From: an uncultured bacterium
GTDB lineage: Bacteria > Chloroflexota > UBA5177 > JANWHV01
Direction of reading: 5' to 3'
Assembly: GCA_963827235.1 (NCBI GenBank)
Contig: CAWHAE010000012.1
Coordinates: 896,001 to 960,000, forward strand
DNA: 64,000 nucleotides
Part shown: positions 1-64,000 of the stretch, piece by piece
Numbering within the stretch: the stretch's first letter is position 1
How the letters are laid out: each line of letters starts with the position of its first letter
Notes under the pieces: model-generated
The model's database searches: none
What the model was told of the DNA's origin: nothing
The model's input: only the letters and a program-made list of their open reading frames with translations
Made by a program: the position numbers and the translations under genes

Positions 1-1
1 C

Positions 2-2599
2 CCAGCTCGTGTTGCGATGCACCTGCCGCTGCACGAAGCCGAAGGCACACTCGTAGGTGGCGGCTACCGCGTGAACCGCCAGCGGGAACGCCGCCTTGAG
101 CAACACCTGTCGCTGGTGCCAGTCGATCGTGGTCAGGATGTCCACGCGCGGCGTGCCAGCGTGCAGCAGGATACGCTGGCGGATTGTGGAGTGGCCGAAG
201 TGCCGAGCGATCTCGATTCCGGCCCGAACAGGCCCCTCCTCGACGACCTGCCAGGAATGGACGCTATCTATCTCCACGCACTTGTCCACGTAGAACTCGT
301 CGATATCCCAGGCATCGTTGGCCAGTGGCTTGTCTTCGAAGGCCAGCAACCGGTTGCCCCCTCCCGGAGCAAGCACTTCGCGGCCGAAGCGCTTGTCGAC
401 CAGCGAAGCGAAGCGGCCTCGATCGTCCAGCTCCAGGCGGAAGTAGCGATTCTCGAGCACGCGCTCGCTGACCGCGAGCTCGGAAGGAGCGGCAGGGGCG
501 CTGCCGCCCGTGAAGACCAGCGCGTAGCCGAGCGGCGGCACCGTGAGCCCAGAGACGAGCACGCCACGCTCGGGCCAGGTAACGACCTGCGAGGCCAGCG
601 GCCGTCCATCCGCGGTAGCCAATGCGGCGTCCGCCGGCACGCTGGCCGGCAATCGCAACTCGAGAGTCTCGTTGCGAGGGAATGGAGAGGCGTTGAAGAC
701 GGCGATCGCGGGTCTCTCCGACTGTACCTGCCGCGCGACCACGTCCTGCGCCTCGGCCAGCACGCCCCCGGCCGTGGCCAGAATCGCCGCGTGTTGCCTG
801 CGCTCGTCCTCGTAGACCTCGCCGATCGAGGAGCCGGGCAGGATGTCATGGAACTGGTTCAGCAGCGCGTCCTCCCAGCACGCGGTGAGTCGCTCCTGGC
901 GTGAAGTAGCGTCGCGGTCGTAGGTCGCCGCCCAGGCGCACCAGAGCTCGGCGTCGTGGAGCAGGTGCTCGACACGCCTGTTGTTCCACTTGGCCCGCGC
1001 CTGGCTGGTATAGGTGCCGCGGTGCAGCTCGAAGTAGAGCTCACCCTCCCACACGGGAGAGCGCGGATCGCCCAGAACGCGCTCACCCAGGCCGGCAAGA
1101 TATGCATCGACGCTCGACTGCGAGACGCGAGGCAGGCCCGGGTAGTCCCGCAGGCGCGTCGCATACTCGAGCATCTGTTCGGTCGGACCGCCGCCGCCGT
1201 CCCCGAAGCCGAACGCGTACAGCGTCTGCGTGCTTGCCGCCTTGTCGCGGAAGCGTATCCAGCTCCCCAGCATCTCCTTCACGGAGAAGTCCCCGTTATA
1301 AGTGGCCTGACCGCGCTTCACCGGATAGGGATCGCGCTGGTAGTCGAGCGGATCCCAATCGGCACCCGCGGTCATGAAGTAGCCAAGCACTTCCGTGCCG
1401 TCGATGCCCCGCCAGCGAAACGCGTCGTGGGGCATACGGTTGGTGGCATTCCAACTCAGCTTGATCGTGACCATCGCCTGCACGCCCGCGCTGCGCATGA
1501 GCTGCGGCAGGGAGCCGGTGAAGCCGAAGACGTCCGGCAGCCACAGGTAGCGGCATATCTTGCCGAATCGCTGGCGCATGAAACGCTGCCCGTAGAGGAA
1601 TTGTCGCACCAGCGATTCGCCGCTCGTCAAGTTGCAGTCGGCCTCGACCCACATGGCGCCCGCCGGCTCCCAACGGCCTTCGGCGGCACGCTTCTCGATC
1701 TGGTGATAGAGCTCCGGCTCGTCCTCCTCCAGCCAGCGATACTGCTGCGGCTGGCTGCAAAGGAATCGGTAGTCCGGGTAACGCTCCATCAGTCGCAGAA
1801 CGGTCGACCAGCTGCGCGCTATTTTCCGCCTGGTCTGGGAGATCGGCCACATCCAGGCCGTATCGATGTGCGCGTGCCCGACCGCATCCACCGCCGGACG
1901 ACTGCCTGCCAAGCCGCGGGCGAGGGTCGCAAGGCCGGCCGAGAGATGGGTACGCGCCCTTGCCGCGGACTGACGGAATTCCTCGGAGGTGGGCTCCAGG
2001 CGGTTCACCATGTTCTCCGCCTCGAGCAACAGCGCGAGCAGCGCTGCGCGCTCGACCGCCGCATCGGGAAGCACGGCAAGCGCCTCCACGCCAACGGCCA
2101 AGTCGTAGTACAGCGCCTCAGCGTCCGCGTCGATCAGCTCCAGGCGGCAGTCGCCGACTGTAAACGCATCACTGGGCTTGCGCGCTATTGTCGTGACCGG
2201 CGATGCGTATGCCTCGATCGCCGCCAGGCGGGACACGCCGTCGCAGCACTCGGCCGGCAGCACGATTGTCCTGTGATTCTCGTCCAGGCCCTGCCACGGC
2301 CGGCCATCCAGATACGCCATGCCCTGGCCGCCCAGCGGCAACGACAGACGGACCTTTTGACCGGACCACGACGGTGGAACTCGGAACCAGGCTCGAAACC
2401 ACGCCCACTCCTGAGCGCCTCCCCATTGGCTTCCCGGCCCAACCGGCAGCCAGTCCGCCTCCTGCGCCGCCTCGACCTCGATCCCGTTGTTGCGGCCGGG
2501 CCGCATGATCAGACGCTCCAGTGGCAGTGACGCACGCACGATTGCTCGCTGCTGCTCCTTCACGCGCGCACGGAGGCGTGACTCCTGCGGCCTGCTCAT
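2..2599 (-). CDS. GH38 alpha-mannosidase; 3' end runs off the window
   Basis: Absent from the ORF track because it has no stop in the window. Hand translation near 1885-1740 gives AVGHAHIDTAWMWPISQTRRKIARSWSTVLRLMERYPDYRFLCSQPQQY (GH38 HxD motif); WLPDVFGF and GFGDGGGGP follow. The ATG at 2599 overlaps the upstream TGA (ATGA). Confidence 0.93.
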   Translation of the reverse strand, partial: MSRPQESRLRARVKEQQRAIVRASLPLERLIMRPGRNNGIEVEAAQEADWLPVGPGSQWGGAQEWAWFRAWFRVPPSWSGQKVRLSLPLGGQGMAYLDGRPWQGLDENHRTIVLPAECCDGVSRLAAIEAYASPVTTIARKPSDAFTVGDCRLELIDADAEALYYDLAVGVEALAVLPDAAVERAALLALLLEAENMVNRLEPTSEEFRQSAARARTHLSAGLATLARGLAGSRPAVDAVGHAHIDTAWMWPISQTRRKIARSWSTVLRLMERYPDYRFLCSQPQQYRWLEEDEPELYHQIEKRAAEGRWEPAGAMWVEADCNLTSGESLVRQFLYGQRFMRQRFGKICRYLWLPDVFGFTGSLPQLMRSAGVQAMVTIKLSWNATNRMPHDAFRWRGIDGTEVLGYFMTAGADWDPLDYQRDPYPVKRGQATYNGDFSVKEMLGSWIRFRDKAASTQTLYAFGFGDGGGGPTEQMLEYATRLRDYPGLPRVSQSSVDAYLAGLGERVLGDPRSPVWEGELYFELHRGTYTSQARAKWNNRRVEHLLHDAELWCAWAATYDRDATSRQERLTACWEDALLNQFHDILPGSSIGEVYEDERRQHAAILATAGGVLAEAQDVVARQVQSERPAIAVFNASPFPRNETLELRLPASVPADAALATADGRPLASQVVTWPERGVLVSGLTVPPLGYALVFTGGSAPAAPSELAVSERVLENRYFRLELDDRGRFASLVDKRFGREVLAPGGGNRLLAFEDKPLANDAWDIDEFYVDKCVEIDSVHSWQVVEEGPVRAGIEIARHFGHSTIRQRILLHAGTPRVDILTTIDWHQRQVLLKAAFPLAVHAVAATYECAFGFVQRQVHRNTSW

Positions 2600-3600
2600 T
2601 GCAGCACCCGCCGGTGCACGGAGTCGATCACCGCCTGCGAGGAGCTTATCGGGATCGAGCAGTTGCCGGTCAGAATCAGGCCGCGATTTCGCGCTTGCTC
2701 TGCCGCGGTCGACACCTGCTCCAGGGCAAGCGAGTCATCGGCGGCGGCAAGCGCCTCATTGGAGAGCCCGCCGGCCACGGCGCGATCGCGGACGGTGTCG
2801 GCCAGATCGCCCAGGCTCGGATTGCCTTCCTCGGTGGCAGCCCAGTTGAGAATATGACACGGGTAGTCGACCAGCCGCCGAACCATGCTGTTCTTGCGGC
2901 AGACGTGCACGACGTTGACCCGCGCCTCGGCGGCCGCGGCCAGCACGCGCAGGTCGTATGGCCGACCGAAGGTCTCGTACTCGGCGTCGGTCAGGGTATC
3001 GTAGGTGGCCCAGGCCCCGGTTGCGAAGAAGATGCCGCTCGCTCCGGCGTTGAGCACCTCGTGCACGAAGGCGATAAAGGTCTCGGTAATCGCTTCGAGC
3101 GCGCCGTGCACCGCGGTCGGGTGCTCCCGCAGGTGCTGCCGCAGGAGGGCGGTGCCGGTGCCGGTCAGGTAGCCGGCCACGCAGATGGGACAGAACACCG
3201 TCTCCACGAAAGGAACGGCGCCGCGCAGCCCACGCCGGATCTCGCTCAGCGCCCGCAGCTGCTCGTCGAACGGCGGCGCGCCGGGCGATCGCGCCTCGAC
3301 ATTCTGCCAGTCTCCCGGAGACGTGACCACGGCTCGCTCGAGGACTGGCTTCACGTCCGGCAGGCCGGAATAGCGGTAGCGGTTGCCCCAGACCTCGGCA
3401 TGGTATTGTGCTCGCGGATTGACCTTGAGCAGGTCGAAGTCGTTCCGCGCCTGCCAATCGAGCATGGCTCGCGCCAGGTCCGCGGCCGAGGTCTCCCGGT
3501 CGTAGAAGTGGCGCCAGAGCGCCCAGGGAATACGGTCGGTCGGCTGTTGGCGGACGCTGGCTTCAAGCCGTTCCCACTTATCCATATGTCCTTGAGACAT
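2596..3600 (-). CDS. Uroporphyrinogen decarboxylase/methyltransferase (URO-D/CIMS-like) family protein
   Basis: Motifs ERLEA..DRIP..LWRHF, TVFCP, GASGIFFAT, FGRPYDLRVL, VHVC, LILTGNCSIP. It lacks the HemE RQAGR motif. Confidence 0.8.
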   Translation of the reverse strand: MSQGHMDKWERLEASVRQQPTDRIPWALWRHFYDRETSAADLARAMLDWQARNDFDLLKVNPRAQYHAEVWGNRYRYSGLPDVKPVLERAVVTSPGDWQNVEARSPGAPPFDEQLRALSEIRRGLRGAVPFVETVFCPICVAGYLTGTGTALLRQHLREHPTAVHGALEAITETFIAFVHEVLNAGASGIFFATGAWATYDTLTDAEYETFGRPYDLRVLAAAAEARVNVVHVCRKNSMVRRLVDYPCHILNWAATEEGNPSLGDLADTVRDRAVAGGLSNEALAAADDSLALEQVSTAAEQARNRGLILTGNCSIPISSSQAVIDSVHRRVLQ

Positions 3601-3804
3601 TCCCAGCTCCTCTCGATCGCTTGGCCGGTTTGCGGCAACCGGGTCCCACCATGCAAGTAGTCGTCTGGTTGACGTGGCTGCAGAACACTTCTGGGCTCAG
3701 ACTGCCGGCGGCGTCTCGCGTGCACCCGGCGGGGGCGTAGCGGACGAATGCAACGCGCCTCAGCCGTATTCGACGAAAGCCCGGCTGCACGAGTGCCTGC
3801 TCTC

Positions 3805-4047
3805 TCAGCACGGTGGCTTTGCGCCTACGAGCCACGGCCAGCGGCGCCAAAAGGCGAGAATCATTCGCCGCAACGTCGCCGGCTTCATAAGGGCAAACGT
3901 GCTCCAGGAGAGCATAATCAAACTGATCAGACCGTTGATGCTGACCAGACGCTCGGCGACAAGGCTGGGCTGCGACGTGTGCTCTGCCCCTGCGATGCCG
4001 CCCGTGTTCGGGTCAACTTGCGACGTCGTGCTGCCGGTGTCACCCAT
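3805..4047 (-). CDS. Possible small membrane protein (80 aa)
   Basis: Hydrophobic stretch LVSINGLISLIMLSWSTFALM followed by a basic Trp-rich tail. A -10-like TATGCT lies 6 nt before the ATG (leaderless geometry). Confidence 0.35.
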   Translation of the reverse strand: MGDTGSTTSQVDPNTGGIAGAEHTSQPSLVAERLVSINGLISLIMLSWSTFALMKPATLRRMILAFWRRWPWLVGAKPPC

Positions 4048-4154
4048 GGCTTGAGCATAGCCACGTGACGGTATCCGGGGCAAGCTGAACGTGGTTCCGG
4101 CGCCCATCGCGGCGGATACGGCGCAACCGCCGGGGCAACCCGGTATGATCAACG

Positions 4155-5021
4155 GTGAATACCGGTTCCGACGCGCGTGCCGCCATCGCCGCGAATGGCG
4201 CGGCGGGACGCCATGGCACACGTGAAAGCAGCCCCATCGTGTTGAGAACAGTCTCGGCCGTCCGCTACCTCGCCCCGTTGCGCGAAGGCGGCTCCCTGCC
4301 GGCGGTCGTGGAGGCCGACGACGGCGAGTTGTACGTGCTGAAGTTCCGCGGCGCCGGGCAGGGGCAGCGAGCGCTGATCGCCGAGATGATGGCAGGCGAG
4401 ATCGGCAGGCTGCTGGGCTTGAGCGTGCCCGAAATCGTGCTGGTGGAGCTCGATCCGGCGTTTGGCCGCTCCGAGCCCGATCCCGAGATCCACGACCTGA
4501 TCGCGGCAAGCACTGGTCTGAATCTGGGGCTCCGCTACCTGGCGGGCGCGCTGGCTTTCGACCCGGTCCTCACACCGTCGCCGTCTCCCGACGTGGCGTC
4601 GGCGATCGTGTGGTTCGACGCCTTCGTCACCAACGTTGATCGCACGGCGCGCAACACCAACATGCTCCTCTGGCAGGATCAGCTCTGGCTGATCGATCAC
4701 GGTGCCTCGCTGTATTTTCATCACTCCTGGGACGGCTACCTGGAGCGGAGCGCCTCGCCCTTCCCGTATATCAAGGATCACGTACTGCTGCGAGAGGCGG
4801 CGCTGCTCGGGGACGTCGACGCGCCTCTCGCCGCCAGGCTGGAAGCACCGGCGCTCCGCCGGATAGTGGATGCTGTTCCCGCGCAGTGGCTGGCCGACGA
4901 GCCCTCGTTTCGCTCACCGGGTGAACACCGAGATGCCTACCTGGAGTTTCTCAACGCCCGGCTGCAGTCGCCGCGAGCGTTCGTGGGGGAGGCAATCAAT
5001 GCCCACCGCGCACTCCTATGA
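4155..5021 (+). CDS. HipA-like (HipA_2-type) kinase
   Basis: Motifs PLREGGSLP, YVLKFRGAGQG..ALIAE, NVDRTARNTN, LIDHG. The start may instead be near 4239. Confidence 0.85.
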   Translation: MNTGSDARAAIAANGAAGRHGTRESSPIVLRTVSAVRYLAPLREGGSLPAVVEADDGELYVLKFRGAGQGQRALIAEMMAGEIGRLLGLSVPEIVLVELDPAFGRSEPDPEIHDLIAASTGLNLGLRYLAGALAFDPVLTPSPSPDVASAIVWFDAFVTNVDRTARNTNMLLWQDQLWLIDHGASLYFHHSWDGYLERSASPFPYIKDHVLLREAALLGDVDAPLAARLEAPALRRIVDAVPAQWLADEPSFRSPGEHRDAYLEFLNARLQSPRAFVGEAINAHRALL

Positions 5022-5391
5022 CTACGCCGTACTACGAGTGGTGCCTCGCGTGGAGCGGTGCGAGTTCATCAACGCGGGCGTCATTCTGTTCTGCCGCGTG
5101 CGGCGATTCCTGGGCGCCTCCGTCGAGCTCGATCGCGAGCGACTTCGCGCGCTCGCTCCCTGCGTCGACGCCGAGCAGGTGGAAAAGCACCTGTCTGCGG
5201 TCTCCCTGGTGTGCGCCGGGGGCCGGGCCGCCGGCCCGATCGGCATGCTCGGCATGGCGGAGCGCTTCCACTGGCTGGTGTCACCGCGAAGCACGCTGGT
5301 CCAGCCATCGCCCGTGCACTGCGGTATGTGCGACGATCCGGCAAGGGAGCTGGAGCACCTGCTGGACACGATGGTGCGCCGCTTGGAGTAG
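4999..5391 (+). CDS. DUF3037 family protein
   Basis: YDYAVLRVVPRVERCEFINAGV and ERFHWLVSPRSTLVQPSPVH; overlaps the kinase stop, the usual pairing. Confidence 0.88.
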   Translation: MPTAHSYDYAVLRVVPRVERCEFINAGVILFCRVRRFLGASVELDRERLRALAPCVDAEQVEKHLSAVSLVCAGGRAAGPIGMLGMAERFHWLVSPRSTLVQPSPVHCGMCDDPARELEHLLDTMVRRLE

Positions 5392-5420
5392 TCACGCTCA
5401 GCCGGTATCATCCTGGCGAG

Positions 5421-7055
5421 ATGCAAGTCAGCACACCAGGCCGACCAACTTCCACCGCGGCCGGCGCCAGGAAGGCGTGGCGGAGATACGTCTCCCTGCC
5501 GGCGGCGACCGTGCTGATGATCGCCTTTCTGTTGAGCCGCGTGCTCGGCATGCTGCGCCAGGTGCTCTTTGCCGCGTTGATCGGCACCCACACCACGGGC
5601 GCCAGCGCCTATGTGACGGCCTTTCGCGCTCCGGACTTCGTGTTCAACCTGGTCTCCGGGGGCGCCTTCGCCTCGGCCTTCATTCCCACTTTTGCCGGTT
5701 ACCTGGCCAGGAACTCGGAGGACGAGGAAGCCGAGGGCTGGCGCGTGGCCAGCACCGTGTTTTACCTGACCATCGTCGTGCTGCTGCCGGCGCTGGTGCT
5801 GGCGATCATCCTGGCGCCGCGCTACGTGCCGCAGATTGCCGGGCCCCAGCACCCGGGTTTGGTTGCCGCCACGATTCCGCTCACGCGGATCATGCTGCTG
5901 CAGCCCCTGTTCATGGCACTGATCACCATCTGCCAGGGGGTATCGAATTCCTATCTTCGATTCACGGTGCCCGCGCTGGCGCCCCTCGTGTACAACAGCA
6001 GCATCATCGTGGGCATCTTGATCGGTCATTTCACCGGAGTAACGGCCATTGCCTGGTCGGTGACCCTCGGCGCGGCCCTGCAGCTTGGGTTGCAGCTTCC
6101 GTTTCTGCCCTATGGCAGCCGCCTGCTCCACCTCACGATCAGTCTCGGATCCGCCGGCGTGCACGAGATCGGCCGCCTGATGGTGCCTCGCCTGTTTGGC
6201 CAGGCCGGCATACAGGCGACGTTCATCGTGACCACCTACCTGGCAAACAGAGTACAGGGACCGAATCCCAATCCCGCGCTCACTTATGGCTGGACGCTGA
6301 TTCTGCTGCCGGTCGGCATCTTCGCCGCCGCTCTGGGCCAGACGGCTTTCCCGGTGATGTCCAAGCAGGCGGCAGCGGGAGACATGCGAGGCTTCGCACA
6401 CACGGTGAGCCAGACGATCCGCATGGTGTTCTTTCTGACCGTGCCCGCCGCCGCGGGCCTGATCATCCTGGCGCCGCGGGTGGTACGCGTGCTCTTCGCT
6501 TACGGCACCAGCAACGACAGCGTGGATATCCAGCTCATCACCCTGGCCACGGTGTACTACGCGGTGGGCATCCCGGGTCACTCCCTGGCCGAGGTGCTTC
6601 CGCGGGCGTTCTTCTCCATTCGCAACACGGTGACGCCCGTCCTGGTCGTCGTTTGGACGCTCTCGATGGCCATTCTCGTCAGTGTCGTATCCGTCAAGGT
6701 GCTCAGCCCGGAGCATGCGGTGGCCGGTCTAGCCTTCGCCATATCCATCGCCGTGCTGGCGGAAGCGGTCAACCTCATCGTCGCCCTGCATCGGGCGGTG
6801 CCGCAGTTCACCCTAGGCCCGCTCGGCTGGGCCCTGGCGCGCACCAACGTCGCCACCGGCGTGATGCTACTGGGAGTCGCCCTGACCGCGGATCGACTCA
6901 TTCACGCGATCAATCCCAGCCGGTTTGGATCATTTGTCACGCTGCTCATCTGCGTGCCACTCGGAGCAGCGCTCTATCTCGCCGCCTCGCTCCTGCTGCG
7001 CGTCCCCGAAGCGTACAGCATCGTCGCGCGCCTGCGCGGCAGGGTGGGTCGCTGA
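5421..7055 (+). CDS. murJ: Lipid II flippase MurJ/MviN
   Basis: LSRVLGMLRQ, AFRAPDFVFNLVSGGAFASAFIP, LPVGIF; many TM helices. Confidence 0.92.
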   Translation: MQVSTPGRPTSTAAGARKAWRRYVSLPAATVLMIAFLLSRVLGMLRQVLFAALIGTHTTGASAYVTAFRAPDFVFNLVSGGAFASAFIPTFAGYLARNSEDEEAEGWRVASTVFYLTIVVLLPALVLAIILAPRYVPQIAGPQHPGLVAATIPLTRIMLLQPLFMALITICQGVSNSYLRFTVPALAPLVYNSSIIVGILIGHFTGVTAIAWSVTLGAALQLGLQLPFLPYGSRLLHLTISLGSAGVHEIGRLMVPRLFGQAGIQATFIVTTYLANRVQGPNPNPALTYGWTLILLPVGIFAAALGQTAFPVMSKQAAAGDMRGFAHTVSQTIRMVFFLTVPAAAGLIILAPRVVRVLFAYGTSNDSVDIQLITLATVYYAVGIPGHSLAEVLPRAFFSIRNTVTPVLVVVWTLSMAILVSVVSVKVLSPEHAVAGLAFAISIAVLAEAVNLIVALHRAVPQFTLGPLGWALARTNVATGVMLLGVALTADRLIHAINPSRFGSFVTLLICVPLGAALYLAASLLLRVPEAYSIVARLRGRVGR

Positions 7056-7161
7056 GGAACCGTACCCGGCCGCGGCCAAGGTACCGTTCCTCCATATGGA
7101 AAGACCGGTTCCACTGGGCAATCGTATGAGCGTGCTCGGCGTTTGTCCTGACGAGCACCGC

Positions 7162-8736
7162 TTATGCCAGTGTGACCGGCAGCCTGCCGCGCGGCACAAC
7201 GTCTCCACGCAGCACGCGAAGCACGGAAAGCAAGGCAGGGTCGCTGGTGCTATAGGAGCAGAGCGTAGCCGTTGCCGCCGCGAAGCGCGACAGCACGTAC
7301 GGCGAGCCGAGGGAGACCACCGTCAGAGGAACGCCGGTTCCCGCGAGCATGGAAGCCAGCTCGGCTAGCTCGGCGCTCACGCCGACCGCGTCGGGATCGA
7401 AGCTCTCCACTCTGTTGAAGTGCAGCAGAGCGGCCCAATGAGCGGCCCGCGCCTGATCGACGGCCTTGCGCACCTGAGACGCGTCCGGCGTGGGATCGAC
7501 CATCAACACCTCGGCGTTTTCCCAGCCGATCCCGGCAAGCGCGCCGCGGAGCTGAGCATCCACGGACGGGCCGAAGCGTCGGGCCATGCGCGTGGCAATG
7601 ATCAGCGGGCGCTGCGGCAGCGACGCCAGGCCGCCTCCCACCAGGGTCGTGGCAGCGCTCGCTATGCGCTCCGCGACGGCGCGATGGGCTTCGACGGCGA
7701 TCGCGCGACGCAGCATGCCGAGATCGCGTGAGGCCGGACGATTGAGCGACTCGCCGAAGATGCGGGCCTTGGCAGAGAGCACCCGTGCGGCCGACTGGCT
7801 GACGCGCCGCTCGGCCAGCGCTCCGTCTCGCAGCGCCGCTTTGATGGCGTCGTAGGCGAGCTCCCAGACATGAGTGAGCAGCAGGTCGACGCCGGCGTCG
7901 ACGGCTCGCACGTGCGACACGCGAGGCTCGTAGTTGTGTGCAATGGCATGCATGTTCATGCAATCGGTTACCACGACGCCCCGGAAGCCCATACGTTCGC
8001 GCAGCAGATCCGTCAGTATGGGCTTCGAGAGCGTGGCAGGAACGTCGGGCTCCGGGTCGAGCGCGGGATAAGCAACGTGCGCCGTCATCAGCATGGCCAC
8101 GCCGGCGTCGATGGCATCTGCGAACGGCGGGAGCTCGACCGCCTCCAGCCGCTCCCGCGGCCGGCACACCGCGGCCAGCCTGAGATGCGAGTCCTCCACC
8201 GTGTCGCCATGGCCGGGAAAGTGCTTGCCGATGGCAAGAACGTCTTGCCGGCCGTCGACCGGCGCCTGCAGCCCTTCGATGAAGGCTCGCCCGTGCTCTC
8301 CCACCAGCTGCGGCGATGCCCCAAACGATCGCGTGTTGATGATCGGGTTGGCGGGATTGACGTTCACGTCCAGAACCGGCGCCGCCACGACGTTGATGCC
8401 GCAAGCACGGGCCTCGGCGGCCGTCACCTCGGCGGCGGCTCGTGTGAGATCCAGGTCGGCGGCAGCACCGAGAGCCATGGCAGTCGGCAGATAGGTAGCT
8501 CCGCCCATGACCAGACCCAGCCCTGCCTCGGCATCCACGCCGATGAGCAGCGGCACCTTTGCCGCGGCCTGCGCCCTGTTGACGAGCTCGGCGGCTTCCT
8601 CGGGCGAATGCATCTGTGTGGGCAGCAGCCAGATGCCGCCTATCCGCCCGGCGCGAGCAGCCCGTTCGGCCGAGGCAAACTCCTCCATCGTGGTGACGAA
8701 TGCCCAGAGCAGCTGGCCTATCTCATCCTCGATCAT
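7162..8736 (-). CDS. GH3 beta-N-acetylhexosaminidase (NagZ-type, two domains)
   Basis: KHFPGHGDTVEDSH, NPANPIINTRSFG, nucleophile region VVTDCMNM. Confidence 0.9.
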   Translation of the reverse strand: MIEDEIGQLLWAFVTTMEEFASAERAARAGRIGGIWLLPTQMHSPEEAAELVNRAQAAAKVPLLIGVDAEAGLGLVMGGATYLPTAMALGAAADLDLTRAAAEVTAAEARACGINVVAAPVLDVNVNPANPIINTRSFGASPQLVGEHGRAFIEGLQAPVDGRQDVLAIGKHFPGHGDTVEDSHLRLAAVCRPRERLEAVELPPFADAIDAGVAMLMTAHVAYPALDPEPDVPATLSKPILTDLLRERMGFRGVVVTDCMNMHAIAHNYEPRVSHVRAVDAGVDLLLTHVWELAYDAIKAALRDGALAERRVSQSAARVLSAKARIFGESLNRPASRDLGMLRRAIAVEAHRAVAERIASAATTLVGGGLASLPQRPLIIATRMARRFGPSVDAQLRGALAGIGWENAEVLMVDPTPDASQVRKAVDQARAAHWAALLHFNRVESFDPDAVGVSAELAELASMLAGTGVPLTVVSLGSPYVLSRFAAATATLCSYSTSDPALLSVLRVLRGDVVPRGRLPVTLA

Positions 8737-8778
8737 CGATTCTCTCCCAACTTGCTGAGCCGGACGCCGCAAGGGCGT

Positions 8779-9843
8779 TCAATAGGTCAGGAACGACGTG
8801 CCGCGAGGAGGAGCCGTGGAGTCGCGCACCACGAGCCTGGTCGACAGCTCGACGCGGTGGGCATTCAAGGGCTGGCCCTTCAGCAGCCGGTACAGAACGT
8901 CGATGCCCAGCCTGCCGATACCCCTGAAGGGCTGCTGGACCGTGGTCAAGGCAGGTGTGACCAGCGCGGCCAGCTCGATGTCGCCGAATCCGACCACGGA
9001 GAGATCGTTGGGCACACTCAGCCTGTGCTCGCGTGCCGCGCGCATGACGCCCAGAGCAAGGTGATCGCCCATCGCCACGATCGCGGTCGGCGAGTGGGCG
9101 CGAGAGAGCAACGCCTCCGCCGCTTCGCAGCCGCCCATGATGCTCATCTCGGCCGCGTGGACCAGCCCGGGTACCAGGGGAAGTCCGGCGGCGAGCAGGG
9201 CGGCCTGGTATCCGGCCAGGCGATCGATGCTGGCGCTCCAGGACTCGGGACCGGTGATCACGCCGATATGCGTGTGGCCCAGGCTGATCAGATGCTCGGT
9301 AGCCGTCTTGGCACCGGCCCAGTTGGCGGACGCCACGACGGCGACCGTGTCGGGAACCGGCAGCACGGGGTCGATCACCACGAAGGGGTAATTGCTGGCC
9401 TGGAGGGCGGCGAGCTCCGTGCCCGACTCGGGCGGTGAGATCAGCACAGCGCCGTCGGTGGCGCCCTGCATCAATCGCTCGCGCAGTGCCGCCGCGGGCA
9501 GCGGCGACGCATCCGCCTGGCAGATGAGCAGCCTCGCGTCGTGATCCGCCAGACCCTCGATGGCGCCGGAAATGATCTCGGTGACGGCATCGCCATGAAT
9601 CTGCTGCACGGAGAGCGCGATGAGGCCGGTCTCATAGCTGGCGCGCGCGATACGGTTGCTGACGTAGCCGGCGTCTCGCACGTGCTGGAGCACGGCGGCC
9701 CGCGTGGCGGCGGAGACATCCGGCCGGCCGTTGAGCACACGCGACACCGTGGCCATGGACACTCCGGCCCGCTCCGCGATATCGCGAATGGCTGCGCGCG
9801 AGCCGGAGCTTCGCAGACGCTCCACGTCGGTGGCACCGGTCAT
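8779..9843 (-). CDS. LacI family transcriptional regulator
   Basis: HTH IRDIAERAGVSMATVSRVLNG; sugar-binding domain ending VPNDLSVVGF...LTTVQQP...LVVRDST. Confidence 0.95.
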   Translation of the reverse strand: MTGATDVERLRSSGSRAAIRDIAERAGVSMATVSRVLNGRPDVSAATRAAVLQHVRDAGYVSNRIARASYETGLIALSVQQIHGDAVTEIISGAIEGLADHDARLLICQADASPLPAAALRERLMQGATDGAVLISPPESGTELAALQASNYPFVVIDPVLPVPDTVAVVASANWAGAKTATEHLISLGHTHIGVITGPESWSASIDRLAGYQAALLAAGLPLVPGLVHAAEMSIMGGCEAAEALLSRAHSPTAIVAMGDHLALGVMRAAREHRLSVPNDLSVVGFGDIELAALVTPALTTVQQPFRGIGRLGIDVLYRLLKGQPLNAHRVELSTRLVVRDSTAPPRGTSFLTY

Positions 9844-9955
9844 CTCTACACTCCCGACCCCCAGAACGGCAATCACATCTCGCTGCCTACCGGCAGGTAG
9901 AGCCCATCCGCGGCGCTGACCGGGCCCCGACCGTTGCAGCCGGCTTCGGAGAGAT

Positions 9956-10013
9956 CTGAAAACTATTCCGGTATTTCTTGCCAAATACTAGCGCACCGTG
10001 CGACCGTTGTCAA
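9956..10013 (-). promoter_or_regulatory. Sigma70 promoter of lacI plus a downstream operator-like site
   Basis: Minus strand TTGACA(10013-10008)-17 nt-TAGTAT(9990-9985), then imperfect palindrome CTGAAAACTATTCCGG at 9956-9971. Confidence 0.7.
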
Positions 10014-10328
10014 ATGCTGGATCCAGGCACCCGGACCGGCGCTTGGTAGCGTGGCCGGCAGCCGCCGGGCACCAGGCTCCTGTCTATTCTAGCGTCTGCT
10101 CGCGACCGTACGCGGCGCAGGCTCCGATCGCGGTTTCGTGCTCAAACCGCGGGCCCGGCGCCGCGCGCTGACTTCTCAGAGGAATCAGACTTGTCCCGAA
10201 CTTACGCGCGACCCGCGGCGATGAGACCGAGCCACGATCACGACGCTACTTCGCCGGCAGCTCGTGTGCGTGCAGCGCAGATCGCCGTGCCCGTCTCGGG
10301 CGCTCCCCGGGAGTGCGCCCCCGATCGG

Positions 10329-10418
10329 CGGAAATCTTCTCGGAAACCTCTGCCAATCCGTTGACATGGAGCAGTTTCTGTGCTACTGTCCGTAAAGAAA
10401 ACCGGAAATCATTGGCGG
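10329..10418 (+). promoter_or_regulatory. Sigma70 promoter of the ABC operon flanked by CGGAAA operator-like half-sites
   Basis: TTGACA(10361)-17 nt-TACTGT(10384) with a TG extension; CGGAAA at about 10329, 10341 and 10403. Confidence 0.7.
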
Positions 10419-10645
10419 AGGATTTGCAGTCCCGGTTGGCACGCGCCGCTCGAAGGCCGGGTAGCGGCCGCGCGCCAGATCGCAAAGAGGAAGGGAGGGC
10501 ATGCAGGCACCCAGCCAGAGAGCGGTCCGGCTCGCCGGCGTGAATCCGGCATTCTCTCCAGGCCTTTCGGCAGGGAAGGTGCGGGCTTTTCCACGGGCAC
10601 CGCAGCAGACGGCAGCAGCGCCGTCTTGTAAGGAGTAGGGATCAC

Positions 10646-12361
10646 ATGAAGCTTACGATACCTGGGTGGGCTTGGCGATCCGCGGTCGCGGCGGCATTGG
10701 TCGCCGGCGTCGCGCTGGCGCCCATGTCCACGCACGCGGCGCGGCAGAGCGCCGCCGCCAGCCCGATCTACTTGACTTCCTATTCGCAGACCCATACGAC
10801 CTTCGTCCGCAACTTCAACCCGTTCCAGCCGGCAGCATACCTGGACTTCACGCAGGGAGCCATCTACGAGCCGCTGATGATCGTGACCACCGCCGGCATC
10901 GGTCACGTCTACCCGTGGCTGGCTACCGGCTATGCGTGGTCAAATGGGAACAAGACGCTGACCTTCACCATTCGCCAGAACGTGAAGTGGTCGGACGGTC
11001 TTCCGCTCACCGCGGCCGACGTGGCGTTCAGCTATGACTACGGCAAGACGCATCCCGCGGCAGATCTCACGGGATTGTGGGGAGGCAAGCAGCTCGTCAG
11101 CGTGCAGCAGGCGGGAACCGACAAGGTGGCCCTCAACTTCGCCACGGTCAACACGCTGGTGCTCCGGCAGGCAGCCTCTCTCATCGTGATCATTCCGCAG
11201 CACATCTGGGCGAATGTCAGCAATCCAGCCGCCTACGATAACCAGGATCCGGTCGGCTCCGGTCCGTTTACCCAGGTAGTCAGCTTCTCGCCCCAGGAAT
11301 TCATCCTGGGCAAGAATCCGTACTACTGGCAGAAGCTCACCTACGATGGGATCAAGGTGCCCGCTGTGCCGAGCAACGACGTTGCGCTGGCCGCCATGAC
11401 CCATCATGAGCTCGACTGGACGGGAGACTTCTTCCCCGGCATCCAGAAGTCGTACGTGGCCAAGGATCCCACGCACTTCCATTACTTCTACGCCGCGAAC
11501 AACACGCCGCTCTCTCTGTACTTCAACGACACCGTGTATCCCTTCAGCTTGGTTGCTTTCCGTCAGGCCGTGAGCCTGGCCATCAATCGCCAGAAGGTCT
11601 CCACGATCGGTGAGAACGGCTATCTTCCCCCCGCGGATGCAATCGGCGTCGCGGGCGCGTGGCCGAGCTGGGCCGACCCGAGCCTGAGCGCTCAGGCCAA
11701 GGCCATGGCAACGTATAGCCCCGACAAGGCCAAGAGCGTGCTGAAGAGCGCCGGCTTCACCTGGGACGGCAGCGGCAATCTGATCGACCCGAAGGGTGCC
11801 AAGGTCTCGTTCGTGCTCGAGTGCCCCGCCGGATGGTCCGACTGGATTCTTTCCTATCAGCTCATGCAGAAAGACCTTCAGGCCATCGGCATGAACGTCA
11901 CCATCAAGCAGGTGGATCAGAACGGATTCTTCTCGGCCCGCTCGGCCGGAACCATCCAGGGTGGCTGGTTCTTCACCCAGCAGCAGGGCCTCACGCCCTA
12001 CGAGATGTTCAACAGCTCAATCTCCGCGGAGTCGTATCAGCCGACGGGAGTGGACGAGATCGCGCACGGATTCTGGAACGAGGAGCGTTTCACCGGAGCC
12101 GCCGCGCAGCAGGCTTCCGCGCTGCTGGCCAAGTTCCGCACCACCGCCGACGTAGCGACCCAGCACTCCCTGGCTGACGAGCTACAGAAGATCTGGCTGG
12201 ACAACCTGCCGGTCGTGAATGTCCTGTACATTGCCAACTGGTATACGTACAGCACCGACCACTTCACCGGGTTCCCGGACGCCAACAACTTCTACGCCAA
12301 CGGCTCGACCTACCTCTACCCTGACAACTTGAAGATCCTGATGAGCATCAAGCCCGTCTGA
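10646..12361 (+). CDS. ABC family-5 (Opp/Dpp-type) substrate-binding protein, probably for oligosaccharides
   Basis: Signal peptide; RNFNPF, IYEPL, PWLA, KWSDG..TAADV, PVGSGPF, CPAGWSDW. Substrate inferred from the glycosidase/LacI context. Confidence 0.9.
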   Translation: MKLTIPGWAWRSAVAAALVAGVALAPMSTHAARQSAAASPIYLTSYSQTHTTFVRNFNPFQPAAYLDFTQGAIYEPLMIVTTAGIGHVYPWLATGYAWSNGNKTLTFTIRQNVKWSDGLPLTAADVAFSYDYGKTHPAADLTGLWGGKQLVSVQQAGTDKVALNFATVNTLVLRQAASLIVIIPQHIWANVSNPAAYDNQDPVGSGPFTQVVSFSPQEFILGKNPYYWQKLTYDGIKVPAVPSNDVALAAMTHHELDWTGDFFPGIQKSYVAKDPTHFHYFYAANNTPLSLYFNDTVYPFSLVAFRQAVSLAINRQKVSTIGENGYLPPADAIGVAGAWPSWADPSLSAQAKAMATYSPDKAKSVLKSAGFTWDGSGNLIDPKGAKVSFVLECPAGWSDWILSYQLMQKDLQAIGMNVTIKQVDQNGFFSARSAGTIQGGWFFTQQQGLTPYEMFNSSISAESYQPTGVDEIAHGFWNEERFTGAAAQQASALLAKFRTTADVATQHSLADELQKIWLDNLPVVNVLYIANWYTYSTDHFTGFPDANNFYANGSTYLYPDNLKILMSIKPV

Positions 12362-12384
12362 GGAACGCGAGTCCTGGCGAGCGG

Positions 12385-12413
12385 GTGCCGGCCGGAATCC
12401 CTCCGGCCGGCAC
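12385..12413 (+). terminator. Intercistronic hairpin (mRNA stabiliser or attenuator) after the binding-protein gene
   Basis: 12-bp perfect stem GTGCCGGCCGGA-atccc-TCCGGCCGGCAC. Confidence 0.7.
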
Positions 12414-12458
12414 TCCTCTTCGGCAGGCTGAGCTACCTACAGAGACAGAGAGCGGCGC

Positions 12459-13442
12459 ATGCAGTATCTTGCTCGGCGGCTCGTCTTCTACCTCGTAGCG
12501 TTTTGGTCCGGTATCACGCTCAACTTCTTCCTGCCCAGAATGCTGCCCGGCAACCCGTTCGACGCCTTCGAGGTCAAGTTTCAGAATCAGCTCGCCACGA
12601 ACCCGCACATGCTGGATTCGTTGCGCGCGGAGTTCGATACGGCGCACGGCTCGCTGCTCTCACAGTACTGGCAGTACCTGGTCAATCTCGCTCACCTGGA
12701 CTTCGGCGTCTCGTACAGCCAGTACCCAACCTCCGTCAACACCATTATCGGCACGGCCCTGCCCTACACGCTGCTCCTGGCCGGCCTATCGACCTTGCTT
12801 GCCTTCCTGATCGGCTCCATGCTGGGAATCGTCACCGCCTGGCGACGGGGAAGTCCGGTCGACACGGTGCTGACCCCCTTTACCATGTTTCTGCAATCCT
12901 TTCCTCCCTTTTTTGTTGCCCTGCTGATCCTCTACTGGTTCGGCGTGGACCTCGGCTGGTTCCCGTTGAGCCGCGCCTACGGCGACACGGTCAGCCCCGG
13001 CTGGAGCTTCTCGTTCATCCTCAATCTGGCCGACCACTGCGTCATGCCGCTCGCGGCGCTCTTGATCTCCAGCGTGGGCGGCTGGTTGTTCGGCATGCGT
13101 AACGTGATGATCAACATTCTCACCGACGACTTCATCGTGATGGCCGAGGCCAAGGGCCTTAAGACCCGCCGCGTGATGATGATGTACGCGGCGCGCAACG
13201 CTCTGCTGCCGCAGATCACGAGCTTTGCCATCACCCTGGGCTACGCCGTCACCAGTCTGATCCTGATCGAATGGGTATTCGGCTATCCGGGACTCGGTTT
13301 CACGCTGGTAAACGCCGTGGTGAGCGAGGACTATTCCATGATGCAGGCGCTCTTCTTCATCATCGTCGTGGGCATGCTCCTGGCCAATCTGATTGCCGAC
13401 CTGCTCTACGCGCGTCTCGATCCGCGCGCCCGAAGCTCGTAG
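12459..13442 (+). CDS. ABC permease, OppB/DppB-type
   Basis: YLARRL..NFFLPRMLPGNP, AEAKGL, RNALLPQ, ends LDPR. Confidence 0.93.
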   Translation: MQYLARRLVFYLVAFWSGITLNFFLPRMLPGNPFDAFEVKFQNQLATNPHMLDSLRAEFDTAHGSLLSQYWQYLVNLAHLDFGVSYSQYPTSVNTIIGTALPYTLLLAGLSTLLAFLIGSMLGIVTAWRRGSPVDTVLTPFTMFLQSFPPFFVALLILYWFGVDLGWFPLSRAYGDTVSPGWSFSFILNLADHCVMPLAALLISSVGGWLFGMRNVMINILTDDFIVMAEAKGLKTRRVMMMYAARNALLPQITSFAITLGYAVTSLILIEWVFGYPGLGFTLVNAVVSEDYSMMQALFFIIVVGMLLANLIADLLYARLDPRARSS

Positions 13443-13454
13443 GGGCCGGGAGCG

Positions 13455-14465
13455 ATGGAGCTGGACACGTTGCGACGGCCGGGCGGCGAACGCTCGAGCA
13501 ATTCAGGGAACGGCACACCGCCGCCATCCGCGGGCGCGTCACCGGCCCCTGCGAGGCAACGCTTACGCCCGGCGCTACCGGACTGGCTGGGATTGTTCGC
13601 CAGCAACAGGCTGGCAGTGGCCGGCTGCGCCTTGCTTGCCGTCATTGTCCTGGCATGCGTCTTCGCGCCGCTGTTCGCGCCCTACGCGAACACCACGATC
13701 GGCACCGTCGACGCGTCCCTCTCACCTTCATGGTCGCATCCCTTCGGCACCAACCAGCCCGGCGAGGACATCTTCGCCCAGGTATTGTGGGGCGGTCGTT
13801 TCAGCCTGACGGTCGCGGTGCTCGCCGGGCTGCTTACCACCGTGCTCGCCACCGTCGTCGGCATGACCGCGGGCTACATTGGCGGTTGGGTGGACGATCT
13901 CCTCGGCATGATCATGAACGTCTTCCTCGTCGTGCCGCAGCTCGTGCTGCTAATCATCATCACAAGCTACGCGCCGGCCAGCGCCAACAACCTCGAGGGC
14001 GACGCCGTGAAGATGATTCTTGTGATCGGCATCACCGGCTGGGCCTGGGGTGGCCGCGTTCTGCGGGCGCAGACGCTCTCGCTCAAGAATCGCGACTACG
14101 TGCTGGCGTCGAAGGTCGCCGGCGAATCGACGCCGAGGATCATCTTCGCCGAAGTGTTGCCCAACATGATCAGCCTGATGGCCAACACCTTTATCATGTC
14201 CGCCCTCGGGGCGATCATCACGGAGGCCGGCCTGGAGTTTCTGGGATTGGGCGACGTCAGCAACATTACGTGGGGCGTCATGCTTCACCAGGCGCAGACC
14301 GGCGCCTCGCTCGCGGTCGGCGAGTGGTGGGACTTCACGGCGCCCGGGCTGGCAATCGCCCTCACCGCGGCCGCCCTGATGCTGATCAACAACGGCGTCG
14401 ACGTGATCAGCAATCCGAAGCTGCGCACGATGCGGGTGCCGCGGGAATCGGGCGCTCGAAGGTAG
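13455..14465 (+). CDS. ABC permease, OppC/DppC-type
   Basis: HPFGTNQPGEDIF, GRFSL, EVLPN, ends NPKLR. Confidence 0.93.
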   Translation: MELDTLRRPGGERSSNSGNGTPPPSAGASPAPARQRLRPALPDWLGLFASNRLAVAGCALLAVIVLACVFAPLFAPYANTTIGTVDASLSPSWSHPFGTNQPGEDIFAQVLWGGRFSLTVAVLAGLLTTVLATVVGMTAGYIGGWVDDLLGMIMNVFLVVPQLVLLIIITSYAPASANNLEGDAVKMILVIGITGWAWGGRVLRAQTLSLKNRDYVLASKVAGESTPRIIFAEVLPNMISLMANTFIMSALGAIITEAGLEFLGLGDVSNITWGVMLHQAQTGASLAVGEWWDFTAPGLAIALTAAALMLINNGVDVISNPKLRTMRVPRESGARR

Positions 14466-14613
14466 TCGGCACGAATAATGCTTCCGGAGCTGACCGCTGC
14501 AACGGTACAGTGCGCTCGCCGGCGCCCACCAGGGCCCAGACAGACCGCACGTCTAGGCCACGCGACTCCGCGCCGAAACCGTGTCACTCTCCTGCGCGGT
14601 TGGGCGGAGGCAG

Positions 14614-15261
14614 TCAGGCGCCCGCCGACCTCCGAGCCAGCTGCAGGTGCCGGCGCACGTAGAGCACCACCAAGACGACCACGGCGACGATGATCAACAC
14701 GTCGAAGCGGTGGATCCAGTTGCCCACGTCGGTCCAGTGCTCTCCCAGCTTGCGGCCAATCAGAGCGAGCACCGTACACCAGGTCAGGGAGCCGGCGGCA
14801 GTAAACACCACGAAACGGGTGAAGCTCATGTGGGCGATACCGGCCGGCAGCGAGACATATGCTCGCACGACCGGGAGCAGCCTGCCGACGAAGATCGTGA
14901 TGTCGCCGCGCTTGGCGAAGAAGGCGTCCGCTCGCTCGGCATCGTGACGAGAGATCAGTACGTAGCGACCGTACTTGAGCAGCAGCTCGCGGCCGCCGGT
15001 AGCGCCGATGTAGTAGGCGATGCTCGCCCCGATGATCTCACCACACGTGCCACACAGTATGACCGTGAGCAGGTTGAACGTGTGATCGATCTTGAGGGTC
15101 GCCGCCATGCCCGAGGCAGTGGCAGCTCCCGCCAGGGGGATGACCAGCTCGCTGGGAAGGGGAATCAGGCAGCTCTCGATGATCGTGGCGATCAGAATGC
15201 CGCCGTAGCCTACGTTGTTGAACAGGTAGCTGACGAAATCTTGTAGCACGATCTCCTCCAA
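14614..15261 (-). CDS. DedA family membrane protein
   Basis: IESCLIPLPSELV, YYIG..GGR, GRLLPVVRAYVSLPAG. Confidence 0.93.
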   Translation of the reverse strand: MEEIVLQDFVSYLFNNVGYGGILIATIIESCLIPLPSELVIPLAGAATASGMAATLKIDHTFNLLTVILCGTCGEIIGASIAYYIGATGGRELLLKYGRYVLISRHDAERADAFFAKRGDITIFVGRLLPVVRAYVSLPAGIAHMSFTRFVVFTAAGSLTWCTVLALIGRKLGEHWTDVGNWIHRFDVLIIVAVVVLVVLYVRRHLQLARRSAGA

Positions 15262-15346
15262 TCGCTAGTATACCGGCTGATCAGCTTCCCACATTCCAGT
15301 CCCCATAGCTCCTCCGGATTCTCAATCCTCACCTATACTTAGAACC

Positions 15347-16099
15347 GTGAATGCTCTCACTCGCTTCGAAAACCTGATGGAGTCGTTGGTCGAGCGCGGC
15401 TTCGCGCGGTTGCTGCGCACGCGCATGCAGCCGGTCGAAGTGGCCAAGCGCCTGTCGCGGGAAATGGAAGCGCATCGCACCGTCGCCATCAATCACGTGC
15501 TCGTGCCCAACCGCTACGTCGCCACGCTCAGCGCCAAGGACTACGAACAGTTCGTATCCATCCAGGCCACGCTGCAGAAGGAGATGGCAAAGTATCTGCT
15601 GGAATATGCCGCGGAGCGCTCGTACACGATCCCGGGCACTCCGACGGTGGAGTTCGAGCGCGACGAGCGCCTGCACCCGGGGAGCTTCCGCGTGAAGTGC
15701 CGCATGGAGGATCCGGCGGACGACGAAGTGGGCACGTCGCCGTTGCACCCGACGCAGCTCATGCCCGAGCCCGAACCGGCCGTGCAGTCCCAGACGTCGA
15801 CTCCACCGGCCGGCCGCGCCAGGCTCGATCTGCAGGGCGCCTCGTGCTATATAGACGTCGACCTGGCCTCGATCGGCAGGGGGCTGGACAACGACGTCGT
15901 CGTGGAGGATCCCAGGGTATCCCGGCACCACGCGCGGCTGCAGCGGGGCGTCCGTGGCTGGGAGCTCACCGACCTAGGCAGCACGAACGGCAGCTTCGTC
16001 AACGGAAAGCGCGTCAGCCGATCGCCTGTTGGGAATGGCGATGCCGTTTCGCTCGGTGGGCTGGAGATGAAGTTCTTCGTGGAGACGACCAGGCGGTGA
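15347..16099 (+). CDS. fhaA: FhaA-like protein (DUF3662 + FHA)
   Basis: RFENLMESLVE..QPVEVAKRL..VPNRY; FHA motifs IGR, VSRHHA, DLGSTNG. Confidence 0.9.
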   Translation: MNALTRFENLMESLVERGFARLLRTRMQPVEVAKRLSREMEAHRTVAINHVLVPNRYVATLSAKDYEQFVSIQATLQKEMAKYLLEYAAERSYTIPGTPTVEFERDERLHPGSFRVKCRMEDPADDEVGTSPLHPTQLMPEPEPAVQSQTSTPPAGRARLDLQGASCYIDVDLASIGRGLDNDVVVEDPRVSRHHARLQRGVRGWELTDLGSTNGSFVNGKRVSRSPVGNGDAVSLGGLEMKFFVETTRR

Positions 16100-16548
16100 G
16101 CTTCGAAGTCGTCGTGCTCGCGGCACGCCTGGCCCTCGTCGGCGTGCTCTACGTCTTCCTTTTCATCGTGGTGCGAATGCTCTACCGCGACCTGCGGTCG
16201 GTCGGCCGGCCCTCAATCGCCGGGCAACCCGTGCGCACCACCGGTACACCGCATCTCACCGTGCTCGCGGCCGGCAAGACGCGGTACGCGGCAGGGAAAA
16301 CGCTTCGCGTGCGAAGCCCGCTGTTGCTCGGCCGCGACCCCGCCTGCGACGTTCCGGTCGAGGATGACTGGGTCTCCGGCCAGCATCTGCGCATCTTGCA
16401 GACGTCCACCGGCTGGCAGGCTCAGGATCTGAACAGCACGAACGGTACGCGGATCAACAACGTGCGCATTCGCGGCACAGTCGTGCTGAAACACGGCGAC
16501 GTGCTCGACATGGGGCGCTTTCGTGTGCGCTTTACTTTTGAAGACTGA
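16096..16548 (+). CDS. FhaB/FipA-like membrane-anchored FHA protein
   Basis: GTGA overlap with fhaA; N-terminal TM; LGR, VSGQH, DLNSTNGT. Confidence 0.88.
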   Translation: MSFEVVVLAARLALVGVLYVFLFIVVRMLYRDLRSVGRPSIAGQPVRTTGTPHLTVLAAGKTRYAAGKTLRVRSPLLLGRDPACDVPVEDDWVSGQHLRILQTSTGWQAQDLNSTNGTRINNVRIRGTVVLKHGDVLDMGRFRVRFTFED

Positions 16549-16701
16549 ACAGGCGGCACCACGTGCCTCGCAGGCAGGTGCGCTACTCGGGTCGGCGGGC
16601 AGGGCACGTGCATGGAGCACCATGCGCTGTCGCGGCCGCCGAATCACGCCTGGGATGTGGCGCGGTCGTGCCGCGGCCGGCCAGGCGACCGGACGGCAGC
16701 A

Positions 16702-17991
16702 GTGACGCGGCCGCCCGTGTCGCATGCGCGCCGGACGGAGTACGGACTTCTGCTGGTCGTAGGTGCCTTCCTGGCCATCGGCTGCTGGCTGCTGGTGGTC
16801 AACCAGCCGTCGCTGCCGGCGTCAAAGACCGTGCAGCAACTCGCCGCCCTGCTCGGCTTGTTCGCCATCGCCAGTCTCTTTCTGAGCTGGCGGCTACCGG
16901 GCGCCGACCAGGTCGTATTGCCCGTTGTAGCGCTGCTCTCTGCCATCGGCATGCTGTCCATTCGACGCCTGGGCGCCGACGCGCAGTACGCGGGTTACGC
17001 GGAGCGGCAGGTGCTATGGGTCGCCGTCGGCATGGTCGTGTTCGCCGCCACGATCGTGCTCGTGCCGCGCCTCGACGACCTACGGCGCTACAAGTACACG
17101 GCGGCGGCGCTGGGCTTCCTCCTCATCCTGGGCACGATCCGCTTTGGTGTCGACATAACCGGCGGGCCCTATCGGCGATGGTTCGGCTTCCACGGCGTCT
17201 ATTTCCAGCCGGTGGAGATCCTGAAGATCCTGGTCGTCGTGTTCTATGCCGCCTATCTGGACGAGAAGCGCGAGGTGCTTACCCAGGCGGACTTTCGCTT
17301 CGGGCGCCTGCGGCTGCCTCCCCTGCAGTACCTGGGCCCGCTCTTCCTCACCTGGCTATTGTCCCTGCTCCTGCTGACCTTCCAGAACGACCTGGGCAGC
17401 GCGCTGCTGTTCTTCGGTATCTTCCTGGCCATGCTGTACGTGGCAAGCGAGCGGCGCATCTACACCTGGATAGGGCTGGGCGTCTTCGCCGCCGGCGTCG
17501 TTCTGGCTTTCCGGCTCTTTCCGCATGTGCGCCAGCGCGCCGACATCTGGCTGGATCCGTGGCGTTACGCGCACGACCAGGCCTTCCAGGTCGTGCAAGG
17601 ACTGATCGCGCTCGGCAGCGGGGGCGTGCTGGGCAGCGGCCTGGGTCAGGGCCATCCGGGGTACGTTCCGGTCGCGAACACCGACTTCATTTTCACCAGT
17701 ATCGGCGAGGAGTTCGGACTGATCGGCGGCCTGGCCATCCTCGCGCTCTTCCTCGTGCTCACTTTCCGAGGCCTGCGCATCGCCACCGTCGCCCGCGATC
17801 CGTTCGAGGGACTACTTGCCGTCGGGCTGACCAGCACGCTGGCTATCCAGGCGCTCGTGATCATCGGCGGCAACCTTCGCTTGATGCCCCTGACCGGCGT
17901 CACTCTGCCGTTTATGAGCTACGGGGGCAGCTCGCTGCTGGCAAACTTCATGGTCATAGGCCTGCTGTTGAGGATTAGCACGCATGACTGA
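16702..17991 (+). CDS. rodA: SEDS protein RodA/FtsW
   Basis: FQPVE..K, QNDLG, WLDPW, TDFIF...EEFG, PLTGVTLPFMSYGGSSL. Start uncertain (16612-16702). Confidence 0.92.
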   Translation: MTRPPVSHARRTEYGLLLVVGAFLAIGCWLLVVNQPSLPASKTVQQLAALLGLFAIASLFLSWRLPGADQVVLPVVALLSAIGMLSIRRLGADAQYAGYAERQVLWVAVGMVVFAATIVLVPRLDDLRRYKYTAAALGFLLILGTIRFGVDITGGPYRRWFGFHGVYFQPVEILKILVVVFYAAYLDEKREVLTQADFRFGRLRLPPLQYLGPLFLTWLLSLLLLTFQNDLGSALLFFGIFLAMLYVASERRIYTWIGLGVFAAGVVLAFRLFPHVRQRADIWLDPWRYAHDQAFQVVQGLIALGSGGVLGSGLGQGHPGYVPVANTDFIFTSIGEEFGLIGGLAILALFLVLTFRGLRIATVARDPFEGLLAVGLTSTLAIQALVIIGGNLRLMPLTGVTLPFMSYGGSSLLANFMVIGLLLRISTHD

Positions 17992-19435
17992 CATCGACGG
18001 TGCCGGGAAGCGACTGCGCAAGCTCGCGCTGTTCTTTGTCGTCTTCTACTTCATCCTCTCGGGCTTGCTGGTTTACTGGCAGGTAGTACGCGCTCCGAAC
18101 CTCGTGGATCGACCCGACGACCCGCGACTGTACGCCGCTCGCCTGGCAGTACACCGGGGGACGATCGTCGACCGCCGGGGCACCGTGGTCGAGCAAACCA
18201 CGTTCCAGGATGGCAATCCCGTGCGATCGCTCTACGACTCCTCGCTCAGCCCGGTGATCGGCTACCACAGCCAGCAGTACGATAACTCCGGCCTGGAATC
18301 CACCTATAACGACTATCTGAACGGCGACGCGGCCAGCCAACCTCTGGACAACACCGTCCGGCGCATTCTTCACCAACCCGTGCTTGGCGACACACTGCAG
18401 CTGACCATCGACGATCGCATCCAGAAAATAGCCGATGCCGCCCTTGGCGACGGTGCCGGCGTGGCTCTGGTGGCCGATCCACGCAACGGGCAGATCCTGG
18501 CTATGGTCAGCAAGCCGTCTTTCAACGCCTCGCGCATCGACGAGCCGGGATACTGGTCGTCGCTGCAGACGAGTGACGGGCGGCTGTTGAATCGCGCCCT
18601 GGAAGGCCTGTACCCCCCGGGCTCGGTGTTCAAGACGGTCACGCTGGCCACGGCACTCAGCGATCGGGCCTACACGCTACAATCCATTTTCGCGGGTGCC
18701 GACGCCACGGGCCCCCTGTTCTTCGGCGGCTCCGAGCTCACGAGCTCGGCCAGCAACCTTCCGCCCGGCGTGCAGCGAGTGACGCTGACCGACGCCTTCA
18801 AGTACAGCGACAATATCGTCTTTGCCAATGTGGGACTGAAGCTGGGTGGGAAGGCCCTGGTTGACGGGGCGGCCCAGTTCGGCATCGGCCAGGCCGTGCC
18901 GTTCGATCTGCCGGTGAGTACCAGCCACGTGACCACGAGCACCGGCACGCTGAACCAGTACAACGTGGCCGCGAGCGCCTTCGGCCAGGCGGGGGTGGAG
19001 GTGACTCCGCTGCAGGTTCTCATGGTGGACGAGGCCATCGCAAACCACGGCACGATCATGCGCCCCACCATCGTGCAGCGCGTCCGCGCGCCCAGCGGCG
19101 AGATCCTGGTGGACAACACGCAGCAGGTCTGGCAGCAAGCGCTCGATCCGGGCGTCGCGCAGGAGGTAGCGCAAGCCATGATCAACGCGGTCAACGGTGC
19201 CGGCGCCAGCGGCTACGCCGCGCGGTTGCCCGGCGTGGTCGTGGCCGGCAAGACCGGCACCGCGCAGGTGGGCGGCGCGAATTCGCTCCCCCATGCGTGG
19301 TTCATGGCCTTCGCTCCCGCCGATCAGCCGCGGCTGGCGGTCGTCGTGCTCAAGGAGCACGGCGGCGAAGGCAGCGCGGTCGCCGCGCCCATCGCCGGGC
19401 AGATCCTTGCCGAGGCGCTGCCACTCTACCACTGA
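17984..19435 (+). CDS. pbpA: Class B penicillin-binding protein PbpA
   Basis: PPGSVFK (SxxK), YSDN (SxN), GKTGT; coupled to rodA. Confidence 0.92.
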   Translation: MTDIDGAGKRLRKLALFFVVFYFILSGLLVYWQVVRAPNLVDRPDDPRLYAARLAVHRGTIVDRRGTVVEQTTFQDGNPVRSLYDSSLSPVIGYHSQQYDNSGLESTYNDYLNGDAASQPLDNTVRRILHQPVLGDTLQLTIDDRIQKIADAALGDGAGVALVADPRNGQILAMVSKPSFNASRIDEPGYWSSLQTSDGRLLNRALEGLYPPGSVFKTVTLATALSDRAYTLQSIFAGADATGPLFFGGSELTSSASNLPPGVQRVTLTDAFKYSDNIVFANVGLKLGGKALVDGAAQFGIGQAVPFDLPVSTSHVTTSTGTLNQYNVAASAFGQAGVEVTPLQVLMVDEAIANHGTIMRPTIVQRVRAPSGEILVDNTQQVWQQALDPGVAQEVAQAMINAVNGAGASGYAARLPGVVVAGKTGTAQVGGANSLPHAWFMAFAPADQPRLAVVVLKEHGGEGSAVAAPIAGQILAEALPLYH

Positions 19436-19718
19436 TCGTGGCGCAGCGGACCCTGTGGGCTGCGAAGAGCACTGGCATCCGGATGGACGTGACGGGCGAA
19501 CCCGGCAGGCAGTACTATGGCCATTGGGCCGGCGTCGGCCCGCCAGGCGCGCGGACGCGAGGCTGCTGCCGCGCCGCGGGCAGGAGCGAATCGAGTGCGT
19601 CCACCATGGTGCAGGCGGACGTAGGGCAAATGCCGGCAGGGTGCAGACACCCCCGGCGGGTACGGGCCGTGTCGACCGCACGGACTCTGGTTTAGTCGAC
19701 GGGATCGCGCAAATATCG

Positions 19719-20852
19719 ATGGCCAGCACGGGAACAGTTGAGATTCGTCCGGCAGCGGGTCGTGTATACGGCTTCGCCAACCTGATCTTGCTGCTGCTGC
19801 TCGCGGTTGCAATCGCCGCCCTATGCACCGTGTATCTCCTGCGCTACAGGCAATCCGCGGCGCCGGCGTCCCCCGCTCCCGTCCCTTACCTCGCGCTGGT
19901 AGTGCAGGACTCCAGTGTTTGGACGGCCGGACCCGGAGTGCAGCCGGTAGCCAGGCCGAACCCCGGTGTGCCGGGCGTCTGGCGCCTGGTCCGTGCGGCC
20001 GGCGACGGCAGCGGCCTGATCGTGGTCTCGCGGCAGTCTGGCACGGACAGTCTCTACCTCGTGCGTGCTCTCGATCGCCCGGCCCGGAAGCTGGCCGGGC
20101 CTCCACGAGCGTATGGCGTTGGACCCTGGCGCGTAGCGGACGCGACCTGGATCGGCTCCACAGATATCATCACGCTATGGAGCGCCGGGAGCTCGTCGGA
20201 ACGCGACCTGATCGCAACGTACTCCATTGACGAAGCGAGACCACATGCCGAACAGTGGATTCGCTTGCAGGCGGCGGCCGGTCGGGCGGTGTCCCTGTCG
20301 CCCGATGGACGGCAGATTGCCCGTATCGAGACGCTGCCCGGCGCGAGCGGGTTTGCCGGTCAGGTGCAGGTGCGGCTGCGCCAGGTGTCGGGCAGCCGAT
20401 CGACCATTGCCCTGCGCTACCTGGGCAGCACCGCGCCCTCGGCAGTGCTGTGGTCGTCCGACGGCGGCACGCTCGCCATCGACGTGCCGGGACAGGGACT
20501 CAGCATCCAGAAGTCGAGTGGACGAGCCGTCCATCAGACCTCCAGCGGATCCCTGCCCGCCGCGTTCAGCCCGCGGGGGGCGGCCATCGTCTATGCGGGC
20601 GGCAGCGCCAGATCCATGCGCATCCACGTGCTGAATCTGCACGGCGAGGTAGAGAACGTGCTGGCCCCTCCAGGCCACGGCTCGCTGCAGGCGCTCGTCT
20701 GGACGCCGGACGCCCGCGCCGTGGTCTGCGAGACCGGCGGAGTGATCTACCAGATCGATCCCGCTACGGGCGCGGAGCAGAGACTGCCCGGTACCGTGCC
20801 GGGCGTGCTGGCCGGAGCAGTCCCGGTGGCGTCCTCCTTGCTGCGGAAATAG
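19719..20852 (+). CDS. Membrane-anchored TolB/WD40-like beta-propeller protein
   Basis: N-terminal TM; repeats SLSPDGRQIA, WSSDGGTLA, FSPRGAAIVY, WTPDARAVV. Confidence 0.7.
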   Translation: MASTGTVEIRPAAGRVYGFANLILLLLLAVAIAALCTVYLLRYRQSAAPASPAPVPYLALVVQDSSVWTAGPGVQPVARPNPGVPGVWRLVRAAGDGSGLIVVSRQSGTDSLYLVRALDRPARKLAGPPRAYGVGPWRVADATWIGSTDIITLWSAGSSSERDLIATYSIDEARPHAEQWIRLQAAAGRAVSLSPDGRQIARIETLPGASGFAGQVQVRLRQVSGSRSTIALRYLGSTAPSAVLWSSDGGTLAIDVPGQGLSIQKSSGRAVHQTSSGSLPAAFSPRGAAIVYAGGSARSMRIHVLNLHGEVENVLAPPGHGSLQALVWTPDARAVVCETGGVIYQIDPATGAEQRLPGTVPGVLAGAVPVASSLLRK

Positions 20853-21070
20853 CAGCCTCCAGGCGCCGCTGGCAGGGGACGGGCCGGGTAGCCAGCGCGG
20901 TGGGTCGCGGGTGGCACGTTGGATACCGCGACTCTTGGCGGGAGGCATCCTGTGCCGCGCGCCTGCCACGCACACTCCCGACAAAGGCTATTCAGTGCCG
21001 ATGGCATTGCCCAACGAGCGGGGCGTGCCATGCAGTCGCCGGTAACATGACCATTGAGCGGCTTTCCTCA

Positions 21071-21099
21071 CTGACCTGAGAAAACCGCTGTGGTACAAT
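21071..21099 (+). promoter_or_regulatory. Promoter of htpX-pspAB
   Basis: CTGACC-17 nt-TACAAT with an extended -10 (TGgTACAAT). Confidence 0.55.
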
Positions 21100-21191
21100 C
21101 CGAATGAACCTGAAGCCGATCTTCGCTGGGGGACTCTCAGCCGGCTTTTCGACTAATGGCGCCTACCGGCGCGAAGAAGGACCAAACGACA

Positions 21192-22094
21192 ATGGCAGCG
21201 AAACGTTGGTATGGGCGAGATACACAGCTCACGCTAAGGATGGGCTTCACGCTCTTCCTGCTTGCGTTGCTGTACACCGTGTTTCTCGCAGTGTTATTTG
21301 TGGCTACCGGCAGCTTTGTCCTCCTCGTGTTCGTGGGTGCTGCGATGGTGCTGTTCCAGTACTTTGCCTCCGACAAGCTGGTGCTGCTCAGCACGGGCGC
21401 CCACGAGGTTACGCCGGCGCAGGAGCCCGAGCTCTATCGCATCATCACGCGGCTCTCGCAGCTGGCAGACTTGCCGACCCCGCGTGTGGCCGTCATGGAG
21501 ACCATGGTGCCCAACGCCTTCGCGACCGGGCGGAGCCCCAAACATGCCGTGATCGCCGTCACTCGCGGCATCACCCAGCTCCTCGATCCGCAGGAGCTGG
21601 AGAGCGTGCTGGCCCACGAGATGAGTCACATCAAGAATCGCGACATGATGGTGCTCACCTACGCCAGTCTGTTCGCCAGCGTGGCCTCGTTCATCGTGCA
21701 GATAGGTATGTGGACCGGCTTCGGCATGAACGACCGCGACGATCGGAACGGCAACTCGGCCGCCGTGGTCTTCCTCGTCTCGGCCCTCGTGTGGGCGATC
21801 AGCTTCTTCCTGCTGCGGGCCCTGTCGCGCTACCGCGAGTACTCGGCGGACCGCGGGTCGGTTCTGCTGACCGGCACGCCGGCCACCATGCGCTCGGCCC
21901 TGCTCAAAGTGAGCGGCACGATGCAGCGCATACCCAACGCTGACCTGCGCACTGCACAATCGATGAACGCCTTCTTCATCGTGCCGCAGGTCAAGAATGC
22001 CGCCGTGGAGGTATTCAGCACCCATCCGTCGCTCGAGCATCGCTTGGCGCGGCTCGAGGCGATGGAGCGGAACATGAACAAGCTGGGCCGGTAG
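21192..22094 (+). CDS. htpX: Zinc metalloprotease HtpX (M48)
   Basis: PNAFATGR, HEMSH (HExxH), SRYREYSAD, FSTHP. Confidence 0.95.
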   Translation: MAAKRWYGRDTQLTLRMGFTLFLLALLYTVFLAVLFVATGSFVLLVFVGAAMVLFQYFASDKLVLLSTGAHEVTPAQEPELYRIITRLSQLADLPTPRVAVMETMVPNAFATGRSPKHAVIAVTRGITQLLDPQELESVLAHEMSHIKNRDMMVLTYASLFASVASFIVQIGMWTGFGMNDRDDRNGNSAAVVFLVSALVWAISFFLLRALSRYREYSADRGSVLLTGTPATMRSALLKVSGTMQRIPNADLRTAQSMNAFFIVPQVKNAAVEVFSTHPSLEHRLARLEAMERNMNKLGR

Positions 22095-22099
22095 CGCCC

Positions 22100-22672
22100 G
22101 TGAGCTTTCTCGACAAGCTTCTGGGTACGACCAAGCCCGTCGCCTCCAAGACCGAAGGGCTGTTCGCCATCTCGACTGCCGTGGTGACTATCCAGGTGTC
22201 GCTGCACCTGGAGCCGAGCAAGGAGGCGGCGATCTGTTTCGGGTCACTCGAGGCCCTGCGGTTCGAAGAGATGCAGCGGGACATCAAGGACCTGCTGGCC
22301 ATTCGAGCCAAGGACACCGGCGCCCAATCGCAGATGCGCTCGTTTTCCGACACGCTGGGATTCCAGTGGGCGATCATCCGGACCGAAGACTTCGAGGATC
22401 TCGTGACGACGATCCACATGGTGAGCGAAGAGCTGCGATCGCGCGGCTACAGCGATCGGCTATCTGCCGCCGTGTTCAAGTTCACCGGCGAGGGCCAGAA
22501 CGTCTACTGGATGTACAACTACAAGCGCGGCAAGTGGTATCCGTTCGTGCCGAAGGGCGAGGGCACGCGCGACAACGCCTACGAGCTTCGCCTCTCCACT
22601 CTGATGGGCGGCGAGATGCCAATCGAGAAGGAACTCGAATACTGGTATCCCATGTGGGGCATGCCGGTCTGA
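22100..22672 (+). CDS. PspA-associated protein PspAB
   Basis: MSFLDKLLG..P, LFAISTA, YWMYNYKRGKWYPFVP, RDNAYELRL, WYPMWG; directly follows htpX. Confidence 0.85.
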   Translation: MSFLDKLLGTTKPVASKTEGLFAISTAVVTIQVSLHLEPSKEAAICFGSLEALRFEEMQRDIKDLLAIRAKDTGAQSQMRSFSDTLGFQWAIIRTEDFEDLVTTIHMVSEELRSRGYSDRLSAAVFKFTGEGQNVYWMYNYKRGKWYPFVPKGEGTRDNAYELRLSTLMGGEMPIEKELEYWYPMWGMPV

Positions 22673-22695
22673 CCGCGCGCCGGGGGCGGGAAACA

Positions 22696-22731
22696 GAAGG
22701 GGGTGCTGCCCTTGACGGCAGCACCCCCTTC
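22696..22731. terminator. Hairpin between convergent Psp operons (likely bidirectional terminator)
   Basis: 15-bp perfect stem GAAGGGGGTGCTGCC-cttgac-GGCAGCACCCCCTTC. Confidence 0.8.
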
Positions 22732-22753
22732 GCGCTTCAAGCACGCGGAGCGG

Positions 22754-23032
22754 TTATCCCGGGATCAGCCCGTCCTCCTTCAGAGTGGCGACAATCTCTT
22801 CATACGTGAGGTCGCCGGGCGGGAGGATGGCATCAGAGGGCACGATCTCTTCGTCTCTCACCGGACTCCCCTGGGATTGCACGAACGCGATCATCTTGTA
22901 GAGCAGGCTGGTCACTGCCTGCTCGTCATGGCGCGTTACCGCGTCCTGCAGCTGCGTGTCCAGAGCATTGAGCCCATCAACCACCGCGCCCTGCAGCCGG
23001 TACTGGCCGCTGCCTTGCACTCGTACTATCAT
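22754..23032 (-). CDS. PspA-associated protein PspAA (copy 2)
   Basis: MIVRVQGSGQY...SDAILPP..LTYEE....GLIPG. Confidence 0.88.
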   Translation of the reverse strand: MIVRVQGSGQYRLQGAVVDGLNALDTQLQDAVTRHDEQAVTSLLYKMIAFVQSQGSPVRDEEIVPSDAILPPGDLTYEEIVATLKEDGLIPG

Positions 23033-23203
23033 CGATGCTGTCCGCTTTCACTCTCCGTGGGACCTCGAAAGAAGGAGCTTCACCCGGTTGGGCTCATGGC
23101 AGATACGGTCCCCACGACACATGTCTCCGGGATTGCACGGCCGGAGCCCGACCAACCGCCATGCCGGGCCGACTCGCGCGAACTCGATGCCCGGCACGCT
23201 CGC

Positions 23204-23497
23204 TCACGAGGCCGGATGGCCCGAGCCAACGAGATCTTCACCTTCCAGCAGAGCTTGAACCTCTTCGATGGTGATCGTGTCATGCGGCAGCACCGCATCG
23301 GACGCCACGAGCTCGGCCAGTCCGACGGGAGTGCCTTTGTGCCGCACAAGGGCAATCATCTCGTCCAGAAGCCGGTGCGTCCCCACGTCGTCCCTGGCCT
23401 CGACCGCGGAATACAGGCTGCGGTCGAGATCGTGCAACGACTGTTCAGTGCTATCGGAGAGGATATATTGCCCGCTCCCCAGCACTCGCACGATCAT
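23204..23497 (-). CDS. PspA-associated protein PspAA (copy 1)
   Basis: MIVRVLGSGQY...SDAVLP...IEEV; ATGA-coupled to pspA. Confidence 0.85.
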   Translation of the reverse strand: MIVRVLGSGQYILSDSTEQSLHDLDRSLYSAVEARDDVGTHRLLDEMIALVRHKGTPVGLAELVASDAVLPHDTITIEEVQALLEGEDLVGSGHPAS

Positions 23498-24243
23498 TGG
23501 CCGTTTCCCGTGCTCTGGCCCAGTTGCTTTGGCGGTTCCGCGCCCTGACCCAGCTGGGCCTTGAGCGCGGCCAGCTCGACGTCGACACTGCTTCCAGCGG
23601 ATATCTGGTCGAGTTGCGCCTGCAGATCGTCTCCCGGGCCGAGCACGTCGGGCAGCGTACCGGCCGCAGTCAGCTCGCCAATCGCGTTGGCGCGCGCCTG
23701 CATTGCCGTCGTCTTGTCTTCAGCGCGCTGGATGGCCGCGTTGACATCGGCCATCTCCTCGGACAGTCCGCTGGCCGCCTCGCTGATTCTGACCTGGGCT
23801 TGGGCCGCGGTATACTGCGCCTTGATGGTCTCTTTTCGGGTCTTGAAGGACTCGATCTTTGCCGCCAGGCGCTGCTCGCCCTGCTGCAACTGCGCCTGCT
23901 GCGCTTCCAGCGTCTCGACCTGAGCCTGCATGCTCGTCACCTGTGTCTGCAGATCAGACTTCCGTTGCAGCGCCAGACGGGCCAGATCCTCGCGGTTGGC
24001 CGCCAGCGCCTGCCGTGCCTGGTTGTCGAACTTCGCGGAGTCCTGCTGGAGCTTGGTCAGCTGAAGTTGCAGGCGAGACTTCGCAGTGACCACGTCGGCT
24101 ATGCCGCGGCGCACTTTCTGGAGCTGTTCGATCTGCTGCTCGTAGGAGTAGTCGAGTGTTTCGTTCGGATTCTCGGCCGCATCGAGAGCGGAGTTCATCT
24201 TGGCCTTGAATATCGTCGAGATGCGGCCCAGCACGCCTGCCAT
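23494..24243 (-). CDS. pspA: PspA/IM30 family protein
   Basis: RISTIFKAKMNSALDAAENPNETLDYSYE, REDLAR.AL, long coiled coil, VDVELAALKAQL. Confidence 0.93.
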   Translation of the reverse strand: MAGVLGRISTIFKAKMNSALDAAENPNETLDYSYEQQIEQLQKVRRGIADVVTAKSRLQLQLTKLQQDSAKFDNQARQALAANREDLARLALQRKSDLQTQVTSMQAQVETLEAQQAQLQQGEQRLAAKIESFKTRKETIKAQYTAAQAQVRISEAASGLSEEMADVNAAIQRAEDKTTAMQARANAIGELTAAGTLPDVLGPGDDLQAQLDQISAGSSVDVELAALKAQLGQGAEPPKQLGQSTGNGQ

Positions 24244-24327
24244 CAGAACCTCCCTGTTGACGCAAGTGACGTCATCACGCCGCGGGACGGCAGCCAAGAA
24301 TGCGTGGCGCCAGCCTGTGGCCTTCCT

Positions 24328-24355
24328 ACTATAACATTAGTCTACCGTCGGTAGA
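24328..24355 (-). promoter_or_regulatory. pspA extended -10 promoter with an adjacent palindrome
   Basis: Minus strand TGtTATAGT; perfect palindrome TCTACCG-T-CGGTAGA at 24341-24355. Confidence 0.5.
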
Positions 24356-24596
24356 AGAGTGACACGTAGCGCTGCCGGAGAGGCAGGCACCGGCGCGGCG
24401 CCGGTATCCAGGCACGCCGGCGGCAGGTCTGGATGCGAAATGCGTCGATGGAGGCAGCGCCGGTCCGAGACTTGCCGGATATCGCGTGACGGTCTCAACT
24501 CGGGGCACAGAGAGCCTGCCGACGCGGACGAGGCCCCGACGGGGCTGCCTGCGCGCAGGCTCTCCGCGCTTCTGCACGGCAGGAACGTGACGGTGC

Positions 24597-24977
24597 TCAG
24601 TCGGTCGGCGCGGCTCCATCTGCCTCGATCCCGGCGTCGCGCCGGCCATCGAAGAACTCGATGTCGCGCTGCAGGAGATCGAGGCTGAATCGTTTCTGCC
24701 CGTCGTTTCCGATCCATTCGCGCGCTTCGAGCCGGCCACGCGACAGCACCCGACTGCCCTTCTGCAGCCGCTCGCCGATTAGCTCTGCCTGCTTGCCCAG
24801 CGCCGTGACGGAGATCCACATCGTGGTCTCGGCCTGCGCCGCGTCGCTGGCGCTCCGGTTGCGGCCGTTGACCGCCAGCCTGAAGCGGGCCCGAGGTGTG
24901 CCGTCCTGCAGGAACGAGATCTCAGGGTCGCTGCCGAGGTTACCGATGAACTGACAGCTGTTGCCAAGGTCTGCCAT
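24597..24977 (-). CDS. ssb: Short single-stranded DNA-binding protein
   Basis: IGNLGSDPE, FRLAVN, T.W..V..LGKQAE, KGSRV..GRL..REW. Confidence 0.9.
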   Translation of the reverse strand: MADLGNSCQFIGNLGSDPEISFLQDGTPRARFRLAVNGRNRSASDAAQAETTMWISVTALGKQAELIGERLQKGSRVLSRGRLEAREWIGNDGQKRFSLDLLQRDIEFFDGRRDAGIEADGAAPTD

Positions 24978-25076
24978 GGTGCATGCGGGCAATCGATGGA
25001 CTGCCCGGTTCCTCCCTTCATGTCGCTTACCTACGTGTGACGCTTCCCGATCGGGGAGTACGGCTGCCGACCTCTC

Positions 25077-25105
25077 TATAGTAAAACATTTGTTCTAATA
25101 AAGCA
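25077..25105 (-). promoter_or_regulatory. ssb promoter with a LexA (SOS) box in the spacer
   Basis: Minus strand TTGCTT-17 nt-TACTAT; the spacer holds AGAAC-AAAT-GTTT (GAAC-N4-GTTY, 25084-25095). Confidence 0.75.
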
Positions 25106-25217
25106 AGTGGTTTCTCCACCTCTGGTATGTTATGAACTGAGCACCACCCTTCAGCGCCGCGGCGATTGGGACGGATTACTGCCATCCGACCCGGCGGCGC
25201 CGTCTCGAGGAGGCGCC

Positions 25218-26261
25218 ATGGAAACCATGGATTCAATAGATAAGCTCATCGTCAATTCCCTTCAGGAAGAGTTTCCCCTCGTCTCGCGGCCATTCGCGGC
25301 CGCCGGCGCTCCGCACGGACTGTCCGAAGAGGAGGTCATTGCTCGTCTGTCGGCCGTTAAAGAGATGAACGTCATCCGCCAGATCAGCGCGATTTTCGAT
25401 ACGCGCACCCTGGGCTATCGCAGCAGCCTGGTAGCCATGCGCACGACCGCCGAGGACGAGCTGCATGCCGCGCACGTGCTGAACGAGCATCCAGGAGTCA
25501 GCCACAACTACAAGCGCGACCACGAGTTCAACCTGTGGTTCACGATTGCCGCTCCCGGTCACAGCTCGCTGGAGCGCACGGTGGAGGTGCTGCACGAGCG
25601 AGCCCGGGCCGTATCGACCCGCCGGCTGCCGACCCTACGCCTTTTCAAGATCGGCGTCACGCTGGACATGACAGGAGAGGAGAACCCAGCCCGCCAGTCG
25701 GAGCCTGCCTACGGCGAGTTTCGCCGGCCGGCCACGCCGCCGCCGCTCGACGAGACCGACATAGCCTGGATTCGCCTGCTGCAAGAGGATCTGCCTTTGA
25801 CGCCGCGTCCGTTTGAGCAACTCGCACACTCGATTGGGCGCCGCGAAGATGACCTGTTCGCCTGGGCGGCAGAAGCCATCCGGCGCGGGCAACTACGCCG
25901 CATCGCCGCGGTGCTGCATCACCGGAAAGCAGGATTCCGTGCCAACGGCATGGCGGTGTGGAAGGTGCCGGAGGACAGGATCGAAGCGGTGGGGAATCGC
26001 ATGGCGCACTTCACCTCGGTCAGCCACTGCTACCAGCGCCCAACCTACCCAGACTGGCCATACAGCGTATTCTCCATGATTCACGCGCGCACCGTGGACG
26101 AGTGTGAGGCGGTTGCCGGGGCGATTGCCCAGGAGACGGGGATCACCGAGCGCGCCATGCTGTACAGCTCGACTGAATACCGCAAGGTCCGCCTGCGCTA
26201 TTTCACGCCCGAGTTCGACCAGTGGGAGGCCAAATACCTCGCCGTGGCCGCGCCGGCCTAG
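25218..26261 (+). CDS. Fused siroheme decarboxylase AhbA-AhbB (NirDL-like, tandem AsnC-like halves)
   Basis: LQEEFPL..RPF, FDTRTLGYRSSL, GVSHNYKR..FNLWFT; second half HRKAGFRANGM.VW, VSHCYQRP..WPY..FSMIH, YSSTEYRK. Confidence 0.88.
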   Translation: METMDSIDKLIVNSLQEEFPLVSRPFAAAGAPHGLSEEEVIARLSAVKEMNVIRQISAIFDTRTLGYRSSLVAMRTTAEDELHAAHVLNEHPGVSHNYKRDHEFNLWFTIAAPGHSSLERTVEVLHERARAVSTRRLPTLRLFKIGVTLDMTGEENPARQSEPAYGEFRRPATPPPLDETDIAWIRLLQEDLPLTPRPFEQLAHSIGRREDDLFAWAAEAIRRGQLRRIAAVLHHRKAGFRANGMAVWKVPEDRIEAVGNRMAHFTSVSHCYQRPTYPDWPYSVFSMIHARTVDECEAVAGAIAQETGITERAMLYSSTEYRKVRLRYFTPEFDQWEAKYLAVAAPA

Positions 26262-26277
26262 GCCCGGCCGATCTGCC

Positions 26278-26991
26278 CTAGCCGCCGCGCTCGACGGCAG
26301 CTACGGCAAGCACGGCCGCGTAGACGCGCCGAGCGCCGGATCGGCGCAATGCTTCCGCGGCTGCACGAAGCGTAGCACCCGTGGTGCACACGTCGTCCAC
26401 GAGAAGGAAGTCTTTGCCGGCGCAAGATGCCGCATCGGCCGCGAAGGCGCCCTGTATGTTGCGTGCCCGCTCCTCGGCGCTCAGACCGACCTGCGGCGGC
26501 GTGGGCTTGACGCGCCGCAGTACGGACTCCGCCGTCGGCATGTGGTATCCGGCGCCCACGGCTCGGGCAAGCAGAGCCGCCTGATTGTAGCCGCGTTGAC
26601 GCTGGCGACGGGGATGGAGCGGGACCGGCACGAGGATGGGGTTCATGGACACGAAGGGACCGACGGCCCTGTCGAGCACGCGGCCGAGATCGTGCTCTGC
26701 CGCCCTCCTGCCACCATACTTGAAGCGGTGGATGGCGGCGCGCAGCGGATTGTCATACGTGCCTGCCGCCCTGACATAGAGCAGGGCCTGGCGACGGCAC
26801 CTGCATACAGGATAGTCGGGATCGACCGTCATTCCGCAGCCCGGGCAGAGCGGATCGTCGAGGCGCGGCGTGGCAGCCAGACAGGCCGGACAGAAGAACG
26901 AGCCCAAGTCGCCGCAGCCGAGACAGCGAGGCGGAAACAGCAGGTCGGCCACGGCTTTCAGCGGACCCACCGGCGTCGCTCTCCCGATCAT
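26278..26991 (-). CDS. comF: ComF family protein (zinc ribbon + PRTase)
   Basis: LLFPPRCLGC, CPAC, CPGC, PVPLH..R..RGYNQA, LVDDVCTTGAT. Confidence 0.92.
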   Translation of the reverse strand: MIGRATPVGPLKAVADLLFPPRCLGCGDLGSFFCPACLAATPRLDDPLCPGCGMTVDPDYPVCRCRRQALLYVRAAGTYDNPLRAAIHRFKYGGRRAAEHDLGRVLDRAVGPFVSMNPILVPVPLHPRRQRQRGYNQAALLARAVGAGYHMPTAESVLRRVKPTPPQVGLSAEERARNIQGAFAADAASCAGKDFLLVDDVCTTGATLRAAAEALRRSGARRVYAAVLAVAAVERGG

Positions 26992-27038
26992 CGCATTACG
27001 CGGGCCCGCCCCGTCCCGGGTGGGCCCGCAGCCGATCG

Positions 27039-27395
27039 CTAGATATCCTCCAGCACGATCACGTCGCCCTCGACCGTGCCGGTACGCGCGGCCGTTCCGG
27101 CGGGCACCTCGATGGCCATCCGGCACTTGCGCACGAACGGTCCCAGCCGCCAGGGTTTGATGCCGTGCAGCACGCGAAGTACCTTGCCCTGCCCGTCCGT
27201 GTGCACGACGTCCAGCGCGAAGCGCATGAAGAACATGTGGATCGGCTCGCCGGACAGGATAACCATTCCGCCGCCCTCGGGCAGGCTCTTCCTCAACATG
27301 AGGCCCGCGAACTTGGCGAAGAAGCTCGATGCGACTTCGGCGTCCGTGGCAAGGCATGTCCCGCGCGTGCTGTTCACGATCTTCACGTGTGCCAT
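27039..27395 (-). CDS. DUF192 family protein
   Basis: VASSFFAKFAGLM, IHMFFMRFALDVV, KPWR, IEVPAG. Confidence 0.9.
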   Translation of the reverse strand: MAHVKIVNSTRGTCLATDAEVASSFFAKFAGLMLRKSLPEGGGMVILSGEPIHMFFMRFALDVVHTDGQGKVLRVLHGIKPWRLGPFVRKCRMAIEVPAGTAARTGTVEGDVIVLEDI

Positions 27396-27659
27396 GCGCC
27401 GTCACCTACTCCCCGCGCTGCCGGGCCGGAGAATCCCGGAGAGGCGCGGCCACTGTCGAGCTCGCGCAGGAACACCCCTCCGTCACAACAACCTGTAGCA
27501 TAGCACGCCATCACCGCAACGCGACTTGTCTCCCGGCATACCGCCGCCTTTACCTGTATCCAGGGAGCGCGCATCCCCGATGTTGAGCATGCTCTCGACT
27601 CGGCCTTCGCCGCACAGGGGGGCATTGTCAATCCGACTGGGTTGTGCTACAAGTAATAC

Positions 27660-27935
27660 ATGACATCAGTTGGAGTTCGCGAGCTACGACAACGCGCGAG
27701 CGAACTGCTCAGGCTGGTCGCGCAGGGCGAGATCATCGAGATCACCGATCGCGGTCGGCCTGCAGCGCACCTCGTCCCGGTGCCGACCGGTACCGCCCTT
27801 GAGCAGATGCGTGCGGCCGGCGAGATTGACCCGGCCTCAGCGGATCTTGACGATCTTCCTGAGCCGCTGGTCTTGCCCGATGCTGTAGAGACGCCATCGG
27901 CTGCTCTCGCCCGGCTACGTCGTGACGAACGCTGA
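27660..27935 (+). CDS. vapB: Phd/YefM-type antitoxin (VapB)
   Basis: VGVRELRQRASELL..V..GE.IEITDRGRPAA.LVP. Confidence 0.92.
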   Translation: MTSVGVRELRQRASELLRLVAQGEIIEITDRGRPAAHLVPVPTGTALEQMRAAGEIDPASADLDDLPEPLVLPDAVETPSAALARLRRDER

Positions 27936-27938
27936 GCG

Positions 27939-28331
27939 ATGGCGGCCACCTATCTGGACTCATCGGCCATTGTCAAGCTGGCCGTTCGCGAGCCACAGTC
28001 CGACGCCCTGCGGCGGTACTTGCGTCACCGGCGCCCGCTGTTATCAAGCGCGCTGGCGCGCACGGAGGTGCTACGGGCCCTGCTGCCGGGCGGAGAGTCG
28101 GCCGTGGCCGCCGGTCGGCGTGTACTCGAGCGGATTGATCTGGTACGAGTGAACGACCGAATACTGAATCTGGCCGGCTCACTGCCGCCGGTTGAACTGC
28201 GATCCCTGGACGCCATCCACCTGGCCACCGTCACACACCTTGGCGCCGAGCTGAGAGAGATCGTCACCTACGACGAACGAATGGTGGCAGCCGCACGCTC
28301 GATGGGCCTCAAGACTGCCACGCCGAGCTGA
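27939..28331 (+). CDS. vapC: VapC PIN-domain toxin
   Basis: YLDSSAIVKL..EPQS, TEV.RA, LRSLDAIHLAT, TYDERM. Confidence 0.93.
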   Translation: MAATYLDSSAIVKLAVREPQSDALRRYLRHRRPLLSSALARTEVLRALLPGGESAVAAGRRVLERIDLVRVNDRILNLAGSLPPVELRSLDAIHLATVTHLGAELREIVTYDERMVAAARSMGLKTATPS

Positions 28332-28450
28332 TCCGCGCTATCCCCGCACACAAGAACTGCGTGGTGGCGTCCAGAGAAGTTCGGTCTCTCAGCGCCAATT
28401 ACTCTTGCACCTGCGCCAATGACTCTGTCGTCCTACACAGAACAGGCTGC

Positions 28451-29401
28451 TTACAGCGAGTTCATGATGCTTGGCACGACCGGGCCGAGAATGACCACGA
28501 AGATCGACGGGAAGATGAAGATCGCCATGGGGAACAGCATCTTGAGCGGCGCTTTCTGCGCCTGCTCCTCCGCCCGCTGCCGCCTGCGCATACGCATCTG
28601 CTCGGACTGGATGCGGAGCACATTGGCAATGCTCACGCCGAGCTGATCCGCCTGTATGATGGCGGTGACGAACTGCGACAAGTCGGGCACGCCCGTTCGC
28701 CAGTTGATGTTCCTCAGCGCTTCTCTCCTCGACTTGCCCAGTCTCAGCTCGACCAGATAACGCTCAAACTCGAAGGCGAGGTCATCCTTGGCCTTTGTCG
28801 CCACGCGCTGGCAGGCGGCGTCGAATCCGAGGCCAGCCTCCACGCTGATCGCGATGATGTCGATGGTGTCCGGCAGGGCACGCGAGATACGCTTTCTCCG
28901 CCGTTGCACTTCGTCGCGAATCCACATGTCGGGGAAGAAGAAGCCGATCACCAGCGCTGCGACGCCCCACATCAGCGCCGACACCGGTACTTGAGGCGGA
29001 TACGGAACGACGCCCGGCCAGATATTGCAGTACATGAAGCCCGTCATCAACACGGCAAAGGCGACAGACACTACGCCCTTCAGCCCGTAGAAACCCTCCA
29101 CGTTGATGCCCCGCGGATTGCCGGCGTGGGCCAGCCGCTGCTCGGTCTTCTCCAGCGTGTTGCCGGGAGAGATGCGCCTGGTAACCTTAGCAATCTGGTT
29201 CGTCAACGGGATGAGCACGCGATCGCGGAAGGGTCGCGCCAGCTCGAGATCCTCGAGAGGCGTGCTGGACTGCGAGAGCTGGTCCGGCGCGTAGGTCGCC
29301 AGTCGCTCCCGGATCGCGCCATCGTTCGAGTCACGGATGCCGAAAAAGATGAGCAGCACGGCAACGGCTGCCAGCGCGGCTGCCAGGACGGTCAGCATCA
29401 T
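28451..29401 (-). CDS. tadC: Tad pilus assembly protein TadC (T2SS F family)
   Basis: LPDTID...SVEAGLGFD, QADQLG.SI..VLR.QSEQMR..RRQRAEE.AQKAP.KM.FP. Confidence 0.92.
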   Translation of the reverse strand: MMLTVLAAALAAVAVLLIFFGIRDSNDGAIRERLATYAPDQLSQSSTPLEDLELARPFRDRVLIPLTNQIAKVTRRISPGNTLEKTEQRLAHAGNPRGINVEGFYGLKGVVSVAFAVLMTGFMYCNIWPGVVPYPPQVPVSALMWGVAALVIGFFFPDMWIRDEVQRRRKRISRALPDTIDIIAISVEAGLGFDAACQRVATKAKDDLAFEFERYLVELRLGKSRREALRNINWRTGVPDLSQFVTAIIQADQLGVSIANVLRIQSEQMRMRRRQRAEEQAQKAPLKMLFPMAIFIFPSIFVVILGPVVPSIMNSL

Positions 29402-29404
29402 GGT

Positions 29405-30379
29405 TCAGACCTCGATCTTTGTGATTCTGCGCATCAGGAACGTGCCGATCGCCATGAAGAAGAACGAGACACCCATGAGCGGTAGCCCGCAGGTGTGGTC
29501 GGTCCAGAAGAAGCTGATGTACTTCGAATCGATCGTGTACAGAATGAACGCCAGGGCGAGCGGAAGGCCCGAGATGATGTAGCCCGAAAGGCTGGCCTGC
29601 GCGGTCAGCGTCTTGATCTCGCCCTTGATGCGGACACGCTCGCGAATGGTGTGCGCTATGGTGTCGAGGATGACAGATAGGTTGCCGCCGATCTCGCGCT
29701 GCACGTTGATCGCCATGACCATGATCTCCAGGTCGACGCTCTTGATGCGACGTACCAGGTTGGCGAGCGCTTCCTCGGGCGAAAGCCCAATACCCACTTC
29801 CTTGATCACGCGATTGAACTCGGTCGAAATGGGAGGAGTCATCTCTCGCGACACCAGCTCCATGCTCTGCAGCATGCTGTAGCCGGAGCGAAGGCTGTTG
29901 GCAAGCATGAGGATGGCGTCCGCGAGGTTGTTGTTGAAAAGCTTCAGTCGCTTGTTGGCCCTGTAGACCAGATACCAGCGAGGTAGTATCAGCCCGATGA
30001 CCCCAAAGACGACGATGTGCACCACGGAGCCGAACAGGACCGAGCCGATGAAGATGCCGAAAACAAACGCGCAGCTCCACAGAATGAGGTACTCGCCGAC
30101 CGTGAACTTCAAGTCCGCCCGCGAGAGCGCCGAGCGTAGGTTCTGCGCGAAATTCTGGTTCTGCACTGCGCGGTCGACCGTGCGCACGATCATGTCGCTA
30201 GCTTTTCCGCGCTCGCGCCGTGCCTGCTTGTCCTCGACGACGACGGCCTTCGCCTCGGTGTACCTGGTCAGGCGGCTGGCGATGCTGCCGCTGCCGTAGC
30301 CCATGCGCACGAACGTGGCGTACGCGAAGAAGAACACCGCCGCTGCCGCGAGGAGCGCCGCCAGGAGTGTCAGGAGCAT
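29405..30379 (-). CDS. tadB: Tad pilus assembly protein TadB
   Basis: LANSLRSGYS, QREIGGNL..ILD...TIRER....GEIKTLTAQ. Confidence 0.92.
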   Translation of the reverse strand: MLLTLLAALLAAAAVFFFAYATFVRMGYGSGSIASRLTRYTEAKAVVVEDKQARRERGKASDMIVRTVDRAVQNQNFAQNLRSALSRADLKFTVGEYLILWSCAFVFGIFIGSVLFGSVVHIVVFGVIGLILPRWYLVYRANKRLKLFNNNLADAILMLANSLRSGYSMLQSMELVSREMTPPISTEFNRVIKEVGIGLSPEEALANLVRRIKSVDLEIMVMAINVQREIGGNLSVILDTIAHTIRERVRIKGEIKTLTAQASLSGYIISGLPLALAFILYTIDSKYISFFWTDHTCGLPLMGVSFFFMAIGTFLMRRITKIEV

Positions 30380-30397
30380 TACCTACCTCCTCACTTC

Positions 30398-31933
30398 TCA
30401 GAAGATCCGGTCGAGTCCGAACACGCTTGGCGGCAAGTAGATGCCGTTTTCTTCGAACTTCTCGATGAACTTCGGGCGAATTCCCGTTGGCCGCAGGCGG
30501 CCAACAATGCGCCCGCGCTCGTCAACACCGCTCTGTTCGAACACAAAGATGTCCTGCAGGATTATGACGTCGCCTTCCATCCCCTGTACCTCGGAGATGT
30601 TCGTGACCTTGCGCGTGCCGTCCTTCATGCGCGCCTGCTGCACGATCAGCTCGATTGCCTTTGAAACCTGCTCGCGAATTGCACGAAGGGGCAGGTCCAT
30701 GCCCGCCATCAGGCACATCGTCTCCAGACGAGACAACGTGTCACGAGGTGTGTTGGAGTGCAGCGTGGTCATGGACCCGTCGTGGCCCGTGTTCATGGCC
30801 TGCAACATGTCGAGCGCCTCACCGCCTCGGCACTCGCCGACGATGATGCGCTCAGGTCGCATGCGCAGCGAGTTCCGCACCAGGTCGCGGATAGATACTT
30901 CGCCCTTGCCTTCGATGTTTGCAGAGCGCGCTTCAAGCGTGACGACGTGTTCCTGCCGTAGCTGAAGCTCGGCCGAGTCCTCGATCGTGATGATGCGCTC
31001 GTCGGAGGGTATGAAGCTCGACAGCACGTTCAGCAGCGTGGTCTTACCCGACCCGGTACCGCCGGCGACGATGACATTCAGTCGCGCCTCGACGGAAGCG
31101 CGCAGGAACGTGGTCATCTCCTGCGTGAGCGTGCCGAAGTTCACCAGGTCGTCAGGCGTCAGCGGATTGCGCGAGAACTTTCGGATAGTGATCGTCGGCC
31201 CAACCAGGCTGAGCGGAGGGATGATGATGTTCACGCGCGAGCCGTCCGGCAGACGCGCGTCAACGTAGGGGCTGCTTTCATCGCAACGCTTGCCGAGCGG
31301 GGATATGATTCGGTCGACCACGCGAACGACGTGATCGTCGTTGACAAACTGCACGTCCGTCTTGATCAGCTTGCCGGACCGCTCGATGTAGACCTGCTTC
31401 GGCCCGTTGACCATGACTTCGGTGATGGTGTCGTCGTCCAGCAGCGGCTGGATGGGGCCATAGCCGAGAATATCGGCAACGATCTGCTCGAACAACCGCG
31501 CCCGGTCCGCGCGCGTGAGCTGTGTGCCCTCGGTCTCCAGGGCAGACTCGAAGAGGGTCTGGATTCGCTTGCGCATCTCGCCAGCTTGCGAGAAGTCCGC
31601 GTTGGGCCCGATGTCCTGGATCAGCTTCTGCTGCACGCGGGAGCGGAGCTCGGAGAAGTTGTCGTGCTCGGGCGCGGCCGGGCGCCGCAGCGCGGCGATG
31701 CTGTCCAGTCCCTGCCGGACCGCCCGTCCGGATTGAGCCACCGCTCCATTACCTGCCAATGGCGAGGTAACCGGATACGAGGACGACGCGGGAATTCCGG
31801 CCGAAGTCAGCGCGCTTCCCAGACCTCCCGAGTTTGGTTGGGACCCCCCATTCGCGTTGGGAGGGGCTACCGGCACCATGGTCTCGCCAGGAACCCCGGT
31901 CGACGCACCTTCAATGCGCTTTAAGAGCGACAT
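30398..31933 (-). CDS. tadA: Tad secretion ATPase TadA/CpaF
   Basis: GGTGSGKTT, TIEDSAELQL, LRMRPERIIVGECRG, AMNTGHDG. Confidence 0.95.
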   Translation of the reverse strand: MSLLKRIEGASTGVPGETMVPVAPPNANGGSQPNSGGLGSALTSAGIPASSSYPVTSPLAGNGAVAQSGRAVRQGLDSIAALRRPAAPEHDNFSELRSRVQQKLIQDIGPNADFSQAGEMRKRIQTLFESALETEGTQLTRADRARLFEQIVADILGYGPIQPLLDDDTITEVMVNGPKQVYIERSGKLIKTDVQFVNDDHVVRVVDRIISPLGKRCDESSPYVDARLPDGSRVNIIIPPLSLVGPTITIRKFSRNPLTPDDLVNFGTLTQEMTTFLRASVEARLNVIVAGGTGSGKTTLLNVLSSFIPSDERIITIEDSAELQLRQEHVVTLEARSANIEGKGEVSIRDLVRNSLRMRPERIIVGECRGGEALDMLQAMNTGHDGSMTTLHSNTPRDTLSRLETMCLMAGMDLPLRAIREQVSKAIELIVQQARMKDGTRKVTNISEVQGMEGDVIILQDIFVFEQSGVDERGRIVGRLRPTGIRPKFIEKFEENGIYLPPSVFGLDRIF

Positions 31934-32205
31934 CCGATAGCCTCCAGATCTGAGAGATGCACGCCGGGCTGCAACCCGGCAGAGAATGCAAACCGTACAT
32001 GCCGCTCCTGTCGGCAGGGGTCGTGCCCATCGCCGCGGTACCGGGACCAAGCCGCCGCACTCCTGGCGGCACCGTCCGGGCAGGTTGCCGAGCCCACCGT
32101 ATCAGCGGTGGGCTCGGCGGAAAGCCGGCAATTCAGGGCGGCAGGGAGTGCTCCGTCGCTATCGACGATCAGAACCGAGGCCCGTGCCGGCTCGCTCACG
32201 TCCAT
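31934..32205 (-). pseudogene. Decayed receiver-domain fragment in the cpaE/tadZ position
   Basis: ASVLIVDSDG...LSAEPTADTVGSA..PDGA resembles a REC N-terminus; a shifted frame gives LGPGTAAMGTTPADRSGM, resembling xPDVVLMDxxMPxxxG. Confidence 0.55.
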
Positions 32206-32220
32206 TCCCCAATAGTTGCT

Positions 32221-33228
32221 CTACTTGACAGCCACCGTGGGCTGCGGCGTGAAGGTCGCCCTCGGCGTCACGAAGACGTTCGGCAGGCCATTGCCTTGCG
32301 GCGTGCCCTTGGTCGAAGCCTCCGGCGTCACCAGGTATTCGGGGAATACCGCGTGCGTCTTCGGCTGCTGGACCTGACCCTTGACATCCTCGCCGGATAT
32401 CAGCACGAGGTCGAGCGTGCCGTACGTATCTTTGACGTATTTGAGCAGCAAAGCGTCCTGCAACGTCACGGCGAGGGTGAATGTCTGGGTACCGCCGCCG
32501 GCCACAGGCGGAAGACCGACCGCAACGACGCGCGCATCGGTGATGATCTGCTGGGTGTCGATCGGTCCCTTCCAATTCGTGCCGGGGTCGCTGGCGGAGC
32601 CACCCGACTGCGGCTGGGGATCGGAGTTCCGGCTATCAATCTCGTGCTGCCGGATACTCAAGAGCAGGTCCACCGAATCGCCGGGCTGGATATGGGCGTC
32701 GTCCGACTGCAGATTGGTGACCTGCACTGTCTCGGCCACTCGCCCGGCCGGAACAGACCAGGAGAGGCTATTCGGCTGCGGCACGGGCAGCACCACGTAG
32801 TCGGTGGTCAACAGCGCGCTCCGCGCGGTGATCGCCTTGGTGATCTGGATGTCGTTCAGGAAGAGGTTGGCCGTCTCGGAATACACGTGCGTGTAGTTCG
32901 TGATCCAGTCGTGGATAGAGGTCACGCGGTCGGGATCGGGCGTGGCCTGGGCCGGAACAGGAACGTCCTCGAAATACTGGTTGATCTTATCTATGCTGTC
33001 CAGCTTGGTCAGCGGCGGTACCTGATACTTGGCCACGACGTAGTGGGGACCCGGCGTTGGGGTAAAGGTCGGCACGACCACGACCGGCGTGGTGACCGCC
33101 GGTCCGCTTGACGTGCTGTTATTCGACTGCTTGCTGAGCACGAGCACCACTATGACGAACGCTACCACCGCGAGAATAGCGCCGATCAGCAGCTGACCTC
33201 TGCTGCTTCGCAACAATTGCATTCCCAT
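32221..33228 (-). CDS. Flp pilus assembly protein RcpC/CpaB-like
   Basis: N-terminal TM; YVVAK..VP, LSWSVPAGRVA, IQPGDSVDLL, TQQII..ARVVAVG, TLAVT.QDA.LL. Confidence 0.8.
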   Translation of the reverse strand: MGMQLLRSSRGQLLIGAILAVVAFVIVVLVLSKQSNNSTSSGPAVTTPVVVVPTFTPTPGPHYVVAKYQVPPLTKLDSIDKINQYFEDVPVPAQATPDPDRVTSIHDWITNYTHVYSETANLFLNDIQITKAITARSALLTTDYVVLPVPQPNSLSWSVPAGRVAETVQVTNLQSDDAHIQPGDSVDLLLSIRQHEIDSRNSDPQPQSGGSASDPGTNWKGPIDTQQIITDARVVAVGLPPVAGGGTQTFTLAVTLQDALLLKYVKDTYGTLDLVLISGEDVKGQVQQPKTHAVFPEYLVTPEASTKGTPQGNGLPNVFVTPRATFTPQPTVAVK

Positions 33229-33331
33229 CCTCCATTTCCGTTCACAGACTAGCTATTCGTCGCCTCAGACCGACAAGCTCCGACTCCAGCAGTACGTTCT
33301 GTCCAACCGGCACTCAGTTCTCGCGCTGGCT

Positions 33332-34027
33332 TTACCCCTTGATCCAGCCCTGACGCATCGCATATACCACTGCCTGCGTGCGATCGTTGACGGCAAGCTT
33401 GCGCATGATCGACGTGATATGGTTCTTGACCGTTTGATCGCTGATGCTCATCGCACGAGCGATCTCCTTATTGCTGTTACCTTTCGCGATGTAGTCGAGC
33501 ACCTGGACTTCACGGCTCGAAAGCGGGATATACAGCGGCTCAGCCTCGTGGTCGACCTCCTCTGCAAGGTCTCGGAACGACTTCAGCACTTTGGAAGCCA
33601 ATACGGGCTTGGCAAGCACACTGTCGTTGATCAGGTATTCACCCGCCGCGACACGCCGGAGGACGCGACACATGTCTTCTATGCCGATCGTCTTGAGCAC
33701 GTACGCAGCGGCACCGTACTTGATGGCGTAGAAAAGCTTCTCCTCGTCGTCGCGATTGGTCATCACCACTACGCTAATGTTGGAACCCCTGCGCTTCAGC
33801 TCCCGAATCGCCTCGAGCCCGTCTAGCCCTTCAACCTCGGCGTTCAGCAGGACGACGGTCGGTGCCAGCTCTTCCACCAGGCGAAGGCCATCTCTCCCGT
33901 TCGACGCCTCGCCCACGATGTCCAGCTCCGGGTCCACTTCCTTGACCGTGTGGCGCAGCCCGGCACAGAAGAGCGGCTGGTCATCAATGATCAACACGCT
34001 GAGATTGTCTGCCGTGTCCTTTTCCAT
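33332..34027 (-). CDS. NarL/LuxR family response regulator
   Basis: VLIIDDQPLF; HTH LSSREVQVL..IAKGNSNKEIA..ISDQTVKNH. Confidence 0.93.
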   Translation of the reverse strand: MEKDTADNLSVLIIDDQPLFCAGLRHTVKEVDPELDIVGEASNGRDGLRLVEELAPTVVLLNAEVEGLDGLEAIRELKRRGSNISVVVMTNRDDEEKLFYAIKYGAAAYVLKTIGIEDMCRVLRRVAAGEYLINDSVLAKPVLASKVLKSFRDLAEEVDHEAEPLYIPLSSREVQVLDYIAKGNSNKEIARAMSISDQTVKNHITSIMRKLAVNDRTQAVVYAMRQGWIKG

Positions 34028-34226
34028 CCATCGCTCCCCGATAGGCAGGCCTACCTGCATGGGACGCCAGCCACCGCCGCGAGCGGCACGGCCTCACTGC
34101 TCAGGCTGCGCGCCGTGACCAATCATGCCCGTAGCATAGCCGAGCATTGGGGGAGACACAATAACACAGTTGGTGGTTTCATGCCACAAACATGGGCTAT
34201 CCGAGCCCATTTCAGACCCGGCATTC

Positions 34227-35828
34227 CTATCCGATAGGAATGCCATACCCACCCCCGGGGCGGGGGTTGGCGTAGATTGCGTACTCTCCGGCCCGGTAGA
34301 CAAGGCGCCAGTGAGCCTGCGCGTAGAGGGTCAGCGCGCGCTCCGGGCGGTTCTCGGCATCGAACCGTCGTGTAAACTCGTCCACGACCAGGAACGTCGC
34401 CGCGGGCAGGCTCGTGTCGTAGACAAAGCGGGAGCGATGCAACCCATCCGGGTAGAATGACGTGCCCGTGCCGTAGATGGCAACTGCCTGCAGAAGGTCC
34501 GCCGTCTTGCAGTGGATCAGCCACGCTTCTTCCGGCATGATGATCACCAACGAGGATGGCGAGACGCGGCGATTCACCCACGCTGCCATCGCGCGGGCAT
34601 CCGCGGTAGATCGCGGAAGCAGTGAATCGAGGGCGGTCTTGAAGCGTCCGTTCACTGCCGCCACGTCGCCGGCAAGCATGGAGAGCGCGAACGGCGTGAG
34701 CAACAGAACATAGGCAAGCACCGCTCGACGCCGGGCCCGGCGCCGAGCCTGCGCGCTGTAGCCCGTCTCATCCAGCGCGGGGATGAGAAGGAACGACAGC
34801 ATCCGCCAGCAGCCGAGGAGCACCGTTCCCACGCCGATAGCGAGCAAGGGCAGCAGCGGCTCCGCGGCCCTGAAGTACGGCGACGGATCGCGCACGGCGA
34901 GGACGATGATCAGCAGTATCGCGGTGAGTGCCACCAGCGCATGCCTCGTCCTGCCGCCGCCGGTGAACAACAGCCCCACCAGCCCAACGGCGATCAGCGG
35001 CTCACTCTTCAGGAGATCGGCGAGGCGGGTCGCCAGGGTGACCGGGTCGAAGTCCAACCGCGTGGCCGAGTGCCGTACGTCAAACAGGAATTCGCTCCGC
35101 CGGACGATGAGCATCCAGGCGATGTAGGTGATCGGCGCCATCGCGGTGCCGGCCGCGGCAGCCGCTACTGCCCGGCCGCCGCGGGACCACAGCAGGATCG
35201 CTACGGCGGGCACAAGCGCTATCGCTTCCTGGTCCGTGGCCAGTGCCAGGCCGGTGAGCAAACCGGCGCCGAACGGCGCAGCGTACCTTCCGAGCAACGA
35301 CCGGACACGCGATGCGCCGAGCAGCAGCGTGTTGGCACTATTGTCCCCGGTGCCGTCGAGAAGCGCGATCCACAGAGCAACGGGGACGAACAGCGCGAGC
35401 AGATTGTAGGTGTACGCCCAGCGCTGCTGCACGGCGGCAAGTGGCCAGATAATCAGGAAGACTGCGGCCGCCAGCCCCAGGCCGTGTCCGCGCAGCCGGA
35501 CGCCCAGACCGTAGACCGCCAAGGCTGTCAGCACTCCGCACGCACCCGCCACCACGCGTAGCGCGATCAGGTCGTGCGTCCACAGCCTGATCAGCACCGC
35601 ACCGATCAGGTAGAACAGCGGTGGGTGCTGCACGAATGCGTACCGCAGGCCAAACATCTGCAGCCGGCCCGCGGCCAGATTTGAGGCGATGTTCCAGTTG
35701 TAGCCTTCGTCGCCGTCCCAGCCGGGGTTGTTGGCCAAGTTCGCAAGACGGAGGTACACGGCCAGCAGCAGCAGTCCACCGGCCAGGCTCATTCTGAGCA
35801 GCCCGGCACGGTCCACCGCCTTAGGCAC
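34227..35828 (-). CDS. GT-C glycosyltransferase (PMT/ArnT-like)
   Basis: TM then WDGDEGY (DE motif) and QHPPLFY; many TMs. GTG start at 35828 overlaps the upstream stop. Confidence 0.8.
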   Translation of the reverse strand: MPKAVDRAGLLRMSLAGGLLLLAVYLRLANLANNPGWDGDEGYNWNIASNLAAGRLQMFGLRYAFVQHPPLFYLIGAVLIRLWTHDLIALRVVAGACGVLTALAVYGLGVRLRGHGLGLAAAVFLIIWPLAAVQQRWAYTYNLLALFVPVALWIALLDGTGDNSANTLLLGASRVRSLLGRYAAPFGAGLLTGLALATDQEAIALVPAVAILLWSRGGRAVAAAAAGTAMAPITYIAWMLIVRRSEFLFDVRHSATRLDFDPVTLATRLADLLKSEPLIAVGLVGLLFTGGGRTRHALVALTAILLIIVLAVRDPSPYFRAAEPLLPLLAIGVGTVLLGCWRMLSFLLIPALDETGYSAQARRRARRRAVLAYVLLLTPFALSMLAGDVAAVNGRFKTALDSLLPRSTADARAMAAWVNRRVSPSSLVIIMPEEAWLIHCKTADLLQAVAIYGTGTSFYPDGLHRSRFVYDTSLPAATFLVVDEFTRRFDAENRPERALTLYAQAHWRLVYRAGEYAIYANPRPGGGYGIPIG

Positions 35829-37563
35829 TGTGCGCCACCCGGCGAAACACGTCCACGTCCTGCAGATCGTAGACCAAGACAAAGCCGGGAATTCGGCCCA
35901 GCTCGACGCTTCCCGGCGCTCGCTCGAGCGGGCTGTATACCACCAGTGTGACGTGCTCTCGCGTGACAAGCGCGCTCAGCGCCTTCAGCGCCGCGCCCTG
36001 GCTCCGCGCGCGATAGAAGCGCCACACTTCGGCTTGCCGGAACGCGAGGTTGAACGTCTCGAAATTCTGGCCGACCACGACATGGCAGCTACAGCTACCC
36101 GGCACCAGATTGCCGAAGTTCATGCCGGCCAGTACAACGTCGGATTCAGTCGCATGGTCGCCCAGCCAGCTCACCGCATGCGCCACGCCGGCCGGCGTGT
36201 AGTAGCTGTCGTCCAGCCCCGAGGCGGCAACAGCGGTGTACAGCGCAAGCAGCAGAGGCGTCGAGAAGACCAAGAGGCTGGCCGGTATCGCCGGCAACAC
36301 CCTGACGCCGTCCTTCACGCCGCCTGGTCCGGCGAGCCACAGGAAGCCAAGCAAAGCCAGCGGCACACTGAGCCCCAGCTCCTGGCGTCCCTGCTGCCAA
36401 ACAGGCAGCGTGATGGTACACAGGTTGGCCAGGATCCAGAGAAGCGGGAACCACGTGCTGGCAATCGACATGGGATCCGAGCCCGGCCGCGGCATGCTTG
36501 CCAGGGTGCGCACACCGCCGTAGGCCGCCAGGGCAAGAGCCGCGTATGCAAACAGGAGCAGCCCGGCGCTTGGCACGGCGACCTGAGCCAGCCCGCTGTG
36601 ACTCCAGAGCCGGTCGCCGCGAAACACGGCCACGTAATAGATGCCGAGCAGTCCCGCGGGCAGCAGAGCCACCGCGGTAGGGCGCACGACGGAGAAGAAG
36701 ACCTTGCCGGCGCGCATTGTCTTCTTCGGAGCCGCCGCCGCCGGCCGTGTATACCAGGCGCTACGGGCAGCCACCACAGCGTAGACCAGCAAGACAAGTC
36801 CAACCGTGGGCAGGAGGAAGGGATAGGATAGCGCGAGCAGCAGAAACCAGGCCGTGGCGCTGCCGATGAGGTGGGAGCGCTTGCGCGTGGCGGCCGCGTA
36901 GGACTTTCGCGGCGCCCAGAGAGGATTGCGCGCCCCGGTCGCGCGGAGCATGCAGACGAAGCCCATCAGCTCGGCGGCCAGCCCAAGACTCTCGTGTGGT
37001 GAGTTCAACAGGGTCATGCCTGGGCTGAGCTCGGGAGCAGTAAGGGCCGCGACGTCCACCAGCCGGGGCACGACCCCGCTCAGAGGAAGCGCCAGCCAGT
37101 ACAGGCCCCCGGCAAGTATGACGAACAGCCAGCACGCCCGCAACGCATTGCGCCCCACGAAGAGCGAGCAGAACTGCGCGATGGCAAACAGCAGCACGCC
37201 GCCGCAGAGCACGCGCACGATCTGGTAGACGGCGTCGGGCGAGACGCCCGACAGTATGTGTCCGGCGAGGATGTAGGGAAAGTACATCAGGAGGTGCGAT
37301 GCATGGTCCGGCGAAAACTGATTCGTGTAGCGCCACGCACCCTGCGATCCCTGGCGAATCGCCGCCAGGTATTGGCTCAAGTCACCGGTGTTGTTCAGCG
37401 CGCCCAAAAACGTCTTGCCCTGCGGAGCCAGGAGGTATCCACAGAGATAGGGCACCAGGCTGAGAGCCAGCGTCAGCAGGCCAAGACCGAGAATCCGGCC
37501 GGGTTGCACCGGTCTCCGCGGCCGTGCGGCAGTTCGGGCTCCCGCCTCGCTTCCGCTAGCCAT
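35821..37563 (-). CDS. Polytopic membrane protein, GT-C-like
   Basis: Acidic first loop NTGDLSQY; about 10 TMs; C-terminal soluble domain ending LVYDLQDVDVFR. Confidence 0.65.
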   Translation of the reverse strand: MASGSEAGARTAARPRRPVQPGRILGLGLLTLALSLVPYLCGYLLAPQGKTFLGALNNTGDLSQYLAAIRQGSQGAWRYTNQFSPDHASHLLMYFPYILAGHILSGVSPDAVYQIVRVLCGGVLLFAIAQFCSLFVGRNALRACWLFVILAGGLYWLALPLSGVVPRLVDVAALTAPELSPGMTLLNSPHESLGLAAELMGFVCMLRATGARNPLWAPRKSYAAATRKRSHLIGSATAWFLLLALSYPFLLPTVGLVLLVYAVVAARSAWYTRPAAAAPKKTMRAGKVFFSVVRPTAVALLPAGLLGIYYVAVFRGDRLWSHSGLAQVAVPSAGLLLFAYAALALAAYGGVRTLASMPRPGSDPMSIASTWFPLLWILANLCTITLPVWQQGRQELGLSVPLALLGFLWLAGPGGVKDGVRVLPAIPASLLVFSTPLLLALYTAVAASGLDDSYYTPAGVAHAVSWLGDHATESDVVLAGMNFGNLVPGSCSCHVVVGQNFETFNLAFRQAEVWRFYRARSQGAALKALSALVTREHVTLVVYSPLERAPGSVELGRIPGFVLVYDLQDVDVFRRVAHSA

Positions 37564-37760
37564 CAGCCGTATCTCCGGCCACAACTGTCCTCGGTCCGGC
37601 CGGCGCAAGCAAGTGCGCCCGTGTTCGCCACGGCTTCAGCGGGAATTCGCGTTCCAGCCGTGGGCACGCGTGACAGCTGCCTTCCCTGTTGACGGAGGAC
37701 GAGTAACCTTCACCCAATCGGCGATCGGCACGGGCACCGGCCGTGCCCACGGCAGCACGC

Positions 37761-39344
37761 TCAGCCGCACCCATGCCGGTTACCCGTGGCCACGAAGAGC
37801 CGGCTGACCGAGTCGTGGTAGACCAGCCTCCACCCCGGCGTGCGCTGGAGCACCGCTGCAATGCCTGCGCCAGGCTCGACCAGCGCATAGCACAGGCGGT
37901 TGGAGGAGAACAGCGACTGCCAGGAGCTGTTCCCCTCCCAGGCCTGGATATAGTGGTCCATGAAGGCGTCGCCGTACATGTCCGGCCGTCCATCGACGTA
38001 AACATGCCGCTCCGGGTACCAGTTCCAGATGAGGAAGCCGCCCCAGTTGTAGTAGTCGAAGCCCCTGAGAGGAACTCTGTGGGTGTCCATATATTGCAGC
38101 GCGCCAACCGGATACATTGTAGCTACCGAGTGCCGTTGGCTGCTGTCGCTCAGCTTCCCGGCGCTCGACACGGCGACGAGCAGCGCGATGGCTGCCACCG
38201 CGATGAGGTTCACGATCGCTCTGCCCTGCGGAGGAGGTCGCACGGCCCGAGTGCGGCTGTAGCTTTCCGGTAGCGCCGCCATGATGAGCTCGGCGATCAC
38301 GGGTGCCGCCAGCACGGCGAACAGGCTGATGTTCCTCACCGACTCGAAGGCCAGATACAGGAAGGGAAGCAGCAGGGCGACGTCGGCCAGACGCGCGCGG
38401 CGCGGCGCGGCCAGGGCTGCGACAAGCAGCAGCAGCACGAGCGCCTCGAAGAGCAGATACTGCCCCTGGTGAAAATCGGGAGACACCCACTCGGCTATGT
38501 AGCGGGTAGAGGCATTGTTACCCAAATAGGACGCAGGATAGAGCGCGCCGGAGAGGCCGTTGGGATTCACCAGCGTGGCCACGGCCGCCAACACCAGAAC
38601 CCGGAAGCATCGCGGCAGGTCTACCACCGAACGCACCGCCCGGGCAAGCATCGTGCCGCCGCCCTGCTCGATCCCTGCACCCAGCGGCCGAAGCAAGTCC
38701 TGCAGCGCATATCCCGCGGTGCCGAGGCACAGCAGGGCGAGGCCAAAGATGAAGCCGCCGTGAAGATTGACCCACGGCACCATCGCCGCCGCCATCCAGT
38801 ACGGCGGGGCGGGCCGCCTCTGCACGACCATGCGCGTGATGCCCAGCCCGAACAGCGCCATCAGCAGCAGAGAGAGTGTCTGCGGCCTCGTGCCCCACGT
38901 GTGCGCGGAGGCCAGCGCGGCCAGCAGCACGATCGCGGCACTCAGATAGGCGGGCGCCCCGCGCTCACGAGCCGTGACATAGACGATGCCGAACGTGACC
39001 GTGGTAACGATAGCCGTGGCGAGCATGAGCAAGCGGAAGCCGCCCAGACACCAGCCGCCATAGAACAGCAGCTCGGTTACCCACTCGTGCGTGATCCAGG
39101 TGTGATTGAGCGCCGTGAGCGAGAAGATGTCGTGATGGGGAATGACCTGGCTGTTCGCCATATAGCGGCCGGTCGCCAGGTGCCACCAAAAATCGGGGTC
39201 GTCGACCGGTTTCAGCGCTACGGCGAAGATCGTCAGCATGCAACAGGCCACGGCAACGCCGCCGAGACCGATGCGCATGAAGGCCAGCCGTTCCCTGCCA
39301 GGCTCTGCCACCCGCTCGGTGGGGTACACGGCGCTCTCGGCCAC
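37761..39344 (-). CDS. Polytopic membrane protein, GT-C-like
   Basis: DDPDFWWHLATGRY, WITHEW, RPQ, WVNLHGGF, IAEW.SP, WGGFLIW, DGRPDMYG. Confidence 0.7.
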   Translation of the reverse strand: MAESAVYPTERVAEPGRERLAFMRIGLGGVAVACCMLTIFAVALKPVDDPDFWWHLATGRYMANSQVIPHHDIFSLTALNHTWITHEWVTELLFYGGWCLGGFRLLMLATAIVTTVTFGIVYVTARERGAPAYLSAAIVLLAALASAHTWGTRPQTLSLLLMALFGLGITRMVVQRRPAPPYWMAAAMVPWVNLHGGFIFGLALLCLGTAGYALQDLLRPLGAGIEQGGGTMLARAVRSVVDLPRCFRVLVLAAVATLVNPNGLSGALYPASYLGNNASTRYIAEWVSPDFHQGQYLLFEALVLLLLVAALAAPRRARLADVALLLPFLYLAFESVRNISLFAVLAAPVIAELIMAALPESYSRTRAVRPPPQGRAIVNLIAVAAIALLVAVSSAGKLSDSSQRHSVATMYPVGALQYMDTHRVPLRGFDYYNWGGFLIWNWYPERHVYVDGRPDMYGDAFMDHYIQAWEGNSSWQSLFSSNRLCYALVEPGAGIAAVLQRTPGWRLVYHDSVSRLFVATGNRHGCG

Positions 39345-39456
39345 GCTATCTCCGGTCGGCCACGTAGTACAGCCATTCGCGGCCAGTGGGCCGCGCTTGG
39401 CTCAGTCTAGTCCCTCGTGGCATGCCCTTCAATAGGTCGAGAGGTCATTATGGCAT

Positions 39457-40542
39457 TCAGGCAGGGCCGGATCCCACGGCGGGCGCCGTGCCTCCGCGGG
39501 CGAGCATGTCCGCCATGAGCGAGGTCGCCTCCTCGGCCCGGTGGCAGGCCACGAAGTGGCCGGGCACCACGTCGCGGAACTCCGGCTCCTCGACGGCGCA
39601 GCGCTCGATCGCCAGCGGGCAGCGCGTGCGGAAACGGCAGCCGCTGGGAGGATTGATCGGGCTGGGCACGTCGCCCTGCAGCACGATGCGGTTCCTGCGC
39701 ACCAGCGGGTCCGGGTTAGGAATAGCGGACAACAGGGCCTTGGTATAGGGGTGCAGCGGATTCTTGTAGAGCTCGTCGCCGGACGCCAGCTCCGCCATCT
39801 TCCCAAGGTACATCACGCCGACCCGGTCGGAGAGGTACTCGACCACCGAGAGATCGTGCGCAATAAACAGGTAGGTGAGCCCAAACTCGTGCTGGAGATC
39901 CTCAAGCAAGTTGAGCACCTGACTCTGCACGCTGACGTCCAGGGCACTCACCGGCTCGTCGCACACAATGAACTTCGGGCGCAATGCCAGGGCGCGCGCC
40001 ACGCCGATGCGCTGCCGCTGCCCGCCGCTGAACTCGTGCGGATACCGGCGCACATACTCCTTGCGCAAGCCCACCACGCTGAGGAAGTACTGCACGGTCT
40101 TCTCGCGCTCCCGCCGATTGTGCATGCCGTGCACGCGCAGGCCCTCCCCGATGATGTCGCCTACCGGCATGCGGGGATTGAGCGAGGAGTACGGGTCCTG
40201 GAAGATGATCTGCATGTCGCGACGCCGGGCCTTCATGGCCGACGAGCTCAGCATGAGGACGTTTTGCCCTTCGAACACGACTTCGCCGCTGGTGGCCTTC
40301 TGCAGGCGCAAGATCGTGCGCCCGGTCGTGGTCTTGCCGCAACCGCTTTCGCCGACCAGCCCGAATGTCTCACCGCGTTTGATATCAAAGGAGACGCCGT
40401 CAACAGCCTTCACTTCGCCGACTCTGCGGCGAAGCACACCGCCCAGAATGGGGAAGTAGGTGCGCAGTTGACGAACGCTCAGCAACACCTCGTCGCTTTC
40501 GCCACTCCTGCGAGTAGCCTCACGTTCGGCAGTCTGCTGCAT
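39457..40542 (-). CDS. Oligopeptide ABC ATPase OppF/DppF
   Basis: [39 protein letters not shown]. Confidence 0.95.
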
Positions 40543-40803
40543 GCTGTTCACCACCCCGGCAATTCGTACAGTGATCTCTATAAATAGATAGCTCTTGCTG
40601 CCGATCGACTGGCAGCGCTCGACTGTTGCCCTACCGCGCCGTAGCGCGTCTGCCCTGAGTAATCGGACGGCAGCGTCGCCACGACTGCGATCGACCGGGC
40701 CGCAGGCGCCGCGGGGCCCAAGCTCTCACCATGGTGTGCCGCCCTGCCATGACCGTGCAGAAACAGGTTGGAACCACGCCATTAGTGTACCAGCCGCGCA
40801 CGC

Positions 40804-41811
40804 TCAGTACAGCCAGCACTTGACCTTGATCCCGCCCTCGACGGTCTTGAGCTCCGGCTCCTTCTCCGTGCAGACCCCCATGACCTGCGAGCATCGAGGG
40901 GCGAACGGGCAGCCCTTGGGCAGGTTGAGCGGGCTTGGCACGGTGCCCGGAATGACGTACAACCGCTGGTTCTTCACGCCGAGGCTCGGAATGGAGCTCA
41001 GCAGGCCCACCGTGTACGGGTGTTTGGGATTCTTGAGCACGCTGATCACGTCGCCCTGCTCCACGACCTTGCCGGTGTACATGACGATGACCTCGTCGGC
41101 CATCTCCGCCACCACGCCGATGTCGTGCGTAATCAGCAGCACGGCGGTGTTCACGCGCGTACGGAGATCCTTGATCAGCTCGAGGATCTGGGCTTGAATG
41201 GTCACGTCGAGCGCGGTGGTCGGCTCGTCCGCGATCAGCAGGCTTGGCTGCAGCGCCAGCGCCATAGCAATCATCACACGCTGCCGCATGCCGCCGCTCA
41301 TGTTGTGCGGATGATCGTGGATGCGCCGCTCGGGCGAGGGGATGCCTACCATGCGGAAGAGCTCGACCACGCGCGCATCGGCCTCCTTCCTGGAGACCTT
41401 TCTGTGCACGCGAATGGCTTCTCCGACCTGATTGCCCACGGTAAAGACGGGGTTGAGGCTGGTCATGGGCTCCTGGAAGATCATGGAGATGCGGTTACCG
41501 CGGATGTGACGCATCTGCTCTTCGGAGAGCTTCACCAGGTCCTTGCCGTCGAACATGATCTGTCCGCCGTCGATCCAGCCGGGCGGGTCGATCAGGCGCA
41601 TGACCGAAAGGCTCGTCACGCTCTTGCCGCATCCCGACTCGCCGACCACGCCGAGGGTCCGGCCAGGAGCGATTGCCATGTCCACGCCGTCCACGGCTTT
41701 GACGACGCCGTCCATCGTCTTGAAGTAGGTCTTCAGCCCGGACACCTCAAGCAGGTTGCCGGAGGCGTCGGAGGCGGCGCTGGATTGCCTGGAATCGATG
41801 CTGACGCTAAT
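40804..41811 (-). CDS. Oligopeptide ABC ATPase OppD/DppD, probable ATT start
   Basis: [24 protein letters not shown]. The conserved LLEVSGL extends upstream of the track's GTG; an SD GAGGAGGT lies 6 nt before ATT at 41811. Confidence 0.93.
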
Positions 41812-41873
41812 CGGAGAACCTCCTCGATCGACTTGAGTTTACATAATTCTAACAGACCGCACTCTGTGGCGCG

Positions 41874-42899
41874 CTAGGCCTTCATTCTCACGTCAAGCGC
41901 GTCGCTGAGACCGTCGCCGACGAAGTTCACGGCGACGACAGTGAGCACCAGAAACACGCCCGGGAAAATGGTAACCCACGGCGCCCCGGCAATACCCATG
42001 GGATCGTTCTCTGCAAATGAGAGTACCGAGCCCCAACTGGTGTCGGGATACTGCAAGCCAACCCCTAAATAATCGATCGCCGCCTCGGTGATGATGTTGC
42101 TGGCCACCGCCAGCGTAGCTGCCACGAGAATGGGACGGAGCGCGTTCGGCAGCATGTGCCTGAACATGATTCGGAGATCGGAGACGCCGACCGCGCGCGC
42201 CGCCTCGGTGTACTCGGCGGTACGCAGGGTCAGGAACGAGGCACGGAGCAACCGGGCGATGAACGCCCACTCGAAGAAGGCGAGAATGCCGATCACCAAC
42301 AGCACTGAGGTGTGGCCATGCCCGATGACCGACGCCGCCACCAAGAGCACGGGCAGGAAGGGCAGGGCGAGGAAGATGTCGACCAGTCGCATCAGCAGAC
42401 TGTCCACCCAGCTTCCGAAATAACCGGCGATCGCACCCACAACGACGCCGATCAGCGCGGCGATGATGGCGGCAGTGAAACCGATCAGCAGCGAGTAACG
42501 CGCACCCCACATGATCTGGGCGGAGATACTGTGTCCGTTGAAGTCGGTGCCCATAGCGTAGCGCAGGCCTTGAGACAGCGTGGGCGCTGCATCGTTGAGG
42601 GTGAGATCGGCAGAGTTCGGGTCGTAGATGTTCTCCGGCGCAAACCATGGTGCCGTGATCGCCATCAGCGTCATGAACACGAGGATGCCCGTGCCGACCA
42701 TCGCCAGGCGGTGCTTGCGAAAGCGCATCCAAGCCAACTGCAGCTGGGTAAGCTGCTTGGTCTCGATGCGCTCGAGCCGCGACTGCTCGAGCTGGGCGGC
42801 GCTAGGCGTGGGTACCGGCGCACCCAGCACTTCAGGCGCCTCCGTCTCGCGTACAGTCATCGTCTCTCTCCCCGGGGTTGAGCCGTTTAGTCTCGCCAT
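41874..42899 (-). CDS. ABC permease OppC/DppC
   Basis: RFRKHRLA, MGTD, GARYSL, EAARAVG, HMLPN, GDGLSDALD. Start may be 42860. Confidence 0.93.
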   Translation of the reverse strand: MARLNGSTPGRETMTVRETEAPEVLGAPVPTPSAAQLEQSRLERIETKQLTQLQLAWMRFRKHRLAMVGTGILVFMTLMAITAPWFAPENIYDPNSADLTLNDAAPTLSQGLRYAMGTDFNGHSISAQIMWGARYSLLIGFTAAIIAALIGVVVGAIAGYFGSWVDSLLMRLVDIFLALPFLPVLLVAASVIGHGHTSVLLVIGILAFFEWAFIARLLRASFLTLRTAEYTEAARAVGVSDLRIMFRHMLPNALRPILVAATLAVASNIITEAAIDYLGVGLQYPDTSWGSVLSFAENDPMGIAGAPWVTIFPGVFLVLTVVAVNFVGDGLSDALDVRMKA

Positions 42900-42903
42900 G
42901 GCA

Positions 42904-43917
42904 TTAATCGTATCGGATACGCGGATCGACCCACGCGTAGGTGAGGTCGCCGAGCAGATTCCCCACCAACACGCCAAGGGCTGTGATCATCAAGAGCGCT
43001 TGAAGGAGCGGGTAGTCTGACGAGCCGAGGGCCTCGTAGAATAGCCTCCCCATGCCGGGCCAGGCGAATATCGTCTCCGTGATGATCGCGCCGCCGACAA
43101 GGCCCGGCAGGTTGATGGCGATATTGGTGATCACCGGCAGCAAGGCATTGCGCAGCGCGTGTTTGAGGACGACGGTGCGCCGCTTCAACCCCTTGGCGCG
43201 TGCCGTGCGGATGTAGTCCTGGTTGATCACCTCGAGCATGCTGGCGCGCATGAACCTGCTGTCGTTGGCGACCTGGATGATAGCGAGCACGGCCGCGGGC
43301 AGGGCCAGGTGGCGCAAGAGATCGAGGCTCGCGTGCTCGGGGTGACCGAAGAAGTACGACCAGTAGCCCGGGCCGTTGAAGGTGGGAATGTTCGCCGTGT
43401 CGCCCACGATGCCACCGGCGGGTAGCCAGCCGGCCCAGACGGCGAAGACGAGGATCAGGATGCCGGAGAGCCAGAAGGTCGGCATAGACAGACCGATGTA
43501 GCTCAGGACCGTGAAAAGCGTGTCGAAGAACGAATAACGACGGAGGGCGGCAAAGATGCCCAGCGGCAGCGCAATACACTCGGCGATCAGATAGGCAAGT
43601 CCGCCCAGGACCAGCGTGGCGGGCAGTCGCTCGACTATCTCCTGCGAGACCGAGCGGCCCTGGCCGATGCTCAGTCCGAAATCCCCGTGGGCCACGTTGC
43701 CCGCCCACGTGAGGTACTGCACCGGCAGCGGCTTATCGAGGCCGAGATGCACGATGCAGCCGTGGTAGCGTTCCTGCTGGGCAACGGTCGCGCCGACCGT
43801 CTGCAACGAGTTGCAAGGTCCGCCGGGCGCGATATGCAGCAGCACAAAGAAGAAGATCGATAACCCGAACAATATCAAGAGGGTCTGGAGAAGGCGTCTG
43901 GCGACGAACGTACCCAT
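42904..43917 (-). CDS. ABC permease OppB/DppB
   Basis: GLDKPL..QY, DYIRTARAKGL, HALRNA, WVDPRI. Confidence 0.94.
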   Translation of the reverse strand: MGTFVARRLLQTLLILFGLSIFFFVLLHIAPGGPCNSLQTVGATVAQQERYHGCIVHLGLDKPLPVQYLTWAGNVAHGDFGLSIGQGRSVSQEIVERLPATLVLGGLAYLIAECIALPLGIFAALRRYSFFDTLFTVLSYIGLSMPTFWLSGILILVFAVWAGWLPAGGIVGDTANIPTFNGPGYWSYFFGHPEHASLDLLRHLALPAAVLAIIQVANDSRFMRASMLEVINQDYIRTARAKGLKRRTVVLKHALRNALLPVITNIAINLPGLVGGAIITETIFAWPGMGRLFYEALGSSDYPLLQALLMITALGVLVGNLLGDLTYAWVDPRIRYD

Positions 43918-44097
43918 CGATTCCCGTTTCCTAAGTCCAGCTCAGTGCCGTCCGTGAGCTACGCGGCCAGCCGCCGTTTCCTGCAGCATTCTCGGCACGT
44001 CCACCGCGCGATTTGCCGCCGTTCAGCATACCGGTCGAGCACGAGGGTGTACCCGGTTTTACAAAAAGCATACATACCATTATGACAAAATGCTTGA

Positions 44098-44127
44098 CGG
44101 CAAGGGGGCGGGTCCGCCCCCTTGCCG
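44098..44127 (-). terminator. Hairpin after the oppA-like gene
   Basis: 13-bp stem CGGCAAGGGGGCG-ggtc-CGCCCCCTTGCCG. Confidence 0.75.
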
Positions 44128-44145
44128 CGAAGAAAGGCCGGTTGA

Positions 44146-45999
44146 CTAGGATACCAGGGCCTTTTGGCTGCCCGTGGGATCGTACCACCACTGGTAGGCG
44201 TTCCACTCGTTGCCGGCCTGCGTCGAATTCGGCTTGAAGTTGCCGATCGTGCCCTTGTAGGCAATGATGTTGGGCCGGTTGAAGAGCGAGATGTTGTAGC
44301 CCTGCGTGATCATGTAGTTCTGGTAGTTGGCGTAGTCCGCCTTCCGCTTGGCGTCGTCCAGGGTGGTTCGCGCGTCCATGAAGAACTGCACGAGCTTGGG
44401 ATCCTGTACCTGGATGTAGTTGACCCCGCCCGGAGTCGAGGCGTTGGCGATCTGGGTGGGCAGGAAGTTCTGCACGGCTTGGTCGGGGTCGGGGCTGGTG
44501 CTGAAGGCAAACTCCGCGATGTCGAACGTGTGCCGCGAGAGGATGCCGCCGTCCTGGTAGCTATCGAACAGACCGTTGCCGTTGCTGCCGTAGGAAGGCA
44601 CGTACCGGATCTTGATCGAGATGCCGGCCTGGCCCCAGACGCGCTGCAGGAGCTGGGCGCTGCGAATGCGCGTGGCATTGTTCGTCGTGGTCAGCGTCAG
44701 CTCGAGATGCCTGCCGCCGCCGCTCAGAGACGTAGCGTAGCCGGCGGACGCCAGCAGAGACGCCGCCTTCGCCGAGTCGTACGGGTTGGCCGGTAGCTGG
44801 CTGTTGATCGACCAGGGCGAGACGGCCGGAAGCGGAGAGGTCAGCGCGATGTCCTTCCAGTTCACCGCCGGGAACAAGGCGCTGAGATAGGCCTGCTTGT
44901 TGAGCGAGTAGTAGATGGCCTGGCGCACGCGCACGTCTCGCAAAGCCGGGTTGCCCGGCGCCGCCTCGTTGAGCTCGAGATGCTCGTACTCGAGGGCCGG
45001 CGTGAGCGAGATGTGATACTTGGACTTGTCAAGGCTGGCCACGTCGATGAGCTGGAAGTCCTCGGCCTTGTCGAGTGAGCTGTAGGTGTCGCTGGCCTGC
45101 AGGGCCTGGGTGAGGGCGGTCTCGCTCGAGGAGACGGCGACGAATTGCAGCTTCGCCAGCCGCGGATGGCTCGGGTCGGCAGGCAGAATGTTGTAGTAAG
45201 GGTTGGGCACCAGCGTGATGCGCTGGTCCTGGGTCCACTCACTCAGCATATAGGCGCCGTTGAACACGTCCTTGGGCGAGATGTAGCTGTCGTTCAGCCA
45301 GCTATTGATCAGCTTCTGGAACGACGAGCCCTTGTAGGCGCTGGAGGCGAAGTAGGCCTTGACAGCGTCGTACGTATAGTTGTTCAGCAGACTGGTGGGG
45401 AACTCGCCGCCGTACTTGGACTGGAAGTAATGCACGGGCACAGGCGTGGTATTGTTGGGCAGGCCCGGCTGAGCGTATGAGATGGCCGGGGCGTAGATCC
45501 CGTAGAAGGTCAGCACCATGTCGTCGCCCGAGAAGGTAATCGACTTGATACGACTGTACGGGTCGATCTGATTCACTTCCGGAGCCAGGTCCAGCAGCAG
45601 CGGAGCGATCAAGTCCTGGTGCGTGATCGCCTGGCCGTCGGACCACTTCAGGTTCGGCTTGAGCACGTAGGTGACGACTTCGTTGCCGCCCACGACCTTG
45701 ATTCCGCCATTGGCCGTGGTCGGCACCTGGGTCACCATGTCGGCGTAGAAGTTGCCTTTTGCGTCGAGGCCGACGTACCCGTCGGAGATTGCGCCAATCA
45801 GCTCGGCGTCGGCCACCGATGCCGCCTGATTGCCGCCCAGGTTAGTCTGAGCCGGGAATTGCCAGTCCGTGACTGCAATCGTGCCGGAGTAGCTGGCCCT
45901 GGCCGCCGCGGCGTGAGCCGAGCTGATCGGCAGCGTGGTGGCGACAGTTCCGAGCAGGACGAGCGCCGTCGCCGAAACTGCCAGTTTTCTGTGTAGCAT
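44146..45999 (-). CDS. ABC family-5 peptide-binding protein (OppA-like)
   Basis: Signal peptide; VPTTANGG, LKWSDG, GAY.L.EW, EHLELN, L.DVRVRQAI, WNAYQWW. Confidence 0.9.
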   Translation of the reverse strand: MLHRKLAVSATALVLLGTVATTLPISSAHAAAARASYSGTIAVTDWQFPAQTNLGGNQAASVADAELIGAISDGYVGLDAKGNFYADMVTQVPTTANGGIKVVGGNEVVTYVLKPNLKWSDGQAITHQDLIAPLLLDLAPEVNQIDPYSRIKSITFSGDDMVLTFYGIYAPAISYAQPGLPNNTTPVPVHYFQSKYGGEFPTSLLNNYTYDAVKAYFASSAYKGSSFQKLINSWLNDSYISPKDVFNGAYMLSEWTQDQRITLVPNPYYNILPADPSHPRLAKLQFVAVSSSETALTQALQASDTYSSLDKAEDFQLIDVASLDKSKYHISLTPALEYEHLELNEAAPGNPALRDVRVRQAIYYSLNKQAYLSALFPAVNWKDIALTSPLPAVSPWSINSQLPANPYDSAKAASLLASAGYATSLSGGGRHLELTLTTTNNATRIRSAQLLQRVWGQAGISIKIRYVPSYGSNGNGLFDSYQDGGILSRHTFDIAEFAFSTSPDPDQAVQNFLPTQIANASTPGGVNYIQVQDPKLVQFFMDARTTLDDAKRKADYANYQNYMITQGYNISLFNRPNIIAYKGTIGNFKPNSTQAGNEWNAYQWWYDPTGSQKALVS

Positions 46000-46085
46000 C
46001 GAGTCTCCCTCTTCCGTATGTGAAAGCCATGTACGTCTACCCGGGCGCTCGAGATGTGAACGTCCCAGAAGCGCCCGAGCCCTAG

Positions 46086-46709
46086 TTACAGGGGCAGCGG
46101 TCCATTGCTCCCCACGTATTGTCCCCGCCCGGCATCACCCCCTTTCGATAGATCCGTTCCCCGGCTCAACGCCTCGTCGACCAGTCTCGGCGGCAGCAGC
46201 ACGGCACCCACCTGGCTCAACGGCACCGCCGAATCGAGATCATATGCCACCTCCGAGACGAGCGTTGCAGGCACGACATGGCCACGAATACGCGCATATC
46301 TGGCCGGATGCTGGGGCGAGCACGATGTGCAGTGCGCCGGTACGTGCGTTGCAACGCCGGCCGGGCCATGCCGATCCAGGCTCGCGCTCGGCAGGCCGCC
46401 ATGGGTCAGGGCCACCAGAGCCACTGCCAGCGCGGCTGCGCCAACGCTGAGCCGGCCTATCACGGTAGCCAGCCGCGGAATACCGCGAGATCTGCGATAG
46501 GCCTGTGCGACCCGCGCGCTCAGGTCGGGTGGCACCCAGCGATCGTCCAATGCCGACTGAATGAGGTGCCGAGTACTCCGGTAATCCGCCAGCACGGACT
46601 GGCATCTGCCGCAGGTCGCCAGGTGCAGCTCAAGGAATTCGCTCTGCGCCGGTACAGTCTCTCCGTCAGCGTAGGCGGAGAGAAGCTCATCGAATTGCGT
46701 GCAGCCCAC
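46086..46709 (-). CDS. Zinc-binding anti-sigma factor (zf-HC2) with one TM
   Basis: C...ELLSAYADGE.....HLATCGRC (HxxxCxxC); overlaps the sigma gene end. Confidence 0.85.
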   Translation of the reverse strand: MGCTQFDELLSAYADGETVPAQSEFLELHLATCGRCQSVLADYRSTRHLIQSALDDRWVPPDLSARVAQAYRRSRGIPRLATVIGRLSVGAAALAVALVALTHGGLPSASLDRHGPAGVATHVPAHCTSCSPQHPARYARIRGHVVPATLVSEVAYDLDSAVPLSQVGAVLLPPRLVDEALSRGTDLSKGGDAGRGQYVGSNGPLPL

Positions 46710-47262
46710 CGAGCTTGGCCTCCGTTCGAGCCGATTCGTAGTGAGCTCGAAACTGTTCTTTCGCCCTGGCAATACGCTTCCGGGCACCCTCGGGCGTGGT
46801 GCCCACGATCTCCGCCACTTCGGCGTAGCTGAAACCTTCCTTGACGTGCAGGAGAAGGCAAGCCGCCCGGTCGCGCGGCAACCGGAATAGTGCCTGCTGC
46901 ACGAGCTCACGCTCCATGACCTGGTCGTCCGGCGCCAGAGACGCGGCGCAGATACTGTTCTCGTAATCGGACAGGCGGTGCAGGTGCAGACGCCCATTCC
47001 TCTTGCGCGCCCGAACGGCGAGGTGCGTGGCGATCCTGTACAGCCACGCACTGAGGGCAAGCTCCGACCGGAGAGAATGGATGCCTCGCAGGGCATTCAC
47101 GAACGTGTCCTGCGTGAGGTCGAGGGCCAACTCCGGGTCGTCGACCAGGCGGTTGATGTAGCGGACTATGCGTCCCTGGTATTCGCGAACTATGGCGTCA
47201 AACGGCTCGCACCGCGCCTCCGCTACCGCCCAGCCTGTGTCGGTGACCTCCGAGTTGACCAT
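46687..47262 (-). CDS. ECF RNA polymerase sigma factor
   Basis: DLTQDTF, WLYRIAT, EGFSYAEVAEIVG....RKRIARAK. Confidence 0.92.
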   Translation of the reverse strand: MVNSEVTDTGWAVAEARCEPFDAIVREYQGRIVRYINRLVDDPELALDLTQDTFVNALRGIHSLRSELALSAWLYRIATHLAVRARKRNGRLHLHRLSDYENSICAASLAPDDQVMERELVQQALFRLPRDRAACLLLHVKEGFSYAEVAEIVGTTPEGARKRIARAKEQFRAHYESARTEAKLGGLHAIR

Positions 47263-47414
47263 CTCCCACCTCGTGAACCTGAAGCCCCCGTATAGAAATA
47301 AGAGTCACTTGCCTGCCCGATCCGGACACCGCGTAGTAAACTTGACCCGGACCATTCGGCAGCAGACCGATCCATGCGCCGGCGTCGCGGTTCATTCGAG
47401 CGCGAAGACTGGGA

Positions 47415-48419
47415 TCAGCGCGATCTTTTCTGCGTCGCGGCGTATCGGTATGGGCGTTGCAGGCGCTGGCCTGCAGGGGGTGTCCGCCGGAGTACGCGCG
47501 CCACTGCAAATGCCACCACAGCCAGCACGACCGCTATTACAAGAACAGCGCTTACCACCGACCGGATTGTCGACGACGTGCTGTTGTTGTCTGCCTGGTG
47601 CAGGATGTCGCGGCCGATGCCCAGGGCGAGCATACCGGGCCTCGCCAGGCCAGTGGACTTGATCTGCCGGGTGACGATAGCGGCAATCACGCTGCTATCC
47701 AGTCTGTTGCTGGCAGCGGCAGCCTGCCCGGGAGTGACGACCACCACAATGCCACGCTGCAGATCGAGACGGTTGAGCAGATCTTGCGCATAGTCGGCCA
47801 GTCGAGCGTATGGCGCCGGTGTAGCGTCCAGAAACACGATCTTGGCTATGGTATTCGACTGGTTCGTCGCGTCGTCGGCGAACTGCACGATCTGGCCCTG
47901 ATCGGCCAGGCTCACCGACGAGACGAAGCCCGGTGCCACGTAGTATGCCTGCTCAGGATCCTGAAAGACGGAAAACGCCGATCGCGCTTCCTGCTGCGCT
48001 TGCTGCGCAGGGGACGTCTGGACGGTACCGGCCGTCATCGTCGCGTTCTTCATCCCCGAAGGCGGGCCCACGTCGTAGCCGCCTGCCTGCTCGATCGCTT
48101 CCAAGTTCTTCACCGCCGCCGGGTGTGTCGCGCTGAACGCCGAATCCGAAAGCGCCTTTGCCACTGCCCATTCGGCAAAACCCAACTGCTTGGTCTGCTT
48201 GAACGCCAGGCCCAGCTCGTAGTAGGTGCCGGGGTCGTTATGCCCGCGCAAGATGGCCTGCTCGTAGTCGGCCACCGCGTCGCGGTAGTCGCCGTGCCTT
48301 TCCGCCGCTTGCGCCTGGGTGTAATAGGCAGCGCCGATCGCCGCGGCCCGCACGGAGCCCGCCGGCACCCCGGCAGCAAACAACCCGACGACGAGCAGCA
48401 CCGCCCAGACTGCCCACAT
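47415..48419 (-). CDS. Exported TPR protein with a TPM-like domain and C-terminal TM
   Basis: Signal peptide; TPR GDY..AV..YEQAI...YYELGLAF; YAQDLLNRLDL..GIVVVVT; C-terminal TM with a basic tail. Confidence 0.65.
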   Translation of the reverse strand: MWAVWAVLLVVGLFAAGVPAGSVRAAAIGAAYYTQAQAAERHGDYRDAVADYEQAILRGHNDPGTYYELGLAFKQTKQLGFAEWAVAKALSDSAFSATHPAAVKNLEAIEQAGGYDVGPPSGMKNATMTAGTVQTSPAQQAQQEARSAFSVFQDPEQAYYVAPGFVSSVSLADQGQIVQFADDATNQSNTIAKIVFLDATPAPYARLADYAQDLLNRLDLQRGIVVVVTPGQAAAASNRLDSSVIAAIVTRQIKSTGLARPGMLALGIGRDILHQADNNSTSSTIRSVVSAVLVIAVVLAVVAFAVARVLRRTPPAGQRLQRPYRYAATQKRSR

Positions 48420-48860
48420 CCCGGCGGGCGTGCAGCTGCCTCTCACCTCAGCTACCCCCCAATGGTTACCACACTGCCACATGCAAGAAGCATATGAGCA
48501 ACTGCATGAATCGTCGGTGACCGGACTGCCCCCCAGTGATTACACGCAGTGTAGCAGGTACCGCGAACTCGCTGCCCCGCACGTCGATGCCGTTCGTGCT
48601 CGGAGCCGACGGCCACCGGCCGATCTCGTATCGCAGGCGTCGCGACCTGTACCTCCAGGCTTTCAGGTCAGACGGGCGGCCTGTTCGGTGCATGGTGTGG
48701 CAGGCGCTCCAGTTCCGCGGCGACCCCCGAGCCGAGAAACCGCCGCGAACCACTGGTCGGGCACAACCGGATCGCGAGCGCCCGTAATGCATCTCACGTG
48801 TTGTCGCCGGTCATACCGGGCTGTCTATCACACTGCCGGACAACGACTCCAGTGCCGGCT

Positions 48861-49655
48861 CTACGCGCCGCGATTCCGGCGCCGTCCCGCGGCCGGCGCC
48901 GGTACGTCCGCCATGGTGGGCGCGACCGCCAGCGCGCTGTGTTCCGGCACGCCGGCCCGCCTCGGCAATCCTCCCGGAGTCTCGGCCATCTTCTGGTAGC
49001 GAACGAGGCAACGGCCGATGCTGCCTTCAAGGACGACCGGCGTCACCACGGGCGGTGATGCATGCAGAATCTGCCGCGCGGCTTCGGCCTCCGCGATCTC
49101 GTCGCTCAGCGTGCTTGCTCCCTTGTAGAGGATTACCTCGCCCATGCGGCGTACAAACGGGATCGTGAGCTCGAGCAGGACGTTGGTGCGCGCCACTGCT
49201 CGGGCCACGCAGAGATCGTACGCCGCTCGGTGACCTACCTCGTGCGCCACGTCCTCGGCCCGCCCTTGCACGACACGGAGGTTGTCCAGGCCGAGCTGAT
49301 CTCTGGCCAGATCGAGAAAGCGAACCTTCTTGGCCGTCGCTTCCAGGACCGTCAGGTCCCAGTGAGGGAAGGCGATGGCCAGCGGGATACCTGGAATGCC
49401 GGCACCCGATCCCACGTCCAGGCAGGTGCGCGCTGCGTCGACCCGGTTGCCGGAAATCGCCGGCATGATGGTCAGCGCGTCAAGAAGGTGACGGGACCAG
49501 AGCTCCGACACGGCACCTGGTCCGATCAGATTGAAGCGCTGGTTCCAGCTCAGGAGAAGCTCGGCATAAGCCTCGAAGGTCGCCATCTGGCGTACATCGA
49601 GGCTCATACCAAGCGAGGCACTCCCTTGTCTGAGGAGTGAGCCGTCATCTGCCAT
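48861..49655 (-). CDS. rsmG: 16S rRNA m7G527 methyltransferase RsmG
   Basis: WNQRFNL, HLLD, LDVGSGAGIPG, KKVRFL, RAED, ARAVA, PRRAGVP. Confidence 0.95.
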   Translation of the reverse strand: MADDGSLLRQGSASLGMSLDVRQMATFEAYAELLLSWNQRFNLIGPGAVSELWSRHLLDALTIMPAISGNRVDAARTCLDVGSGAGIPGIPLAIAFPHWDLTVLEATAKKVRFLDLARDQLGLDNLRVVQGRAEDVAHEVGHRAAYDLCVARAVARTNVLLELTIPFVRRMGEVILYKGASTLSDEIAEAEAARQILHASPPVVTPVVLEGSIGRCLVRYQKMAETPGGLPRRAGVPEHSALAVAPTMADVPAPAAGRRRNRGA

Positions 49656-49854
49656 CGGTCGGCGTTCCCGTCATCTCTGGTCCGCTTCACGGTATATCCG
49701 GGTTGCGGTGTTCTCGTAGCGCTGATATGGTACACGCGGGGCACTGTCGTGGTCCCTGCCGCCACCCGCTATGAGCGGCGGGCAGAGCTTGGCGGGTGAT
49801 GCCGGTGAGCGGAGATTCGCCGGACCACGGCCACCGATACGTGCGAGAGTTGCG

Positions 49855-51975
49855 ATGGGGAAGTTTCTCGGATTCTGCTTCTTTGCCTGCGGCATGGCGG
49901 CGGTGTACTTCTGGGGCGTCAGGCCGCTGCTCGGACAGACAACGACCGCCACGCCGGCGGATACGGTGACAATCGTGGCACGCGCCACGACGACGCTGCC
50001 GGCACTGAGTACCGACGAGCAGGCTGCCGCGCGCGCCGCCGGGTCGTTCTTGACGGCATGGCAGGGCGGGCGCTACAGCGACATGTACGAGCAGCTGACG
50101 GCCGCGGCGAAGCAACGGATCAGCAGGGCCGCCTTCGCGGCGCGCTACCGAGCGGTTGCCGGCGAAGCGACCATCCGGTCGCTCAGCACGAGCGTGGGCG
50201 GCGTATCCATCGACGTCCCGCTGGCCACGGTCAATTTCGACGTACAGTTCGTCACCCAGGCCCTCGGCCCCGTACGCCAGGCCAACCAGATGCACCTAGT
50301 CTTCGGCGAGGACCGCTGGCAGGTGGATTGGTACCCGGCGCTCATCTTCAAGCAGCTCGTCGACCCCTACGTCGTTCATCTGGAGACCCTACCGTCGCGG
50401 CGGGGATCGATCGTGGATCGCCACGGCACACCGCTGGCCGAAGACGGCGACTTCATTCAGGTCGGCGTGGAGCCGGGCCTGATTCTCGATGAGAAGGGGT
50501 TGCTGGCATACCTCAGCTCCTGGCTGCACATGGACGAGTCCACCATCAAGCATCTGTACACGCTGTCATGGGCGCAGCCGGACTACTTCATGCCCATCAC
50601 CACGATCACCAGTTACCAGTACGAGCACGCGCCGGACGGCCTGGACAGCGCCAAAGCCAACGGGCTCAGATTCCAGCTCAGTCCCGGCCGCACATACCCA
50701 TACCACTCGCTGGCCTCCATCCTGATCGGCTATGTCGACCCTGCCACCGACCACGGCAAGGCTGGGCTCGAGCTCTCTCTGGACAAAGTCCTTGCCGGCA
50801 AAGATGGCGTCGGACTCTACGTCACCAACAGGGCCTACACCATGGTCGCGGCCACTATCGCCAAGCGACCGCCGGTAGACGGCAAGGATGTGTGGCTATC
50901 ACTCGACATAAAGGAGCAACAAGCGCTGGAGAACGCCCTGGGCACGCGAAATGGCGCGGCAGTGGCACTTCAGCCGTCGACCGGCCAGGTGCTTGCCCTG
51001 GTGAGCTCGCCCGGTTACGACCCGAACCGCTTTGAGATTCAGACGGTGGGAAGCGGCATCGGACCCGATCGCTCAATGTTTCCTCGGGCTACGATCGGCA
51101 CCTACCCGACCGGTTCGATCTTCAAGATCGTCACCATGGCGGCGGCGCTCGAGCGCGGAGGGTACCAGGCCGGCACCCTGATCGACGGCCCCGCGATATG
51201 GTACGGACTGGGAGCGTCGAACCCGCTCCACGACTGGTCGGCGGTGGGACACGGCACGATATCGCTGCAGGAAGCGCTCGTACAGTCCTGCGACACGTGT
51301 TTTTACGCCGTTGCCAAGCGCCTGGACGGCATCGACGAGAATATCCTGCCGCAGTTCGCTCGGGCCTTCGGCTTCGGCAAGCCGACAGGCATCGACAACG
51401 TCGCCGAGGCAAGTGGACTGGTGGGGGACAACGCCTGGAAACTGAAGACCTACAAAGACGCCTGGCGCACCGGGGACAGCATCAATCTGTCGATCGGGCA
51501 GGGCTACTTCCTGGCCACGCCCCTGCAAGTGGCCTCGATGCTTGCCTCCGTAGCCGACAAGGGTGTCGTGCACCAACCGCAGCTTGTCTTGCGTATCGGC
51601 ACCGCCAAGCAACCGGGCACCGTCACCGGACACCTGCCGGTCAGCCAGGAGCACCTCTTTACCATACTCAAAGGCATGCTGGGCGTGACCAGCGAGAGCA
51701 CCGGTACGGCGACCTTCGTCTTCAAGGGCTTCGACTGGCAGGTGGCAGGCAAGACGGGTACTGCCCAAAATCCCGGCACTCAACCGCACGCGTGGTTCGC
51801 CGCTATTGCGCCGTACAAGTCGCCCCAGATCGCGCTCGCAGTCGTGCTTGATAACGCCGGGGAAGGCTCGACCGTGGCGGCGCCCATCGCTCGCACTGCC
51901 CTGCAGGCCTACCTGAGCGAGGTGGTGCCGGTCGTTCTTAACGGCGCGCAGCCGCTGCAGGTGCCCGGGGGCTGA
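49855..51975 (+). CDS. Class B PBP (MecA-type NTF2-like N-terminus + dimerisation + transpeptidase)
   Basis: FL.AW....Y..MY, RG.I.DR.G.PLA, GSIFK, SCD, GKTGT. Confidence 0.92.
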   Translation: MGKFLGFCFFACGMAAVYFWGVRPLLGQTTTATPADTVTIVARATTTLPALSTDEQAAARAAGSFLTAWQGGRYSDMYEQLTAAAKQRISRAAFAARYRAVAGEATIRSLSTSVGGVSIDVPLATVNFDVQFVTQALGPVRQANQMHLVFGEDRWQVDWYPALIFKQLVDPYVVHLETLPSRRGSIVDRHGTPLAEDGDFIQVGVEPGLILDEKGLLAYLSSWLHMDESTIKHLYTLSWAQPDYFMPITTITSYQYEHAPDGLDSAKANGLRFQLSPGRTYPYHSLASILIGYVDPATDHGKAGLELSLDKVLAGKDGVGLYVTNRAYTMVAATIAKRPPVDGKDVWLSLDIKEQQALENALGTRNGAAVALQPSTGQVLALVSSPGYDPNRFEIQTVGSGIGPDRSMFPRATIGTYPTGSIFKIVTMAAALERGGYQAGTLIDGPAIWYGLGASNPLHDWSAVGHGTISLQEALVQSCDTCFYAVAKRLDGIDENILPQFARAFGFGKPTGIDNVAEASGLVGDNAWKLKTYKDAWRTGDSINLSIGQGYFLATPLQVASMLASVADKGVVHQPQLVLRIGTAKQPGTVTGHLPVSQEHLFTILKGMLGVTSESTGTATFVFKGFDWQVAGKTGTAQNPGTQPHAWFAAIAPYKSPQIALAVVLDNAGEGSTVAAPIARTALQAYLSEVVPVVLNGAQPLQVPGG

Positions 51976-51979
51976 ACCT

Positions 51980-53317
51980 TCAAGCGTCGAGCACGATATC
52001 GGCGGGCAGGACCTGGCGAGCGATCGCCAGCAGCTCGTCGTCGGTGGGCTCCGGCGAGCCGCCTTCTGCGTAGTGAGCCATCAGGCGGGCATGCATCGCC
52101 TGCACCGCCGGGTCGGTCTTGGCAATGCGCTGCGAGTCCTTGCCCCCAAGGCGGGTATTCAGCCACCAGGCAACTCCCGCGGCACCCGACTGATCGCTGA
52201 TCACGGCCCGGATCGGCCTCCCCAGTACCTGCTGAGGATCGAACGACATATACGTCTCGGGGTCTTTGAGGAGACCGTCGATGTGCACGCCGGCGCGCGT
52301 CGTGAAGCATTCCTCGCCGAGCATTGGATAATTGGCGGGCACCGGCACCGCGCATATCTCACGCATGTATGAGGCGATCTCCACCAGCACCGGCAGATTC
52401 AGACCCTGCTCACCGGTGAGGCCGACGTACTCGACCACGGCGGCCTCGAGCGGCGTGTTGCCGGTACGCTCGCCGGTGCCGAGCAGAGTGGCATTGATCG
52501 CGGCGCAACCGTAGAGCCACGCCGTGGCCGCACAGGCATGACCCTTGAAGAAGTCGTTGTGTCCGTGCCATTCGAGCTGGCTCGGCGCCACGCCCGCGTC
52601 GTGCACGAGCGCGTGTACCAAGCGGGGCAGGCCGCGGGGCAGGGCAACCGCGGCCCAGGGAGCGGCCACGCCCATGGTGTCGCACAGGCGGATGCTGATC
52701 TGCAGCCCGGCTTCTTCGCCGCGCCTCACGAGCGCCCGCGCGAAAGGCACGACGAATCCGTGAACATCCGCGCGGGTCACGTCCTCGAAGTGGCAGCGGG
52801 GGCGTATGCCGGCCGCGAGCGCCTGGTCGACTACGCTCAGGTAGGCTTCGCATGCCCGCACGCGGTCCAGCCCCAGCTTGGTGTAGATGTGATGGTCCGA
52901 CACGGAGGTGAGAATTCCCGTCTCAGCCAGGCCAAGTTCGCGGACGATCGCCAGATCCTCGGCATTGGCGCGTATCCACGCCGTGACTTCCGGGTACCTG
53001 TAGCCGCGCGAGCGGCACAAGTCCACGATCGCCCGCTGCAATCGCGTATAGACGAAGAACTCGCTCTTGCGGATCAGTCCCACGCCGTTGTCCAGCCGAT
53101 GCAGAAAGTCGAAAAGGTGCGCGACTTGCTCGGCCGAATATGCTGCACGCGCCTGCTGGCCATCGCGAAAGGTGGTGTCGGTTATCCGCAGCACGGGAGC
53201 CGGTTCCATCGGCACCTCGTCGGGCAACAGAATGGTGCGGGGCAGGCCGTAGTACGGGAAGGCGTCCCGGTACGCGTCTGCTCCGGCCGGTGTGCCAGGT
53301 TGCCGGCTGGTGTCCAT
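51980..53317 (-). CDS. DRE-TIM metallolyase, Re-citrate synthase-like (IPMS/homocitrate synthase family)
   Basis: ITDTTFRDGQQAR, SEFF.Y, PEVTAWIRA, ETGIL.S.SD.HI, RCHFEDVTRAD, LEWHGHNDF, GERTGNTPLE, TRAG.H.DGLLK. Confidence 0.8.
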   Translation of the reverse strand: MDTSRQPGTPAGADAYRDAFPYYGLPRTILLPDEVPMEPAPVLRITDTTFRDGQQARAAYSAEQVAHLFDFLHRLDNGVGLIRKSEFFVYTRLQRAIVDLCRSRGYRYPEVTAWIRANAEDLAIVRELGLAETGILTSVSDHHIYTKLGLDRVRACEAYLSVVDQALAAGIRPRCHFEDVTRADVHGFVVPFARALVRRGEEAGLQISIRLCDTMGVAAPWAAVALPRGLPRLVHALVHDAGVAPSQLEWHGHNDFFKGHACAATAWLYGCAAINATLLGTGERTGNTPLEAAVVEYVGLTGEQGLNLPVLVEIASYMREICAVPVPANYPMLGEECFTTRAGVHIDGLLKDPETYMSFDPQQVLGRPIRAVISDQSGAAGVAWWLNTRLGGKDSQRIAKTDPAVQAMHARLMAHYAEGGSPEPTDDELLAIARQVLPADIVLDA

Positions 53318-53354
53318 GCCAATCCTCCGTCTCGTCCCTAGAGCAAGGTGCAGT

Positions 53355-53445
53355 GTCAAACTACATTGACTTACCTGCACGTTACATGATTTATATTGAT
53401 TCATCAAGACGGCGATTGACGGGCGCCGCGGCGGCTGCCTACACT
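53355..53445. promoter_or_regulatory. Divergent promoters with TTGA(T/C) inverted repeats
   Basis: Minus strand TTGATG-17-TAACGT; plus strand TTGACG(53416)-18-TACACT; palindromes GTCAA-N6-TTGAC (53355-70) and TTGAT-TC-ATCAA (53396-407). Confidence 0.6.
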
Positions 53446-53691
53446 GAGCACGTTGCCGGGCAGCTTGGCACGTTTCTCCGCGGTCGGCGCCGGTCGGACT
53501 GCACGGATTCATGCTCGGCCGCCCGGCCTTCTGGCCTGCACTGCCAGAACGCGAACGACGCTCGCCGCGGGAAGAGTGCCGGACGGCCGACGGATCAACG
53601 GCAGCGACGCTCAGGCTGAGGCATGGCCGCCGCCGGCCGGAAAGGCGCGGCGTCTCGAAGCGAATACCAGTACGATGGGGTGGAAAGGCAT

Positions 53692-53928
53692 ATGGCGCAG
53701 ACTCTCGAGGGCGAAGAGTATCTCACCGTGGAGGAAGCCTGCGCGGTGCTGGAGGTCAAGGCCGCGACACTCTACGCCTACGTCAGTCGCGGCAAGCTGC
53801 GGAGCTATCGCCAGGGCATCCACCGTCAGCGGCTGTACAAGCGCTCCGAAGTCGAGGCACTCGCCCGCTTGGGCCCCAGCCGGCACGTCAATCTGCCCTT
53901 GGTCGATCCCTGGTCTGACATGCATTGA
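53692..53928 (+). CDS. Stand-alone MerR/excisionase-like (HTH_17) DNA-binding protein
   Basis: YLTVEEACAVLEVKAATLYAYVSRGKL...RLYKRSEVEAL. Confidence 0.85.
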   Translation: MAQTLEGEEYLTVEEACAVLEVKAATLYAYVSRGKLRSYRQGIHRQRLYKRSEVEALARLGPSRHVNLPLVDPWSDMH

Positions 53929-53965
53929 GCCGGCGAAGCCGGCCGGTACCACGGGCACGCCTGCT

Positions 53966-54760
53966 TCACGACGGCGGTACGTCCTCAGACGAGCCGCGGA
54001 CGGCGGCGGCGTTTCGATAGAGACCGCGCAGGTCGTCGATCCTGATCCGCACCAGGTCGAGCGTCATGCTGAGCGTGTCGGGAGCCGCCCGCACGCGCGA
54101 ATCGTCGTTGAAGTACCAATCGATGCCCACGACCTTCATGGAATATCCGCGCTTCCGCGCCAGGAACAGCACCTCGGCGTCGAAGCTGAAGCCATCCATG
54201 CGCTGGCGAGCAAAGAGATCGCGCGCCGGGCCTCTGCGGAAGCCTTTGAATCCGCACTGCGTATCGTCCAGGCCGCGGATGACAAGCACTTTCACCAGCA
54301 GATTGAAGACACGGCCCATGACATGGCGCCGGGCAGGCTCGCCGTAGCGTTGGGCGCCGGGGCCTTCTCTGGACCCGACCGCGAGATCGAATCCGCCATC
54401 TAGGGCTTCGATGAACCGGTCGAGATCGTCTATGGGCATCGAAAGATCGGCATCGCAAAACACGACGTAGGGCATGGTCGCCGCCAGCATACCGGCGCGC
54501 ACCGCGGACCCTTTGCCGCGATGCGGCAGCGCGATCAAGCGCAGACCTGGCATCTGGCGGGCGCGCAGTTCCACCAGGGCGCCCGTGCCGTCCTCGCTGC
54601 CGTCATCGCAAACAAGCACTTCCAGTGGCCTGCCGAGGTGCGTGCCGTAGCGGGCAATCTCGTCCAGGGCCCGAGGCAAACGGCGCTCCTCGTTGTAGGC
54701 GGGAATGACGATGCTTAGCCCGGGTCCGGCCGGAAGGCCTTCTTGCGTGTCGTCCGTCAT
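53966..54760 (-). CDS. GT2 polyprenyl/dolichyl-phosphate glycosyltransferase
   Basis: SIVIPAYNEE, DDGSED, GKG.AVR.G, DADL, DTQCGFK, FDAE. Confidence 0.92.
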   Translation of the reverse strand: MTDDTQEGLPAGPGLSIVIPAYNEERRLPRALDEIARYGTHLGRPLEVLVCDDGSEDGTGALVELRARQMPGLRLIALPHRGKGSAVRAGMLAATMPYVVFCDADLSMPIDDLDRFIEALDGGFDLAVGSREGPGAQRYGEPARRHVMGRVFNLLVKVLVIRGLDDTQCGFKGFRRGPARDLFARQRMDGFSFDAEVLFLARKRGYSMKVVGIDWYFNDDSRVRAAPDTLSMTLDLVRIRIDDLRGLYRNAAAVRGSSEDVPPS

Positions 54761-54956
54761 GGTGTCGGGTCACCTCCGGGCTTCCTGGCGCTGGCCCCCA
54801 GCGGCTTGCCAACACGGGATGGCGGCGCGCTTCCTGGACGGCAGCGCCTATGCTCACCCGCCCTACCGCGGCGCGAACTGAATCCAGAAGGCACGATATC
54901 CCATCCGGCCGATCACGAGCAGCCCGTCGATGCCCACGAGCGCGGCACGTGACCCA

Positions 54957-55649
54957 CTAGGTCGGCTTGCCCGTGAGGACGACGCCGATCACCGGCGCCT
55001 TCACGCGGTCGAGCAGATCTCGCGCCCGGCGCGCGTCAAGCCGATGCGTCTTCCCGGGCTTGACGGCAATGATCACGCCATCCACCAGCCTGGCCAGATC
55101 CAGGCCGTCGACCTGCTCAAGGATAGGGGCGCCAATGATAATCACCCTGTCCGCGCTCTTCTTGAGCTGCTGCAGCACCTCGGGCAGGCGCTTGGCTCGT
55201 CCGATGCCTCCCGGAACGGGCGCGGCAGAACCGGCGCCGATCAGGTGCAGACCCGGCACCTCGGGCACGGCGTTCAAGGCAGCCACGAAATCGGGGGACT
55301 CGTCCTGGATGAGATTCTTGAAGCCGAGCGTAGCGGAGAGAGAAAACAGCGACTCCAGGCTGGGCGTGTGCGGATCGCCGTCTATCAACACCACGCTCTC
55401 ACCGTCCTTTGCCGCCAGAATAGCCAGATTGACGGCAACCGAGCACGCCGCGGCAGACGCATCGATGGCACTGACCAGGATACTGGTCCCCTCGGCTGTC
55501 ATGAGCTCGTACTTCACGTTCAGAAATGCCTGCTCGTAGGCCTTCCGGAGCGAATCCGGACACGCCGATTCCGTCACGAGCGCACCGGTACCGTGCGACT
55601 GTGCTATGGCGGTGCCTACCCGACCACTATATCCCTGCGTACCAACCAT
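54957..55649 (-). CDS. CpsD/CapB-like BY-kinase homolog with degenerate catalytic motifs
   Basis: ILVS....A.NLA...A..G..V.LIDGD...P.L, LA..VDGV..V..GKT, IGVVL. Confidence 0.8.
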   Translation of the reverse strand: MVGTQGYSGRVGTAIAQSHGTGALVTESACPDSLRKAYEQAFLNVKYELMTAEGTSILVSAIDASAAACSVAVNLAILAAKDGESVVLIDGDPHTPSLESLFSLSATLGFKNLIQDESPDFVAALNAVPEVPGLHLIGAGSAAPVPGGIGRAKRLPEVLQQLKKSADRVIIIGAPILEQVDGLDLARLVDGVIIAVKPGKTHRLDARRARDLLDRVKAPVIGVVLTGKPT

Positions 55650-55721
55650 CAGTGTGTATTCCTGTCATTCTGCCTGCTCTCATGCCGGCAATTTCTCCAT
55701 GACGTAGCGCCAGGGAAACGA

Positions 55722-56450
55722 TCACTTGCCATTCGGCAAGACGCCAAGCGTCGCGGTGTGCATCCAGATCCGCACGTCCTGCTCGTCGTGAATGCTCTCA
55801 TCCAGATACTCCCACAGGAATGCGAGAGCGATGCCGAGGACCACGCCGGCCAAGGCCTTGGTAAGCCAGCTCAAGACCGTGGAAGTCAGCGACATCGTGG
55901 TCGTGCTCGGTGGATCGAGTGTGCGCCAGGTTATCGGGAATTCCTGTAATTCCCCGCCGGGAGCAGTTTGGAGCGCGGTCTTGTTATATTCAGGCAGGAA
56001 ATCGCGACTCAACACCACCACGGCGGCGTTGACGAGGTCAAGCGCCTTGCTTTGACTGGAAGACTTGTACTCCAGCTCCAGGTCCCGTCCGCCGGTGACG
56101 TTGGCGCCAAGTACGGAGCGTATCACCTTCCAGTCGATCTTGAGATTGTAGTGCTGGAGAATGTACGCCTGAAGCGACTTGGGGTACTGCAGCTGAGTGG
56201 TGAAATACTTCGCCGCGCCGGTGGCGCTTCCCGCGTTGCCCAGGGCGGCGCCAATCGGATCGATATAGATGTTCGCGGTCTTGTAAATCGGTGCTTCTTG
56301 GGAAAACTCGATAGTCGTCTGTGCCTTATAGTAGCTGCCATACAACGTGTACGCGGTATATGCCGCCGCCAGTACGGCCACGACGACAACGGTCGTCACG
56401 ATGATACGCCACTGACGCTGCAATACGCGCCAGTACCAACGAAGTTCCAA
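55722..56450 (-). CDS. Wzz/CpsC-like polysaccharide co-polymerase
   Basis: TTG start after GGAGGT; LR.YWRVL..QWRII, two TMs, LAFL.EYLD.SI..E.DV...LG.LP. Confidence 0.85.
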   Translation of the reverse strand: MELRWYWRVLQRQWRIIVTTVVVVAVLAAAYTAYTLYGSYYKAQTTIEFSQEAPIYKTANIYIDPIGAALGNAGSATGAAKYFTTQLQYPKSLQAYILQHYNLKIDWKVIRSVLGANVTGGRDLELEYKSSSQSKALDLVNAAVVVLSRDFLPEYNKTALQTAPGGELQEFPITWRTLDPPSTTTMSLTSTVLSWLTKALAGVVLGIALAFLWEYLDESIHDEQDVRIWMHTATLGVLPNGK

Positions 56451-56609
56451 GAGCGAGTACCTCCCTATGCTTTCCAGTCGATGGTAATAGATCGGGCCTA
56501 CTTCAGGCCAGGGACATCTCCGCCGCCCGACGAGGCGCAGAGCAAGTATTCGGCTCGGGCCTACCGAGCGCGAGCGCATTCGGCGGACGCGCCGGGTGAG
56601 CAGGCATTG

Positions 56610-58184
56610 CTAGTAGGCGCCGTTGCGCGTGATCACTGCCAGGATGGTGCGCAGCATGATCTTGATGTCGAGCGTCAGCGACCAGTTGTCAATATAGTAG
56701 GTATCCATGATGATGATCTCTTCGAAGCTCTCGATGTTGCTTCTGCCGCTGACCTGCCAGTATCCGGTAATGCCGCCTATCACCTCGAGCCGCTTGAAGT
56801 GGTGCGGCGCGTAGTTCGCCACCTCGCTGGGCAGCGGAGGGCGCGGCCCGACCAGGCTCATGTCACCCCGCAGCACGTTGATCAGCTGCGGCAGCTCGTC
56901 GAGCGATAGCCTGCGCAGAGAGCGGCCCACGCGGGTGCGCCGGGGGTCGTTCCTGTCCTTGAAGATCCGCGGGTCGGCGATTCCCTTCTCCGCGATCAGC
57001 TTGTCCAGCATCTCGCCGGCATTGACGTACATCGAGCGGAACTTCAGGAACGTGAACGGCTTGCCGCCTTTGCCGATGCGCTGTTCCTTATAGAGAATGG
57101 GCCCACGAGAGTCCAGCTTGACGGCAAGCGCGATCAGCAGGAGCACCGGCGAAGCGATCAGCAATGCCAGACCGGCCAGCACGATGTCGGCCGTGCGCTT
57201 AACGGCGCGCGCCACGCGGCTATGCCGCCTGCGTTCCACGTCGATCAGCGGAATCCCGGCAATGTGATCCATGCGCACGCGGGAGAGACTGAGCTCGAAG
57301 AGATCCGGCACCAGCTTCACTGCCACGTCGGCCGCTTCACAGTGCGCGCAGATCGCTGCGATGTCGTCGTGATTGGTAGCAGGCAGGGTGATGATCACCT
57401 CGTCAATCGCCATGTCGCGCACGATGTCGGTAATGCGAGAGACGTCGCCCAGGCAGGCGAAGCGACCGAAGTTAGCGTACGCGCACGACGCGTCTTCCGG
57501 CGAGACCTCGTCGAGCGAGAGCAGCGATTCGCGCACGAAGCCGATCAGGTGGTAGCCGTGATTCCGCTTGGTGAGTAAGTTCTGCATCACCATCTTGCCG
57601 ACGGGCGTTGCGCCCGCCACCACCACGCGCCGCGTATTCCAGCCGCTGCCGTGCAGCCGGGCCAGGAGAGCATACAGGAAAAAGCGACCGAGAATCAGCA
57701 GTGCCACCAGCAAGAACCAGGCATAGACGATGACCAGGCGCGATTCGACTTTGACCGGCATATAAGCGGTGACGATGGATATGAGGCCGACCCCGACCAG
57801 GCTGCTGCGGCACAGGTCGAGCAGCTCGTCGGGGAGGTCTCGTCCCAGCCTCAGCCTATAGGCCCCACCGAAAATCAGGCTCAGGCTCTCGATCACGCTG
57901 AACACGATGCCGAATGGGATCCAGTCCTGAAATGGGACCCAGACAAGACCGCGCTCCACGGGCACCCACTGTACGACGTAGCGCAACATGTACGCGCAGC
58001 AAAATGCCAGCCAGATCAGCGTCGAGTCCAGAACGGCGCCGATCACCGCCAGCTCGAGGCGAGCACGTCGCTGTGCCTCCGGCAACACTCGGGTGAGACC
58101 GGCCCGCCCCGGATCCCCGCTCAGCACCTCGATGCGCGTTGTGACGGCAAGCGACGGATCGACAATTGTAGGAGCCTGTGCCAT
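56610..58184 (-). CDS. Priming polyprenyl-phosphate sugar phosphotransferase (WcaJ/CpsE-like)
   Basis: KRTADI, KFRSM, DPRRTRVG..LR..SLDELPQL.NVL.GDMSLVGPRP, GITG.WQVSGRS. Confidence 0.95.
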   Translation of the reverse strand: MAQAPTIVDPSLAVTTRIEVLSGDPGRAGLTRVLPEAQRRARLELAVIGAVLDSTLIWLAFCCAYMLRYVVQWVPVERGLVWVPFQDWIPFGIVFSVIESLSLIFGGAYRLRLGRDLPDELLDLCRSSLVGVGLISIVTAYMPVKVESRLVIVYAWFLLVALLILGRFFLYALLARLHGSGWNTRRVVVAGATPVGKMVMQNLLTKRNHGYHLIGFVRESLLSLDEVSPEDASCAYANFGRFACLGDVSRITDIVRDMAIDEVIITLPATNHDDIAAICAHCEAADVAVKLVPDLFELSLSRVRMDHIAGIPLIDVERRRHSRVARAVKRTADIVLAGLALLIASPVLLLIALAVKLDSRGPILYKEQRIGKGGKPFTFLKFRSMYVNAGEMLDKLIAEKGIADPRIFKDRNDPRRTRVGRSLRRLSLDELPQLINVLRGDMSLVGPRPPLPSEVANYAPHHFKRLEVIGGITGYWQVSGRSNIESFEEIIIMDTYYIDNWSLTLDIKIMLRTILAVITRNGAY

Positions 58185-58185
58185 G

Positions 58186-59331
58186 CTAGGCGCCCTCCAG
58201 CGCTTCGGCGTAGATCTCGGCCACCTGTTCCGTTGTGCGGCACCAGTCGAACCGGCTCGACTGAGCGAGCCCGCGGCGTACGAGGTCCGCGCGAAGTTCG
58301 CCGTCGCCCGCCATACGGCACAGTGCCTCGGCCATGCATCCTCCGTCCTCGGCATCCACGAGGATCGCTGCATCGCCTGCCACCTCGACCAGGCTGCTGT
58401 TGCGTGCCGTGATCACCGGGCAGCCGCAGGCCATCGCTTCCGCCACGGGCAGGCCAAAGCCTTCGTAGAGCGACGGGTACACGAACGCCGCCGCGGATCT
58501 GTACCAGAGCGGTTGATCCTCGTCCGCCACGTAACCGGGGAACTGCACGCAGTCCTCGAGGCCAAGAGCCTTCACACGCTCGAAGATCTCCTCGTACAGC
58601 CAACCTTTGGCGCCGACCAGCACGAGCGGCCAGTCAACGCCCTTGAGACGGGCGGCATGGTAGGCGTCGACGAGGCGCACCAGGTTCTTGCGTGGCTCCA
58701 GCGTGCCCATAAAGAGAAAGTAGCGGTCGGGCAGCGCGTGCTCTTCGCGAAACCGAGCCAGGCGATCGTCGGCGAGCGGCTCGCGAAAGCGATCCTCCAC
58801 GCCAAGATAGGCCACGCGCACGCGCCGCTCGGGCACGCCGAGCAGCCGGACCACGTCGCGCTTGGTGTTCTGGGAGCTGGCGATCACGCGACGAGCGCCG
58901 CGCGCGCTGAGCCGCGTGAAGGTGGAGAGGTACCGGCGGCGTCCCGGCAGGAAACGCTCCGGGAACAGCAGAAAGCTCACGTCGTGAATCGTGACCACGC
59001 CGGGAATGCGCCTGGCGAGCGGTAGCACGTTCAGGGTGCCGTGAACCACGTCGATCCTGTGCCGGGTGAGAAGGGCGGGCAGGGCCGTCTGTTCCCACAG
59101 AATGCGCTGCGCGGGCTTCTCCGTGTTGAGCCTGCTGCGTACCACCTCAAAGCGGCCGTCGCCGTGCAGCGACAGCGCCGTACAATCGGCGTTGGTAAAG
59201 ATGGTGTACTGGTTGGGTGTGGAGAGCGACGGCAGCGTGCGGAGCAGGTGATAGATGAAAGCTGCTGCACCGGCGTTGCGATACGTTCGCGCGAAGGTCA
59301 ACAATTGCGCATTGATACCGATCCGCGCCAT
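58186..59331 (-). CDS. GT4 glycosyltransferase
   Basis: VVTIHD, GTLEPRKN, FVYPSLYEGFGLP..EAMACG. Confidence 0.95.
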   Translation of the reverse strand: MARIGINAQLLTFARTYRNAGAAAFIYHLLRTLPSLSTPNQYTIFTNADCTALSLHGDGRFEVVRSRLNTEKPAQRILWEQTALPALLTRHRIDVVHGTLNVLPLARRIPGVVTIHDVSFLLFPERFLPGRRRYLSTFTRLSARGARRVIASSQNTKRDVVRLLGVPERRVRVAYLGVEDRFREPLADDRLARFREEHALPDRYFLFMGTLEPRKNLVRLVDAYHAARLKGVDWPLVLVGAKGWLYEEIFERVKALGLEDCVQFPGYVADEDQPLWYRSAAAFVYPSLYEGFGLPVAEAMACGCPVITARNSSLVEVAGDAAILVDAEDGGCMAEALCRMAGDGELRADLVRRGLAQSSRFDWCRTTEQVAEIYAEALEGA

Positions 59332-60122
59332 ACCACTCCCGCGTGACCACGACGCCAAGGACGCCCGATCTTCACCGCCTTCTCCGCTCGCGCCGGAGGC
59401 GCATGCGACTCCGGCCGAGCGTGGACAATGATGTGAGTATACCGCGAGCGGCCGTGACGGCACGCCGATCCGGCTTGCCACTACAGATTCGCCCTGGCCA
59501 CCGTGGTCATGCAATAGTTGTCTCTACCTGTGGCCAGATTACAGTTCTACGGCACGGACACGTACATGCTCATCGCCAGACTGCCCCACTTGTACTTAGG
59601 CGACTGTGAGCTGAGTGGGCTGTGTCTAGCCGGCCCATGGGGACCGCCCTTGTAGGTGGCCGCCGGCATCGTGGTTCCTGCACCGAGCGCACGGTTAGTC
59701 CCACCACAGTTCCAGCAGGCGCGCCGGCCGGTCGTCGTGCAGGCTGGGACATACGAAATCGACGTACCCCCTGCTCGACCACCTCCAGCAGGTCGAGTTG
59801 TAGCTGCTGCACCCAGGCTTGCAAGTCCTCGAGATGCAAGGCGTCCCGTAGGAGGAACAAGCGGTGGCCGCCTCGAACGTGATGGGCAAGCCGCCTACGT
59901 GCCCATACGTCGGGTGCGCCAGGTGTTGCGGTGCGCCGCCTTACCCGGGCGCAGACCTCGGCAGCCGAGCTTTACCGCCTGAAGCCGCTCACTCATGTTG
60001 CGATTGGGGCATACGGCATGTAGGGCGAGGCCATGTCGTCGAGTGCCGGTAGGGAGCGTCCGGCATGGATGAGCCTGCACCGGCAGCCGAAGGCGGAGCG
60101 TGGCTGGCGCGCTGGCAGCAGC

Positions 60123-60184
60123 TTGCCCCTCGTCCTTTGGCCCTGATTGACAGGGGGCAACTCGAATCGTAGCATGGGGGCAAG
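60123..60184 (+). promoter_or_regulatory. Sigma70 promoter of the LCCL-Hcp operon with GGGGCAA repeats
   Basis: TTGACA(60147)-17 nt-TAGCAT(60170); TTGCCCC at 60123 (inverted); GGGGGCAA at 60153 and 60176. Confidence 0.65.
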
Positions 60185-60253
60185 TCTGCTTGAGCTCGCT
60201 GAAGGACGAGCCCAAACGGCCGTCCCAGCGAAGATTGAGTCCGGGAGGTGCCT

Positions 60254-61504
60254 ATGGCGCTGCGACTGGCTCGGCTGGCGTTTGCCTCACTGATCATCGT
60301 ACCGCTTGCGCTCCTCAACCGCTCTCCCGGTCAGCTCTCCTCGGCAAGAGCGTCGAGCGCGACCGGCATCGCATCGGCTCGACACGCTGCGCTGTCCAAC
60401 GCCGCCGTCAGTCGCGTCACAGCGGCGGCTCTGCCTGCCTTGACGGTGCCCGGTGGGGCGGACTGGGCGGCATCGGCGAAGGACGTGCCCGGCGATGCCG
60501 GAACACAGTCTCTGTTCGTCTGCCCCGCCAAAGGTACGCTAGACCAACCAGTGTGGGGCACAGACACCTATACCGATGATTCGGCCGTCTGTGTGGCCGC
60601 TGTCCACACCGGGGCGATCACGGTGGACGACGGCGGCTTCGTCACCATCGAGATTCGACCGGGGCTCGACAGCTACGCGGGCAGCACGCGCAACGGCGTG
60701 ACGAGTGAGGACTTTGGCTCATGGGATCGGAGCTTTGCCATCGTCACTGCCATCAGAGGCAGTGGCGAGGACGGCGTGGCCGTGGGAGGCGGCTCGTGGG
60801 ACGCGACGGCCACGGATTTTGCGGACTCGACAGGATCCCGGTACCTGTACCTTTGCCCACCGGGTGGCCACGCCAGGCGTGTATGGGGCACGTACACCTA
60901 CACATCCGACTCATCTGTCTGCACGGCAGCTGTGCACATAGGACTCATCACCGCCGCGGCCGGCGGCTACGTGACGGTGCTCTTGGGTGGCGGTGCTGAC
61001 TCGTTCGAAGGCTCAGCACGGAACGGCGTGACGACCAGCGACTATGGTTCATGGGGAGCCACATTCACGTTTCCCTCTGCGCCGCTACCGGCCACAGCGA
61101 CCGCCTCAGCGGCTCAGACTGTGCCTTCGACGAGTCCGTCTGCGACACCAACCGCGACGGCAACTCCTGCGCCGGTCCTGGCGCCGCAGATCCGGGTGAG
61201 CTATCACTACCTCGCAGGGTACCGCGCGATCGTGGCAGGCACAGTGCTGCCCGTGCGCGTGATGGCCACGCCGGGCAGCACTGTGACGGTACGCATATCG
61301 CTGCGGCTAGATGAGCCGAACTCGTCTGCAGTCGTGTTCAAACGGCAGAACAGTGTCAAGATCGGCGACATGGGCGTCGCCACGGCGGCGGTGTACATAG
61401 ACACCCGACCGACGCGGTGGGAGTTCGCCGTGCTGACCGTTTCGGCTATCGCGGCCGATGGTAGTAGCGATACGCAGCATCTGCAGGTCGTCATCTTTCC
61501 TTGA
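60254..61504 (+). CDS. Secreted protein: two LCCL domains, Thr/Pro linker, beta-sandwich-like C-terminus
   Basis: Signal peptide; CP...VWGTDTYTDDSAVCVAAVHTG...GSTRNGVTS and CP...VWGTYTYTSDSSVCTAAVHIG...GSARNGVTT. Confidence 0.88.
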   Translation: MALRLARLAFASLIIVPLALLNRSPGQLSSARASSATGIASARHAALSNAAVSRVTAAALPALTVPGGADWAASAKDVPGDAGTQSLFVCPAKGTLDQPVWGTDTYTDDSAVCVAAVHTGAITVDDGGFVTIEIRPGLDSYAGSTRNGVTSEDFGSWDRSFAIVTAIRGSGEDGVAVGGGSWDATATDFADSTGSRYLYLCPPGGHARRVWGTYTYTSDSSVCTAAVHIGLITAAAGGYVTVLLGGGADSFEGSARNGVTTSDYGSWGATFTFPSAPLPATATASAAQTVPSTSPSATPTATATPAPVLAPQIRVSYHYLAGYRAIVAGTVLPVRVMATPGSTVTVRISLRLDEPNSSAVVFKRQNSVKIGDMGVATAAVYIDTRPTRWEFAVLTVSAIAADGSSDTQHLQVVIFP

Positions 61505-61579
61505 GAGGTGACGGAAAGTCCGCAGTATCGAAGGCGCGCATGACTGCGTAGCAGGCAAGGAAGAAGGGAGAACGTGACC

Positions 61580-62089
61580 GTGGCCTATGAGTTTTACCTC
61601 CAGCTCGTCGGACGGAAGACGGGCCAAATCAAAGGTGCGTCGACCAGAAAGGGCTATGAGGGCTGGATACCGGGCCTCCACATGTCCCACTCCATCGTCT
61701 CCCCGCGAGATGCGCAGAGTGGCTTGCCGACCGGCCAGCGCTTGCACAGGCCGTTCACCTTCATCAAAGCCTGGGATGCAAGCAGCGCCTTGCTGCTGAA
61801 CATGCTCTGTACAAATGAGGAGGTATCGAAGTGCACCATTGACTTCGTGCATACGGTGATGGTACCGGGCGGCGCGTCACTGCAGCCGTACTTCACGATT
61901 CAACTCACAGACGCCAACTTTGCGTCGTATGACGCATTCACCGCGAACGCCGATCAGCTGAACCTGTACGACGCCGAAGACCTGGAGGAGTGGTCCCTTA
62001 CCTACCAGAGTATCGACTGGTCCGTGCCATCCGGGATCTCGGCCACCGATGACCGGGTACGAATGTCGCCCGCCACATTGGGCAGTTGA
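61580..62089 (+). CDS. hcp: Hcp/TssD-family tube protein (orphan)
   Basis: AYEFY..L.G.K.G.IKG.S, SPRDAQSGLPTGQRLHRPFTF.K.WDASS.LL, TNE, PYFTI.LTDA, EEWSLTYQSI.W. Confidence 0.9.
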   Translation: MAYEFYLQLVGRKTGQIKGASTRKGYEGWIPGLHMSHSIVSPRDAQSGLPTGQRLHRPFTFIKAWDASSALLLNMLCTNEEVSKCTIDFVHTVMVPGGASLQPYFTIQLTDANFASYDAFTANADQLNLYDAEDLEEWSLTYQSIDWSVPSGISATDDRVRMSPATLGS

Positions 62090-62105
62090 CAGGGGGATAC
62101 AAGCG

Positions 62106-62657
62106 ATGAACGATATCGAGAAGGCGCTGTATGGGCTCTCCGAGCGAGTTGCAGCGCTGGAGGTCGAGAACGCTCGGCTGCGTGCCGAGCACCACGGACG
62201 GACTCAGGCGGTCAGTGGAACGGCCACGTATAGCCGGCGCGGTCTGCTGGCCGGGAGCGCCGGGATGCTCGGCGCCGTGGCGGCCGCAGTGACGCAGGTG
62301 CCTGTGGCAGCCGGTGCCGCTCCCGCGTCGAACGAGGGGGTCGTACAGGCCACGCAGTACCGTGAGCCGCACATCCTCGGCACCCGAGTGCGGCTGACGC
62401 CTCAGCACGGGGGCGGCGCCTACTCCGCACGCTACGTCTGGGACATGGATGGAACCTTCGCCGGTGACGAGCCCCCAGCCGTGATCGCGGCTGCCTCAGA
62501 CGACTATCACGGGAGCAGTGAGCGCGCCGAGCCCACGATTGCCGTTGCGCTACGGCGGAGCGGGCGTACGTGGCAGGCAGAGATAGTAGTGAACCACGTC
62601 GGCCACCTGGCAGCCGAAGTGACGTTGAACGCGATCGCATTCGGCTCGCGGTCGTAG
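62106..62657 (+). CDS. Hypothetical protein: N-terminal coiled coil, twin-arginine-like signal, small beta domain
   Basis: LSERVAALEVENARLRAE; SRRGLL followed by a hydrophobic run and AGA-AP; SD AGGGGG. Confidence 0.75.
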   Translation: MNDIEKALYGLSERVAALEVENARLRAEHHGRTQAVSGTATYSRRGLLAGSAGMLGAVAAAVTQVPVAAGAAPASNEGVVQATQYREPHILGTRVRLTPQHGGGAYSARYVWDMDGTFAGDEPPAVIAAASDDYHGSSERAEPTIAVALRRSGRTWQAEIVVNHVGHLAAEVTLNAIAFGSRS

Positions 62658-62752
62658 CTCACAGAGCATCCGCTCAAGCAAGTCCAAGAATCCAGCGTCC
62701 GAGACGAGGGCGCCAGACGCGTGCGAGCCGGTGAATTCACATGTCAGGTCGC

Positions 62753-63430
62753 TCAAACGCGCTGTGCCCGCTTCAACTCGACGATGATGCCCCAATCATC
62801 GGTCTCGCCAATGTTTTCGACGTCGTGCCAGCCTCCAGCCGACCAGTTGGCGACGCCCTGGCGGATGTCCGTCTCCCGCGCCGTGCCGTCAGGCAAGGAG
62901 AAGCGCACCCGTGCGGTGCTCAGGGCATAGGCCACGCACGGCGGGTGCGAGTGCATCCCGGTGCTCTCGCCAGGCCTGATTCGCAGTTCCAGCACGCGCA
63001 CCGCGTCATTATCGAGCAGCACGGTGTGGTCCTTCGGCGGCACGGAGGCAGCGGGAGCAGCGGCATCGGGCATCACCGCCTGCGTGCTGAAATCCACGGC
63101 GACGTACGGCGCTTCGCCGATCACCCAGGTGTCATGGCCTGCCGGTATGGCGAAGGCATCCCCCGCCGCCACCTCGCGCTCGGTACCGTCGGCCATACGA
63201 ATTCCGGCCCGGCCCGACACGACGTAGCCGGTGTGCGGGATCATGCACAGGTCGGTCCCCGCCGCCGGCCTGGCATGCTCCGTCCAGCGAAAACCTGGCT
63301 GGAAGGTGACCCGATTCGCCACGGTCTCGCCAAGTTGGATTACCTCGACGCGGGCCATGCTTCCCATCGGGAAGGTCTGGTCCGGCACATCAAAGCTCTT
63401 GGCCAGGGTCAGGGTGGTCATGGTGGTCAT
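62753..63430 (-). CDS. Two-domain cupin protein
   Basis: FQPGFRW.EH..P.AGT..C...H.GYVVSG...IPAGHD.WV.G; second domain VLLDND.VRVLE...PGE...MHSHP...WHDVENIG. Confidence 0.85.
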   Translation of the reverse strand: MTTMTTLTLAKSFDVPDQTFPMGSMARVEVIQLGETVANRVTFQPGFRWTEHARPAAGTDLCMIPHTGYVVSGRAGIRMADGTEREVAAGDAFAIPAGHDTWVIGEAPYVAVDFSTQAVMPDAAAPAASVPPKDHTVLLDNDAVRVLELRIRPGESTGMHSHPPCVAYALSTARVRFSLPDGTARETDIRQGVANWSAGGWHDVENIGETDDWGIIVELKRAQRV

Positions 63431-63516
63431 GGGCTTGTCCTCCGTTTCTCCTGCTCGTCGCGCGGGCCTCATCAGGCCCACTGCGTCCAGCCTACGCGGG
63501 ACATCGCCGCGTGCCG

Positions 63517-63576
63517 TCCCCCAGAGGGGATAGTCTGGCGCGCCGGAGGGGGATATATTCGCTCCCCAGGGGGATA
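63517..63576. repeat. Three phased GGGGATA repeats, probable LuxR-type operator upstream of the cupin gene
   Basis: GGGGATA at 63526, 63549 and 63570; the first lies within the palindrome TCCCC-CAGA-GGGGA. Confidence 0.65.
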
Positions 63577-63607
63577 GAGGCGCAACGCGTTGGTGTACCC
63601 CGTGGGC

Positions 63608-64000
63608 CTATAATGCCCCGGGCGCCCGTGCCAGTCCCTGATCGACCGCCCACCCGGCGATCTGCGTGCGGGAAGTAAAGCCCAGCTTGCTCAGAATGTG
63701 CTTGACATGCAGCCGGGCCGTACCCTCGGTGATGAAGAGGGCACCACCAATCTGGCGGTTCGTCAGGCCCTGCGCGACCAGCGCCACTACCTCCCGCTCG
63801 CGGACAGTCAGGCCGAGCTCCTGACGGTTACCGGGCGGGTCGCCTGCCTGCTCGGCAAGTGCCTCGGTGATCATCCGCTCTAGTGGCAGTGCGCGCCCCG
63901 CCGCCCAGGCTGCCGCCAGCCCGGCCTTGCCCAATCTGCCGAGGACCTCGCTCAGGGTGCGGTCATAACTGGCTTCGTTGGCAGGCCACATCGTGGCCCC
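63608..64000 (-). CDS. C-terminus of a large LuxR-family (probably ATPase/TPR) regulator; 5' part outside the window
   Basis: AAWAAGRAL..E....AL then LTVREREVVALVAQGLTNRQIG..LFITEGT...HVKHILSKLG..SRTQIA.W. Confidence 0.9.
   Translation of the reverse strand, partial: GATMWPANEASYDRTLSEVLGRLGKAGLAAAWAAGRALPLERMITEALAEQAGDPPGNRQELGLTVREREVVALVAQGLTNRQIGGALFITEGTARLHVKHILSKLGFTSRTQIAGWAVDQGLARAPGAL

What the first reader, a model, noticed from the sequence alone, without database searches (positions are those of the whole stretch)
60123..62657. Orphan Hcp in a three-gene operon with a double-LCCL secreted protein and a Tat-signal protein: candidate non-T6SS Hcp system
Seen: one consensus promoter (TTGACA-17-TAGCAT) drives a signal-peptide LCCL-LCCL-linker-beta protein, a clear Hcp with no signal peptide, and a coiled-coil/twin-arginine protein. 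No vgrG, PAAR, tssB/C, baseplate, clpV or phage genes occur in the window; the flanks are EPS genes and a cupin. Known: Hcp forms hexameric tubes in diderm T6SS, and LCCL domains are extracellular adhesion or LPS/glycan-binding modules. Inference: in a probable Chloroflexota host, Hcp may be repurposed as a surface filament or cargo carrier with two exported binding proteins, possibly exported as a folded complex through Tat.
Basis: partly seen in the sequence, partly recalled or inferred. Interest (0 to 1): 0.85.

Follow-up and report, generated by a model that had tools for sequence, protein, structure and literature searches.

The report
Hcp cassette without type VI secretion
A bacterium with no outer-membrane assembly gene and no type VI secretion machine keeps the machine's tube protein (Hcp) in a conserved three-gene set with two exported sugar-binding-type proteins, which suggests Hcp has an undescribed job in the cell envelope.

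Summary
One promoter-like site (60147-60175) precedes three co-directional genes. A (60248-61504) has a signal peptide and two LCCL domains. B (61574-62089) is a true Hcp without a signal. C (62106-62657) has a coiled coil, an SRRxLL Tat-like segment and a beta-sandwich.

The 8 Mb genome (95.9% complete) gave no TssC, VgrG, sheath, gp25, PAAR or Omp85 match; TatC is present.

New results:
- Hcp plus a C-family gene occurs three times in this genome, and in congeners and metagenomic contigs.
- The LCCL-Hcp-C trio recurs on two metagenomic contigs.
- C is a tiny lineage-restricted family; its C-terminal domain modelled like H-type lectins and tailspike or pyocin-fibre tips.
- C's coiled-coil/RR leader is fused directly to Hcp domains in about 30 metagenomic protein clusters.
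- The three other Hcps found in 396 genomes of the phylum all carry N-terminal export or anchor sequences.

Best reading: a T6SS-independent, envelope-directed Hcp module linked to Tat export. Co-export of Hcp with C is inferred, not shown. My literature searches found no description of it, although earlier notes of this scan report similar Hcp plus Tat-protein pairs.

The parts
60147..60175 (+). Sigma-70-type promoter-like site, TTGACA-17-TAGCAT
   Evidence: 10 of 12 matches. It is the only hit in 59500-63000, where shuffles give a mean of 0.5. Function was not tested.
60248..61504 (+). Gene A: secreted double-LCCL protein, 418 aa. The alternative start ATG 60254 cannot be excluded.
   Evidence: LCCL E 6.8e-42, two stretches; orthologous to the protein upstream of Hcp on metagenomic locus L030 (56% identity over the LCCL pair, E 3e-82; 35% over the C-terminal domain, E 2e-15).
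60248..60352 (+). A residues 1-35: Sec-type signal peptide, with a basic n-region, a hydrophobic core and ARA
   Evidence: Read by eye from the translation. No predictor was run.
60443..61075 (+). A residues about 66-276: two LCCL domains in tandem
   Evidence: best stretch 78-163; paralog matches at residues 66-154, 70-182 and 183-299.
61076..61177 (+). A residues about 277-310: Pro/Thr/Ala/Ser-rich linker
   Evidence: Sequence.
61178..61501 (+). A residues about 311-418: C-terminal domain of unknown fold, shared with the L030 ortholog
   Evidence: 35% identity over 144 aa, E 2e-15. In L030 a BNR/Ycf48-like propeller of about 280 aa lies between the LCCL pair and this domain.
61574..62089 (+). 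Gene B: Hcp/TssD-family protein, 171 aa, without a signal peptide. The public gene call starts at GTG 61580 and gives 169 aa.
   Evidence: P0010; a family profile matches P. aeruginosa Hcp3 (3he1) at E 5.3e-40 and V. cholerae Hcp (5mxn) at E 2.6e-34.
62106..62657 (+). Gene C: founding member here of a small lineage-restricted family, 183 aa. It starts 16 nt after the stop of B and is preceded by GGGGGA.
62112..62195 (+). C residues 3-30: conserved leucine-zipper-like helix (L11, V15, L18, N22, L25)
   Evidence: helix 3-30, pLDDT 76-90; conserved columns.
62232..62333 (+). C residues 43-76: SRRGLL twin-arginine motif followed by a Gly/Ala-rich, moderately hydrophobic stretch. This is either a Tat-type signal or a signal-anchor.
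   Evidence: TIGR02811, sub-threshold. (R44 and R45 invariant); best 19-residue Kyte-Doolittle window 1.61; modelled as disordered; the leader HMM also picks up an ordinary Tat signal in this genome.
62358..62654 (+). C residues 85-183: beta-sandwich domain resembling H-type lectins and the tips of tailspikes and pyocin fibres
   Evidence: pLDDT 84-97. Helix pomatia agglutinin 2ccv_A Z 8.5, rmsd 2.3 A, 84 residues aligned; LKA1 gp49 Z 8.2; discoidin I Z 7.7; SLL-2 Z 7.7; R2 pyocin fibre Z 6.8. R1 pyocin fibre, Foldseek E 8.8e-4.

Best explanation
This is a T6SS-independent, envelope-directed Hcp cassette.

Shown:
- The host has TatC but no detectable Omp85, T6SS or eCIS core gene.
- In that host, a genuine Hcp gene is kept together with a gene (C) whose product has three parts: an N-terminal leucine-zipper-like helix, a twin-arginine (Tat-like) hydrophobic segment and a lectin-like beta-sandwich.
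- In the orthologous loci a Sec-signal double-LCCL protein is also kept.
- The Hcp-C pair exists in several diverged copies, each beside different exported proteins.
- C's leader is fused directly to Hcp domains in other organisms.
- The other Hcps found in the same phylum carry their own N-terminal export or anchor sequences.

Inferred:
- Hcp in this lineage works outside the cytoplasm.
- C is targeted to the Tat translocase and is either released or left anchored by an uncleaved signal.
- The signal-less Hcp B folds in the cytoplasm, binds C and crosses with it as a passenger (the Tat 'hitchhiker' mode).
- Outside the cell, Hcp rings, the lectin-like domain of C and the LCCL protein form a glycan-binding assembly on the cell wall or exopolysaccharide layer.

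My odds are about 0.85 that this is a conserved functional Hcp module independent of any contractile machine. They are about 0.35 for the specific co-export step.
For: No contractile machine, and a one-membrane gene set:
- Whole-genome family searches found no TssC, VgrG/Phage_GPD, Phage_sheath_1, gp25, PAAR or Omp85.
- TatC is present, E 4.4e-54.

Linkage of Hcp and C:
- All 3 full-length C-family genes in the 8 Mb genome lie within 100 nt downstream of an Hcp gene. The fourth Hcp gene, a tandem double Hcp, lies about 1 kb from one of them.
- A leader HMM run over all six-frame ORFs of the genome found only these 3 genes plus one ordinary Tat signal.
- In the congeners and metagenomic contigs, 5 of 7 further C-family loci where enough flank is available have an Hcp within 2.3 kb. 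That makes 8 of 10 evaluable loci in all.
- The LCCL-Hcp-C trio recurs on 2 of 2 metagenomic contigs with upstream sequence.

Fusions:
- Four representative clusters (P0054, P0056, P0070, P0084) have coiled coil + RR segment + Hcp domain, with Pfam T6SS_HCP E 1e-25 to 3e-16.
- 28 of the 120 clusters listed for P0054 have this layout.

Other Hcps in the phylum:
- In 401 genomes of the phylum, the Hcp domain was found at good E-values only in the own genus (5 of 5) and in 3 others.
- Each of those 3 carries an N-terminal lipoprotein-like or hydrophobic signal or anchor.

Selection:
- The Hcp of the C10 locus against its G001 ortholog gives dN/dS 0.15.

Established knowledge:
- Tat exports folded hetero-oligomers in which only one subunit bears the signal (abstracts in the search listing of PMC4273604 and PMC10924467).
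Against: - No direct evidence shows that B binds C or leaves the cell.
- C's RR segment does not reach the curated cut-off of any Tat-signal model. Its hydrophobicity (best 19-residue window 1.5-1.9) fits a weak membrane anchor as well as a Tat signal.
- A hexameric Hcp ring would be a large Tat passenger (recalled dimensions, not computed).
- In congener G001 both C-like copies are frameshifted just after the RR motif, while the adjacent Hcp is intact and under purifying selection. If the frameshifts are real, Hcp can persist without C.
- 2 of 10 evaluable C loci have no Hcp nearby (G001:C10, G002:C60).
- The Hcp and C trees agree for two groups but differ in where they place the C9 and G003 copies.
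- gp25-type baseplate genes exist in 3 of 5 other Hcp-bearing genomes of the phylum, including congener G003. Contractile devices are therefore not foreign to the group.
- The genome is 95.9% complete with 9% contamination.
Confidence: 0.4

Rival explanations
1. Hcp stays in the cytoplasm and acts as a dedicated chaperone or assembly factor for C. It would bind C's conserved N-terminal helix before Tat targeting. This resembles the signal-peptide-binding proofreading chaperones of Tat substrates, and it echoes Hcp's known role of holding T6SS effectors in its lumen.
For: - B has no signal peptide.
- C's n-region is an unusually conserved helix placed before the RR motif. That suggests a cytoplasmic binding partner.
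- Gene linkage is tight.
Against: - In the fused forms the Hcp domain lies after the RR/hydrophobic segment, on the exported side.
- Other Hcps of the phylum carry their own export or anchor sequences.
- Both points place Hcp's site of action outside the cytoplasm.
Confidence: 0.22
2. C is a membrane-anchored protein: an uncleaved Tat signal-anchor, N-terminus in and lectin domain out. Hcp rings dock on its cytoplasmic coiled coil, giving a minimal envelope-spanning device peculiar to one-membrane bacteria.
For: - The hydrophobic stretch reaches 1.6-1.9 in 19-residue windows.
- The fused form P0084 weakly matches the Rieske Tat signal, which is an uncleaved anchor: PF10399, E 1.3e-4, below cut-off.
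- The conserved zipper would stay in the cytoplasm, where B is made.
Against: - Ala-rich AxA-like sites follow the hydrophobic stretch.
- AF2 models the segment as disordered rather than helical.
- The neighbouring 'cargo' proteins have their own Sec signals and need no new conduit.
Confidence: 0.15
3. The genes are leftovers of horizontally acquired type VI 'orphan hcp-effector' islands. They either no longer work or serve a contractile machine that the assembly missed.
For: - B is 40-47% identical to Hcps of two-membrane phyla: Myxococcota, Bacteroidota, Chlorobiota, Fibrobacterota.
- The assembly is 95.9% complete with 9% contamination.
- gp25 is present in congener G003.
Against: - Five independent core markers are absent, and TssC is absent in 5 of 5 related Hcp-bearing genomes.
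- The frames are intact and exist in several diverged copies, and dN/dS is 0.15.
- The neighbours carry Sec or Tat-type signals, unlike type VI effectors.
- No Omp85 was found.
Confidence: 0.08
4. The three genes are merely neighbours that share a promoter, with no common function.
For: - The third partner varies among paralogous loci: LCCL, NHL, CHAP, DUF6345.
- The trees are only partly congruent.
Against: - All 3 leader-bearing genes in 8 Mb lie directly after an Hcp gene.
- The pair recurs across genomes.
- Leader and Hcp are fused in other organisms.
- The LCCL protein is orthologous at both ends in the conserved trio.
Confidence: 0.05

Closest known systems
Hcp/TssD, the inner tube protein of type VI secretion systems (P. 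aeruginosa Hcp3, PDB 3HE1; V. cholerae Hcp, 5MXN)
   Same: B is a full-length member of the family: Pfam PF05638 E 2.7e-25 and TIGR03344 above cut-off; family profile against 3he1 E 5.3e-40. Like canonical Hcp it has no signal peptide.
   Different: No sheath, spike, baseplate or PAAR gene was found in the genome, and no Omp85. Its fixed partner is a Tat-like protein. Related Hcp domains are fused behind RR leaders or other export sequences.
Orphan hcp-effector islands of type VI systems, where Hcp acts as chaperone and carrier of cargo in its lumen (recalled from the literature, no paper read here)
   Same: A small hcp gene sits beside variable neighbours. These include a CHAP peptidoglycan-hydrolase-type protein at the C10 locus and again in G003.
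   Different: Those islands depend on a T6SS elsewhere in the genome, and their effectors lack Sec or Tat signals. Here there is no T6SS, and the neighbours have signal peptides.
Tat 'hitchhiker' complexes, for example E. coli PaoABC (abstracts seen in the search listing for PMC4273604 and PMC10924467)
   Same: One signal-bearing subunit (C) and one signal-less subunit (B) are encoded side by side. TatC is present.
   Different: The known cases are cofactor-containing redox enzymes. Here the passenger would be a ring-forming structural protein, and the signal has a conserved coiled coil in its n-region. Co-export is not shown.
H-type lectins (Helix pomatia agglutinin, discoidin I C-terminal domain, SLL-2) and the C-terminal tips of phage tailspikes and R-type pyocin fibres
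   Same: The modelled fold of C residues 85-183 resembles them: 2ccv_A Z 8.5, rmsd 2.3 A, 84 residues; 4ru4_A Z 8.2; 2w94_A Z 7.7; 6cl6_A Z 6.8; Foldseek 6cl5_A E 8.8e-4.
   Different: Sequence identity is 7-18%, and there is no Pfam match. By the tool's own note, these Z values are in the range where only a common arrangement may be shared. Sugar binding and trimer formation are untested. The C family was not found in viral contigs or PHROGs.
Extracellular contractile injection systems (eCIS) of one-membrane bacteria
   Same: These are tail-like parts used by bacteria without an outer membrane. gp25-type genes occur in some related genomes.
   Different: The own genome has no sheath or gp25. 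eCIS tubes belong to another tube family (recalled), and no such genes flank the cassette.

Membership tests
Hcp/TssD protein family (PF05638, TIGR03344) | Sequence match above the curated cut-offs over the whole domain | tested here: met
   89.6 bits against a cut-off of 23.5, profile positions 1-128 of 129; 88.8 bits against 58.9.
Hcp/TssD protein family (PF05638, TIGR03344) | Relatedness to Hcp proteins with solved ring structures | tested here: met
   profile of A4 against 3he1 E 5.3e-40, 5mxn E 2.6e-34, 1y12 E 1.5e-17. This is by sequence; the fold of B was not modelled.
Hcp/TssD protein family (PF05638, TIGR03344) | Forms hexameric rings or tubes | not testable with these tools
Type VI secretion system (as a system) | Contractile sheath, TssB/TssC | tested here: not met
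   no VipB/TssC in the own genome (95.9% complete); none in 5 of 5 related Hcp-bearing genomes. TssB itself was not searched.
Type VI secretion system (as a system) | VgrG spike and PAAR tip | tested here: not met
   no match.
Type VI secretion system (as a system) | Baseplate wedge, TssE/gp25 | tested here: not met
   none in the own genome. Present in G003, G035 and G358, on other contigs.
Type VI secretion system (as a system) | Host with two membranes | tested here: not met
   no Omp85/BamA match; the control rings in 7 two-membrane reference genomes. LPS genes were not tested.
Extracellular contractile injection system or phage tail | Sheath and gp25-type baseplate genes | tested here: not met
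   (own genome). PHROGs gave no match for A, B or C. The eCIS tube family itself was not searched.
Tat substrate (protein C) | Twin-arginine motif S/T-R-R-x-F/L-L followed by a moderately hydrophobic stretch | tested here: met
   R44 and R45 are invariant in both, and S43 and L47 are also invariant in the 11-sequence alignment; uncharged stretch of 16-38 residues, best 19-residue window 1.5-1.9.
Tat substrate (protein C) | Match to a curated Tat-signal model above its cut-off | tested here: not met
   only TIGR02811, at 21.2 bits against a cut-off of 48.45. No Pfam Tat-signal match.
Tat substrate (protein C) | Tat translocase present in the host | tested here: met
   TatC, E 4.4e-54.
Tat substrate (protein C) | Tat-dependent export shown | not testable with these tools
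   This needs an export assay.
H-type lectin (domain of C) | Shared beta-sandwich fold | tested here: inconclusive
   2ccv_A Z 8.5, rmsd 2.3 A, 84 of 99 residues. Several H-type lectins and tailspike tips head the list, but Z is near the tool's background level of 7-8.
H-type lectin (domain of C) | Sequence-profile match and sugar-binding residues | tested here: not met
   no Pfam family for C. Binding residues were not examined, at 7% identity.
LCCL-domain proteins (protein A) | LCCL domain match above the cut-off | tested here: met
   142 bits against 22.6, two copies.
Type VI orphan hcp-effector island | Neighbouring effector lacks a Sec or Tat signal and depends on a T6SS | tested here: not met
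   No T6SS was found. A, the NHL protein and the CHAP protein start with hydrophobic signal-like N-termini.

The most novel reading that the evidence does not exclude
Hcp rings form a Tat-dependent (or Sec-dependent) structure on the outside of one-membrane bacteria, unrelated to any contractile machine. In this reading a dedicated coiled-coil/twin-arginine leader family delivers either Hcp itself (the fused forms) or an Hcp-binding lectin-like partner that carries Hcp across (this locus). That would be a previously unrecognised class of cell-surface assembly or conduit built from a phage-tail-tube fold.
Probability: 0.2. Interest if true: 0.9.

Novelty: new variant of a known kind. Interest (0 to 1): 0.75.

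Why it matters
Hcp is treated as a diagnostic part of type VI secretion, a machine of two-membrane bacteria. Abby et al. 2016 (PMC4793230, passages read) found no diderm-type secretion loci in monoderm genomes.

This locus shows three things:
- Hcp is kept under selection in genomes without the machine.
- It is always tied to a new coiled-coil/twin-arginine leader family.
- The same leader is fused directly to Hcp in about 30 metagenomic protein clusters that databases label simply 'Hcp'.

If Hcp is indeed exported by the general Tat or Sec routes, two consequences follow. The ring fold has a second, extracytoplasmic life, and annotating 'T6SS' from hcp alone is misleading. It would also give a new kind of Tat passenger and a simple three-gene system in which to test it.

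Tried and rejected
The queue was full and the tool was then declared unavailable. There is no result either way.
- A structure prediction of protein A and a fold search against viral structures were not accepted.

Searches that found nothing:
- The first scan of genome contigs with the C family found no relative.
- The ESM Atlas gave no usable hit for C.
- PHROGs and PADLOC gave nothing for A, B or C. The only PHROGs hit was a weak match of P0072 to a family of unknown function.
- Rfam gave nothing in 59500-63000.
- Viral contigs hold no C-family relative and only 2 weak Hcp-domain matches.
- No RNA holder was listed for the stretch, and the 3 DNA runs held 0.10 or less of the words, so nothing was laid.
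- DUF6345, a recurrent neighbour of C-like genes in congeners, was not found in the own genome.

Inconclusive analyses:
- The 67-row Hcp tree was largely unresolved (33 of 64 inner branches open). It cannot say whether B descends from exported or from plain Hcps.

Idea considered and rejected:
- B is not the split-off half of a fused leader-Hcp gene. The gene order is Hcp first and leader second, and C has its own C-terminal domain.

Literature searches that found no description of Hcp with Tat or Sec signals, or of Hcp in monoderms. The library lacks most subscription journals.
Full report
**1. What is in the sequence**

The stretch holds one promoter-like site, TTGACA-17-TAGCAT, at 60147-60175. 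It is the only such site in 59500-63000, where shuffled sequence gives 0.5 on average. Three + strand ORFs follow.

- Gene A (60248-61504, 418 aa) starts with a Sec-type signal by eye. It has two LCCL domains (Pfam E 6.8e-42), a Pro/Thr/Ala-rich linker and a C-terminal domain of about 108 aa.
- Gene B (61574-62089, 171 aa) matches T6SS_HCP over the whole profile (E 2.7e-25) and TIGR03344 above its cut-off. A family profile matches solved Hcps: 3he1 at E 5.3e-40 and 5mxn at E 2.6e-34. Only about ten codons are open upstream, so it has no signal peptide.
- Gene C (62106-62657, 183 aa) begins 16 nt after B's stop. It has no Pfam family and only a sub-threshold match to a Tat-target model (TIGR02811, E 2.7e-4).

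The flanking genes lie on the opposite strand. Upstream are a GT4 glycosyltransferase and a Bac_transf sugar transferase; downstream are a cupin and a LuxR-type gene. The three genes are therefore a discrete co-directional unit. Transcription was not tested, and no RNA run was listed.

**2. No contractile machine, and a one-membrane gene set**

The genome has 7.98 Mb in 21 contigs and is 95.9% complete with 9% contamination. Family searches over all six frames found none of the following:
- TssC
- VgrG/Phage_GPD
- Phage_sheath_1
- gp25
- PAAR
- Omp85

TatC is present. TssC is also absent from 5 of 5 related Hcp-bearing genomes. However, gp25 occurs in 3 of those 5 (G003, G035, G358), on contigs other than the Hcp contig. 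'Chloroflexota' fits the absence of Omp85 and the presence of closed 1.4-1.5 Mb genomes in the same phylum (the link to Dehalococcoidia is recalled), but I could not verify it.

**3. The Hcp-C pair is the conserved core**

The own genome holds four Hcp genes and three full-length C-family genes. The loci are:

| Locus | Gene order |
|---|---|
| C12 (this window) | LCCL - Hcp - C |
| C9 | NHL propeller - Hcp-like (147 aa, Pfam E 2e-5) - C paralog (39% identity) - methyltransferase - tandem double Hcp - ECF sigma |
| C10 | Hcp - C paralog (31% identity) - CHAP-domain protein |

An HMM of the leader, run over all six-frame ORFs of the genome, found only these three genes (E about 1e-22) plus one ordinary Tat signal at E 5e-5.

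Distribution of the C family:
- All 4 of 4 other genomes of the genus have it. The 56 other genomes of the class and phylum gave no solid match; one weak hit covered only the RR region.
- Against 5.8 billion proteins it has 9 word-indexed hits including itself.
- Against 1.84 billion representatives, read in full, it has 9 clusters below E 1e-30.
- It was not found in viral contigs.

Hcp adjacency at the C-family loci:
- Hcp is adjacent in G002:C701 and G001:C8, and 2.3 kb away in G003:C141.
- No Hcp is nearby in G001:C10 or G002:C60.
- G004:C217 and L031 are too short to judge.
- On two metagenomic contigs the order is [double LCCL + BNR propeller] - Hcp - C (L030, L032).

In all, 8 of 10 evaluable C loci have an Hcp within 2.3 kb.

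The L030 LCCL protein is orthologous to A at both ends: 56% identity over the LCCL pair (E 3e-82) and 35% over the C-terminal domain (E 2e-15). It has a propeller inserted between them. The paralogous pairs sit beside other exported proteins: NHL, CHAP, and DUF6345 in three congener loci.

The Hcp of the C10 locus against its G001 ortholog shows dN/dS 0.15 (87% identity, dS 0.46).

The trees of C and of its Hcp partners share two groups: (C12, L030, L032) and (C10, G002:C701). They place the C9 and G003 copies differently, so co-divergence is only partly supported.

**4. What C looks like**

AF2 on an 11-sequence alignment gave the following (mean pLDDT 74.5):
- a helix at residues 3-30
- a disordered stretch at 31-73
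- a beta-sandwich at 85-183, with block pLDDT 84-97

The helix has a leucine-zipper pattern with a nearly invariant Asn (L11, V15, L18, N22, L25).

The middle part holds the S-R-R-x-L-L motif followed by a Gly/Ala-rich uncharged stretch. R44, R45 and L48 are invariant in both alignments; S43 and L47 are also invariant in the 11-sequence alignment. The best 19-residue hydropathy window across family members is 1.5-1.9. That fits a Tat signal or a weak anchor.

The sandwich aligns best with the following:

| Match | Z |
|---|---|
| Helix pomatia agglutinin (rmsd 2.3 A, 84 residues) | 8.5 |
| C-terminal tip of phage LKA1 tailspike | 8.2 |
| Discoidin I lectin domain | 7.7 |
| SLL-2 | 7.7 |
| R-type pyocin fibre feet | 6.5-6.8 |

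Foldseek's best hit is the R1 pyocin fibre at E 8.8e-4. The hits are coherent: all are carbohydrate-binding tips. But the Z values sit at the tool's stated background, and there is no sequence support. I therefore call the domain 'lectin-like' and do not file it as a member.

**5. The leader is fused to Hcp elsewhere**

The profile search also returned proteins that match only C's first 80 or so residues and carry other C-terminal domains.

- Four of them (P0054, P0056, P0070, P0084) have a full Hcp domain after the RR segment, with Pfam E 1e-25 to 3e-16.
- A search with P0054 listed 120 clusters. Of these, 28 are 242-272 aa with a helical Leu/Glu/Arg-rich N-terminus, [ST]RRxLL, a Gly/Ala-rich stretch and then Hcp.
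- All are metagenomic, and where they are named they are named only 'Hcp'.

The reverse profile (A5) hits the N-termini of the C paralogs at E 1e-12 to 3e-7.

In 401 genomes of the phylum, good Hcp-domain matches occur only in the own genus (5 of 5) and in three others. Each of those three has an N-terminal export or anchor sequence: one lipoprotein-like (LLAAC followed by a Ser/Thr linker) and two hydrophobic.

In the species-representative genomes, the 80 best Hcp-domain loci come almost entirely from two-membrane phyla. Among the eight loci I opened, four show Sec-type N-termini before the Hcp domain: Pirellulales, Nannocystaceae, Kiritimatiellales and Phycisphaerae.

**6. How it most likely works**

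Shown: a conserved Hcp cassette without any type VI or tail-like machine, tied to a leader family that elsewhere sits directly in front of Hcp.

Inferred:
- Hcp in this lineage acts outside the cytoplasm.
- C goes to the Tat translocase.
- Signal-less B crosses bound to C, as in the hitchhiker mode known for redox enzymes (abstracts in the listing of PMC4273604 and PMC10924467).
- Outside the cell, Hcp, the lectin-like domain and the LCCL protein form a glycan-binding assembly.

The main weaknesses are:
- There is no binding or export evidence.
- The RR segment scores below curated cut-offs.
- Both C-like copies of G001 are frameshifted just after the RR motif while the neighbouring Hcp is intact. 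These may be long-read assembly errors or real decay.
- gp25 genes are present in some relatives.

The rivals are a cytoplasmic chaperone role for Hcp, a signal-anchored C with Hcp docked on its cytoplasmic zipper, a decayed type VI island, and mere neighbourhood. They are weighed in their own sections.

**7. Comparison and novelty**

B is a member of the Hcp family. The locus is not a T6SS, an eCIS or an hcp-effector island, because the defining features of each were tested and not met.

My six literature searches found no description of Hcp with Tat or Sec signals or of Hcp in monoderm bacteria. Abby et al. 2016 (passages read) report that monoderm genomes lacked diderm-type secretion loci. 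The library misses most subscription journals, so 'not in print' is provisional.

Earlier notes of this scan describe two related patterns:
- Orphan Hcp coupled to a Tat-exported small barrel, often with a methyltransferase, in Chloroflexota and Actinomycetota.
- Sec-signal Hcps in several phyla.

These are unchecked AI leads, not support. They agree with what I see. Here a methyltransferase follows the C paralog at the C9 locus and precedes the C-like gene of G002:C60.

What this locus adds:
- the LCCL partner
- the conserved coiled-coil leader
- the lectin-like rather than dirigent-like model of the Tat-type protein
- the direct leader-Hcp fusions

**8. Verdict**

I rate it a new variant of a known kind (Hcp used without its machine), with interest 0.75. 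If Tat-dependent export of Hcp is shown, it would be categorically new.

Noticed in passing
L005:7252-8130 (-) = G000:C9:138251-139132, with L005:6493-7080 (-) and L005:5775-6830 (-): A 292-aa protein made of two Hcp domains in tandem (Pfam E 6e-14, two stretches). It lies next to an ECF-type sigma factor and a 351-aa Rieske-domain protein, about 1 kb from the C9 Hcp-C pair.
   Followed up: partly
L007 = G000:C18:252000-271000; ORF at C18:261194-261499: A 101-aa ORF that holds only the C-terminal beta-sandwich of the C family (profile positions 85-182, E 1.2e-27). It has no leader and no Hcp nearby, so it is probably a truncated remnant.
   Followed up: no
L022:8032-8640 (-) and L023:7650-8240 (-), both in congener G001: Both C-like genes of G001 change frame within a few codons after the SRR motif. 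The neighbouring Hcp at L023:8243-8776 is intact. This could be assembly error in GC-rich DNA or real decay at the same spot.
   Followed up: partly
Proteins P0064, P0067, P0072, P0073, P0085, P0071, P0075, P0078, P0081: The same coiled-coil + RR leader precedes other passenger domains. Several are Gly/Thr/Asn-rich proteins ending in a conserved ...LFVDxSxRLWFCKGGTxWxQL motif. One matches Pfam Beta_helix below its cut-off (P0081, E 2.6e-4), and two are very acidic. The leader looks like a portable module.
   Followed up: partly
L071, L086, L082, L037 (genome contigs: Pirellulales, Nannocystaceae, Kiritimatiellales, Phycisphaerae): Hcp domains preceded by Sec-type signal or anchor sequences in two-membrane phyla. 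Exported Hcp is therefore not confined to the window's phylum.
   Followed up: partly
L034 and L038 (genome contigs): Hcp-domain matches at 51-53% identity on contigs of MAGs labelled Nitrosopumilales and Thaumarchaeota. This may be real or a binning error.
   Followed up: no
L025:14-1729 (+), L026:8475-10685 (-), L027:133-2394 (+): Large (572-754 aa) proteins matching DUF6345 lie convergent to the C-like gene in three congener loci. The L026 and L027 copies start with signal-like N-termini, and the L025 ORF starts at the contig edge. The family was not found in the own genome.
   Followed up: partly
G003:C56:6071-6337, G035:C23:82979-83251, G358:C13:70435-70707: gp25-type baseplate genes in three Hcp-bearing genomes of the phylum. 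I did not look at whether they belong to prophages or to eCIS-like loci.
   Followed up: no
window 56610-59514 (-): A Bac_transf priming sugar transferase and a GT4 glycosyltransferase diverge from the cassette's promoter region. An exopolysaccharide link to the lectin-like and LCCL proteins is possible, but the metagenomic trios do not share this flank.
   Followed up: partly
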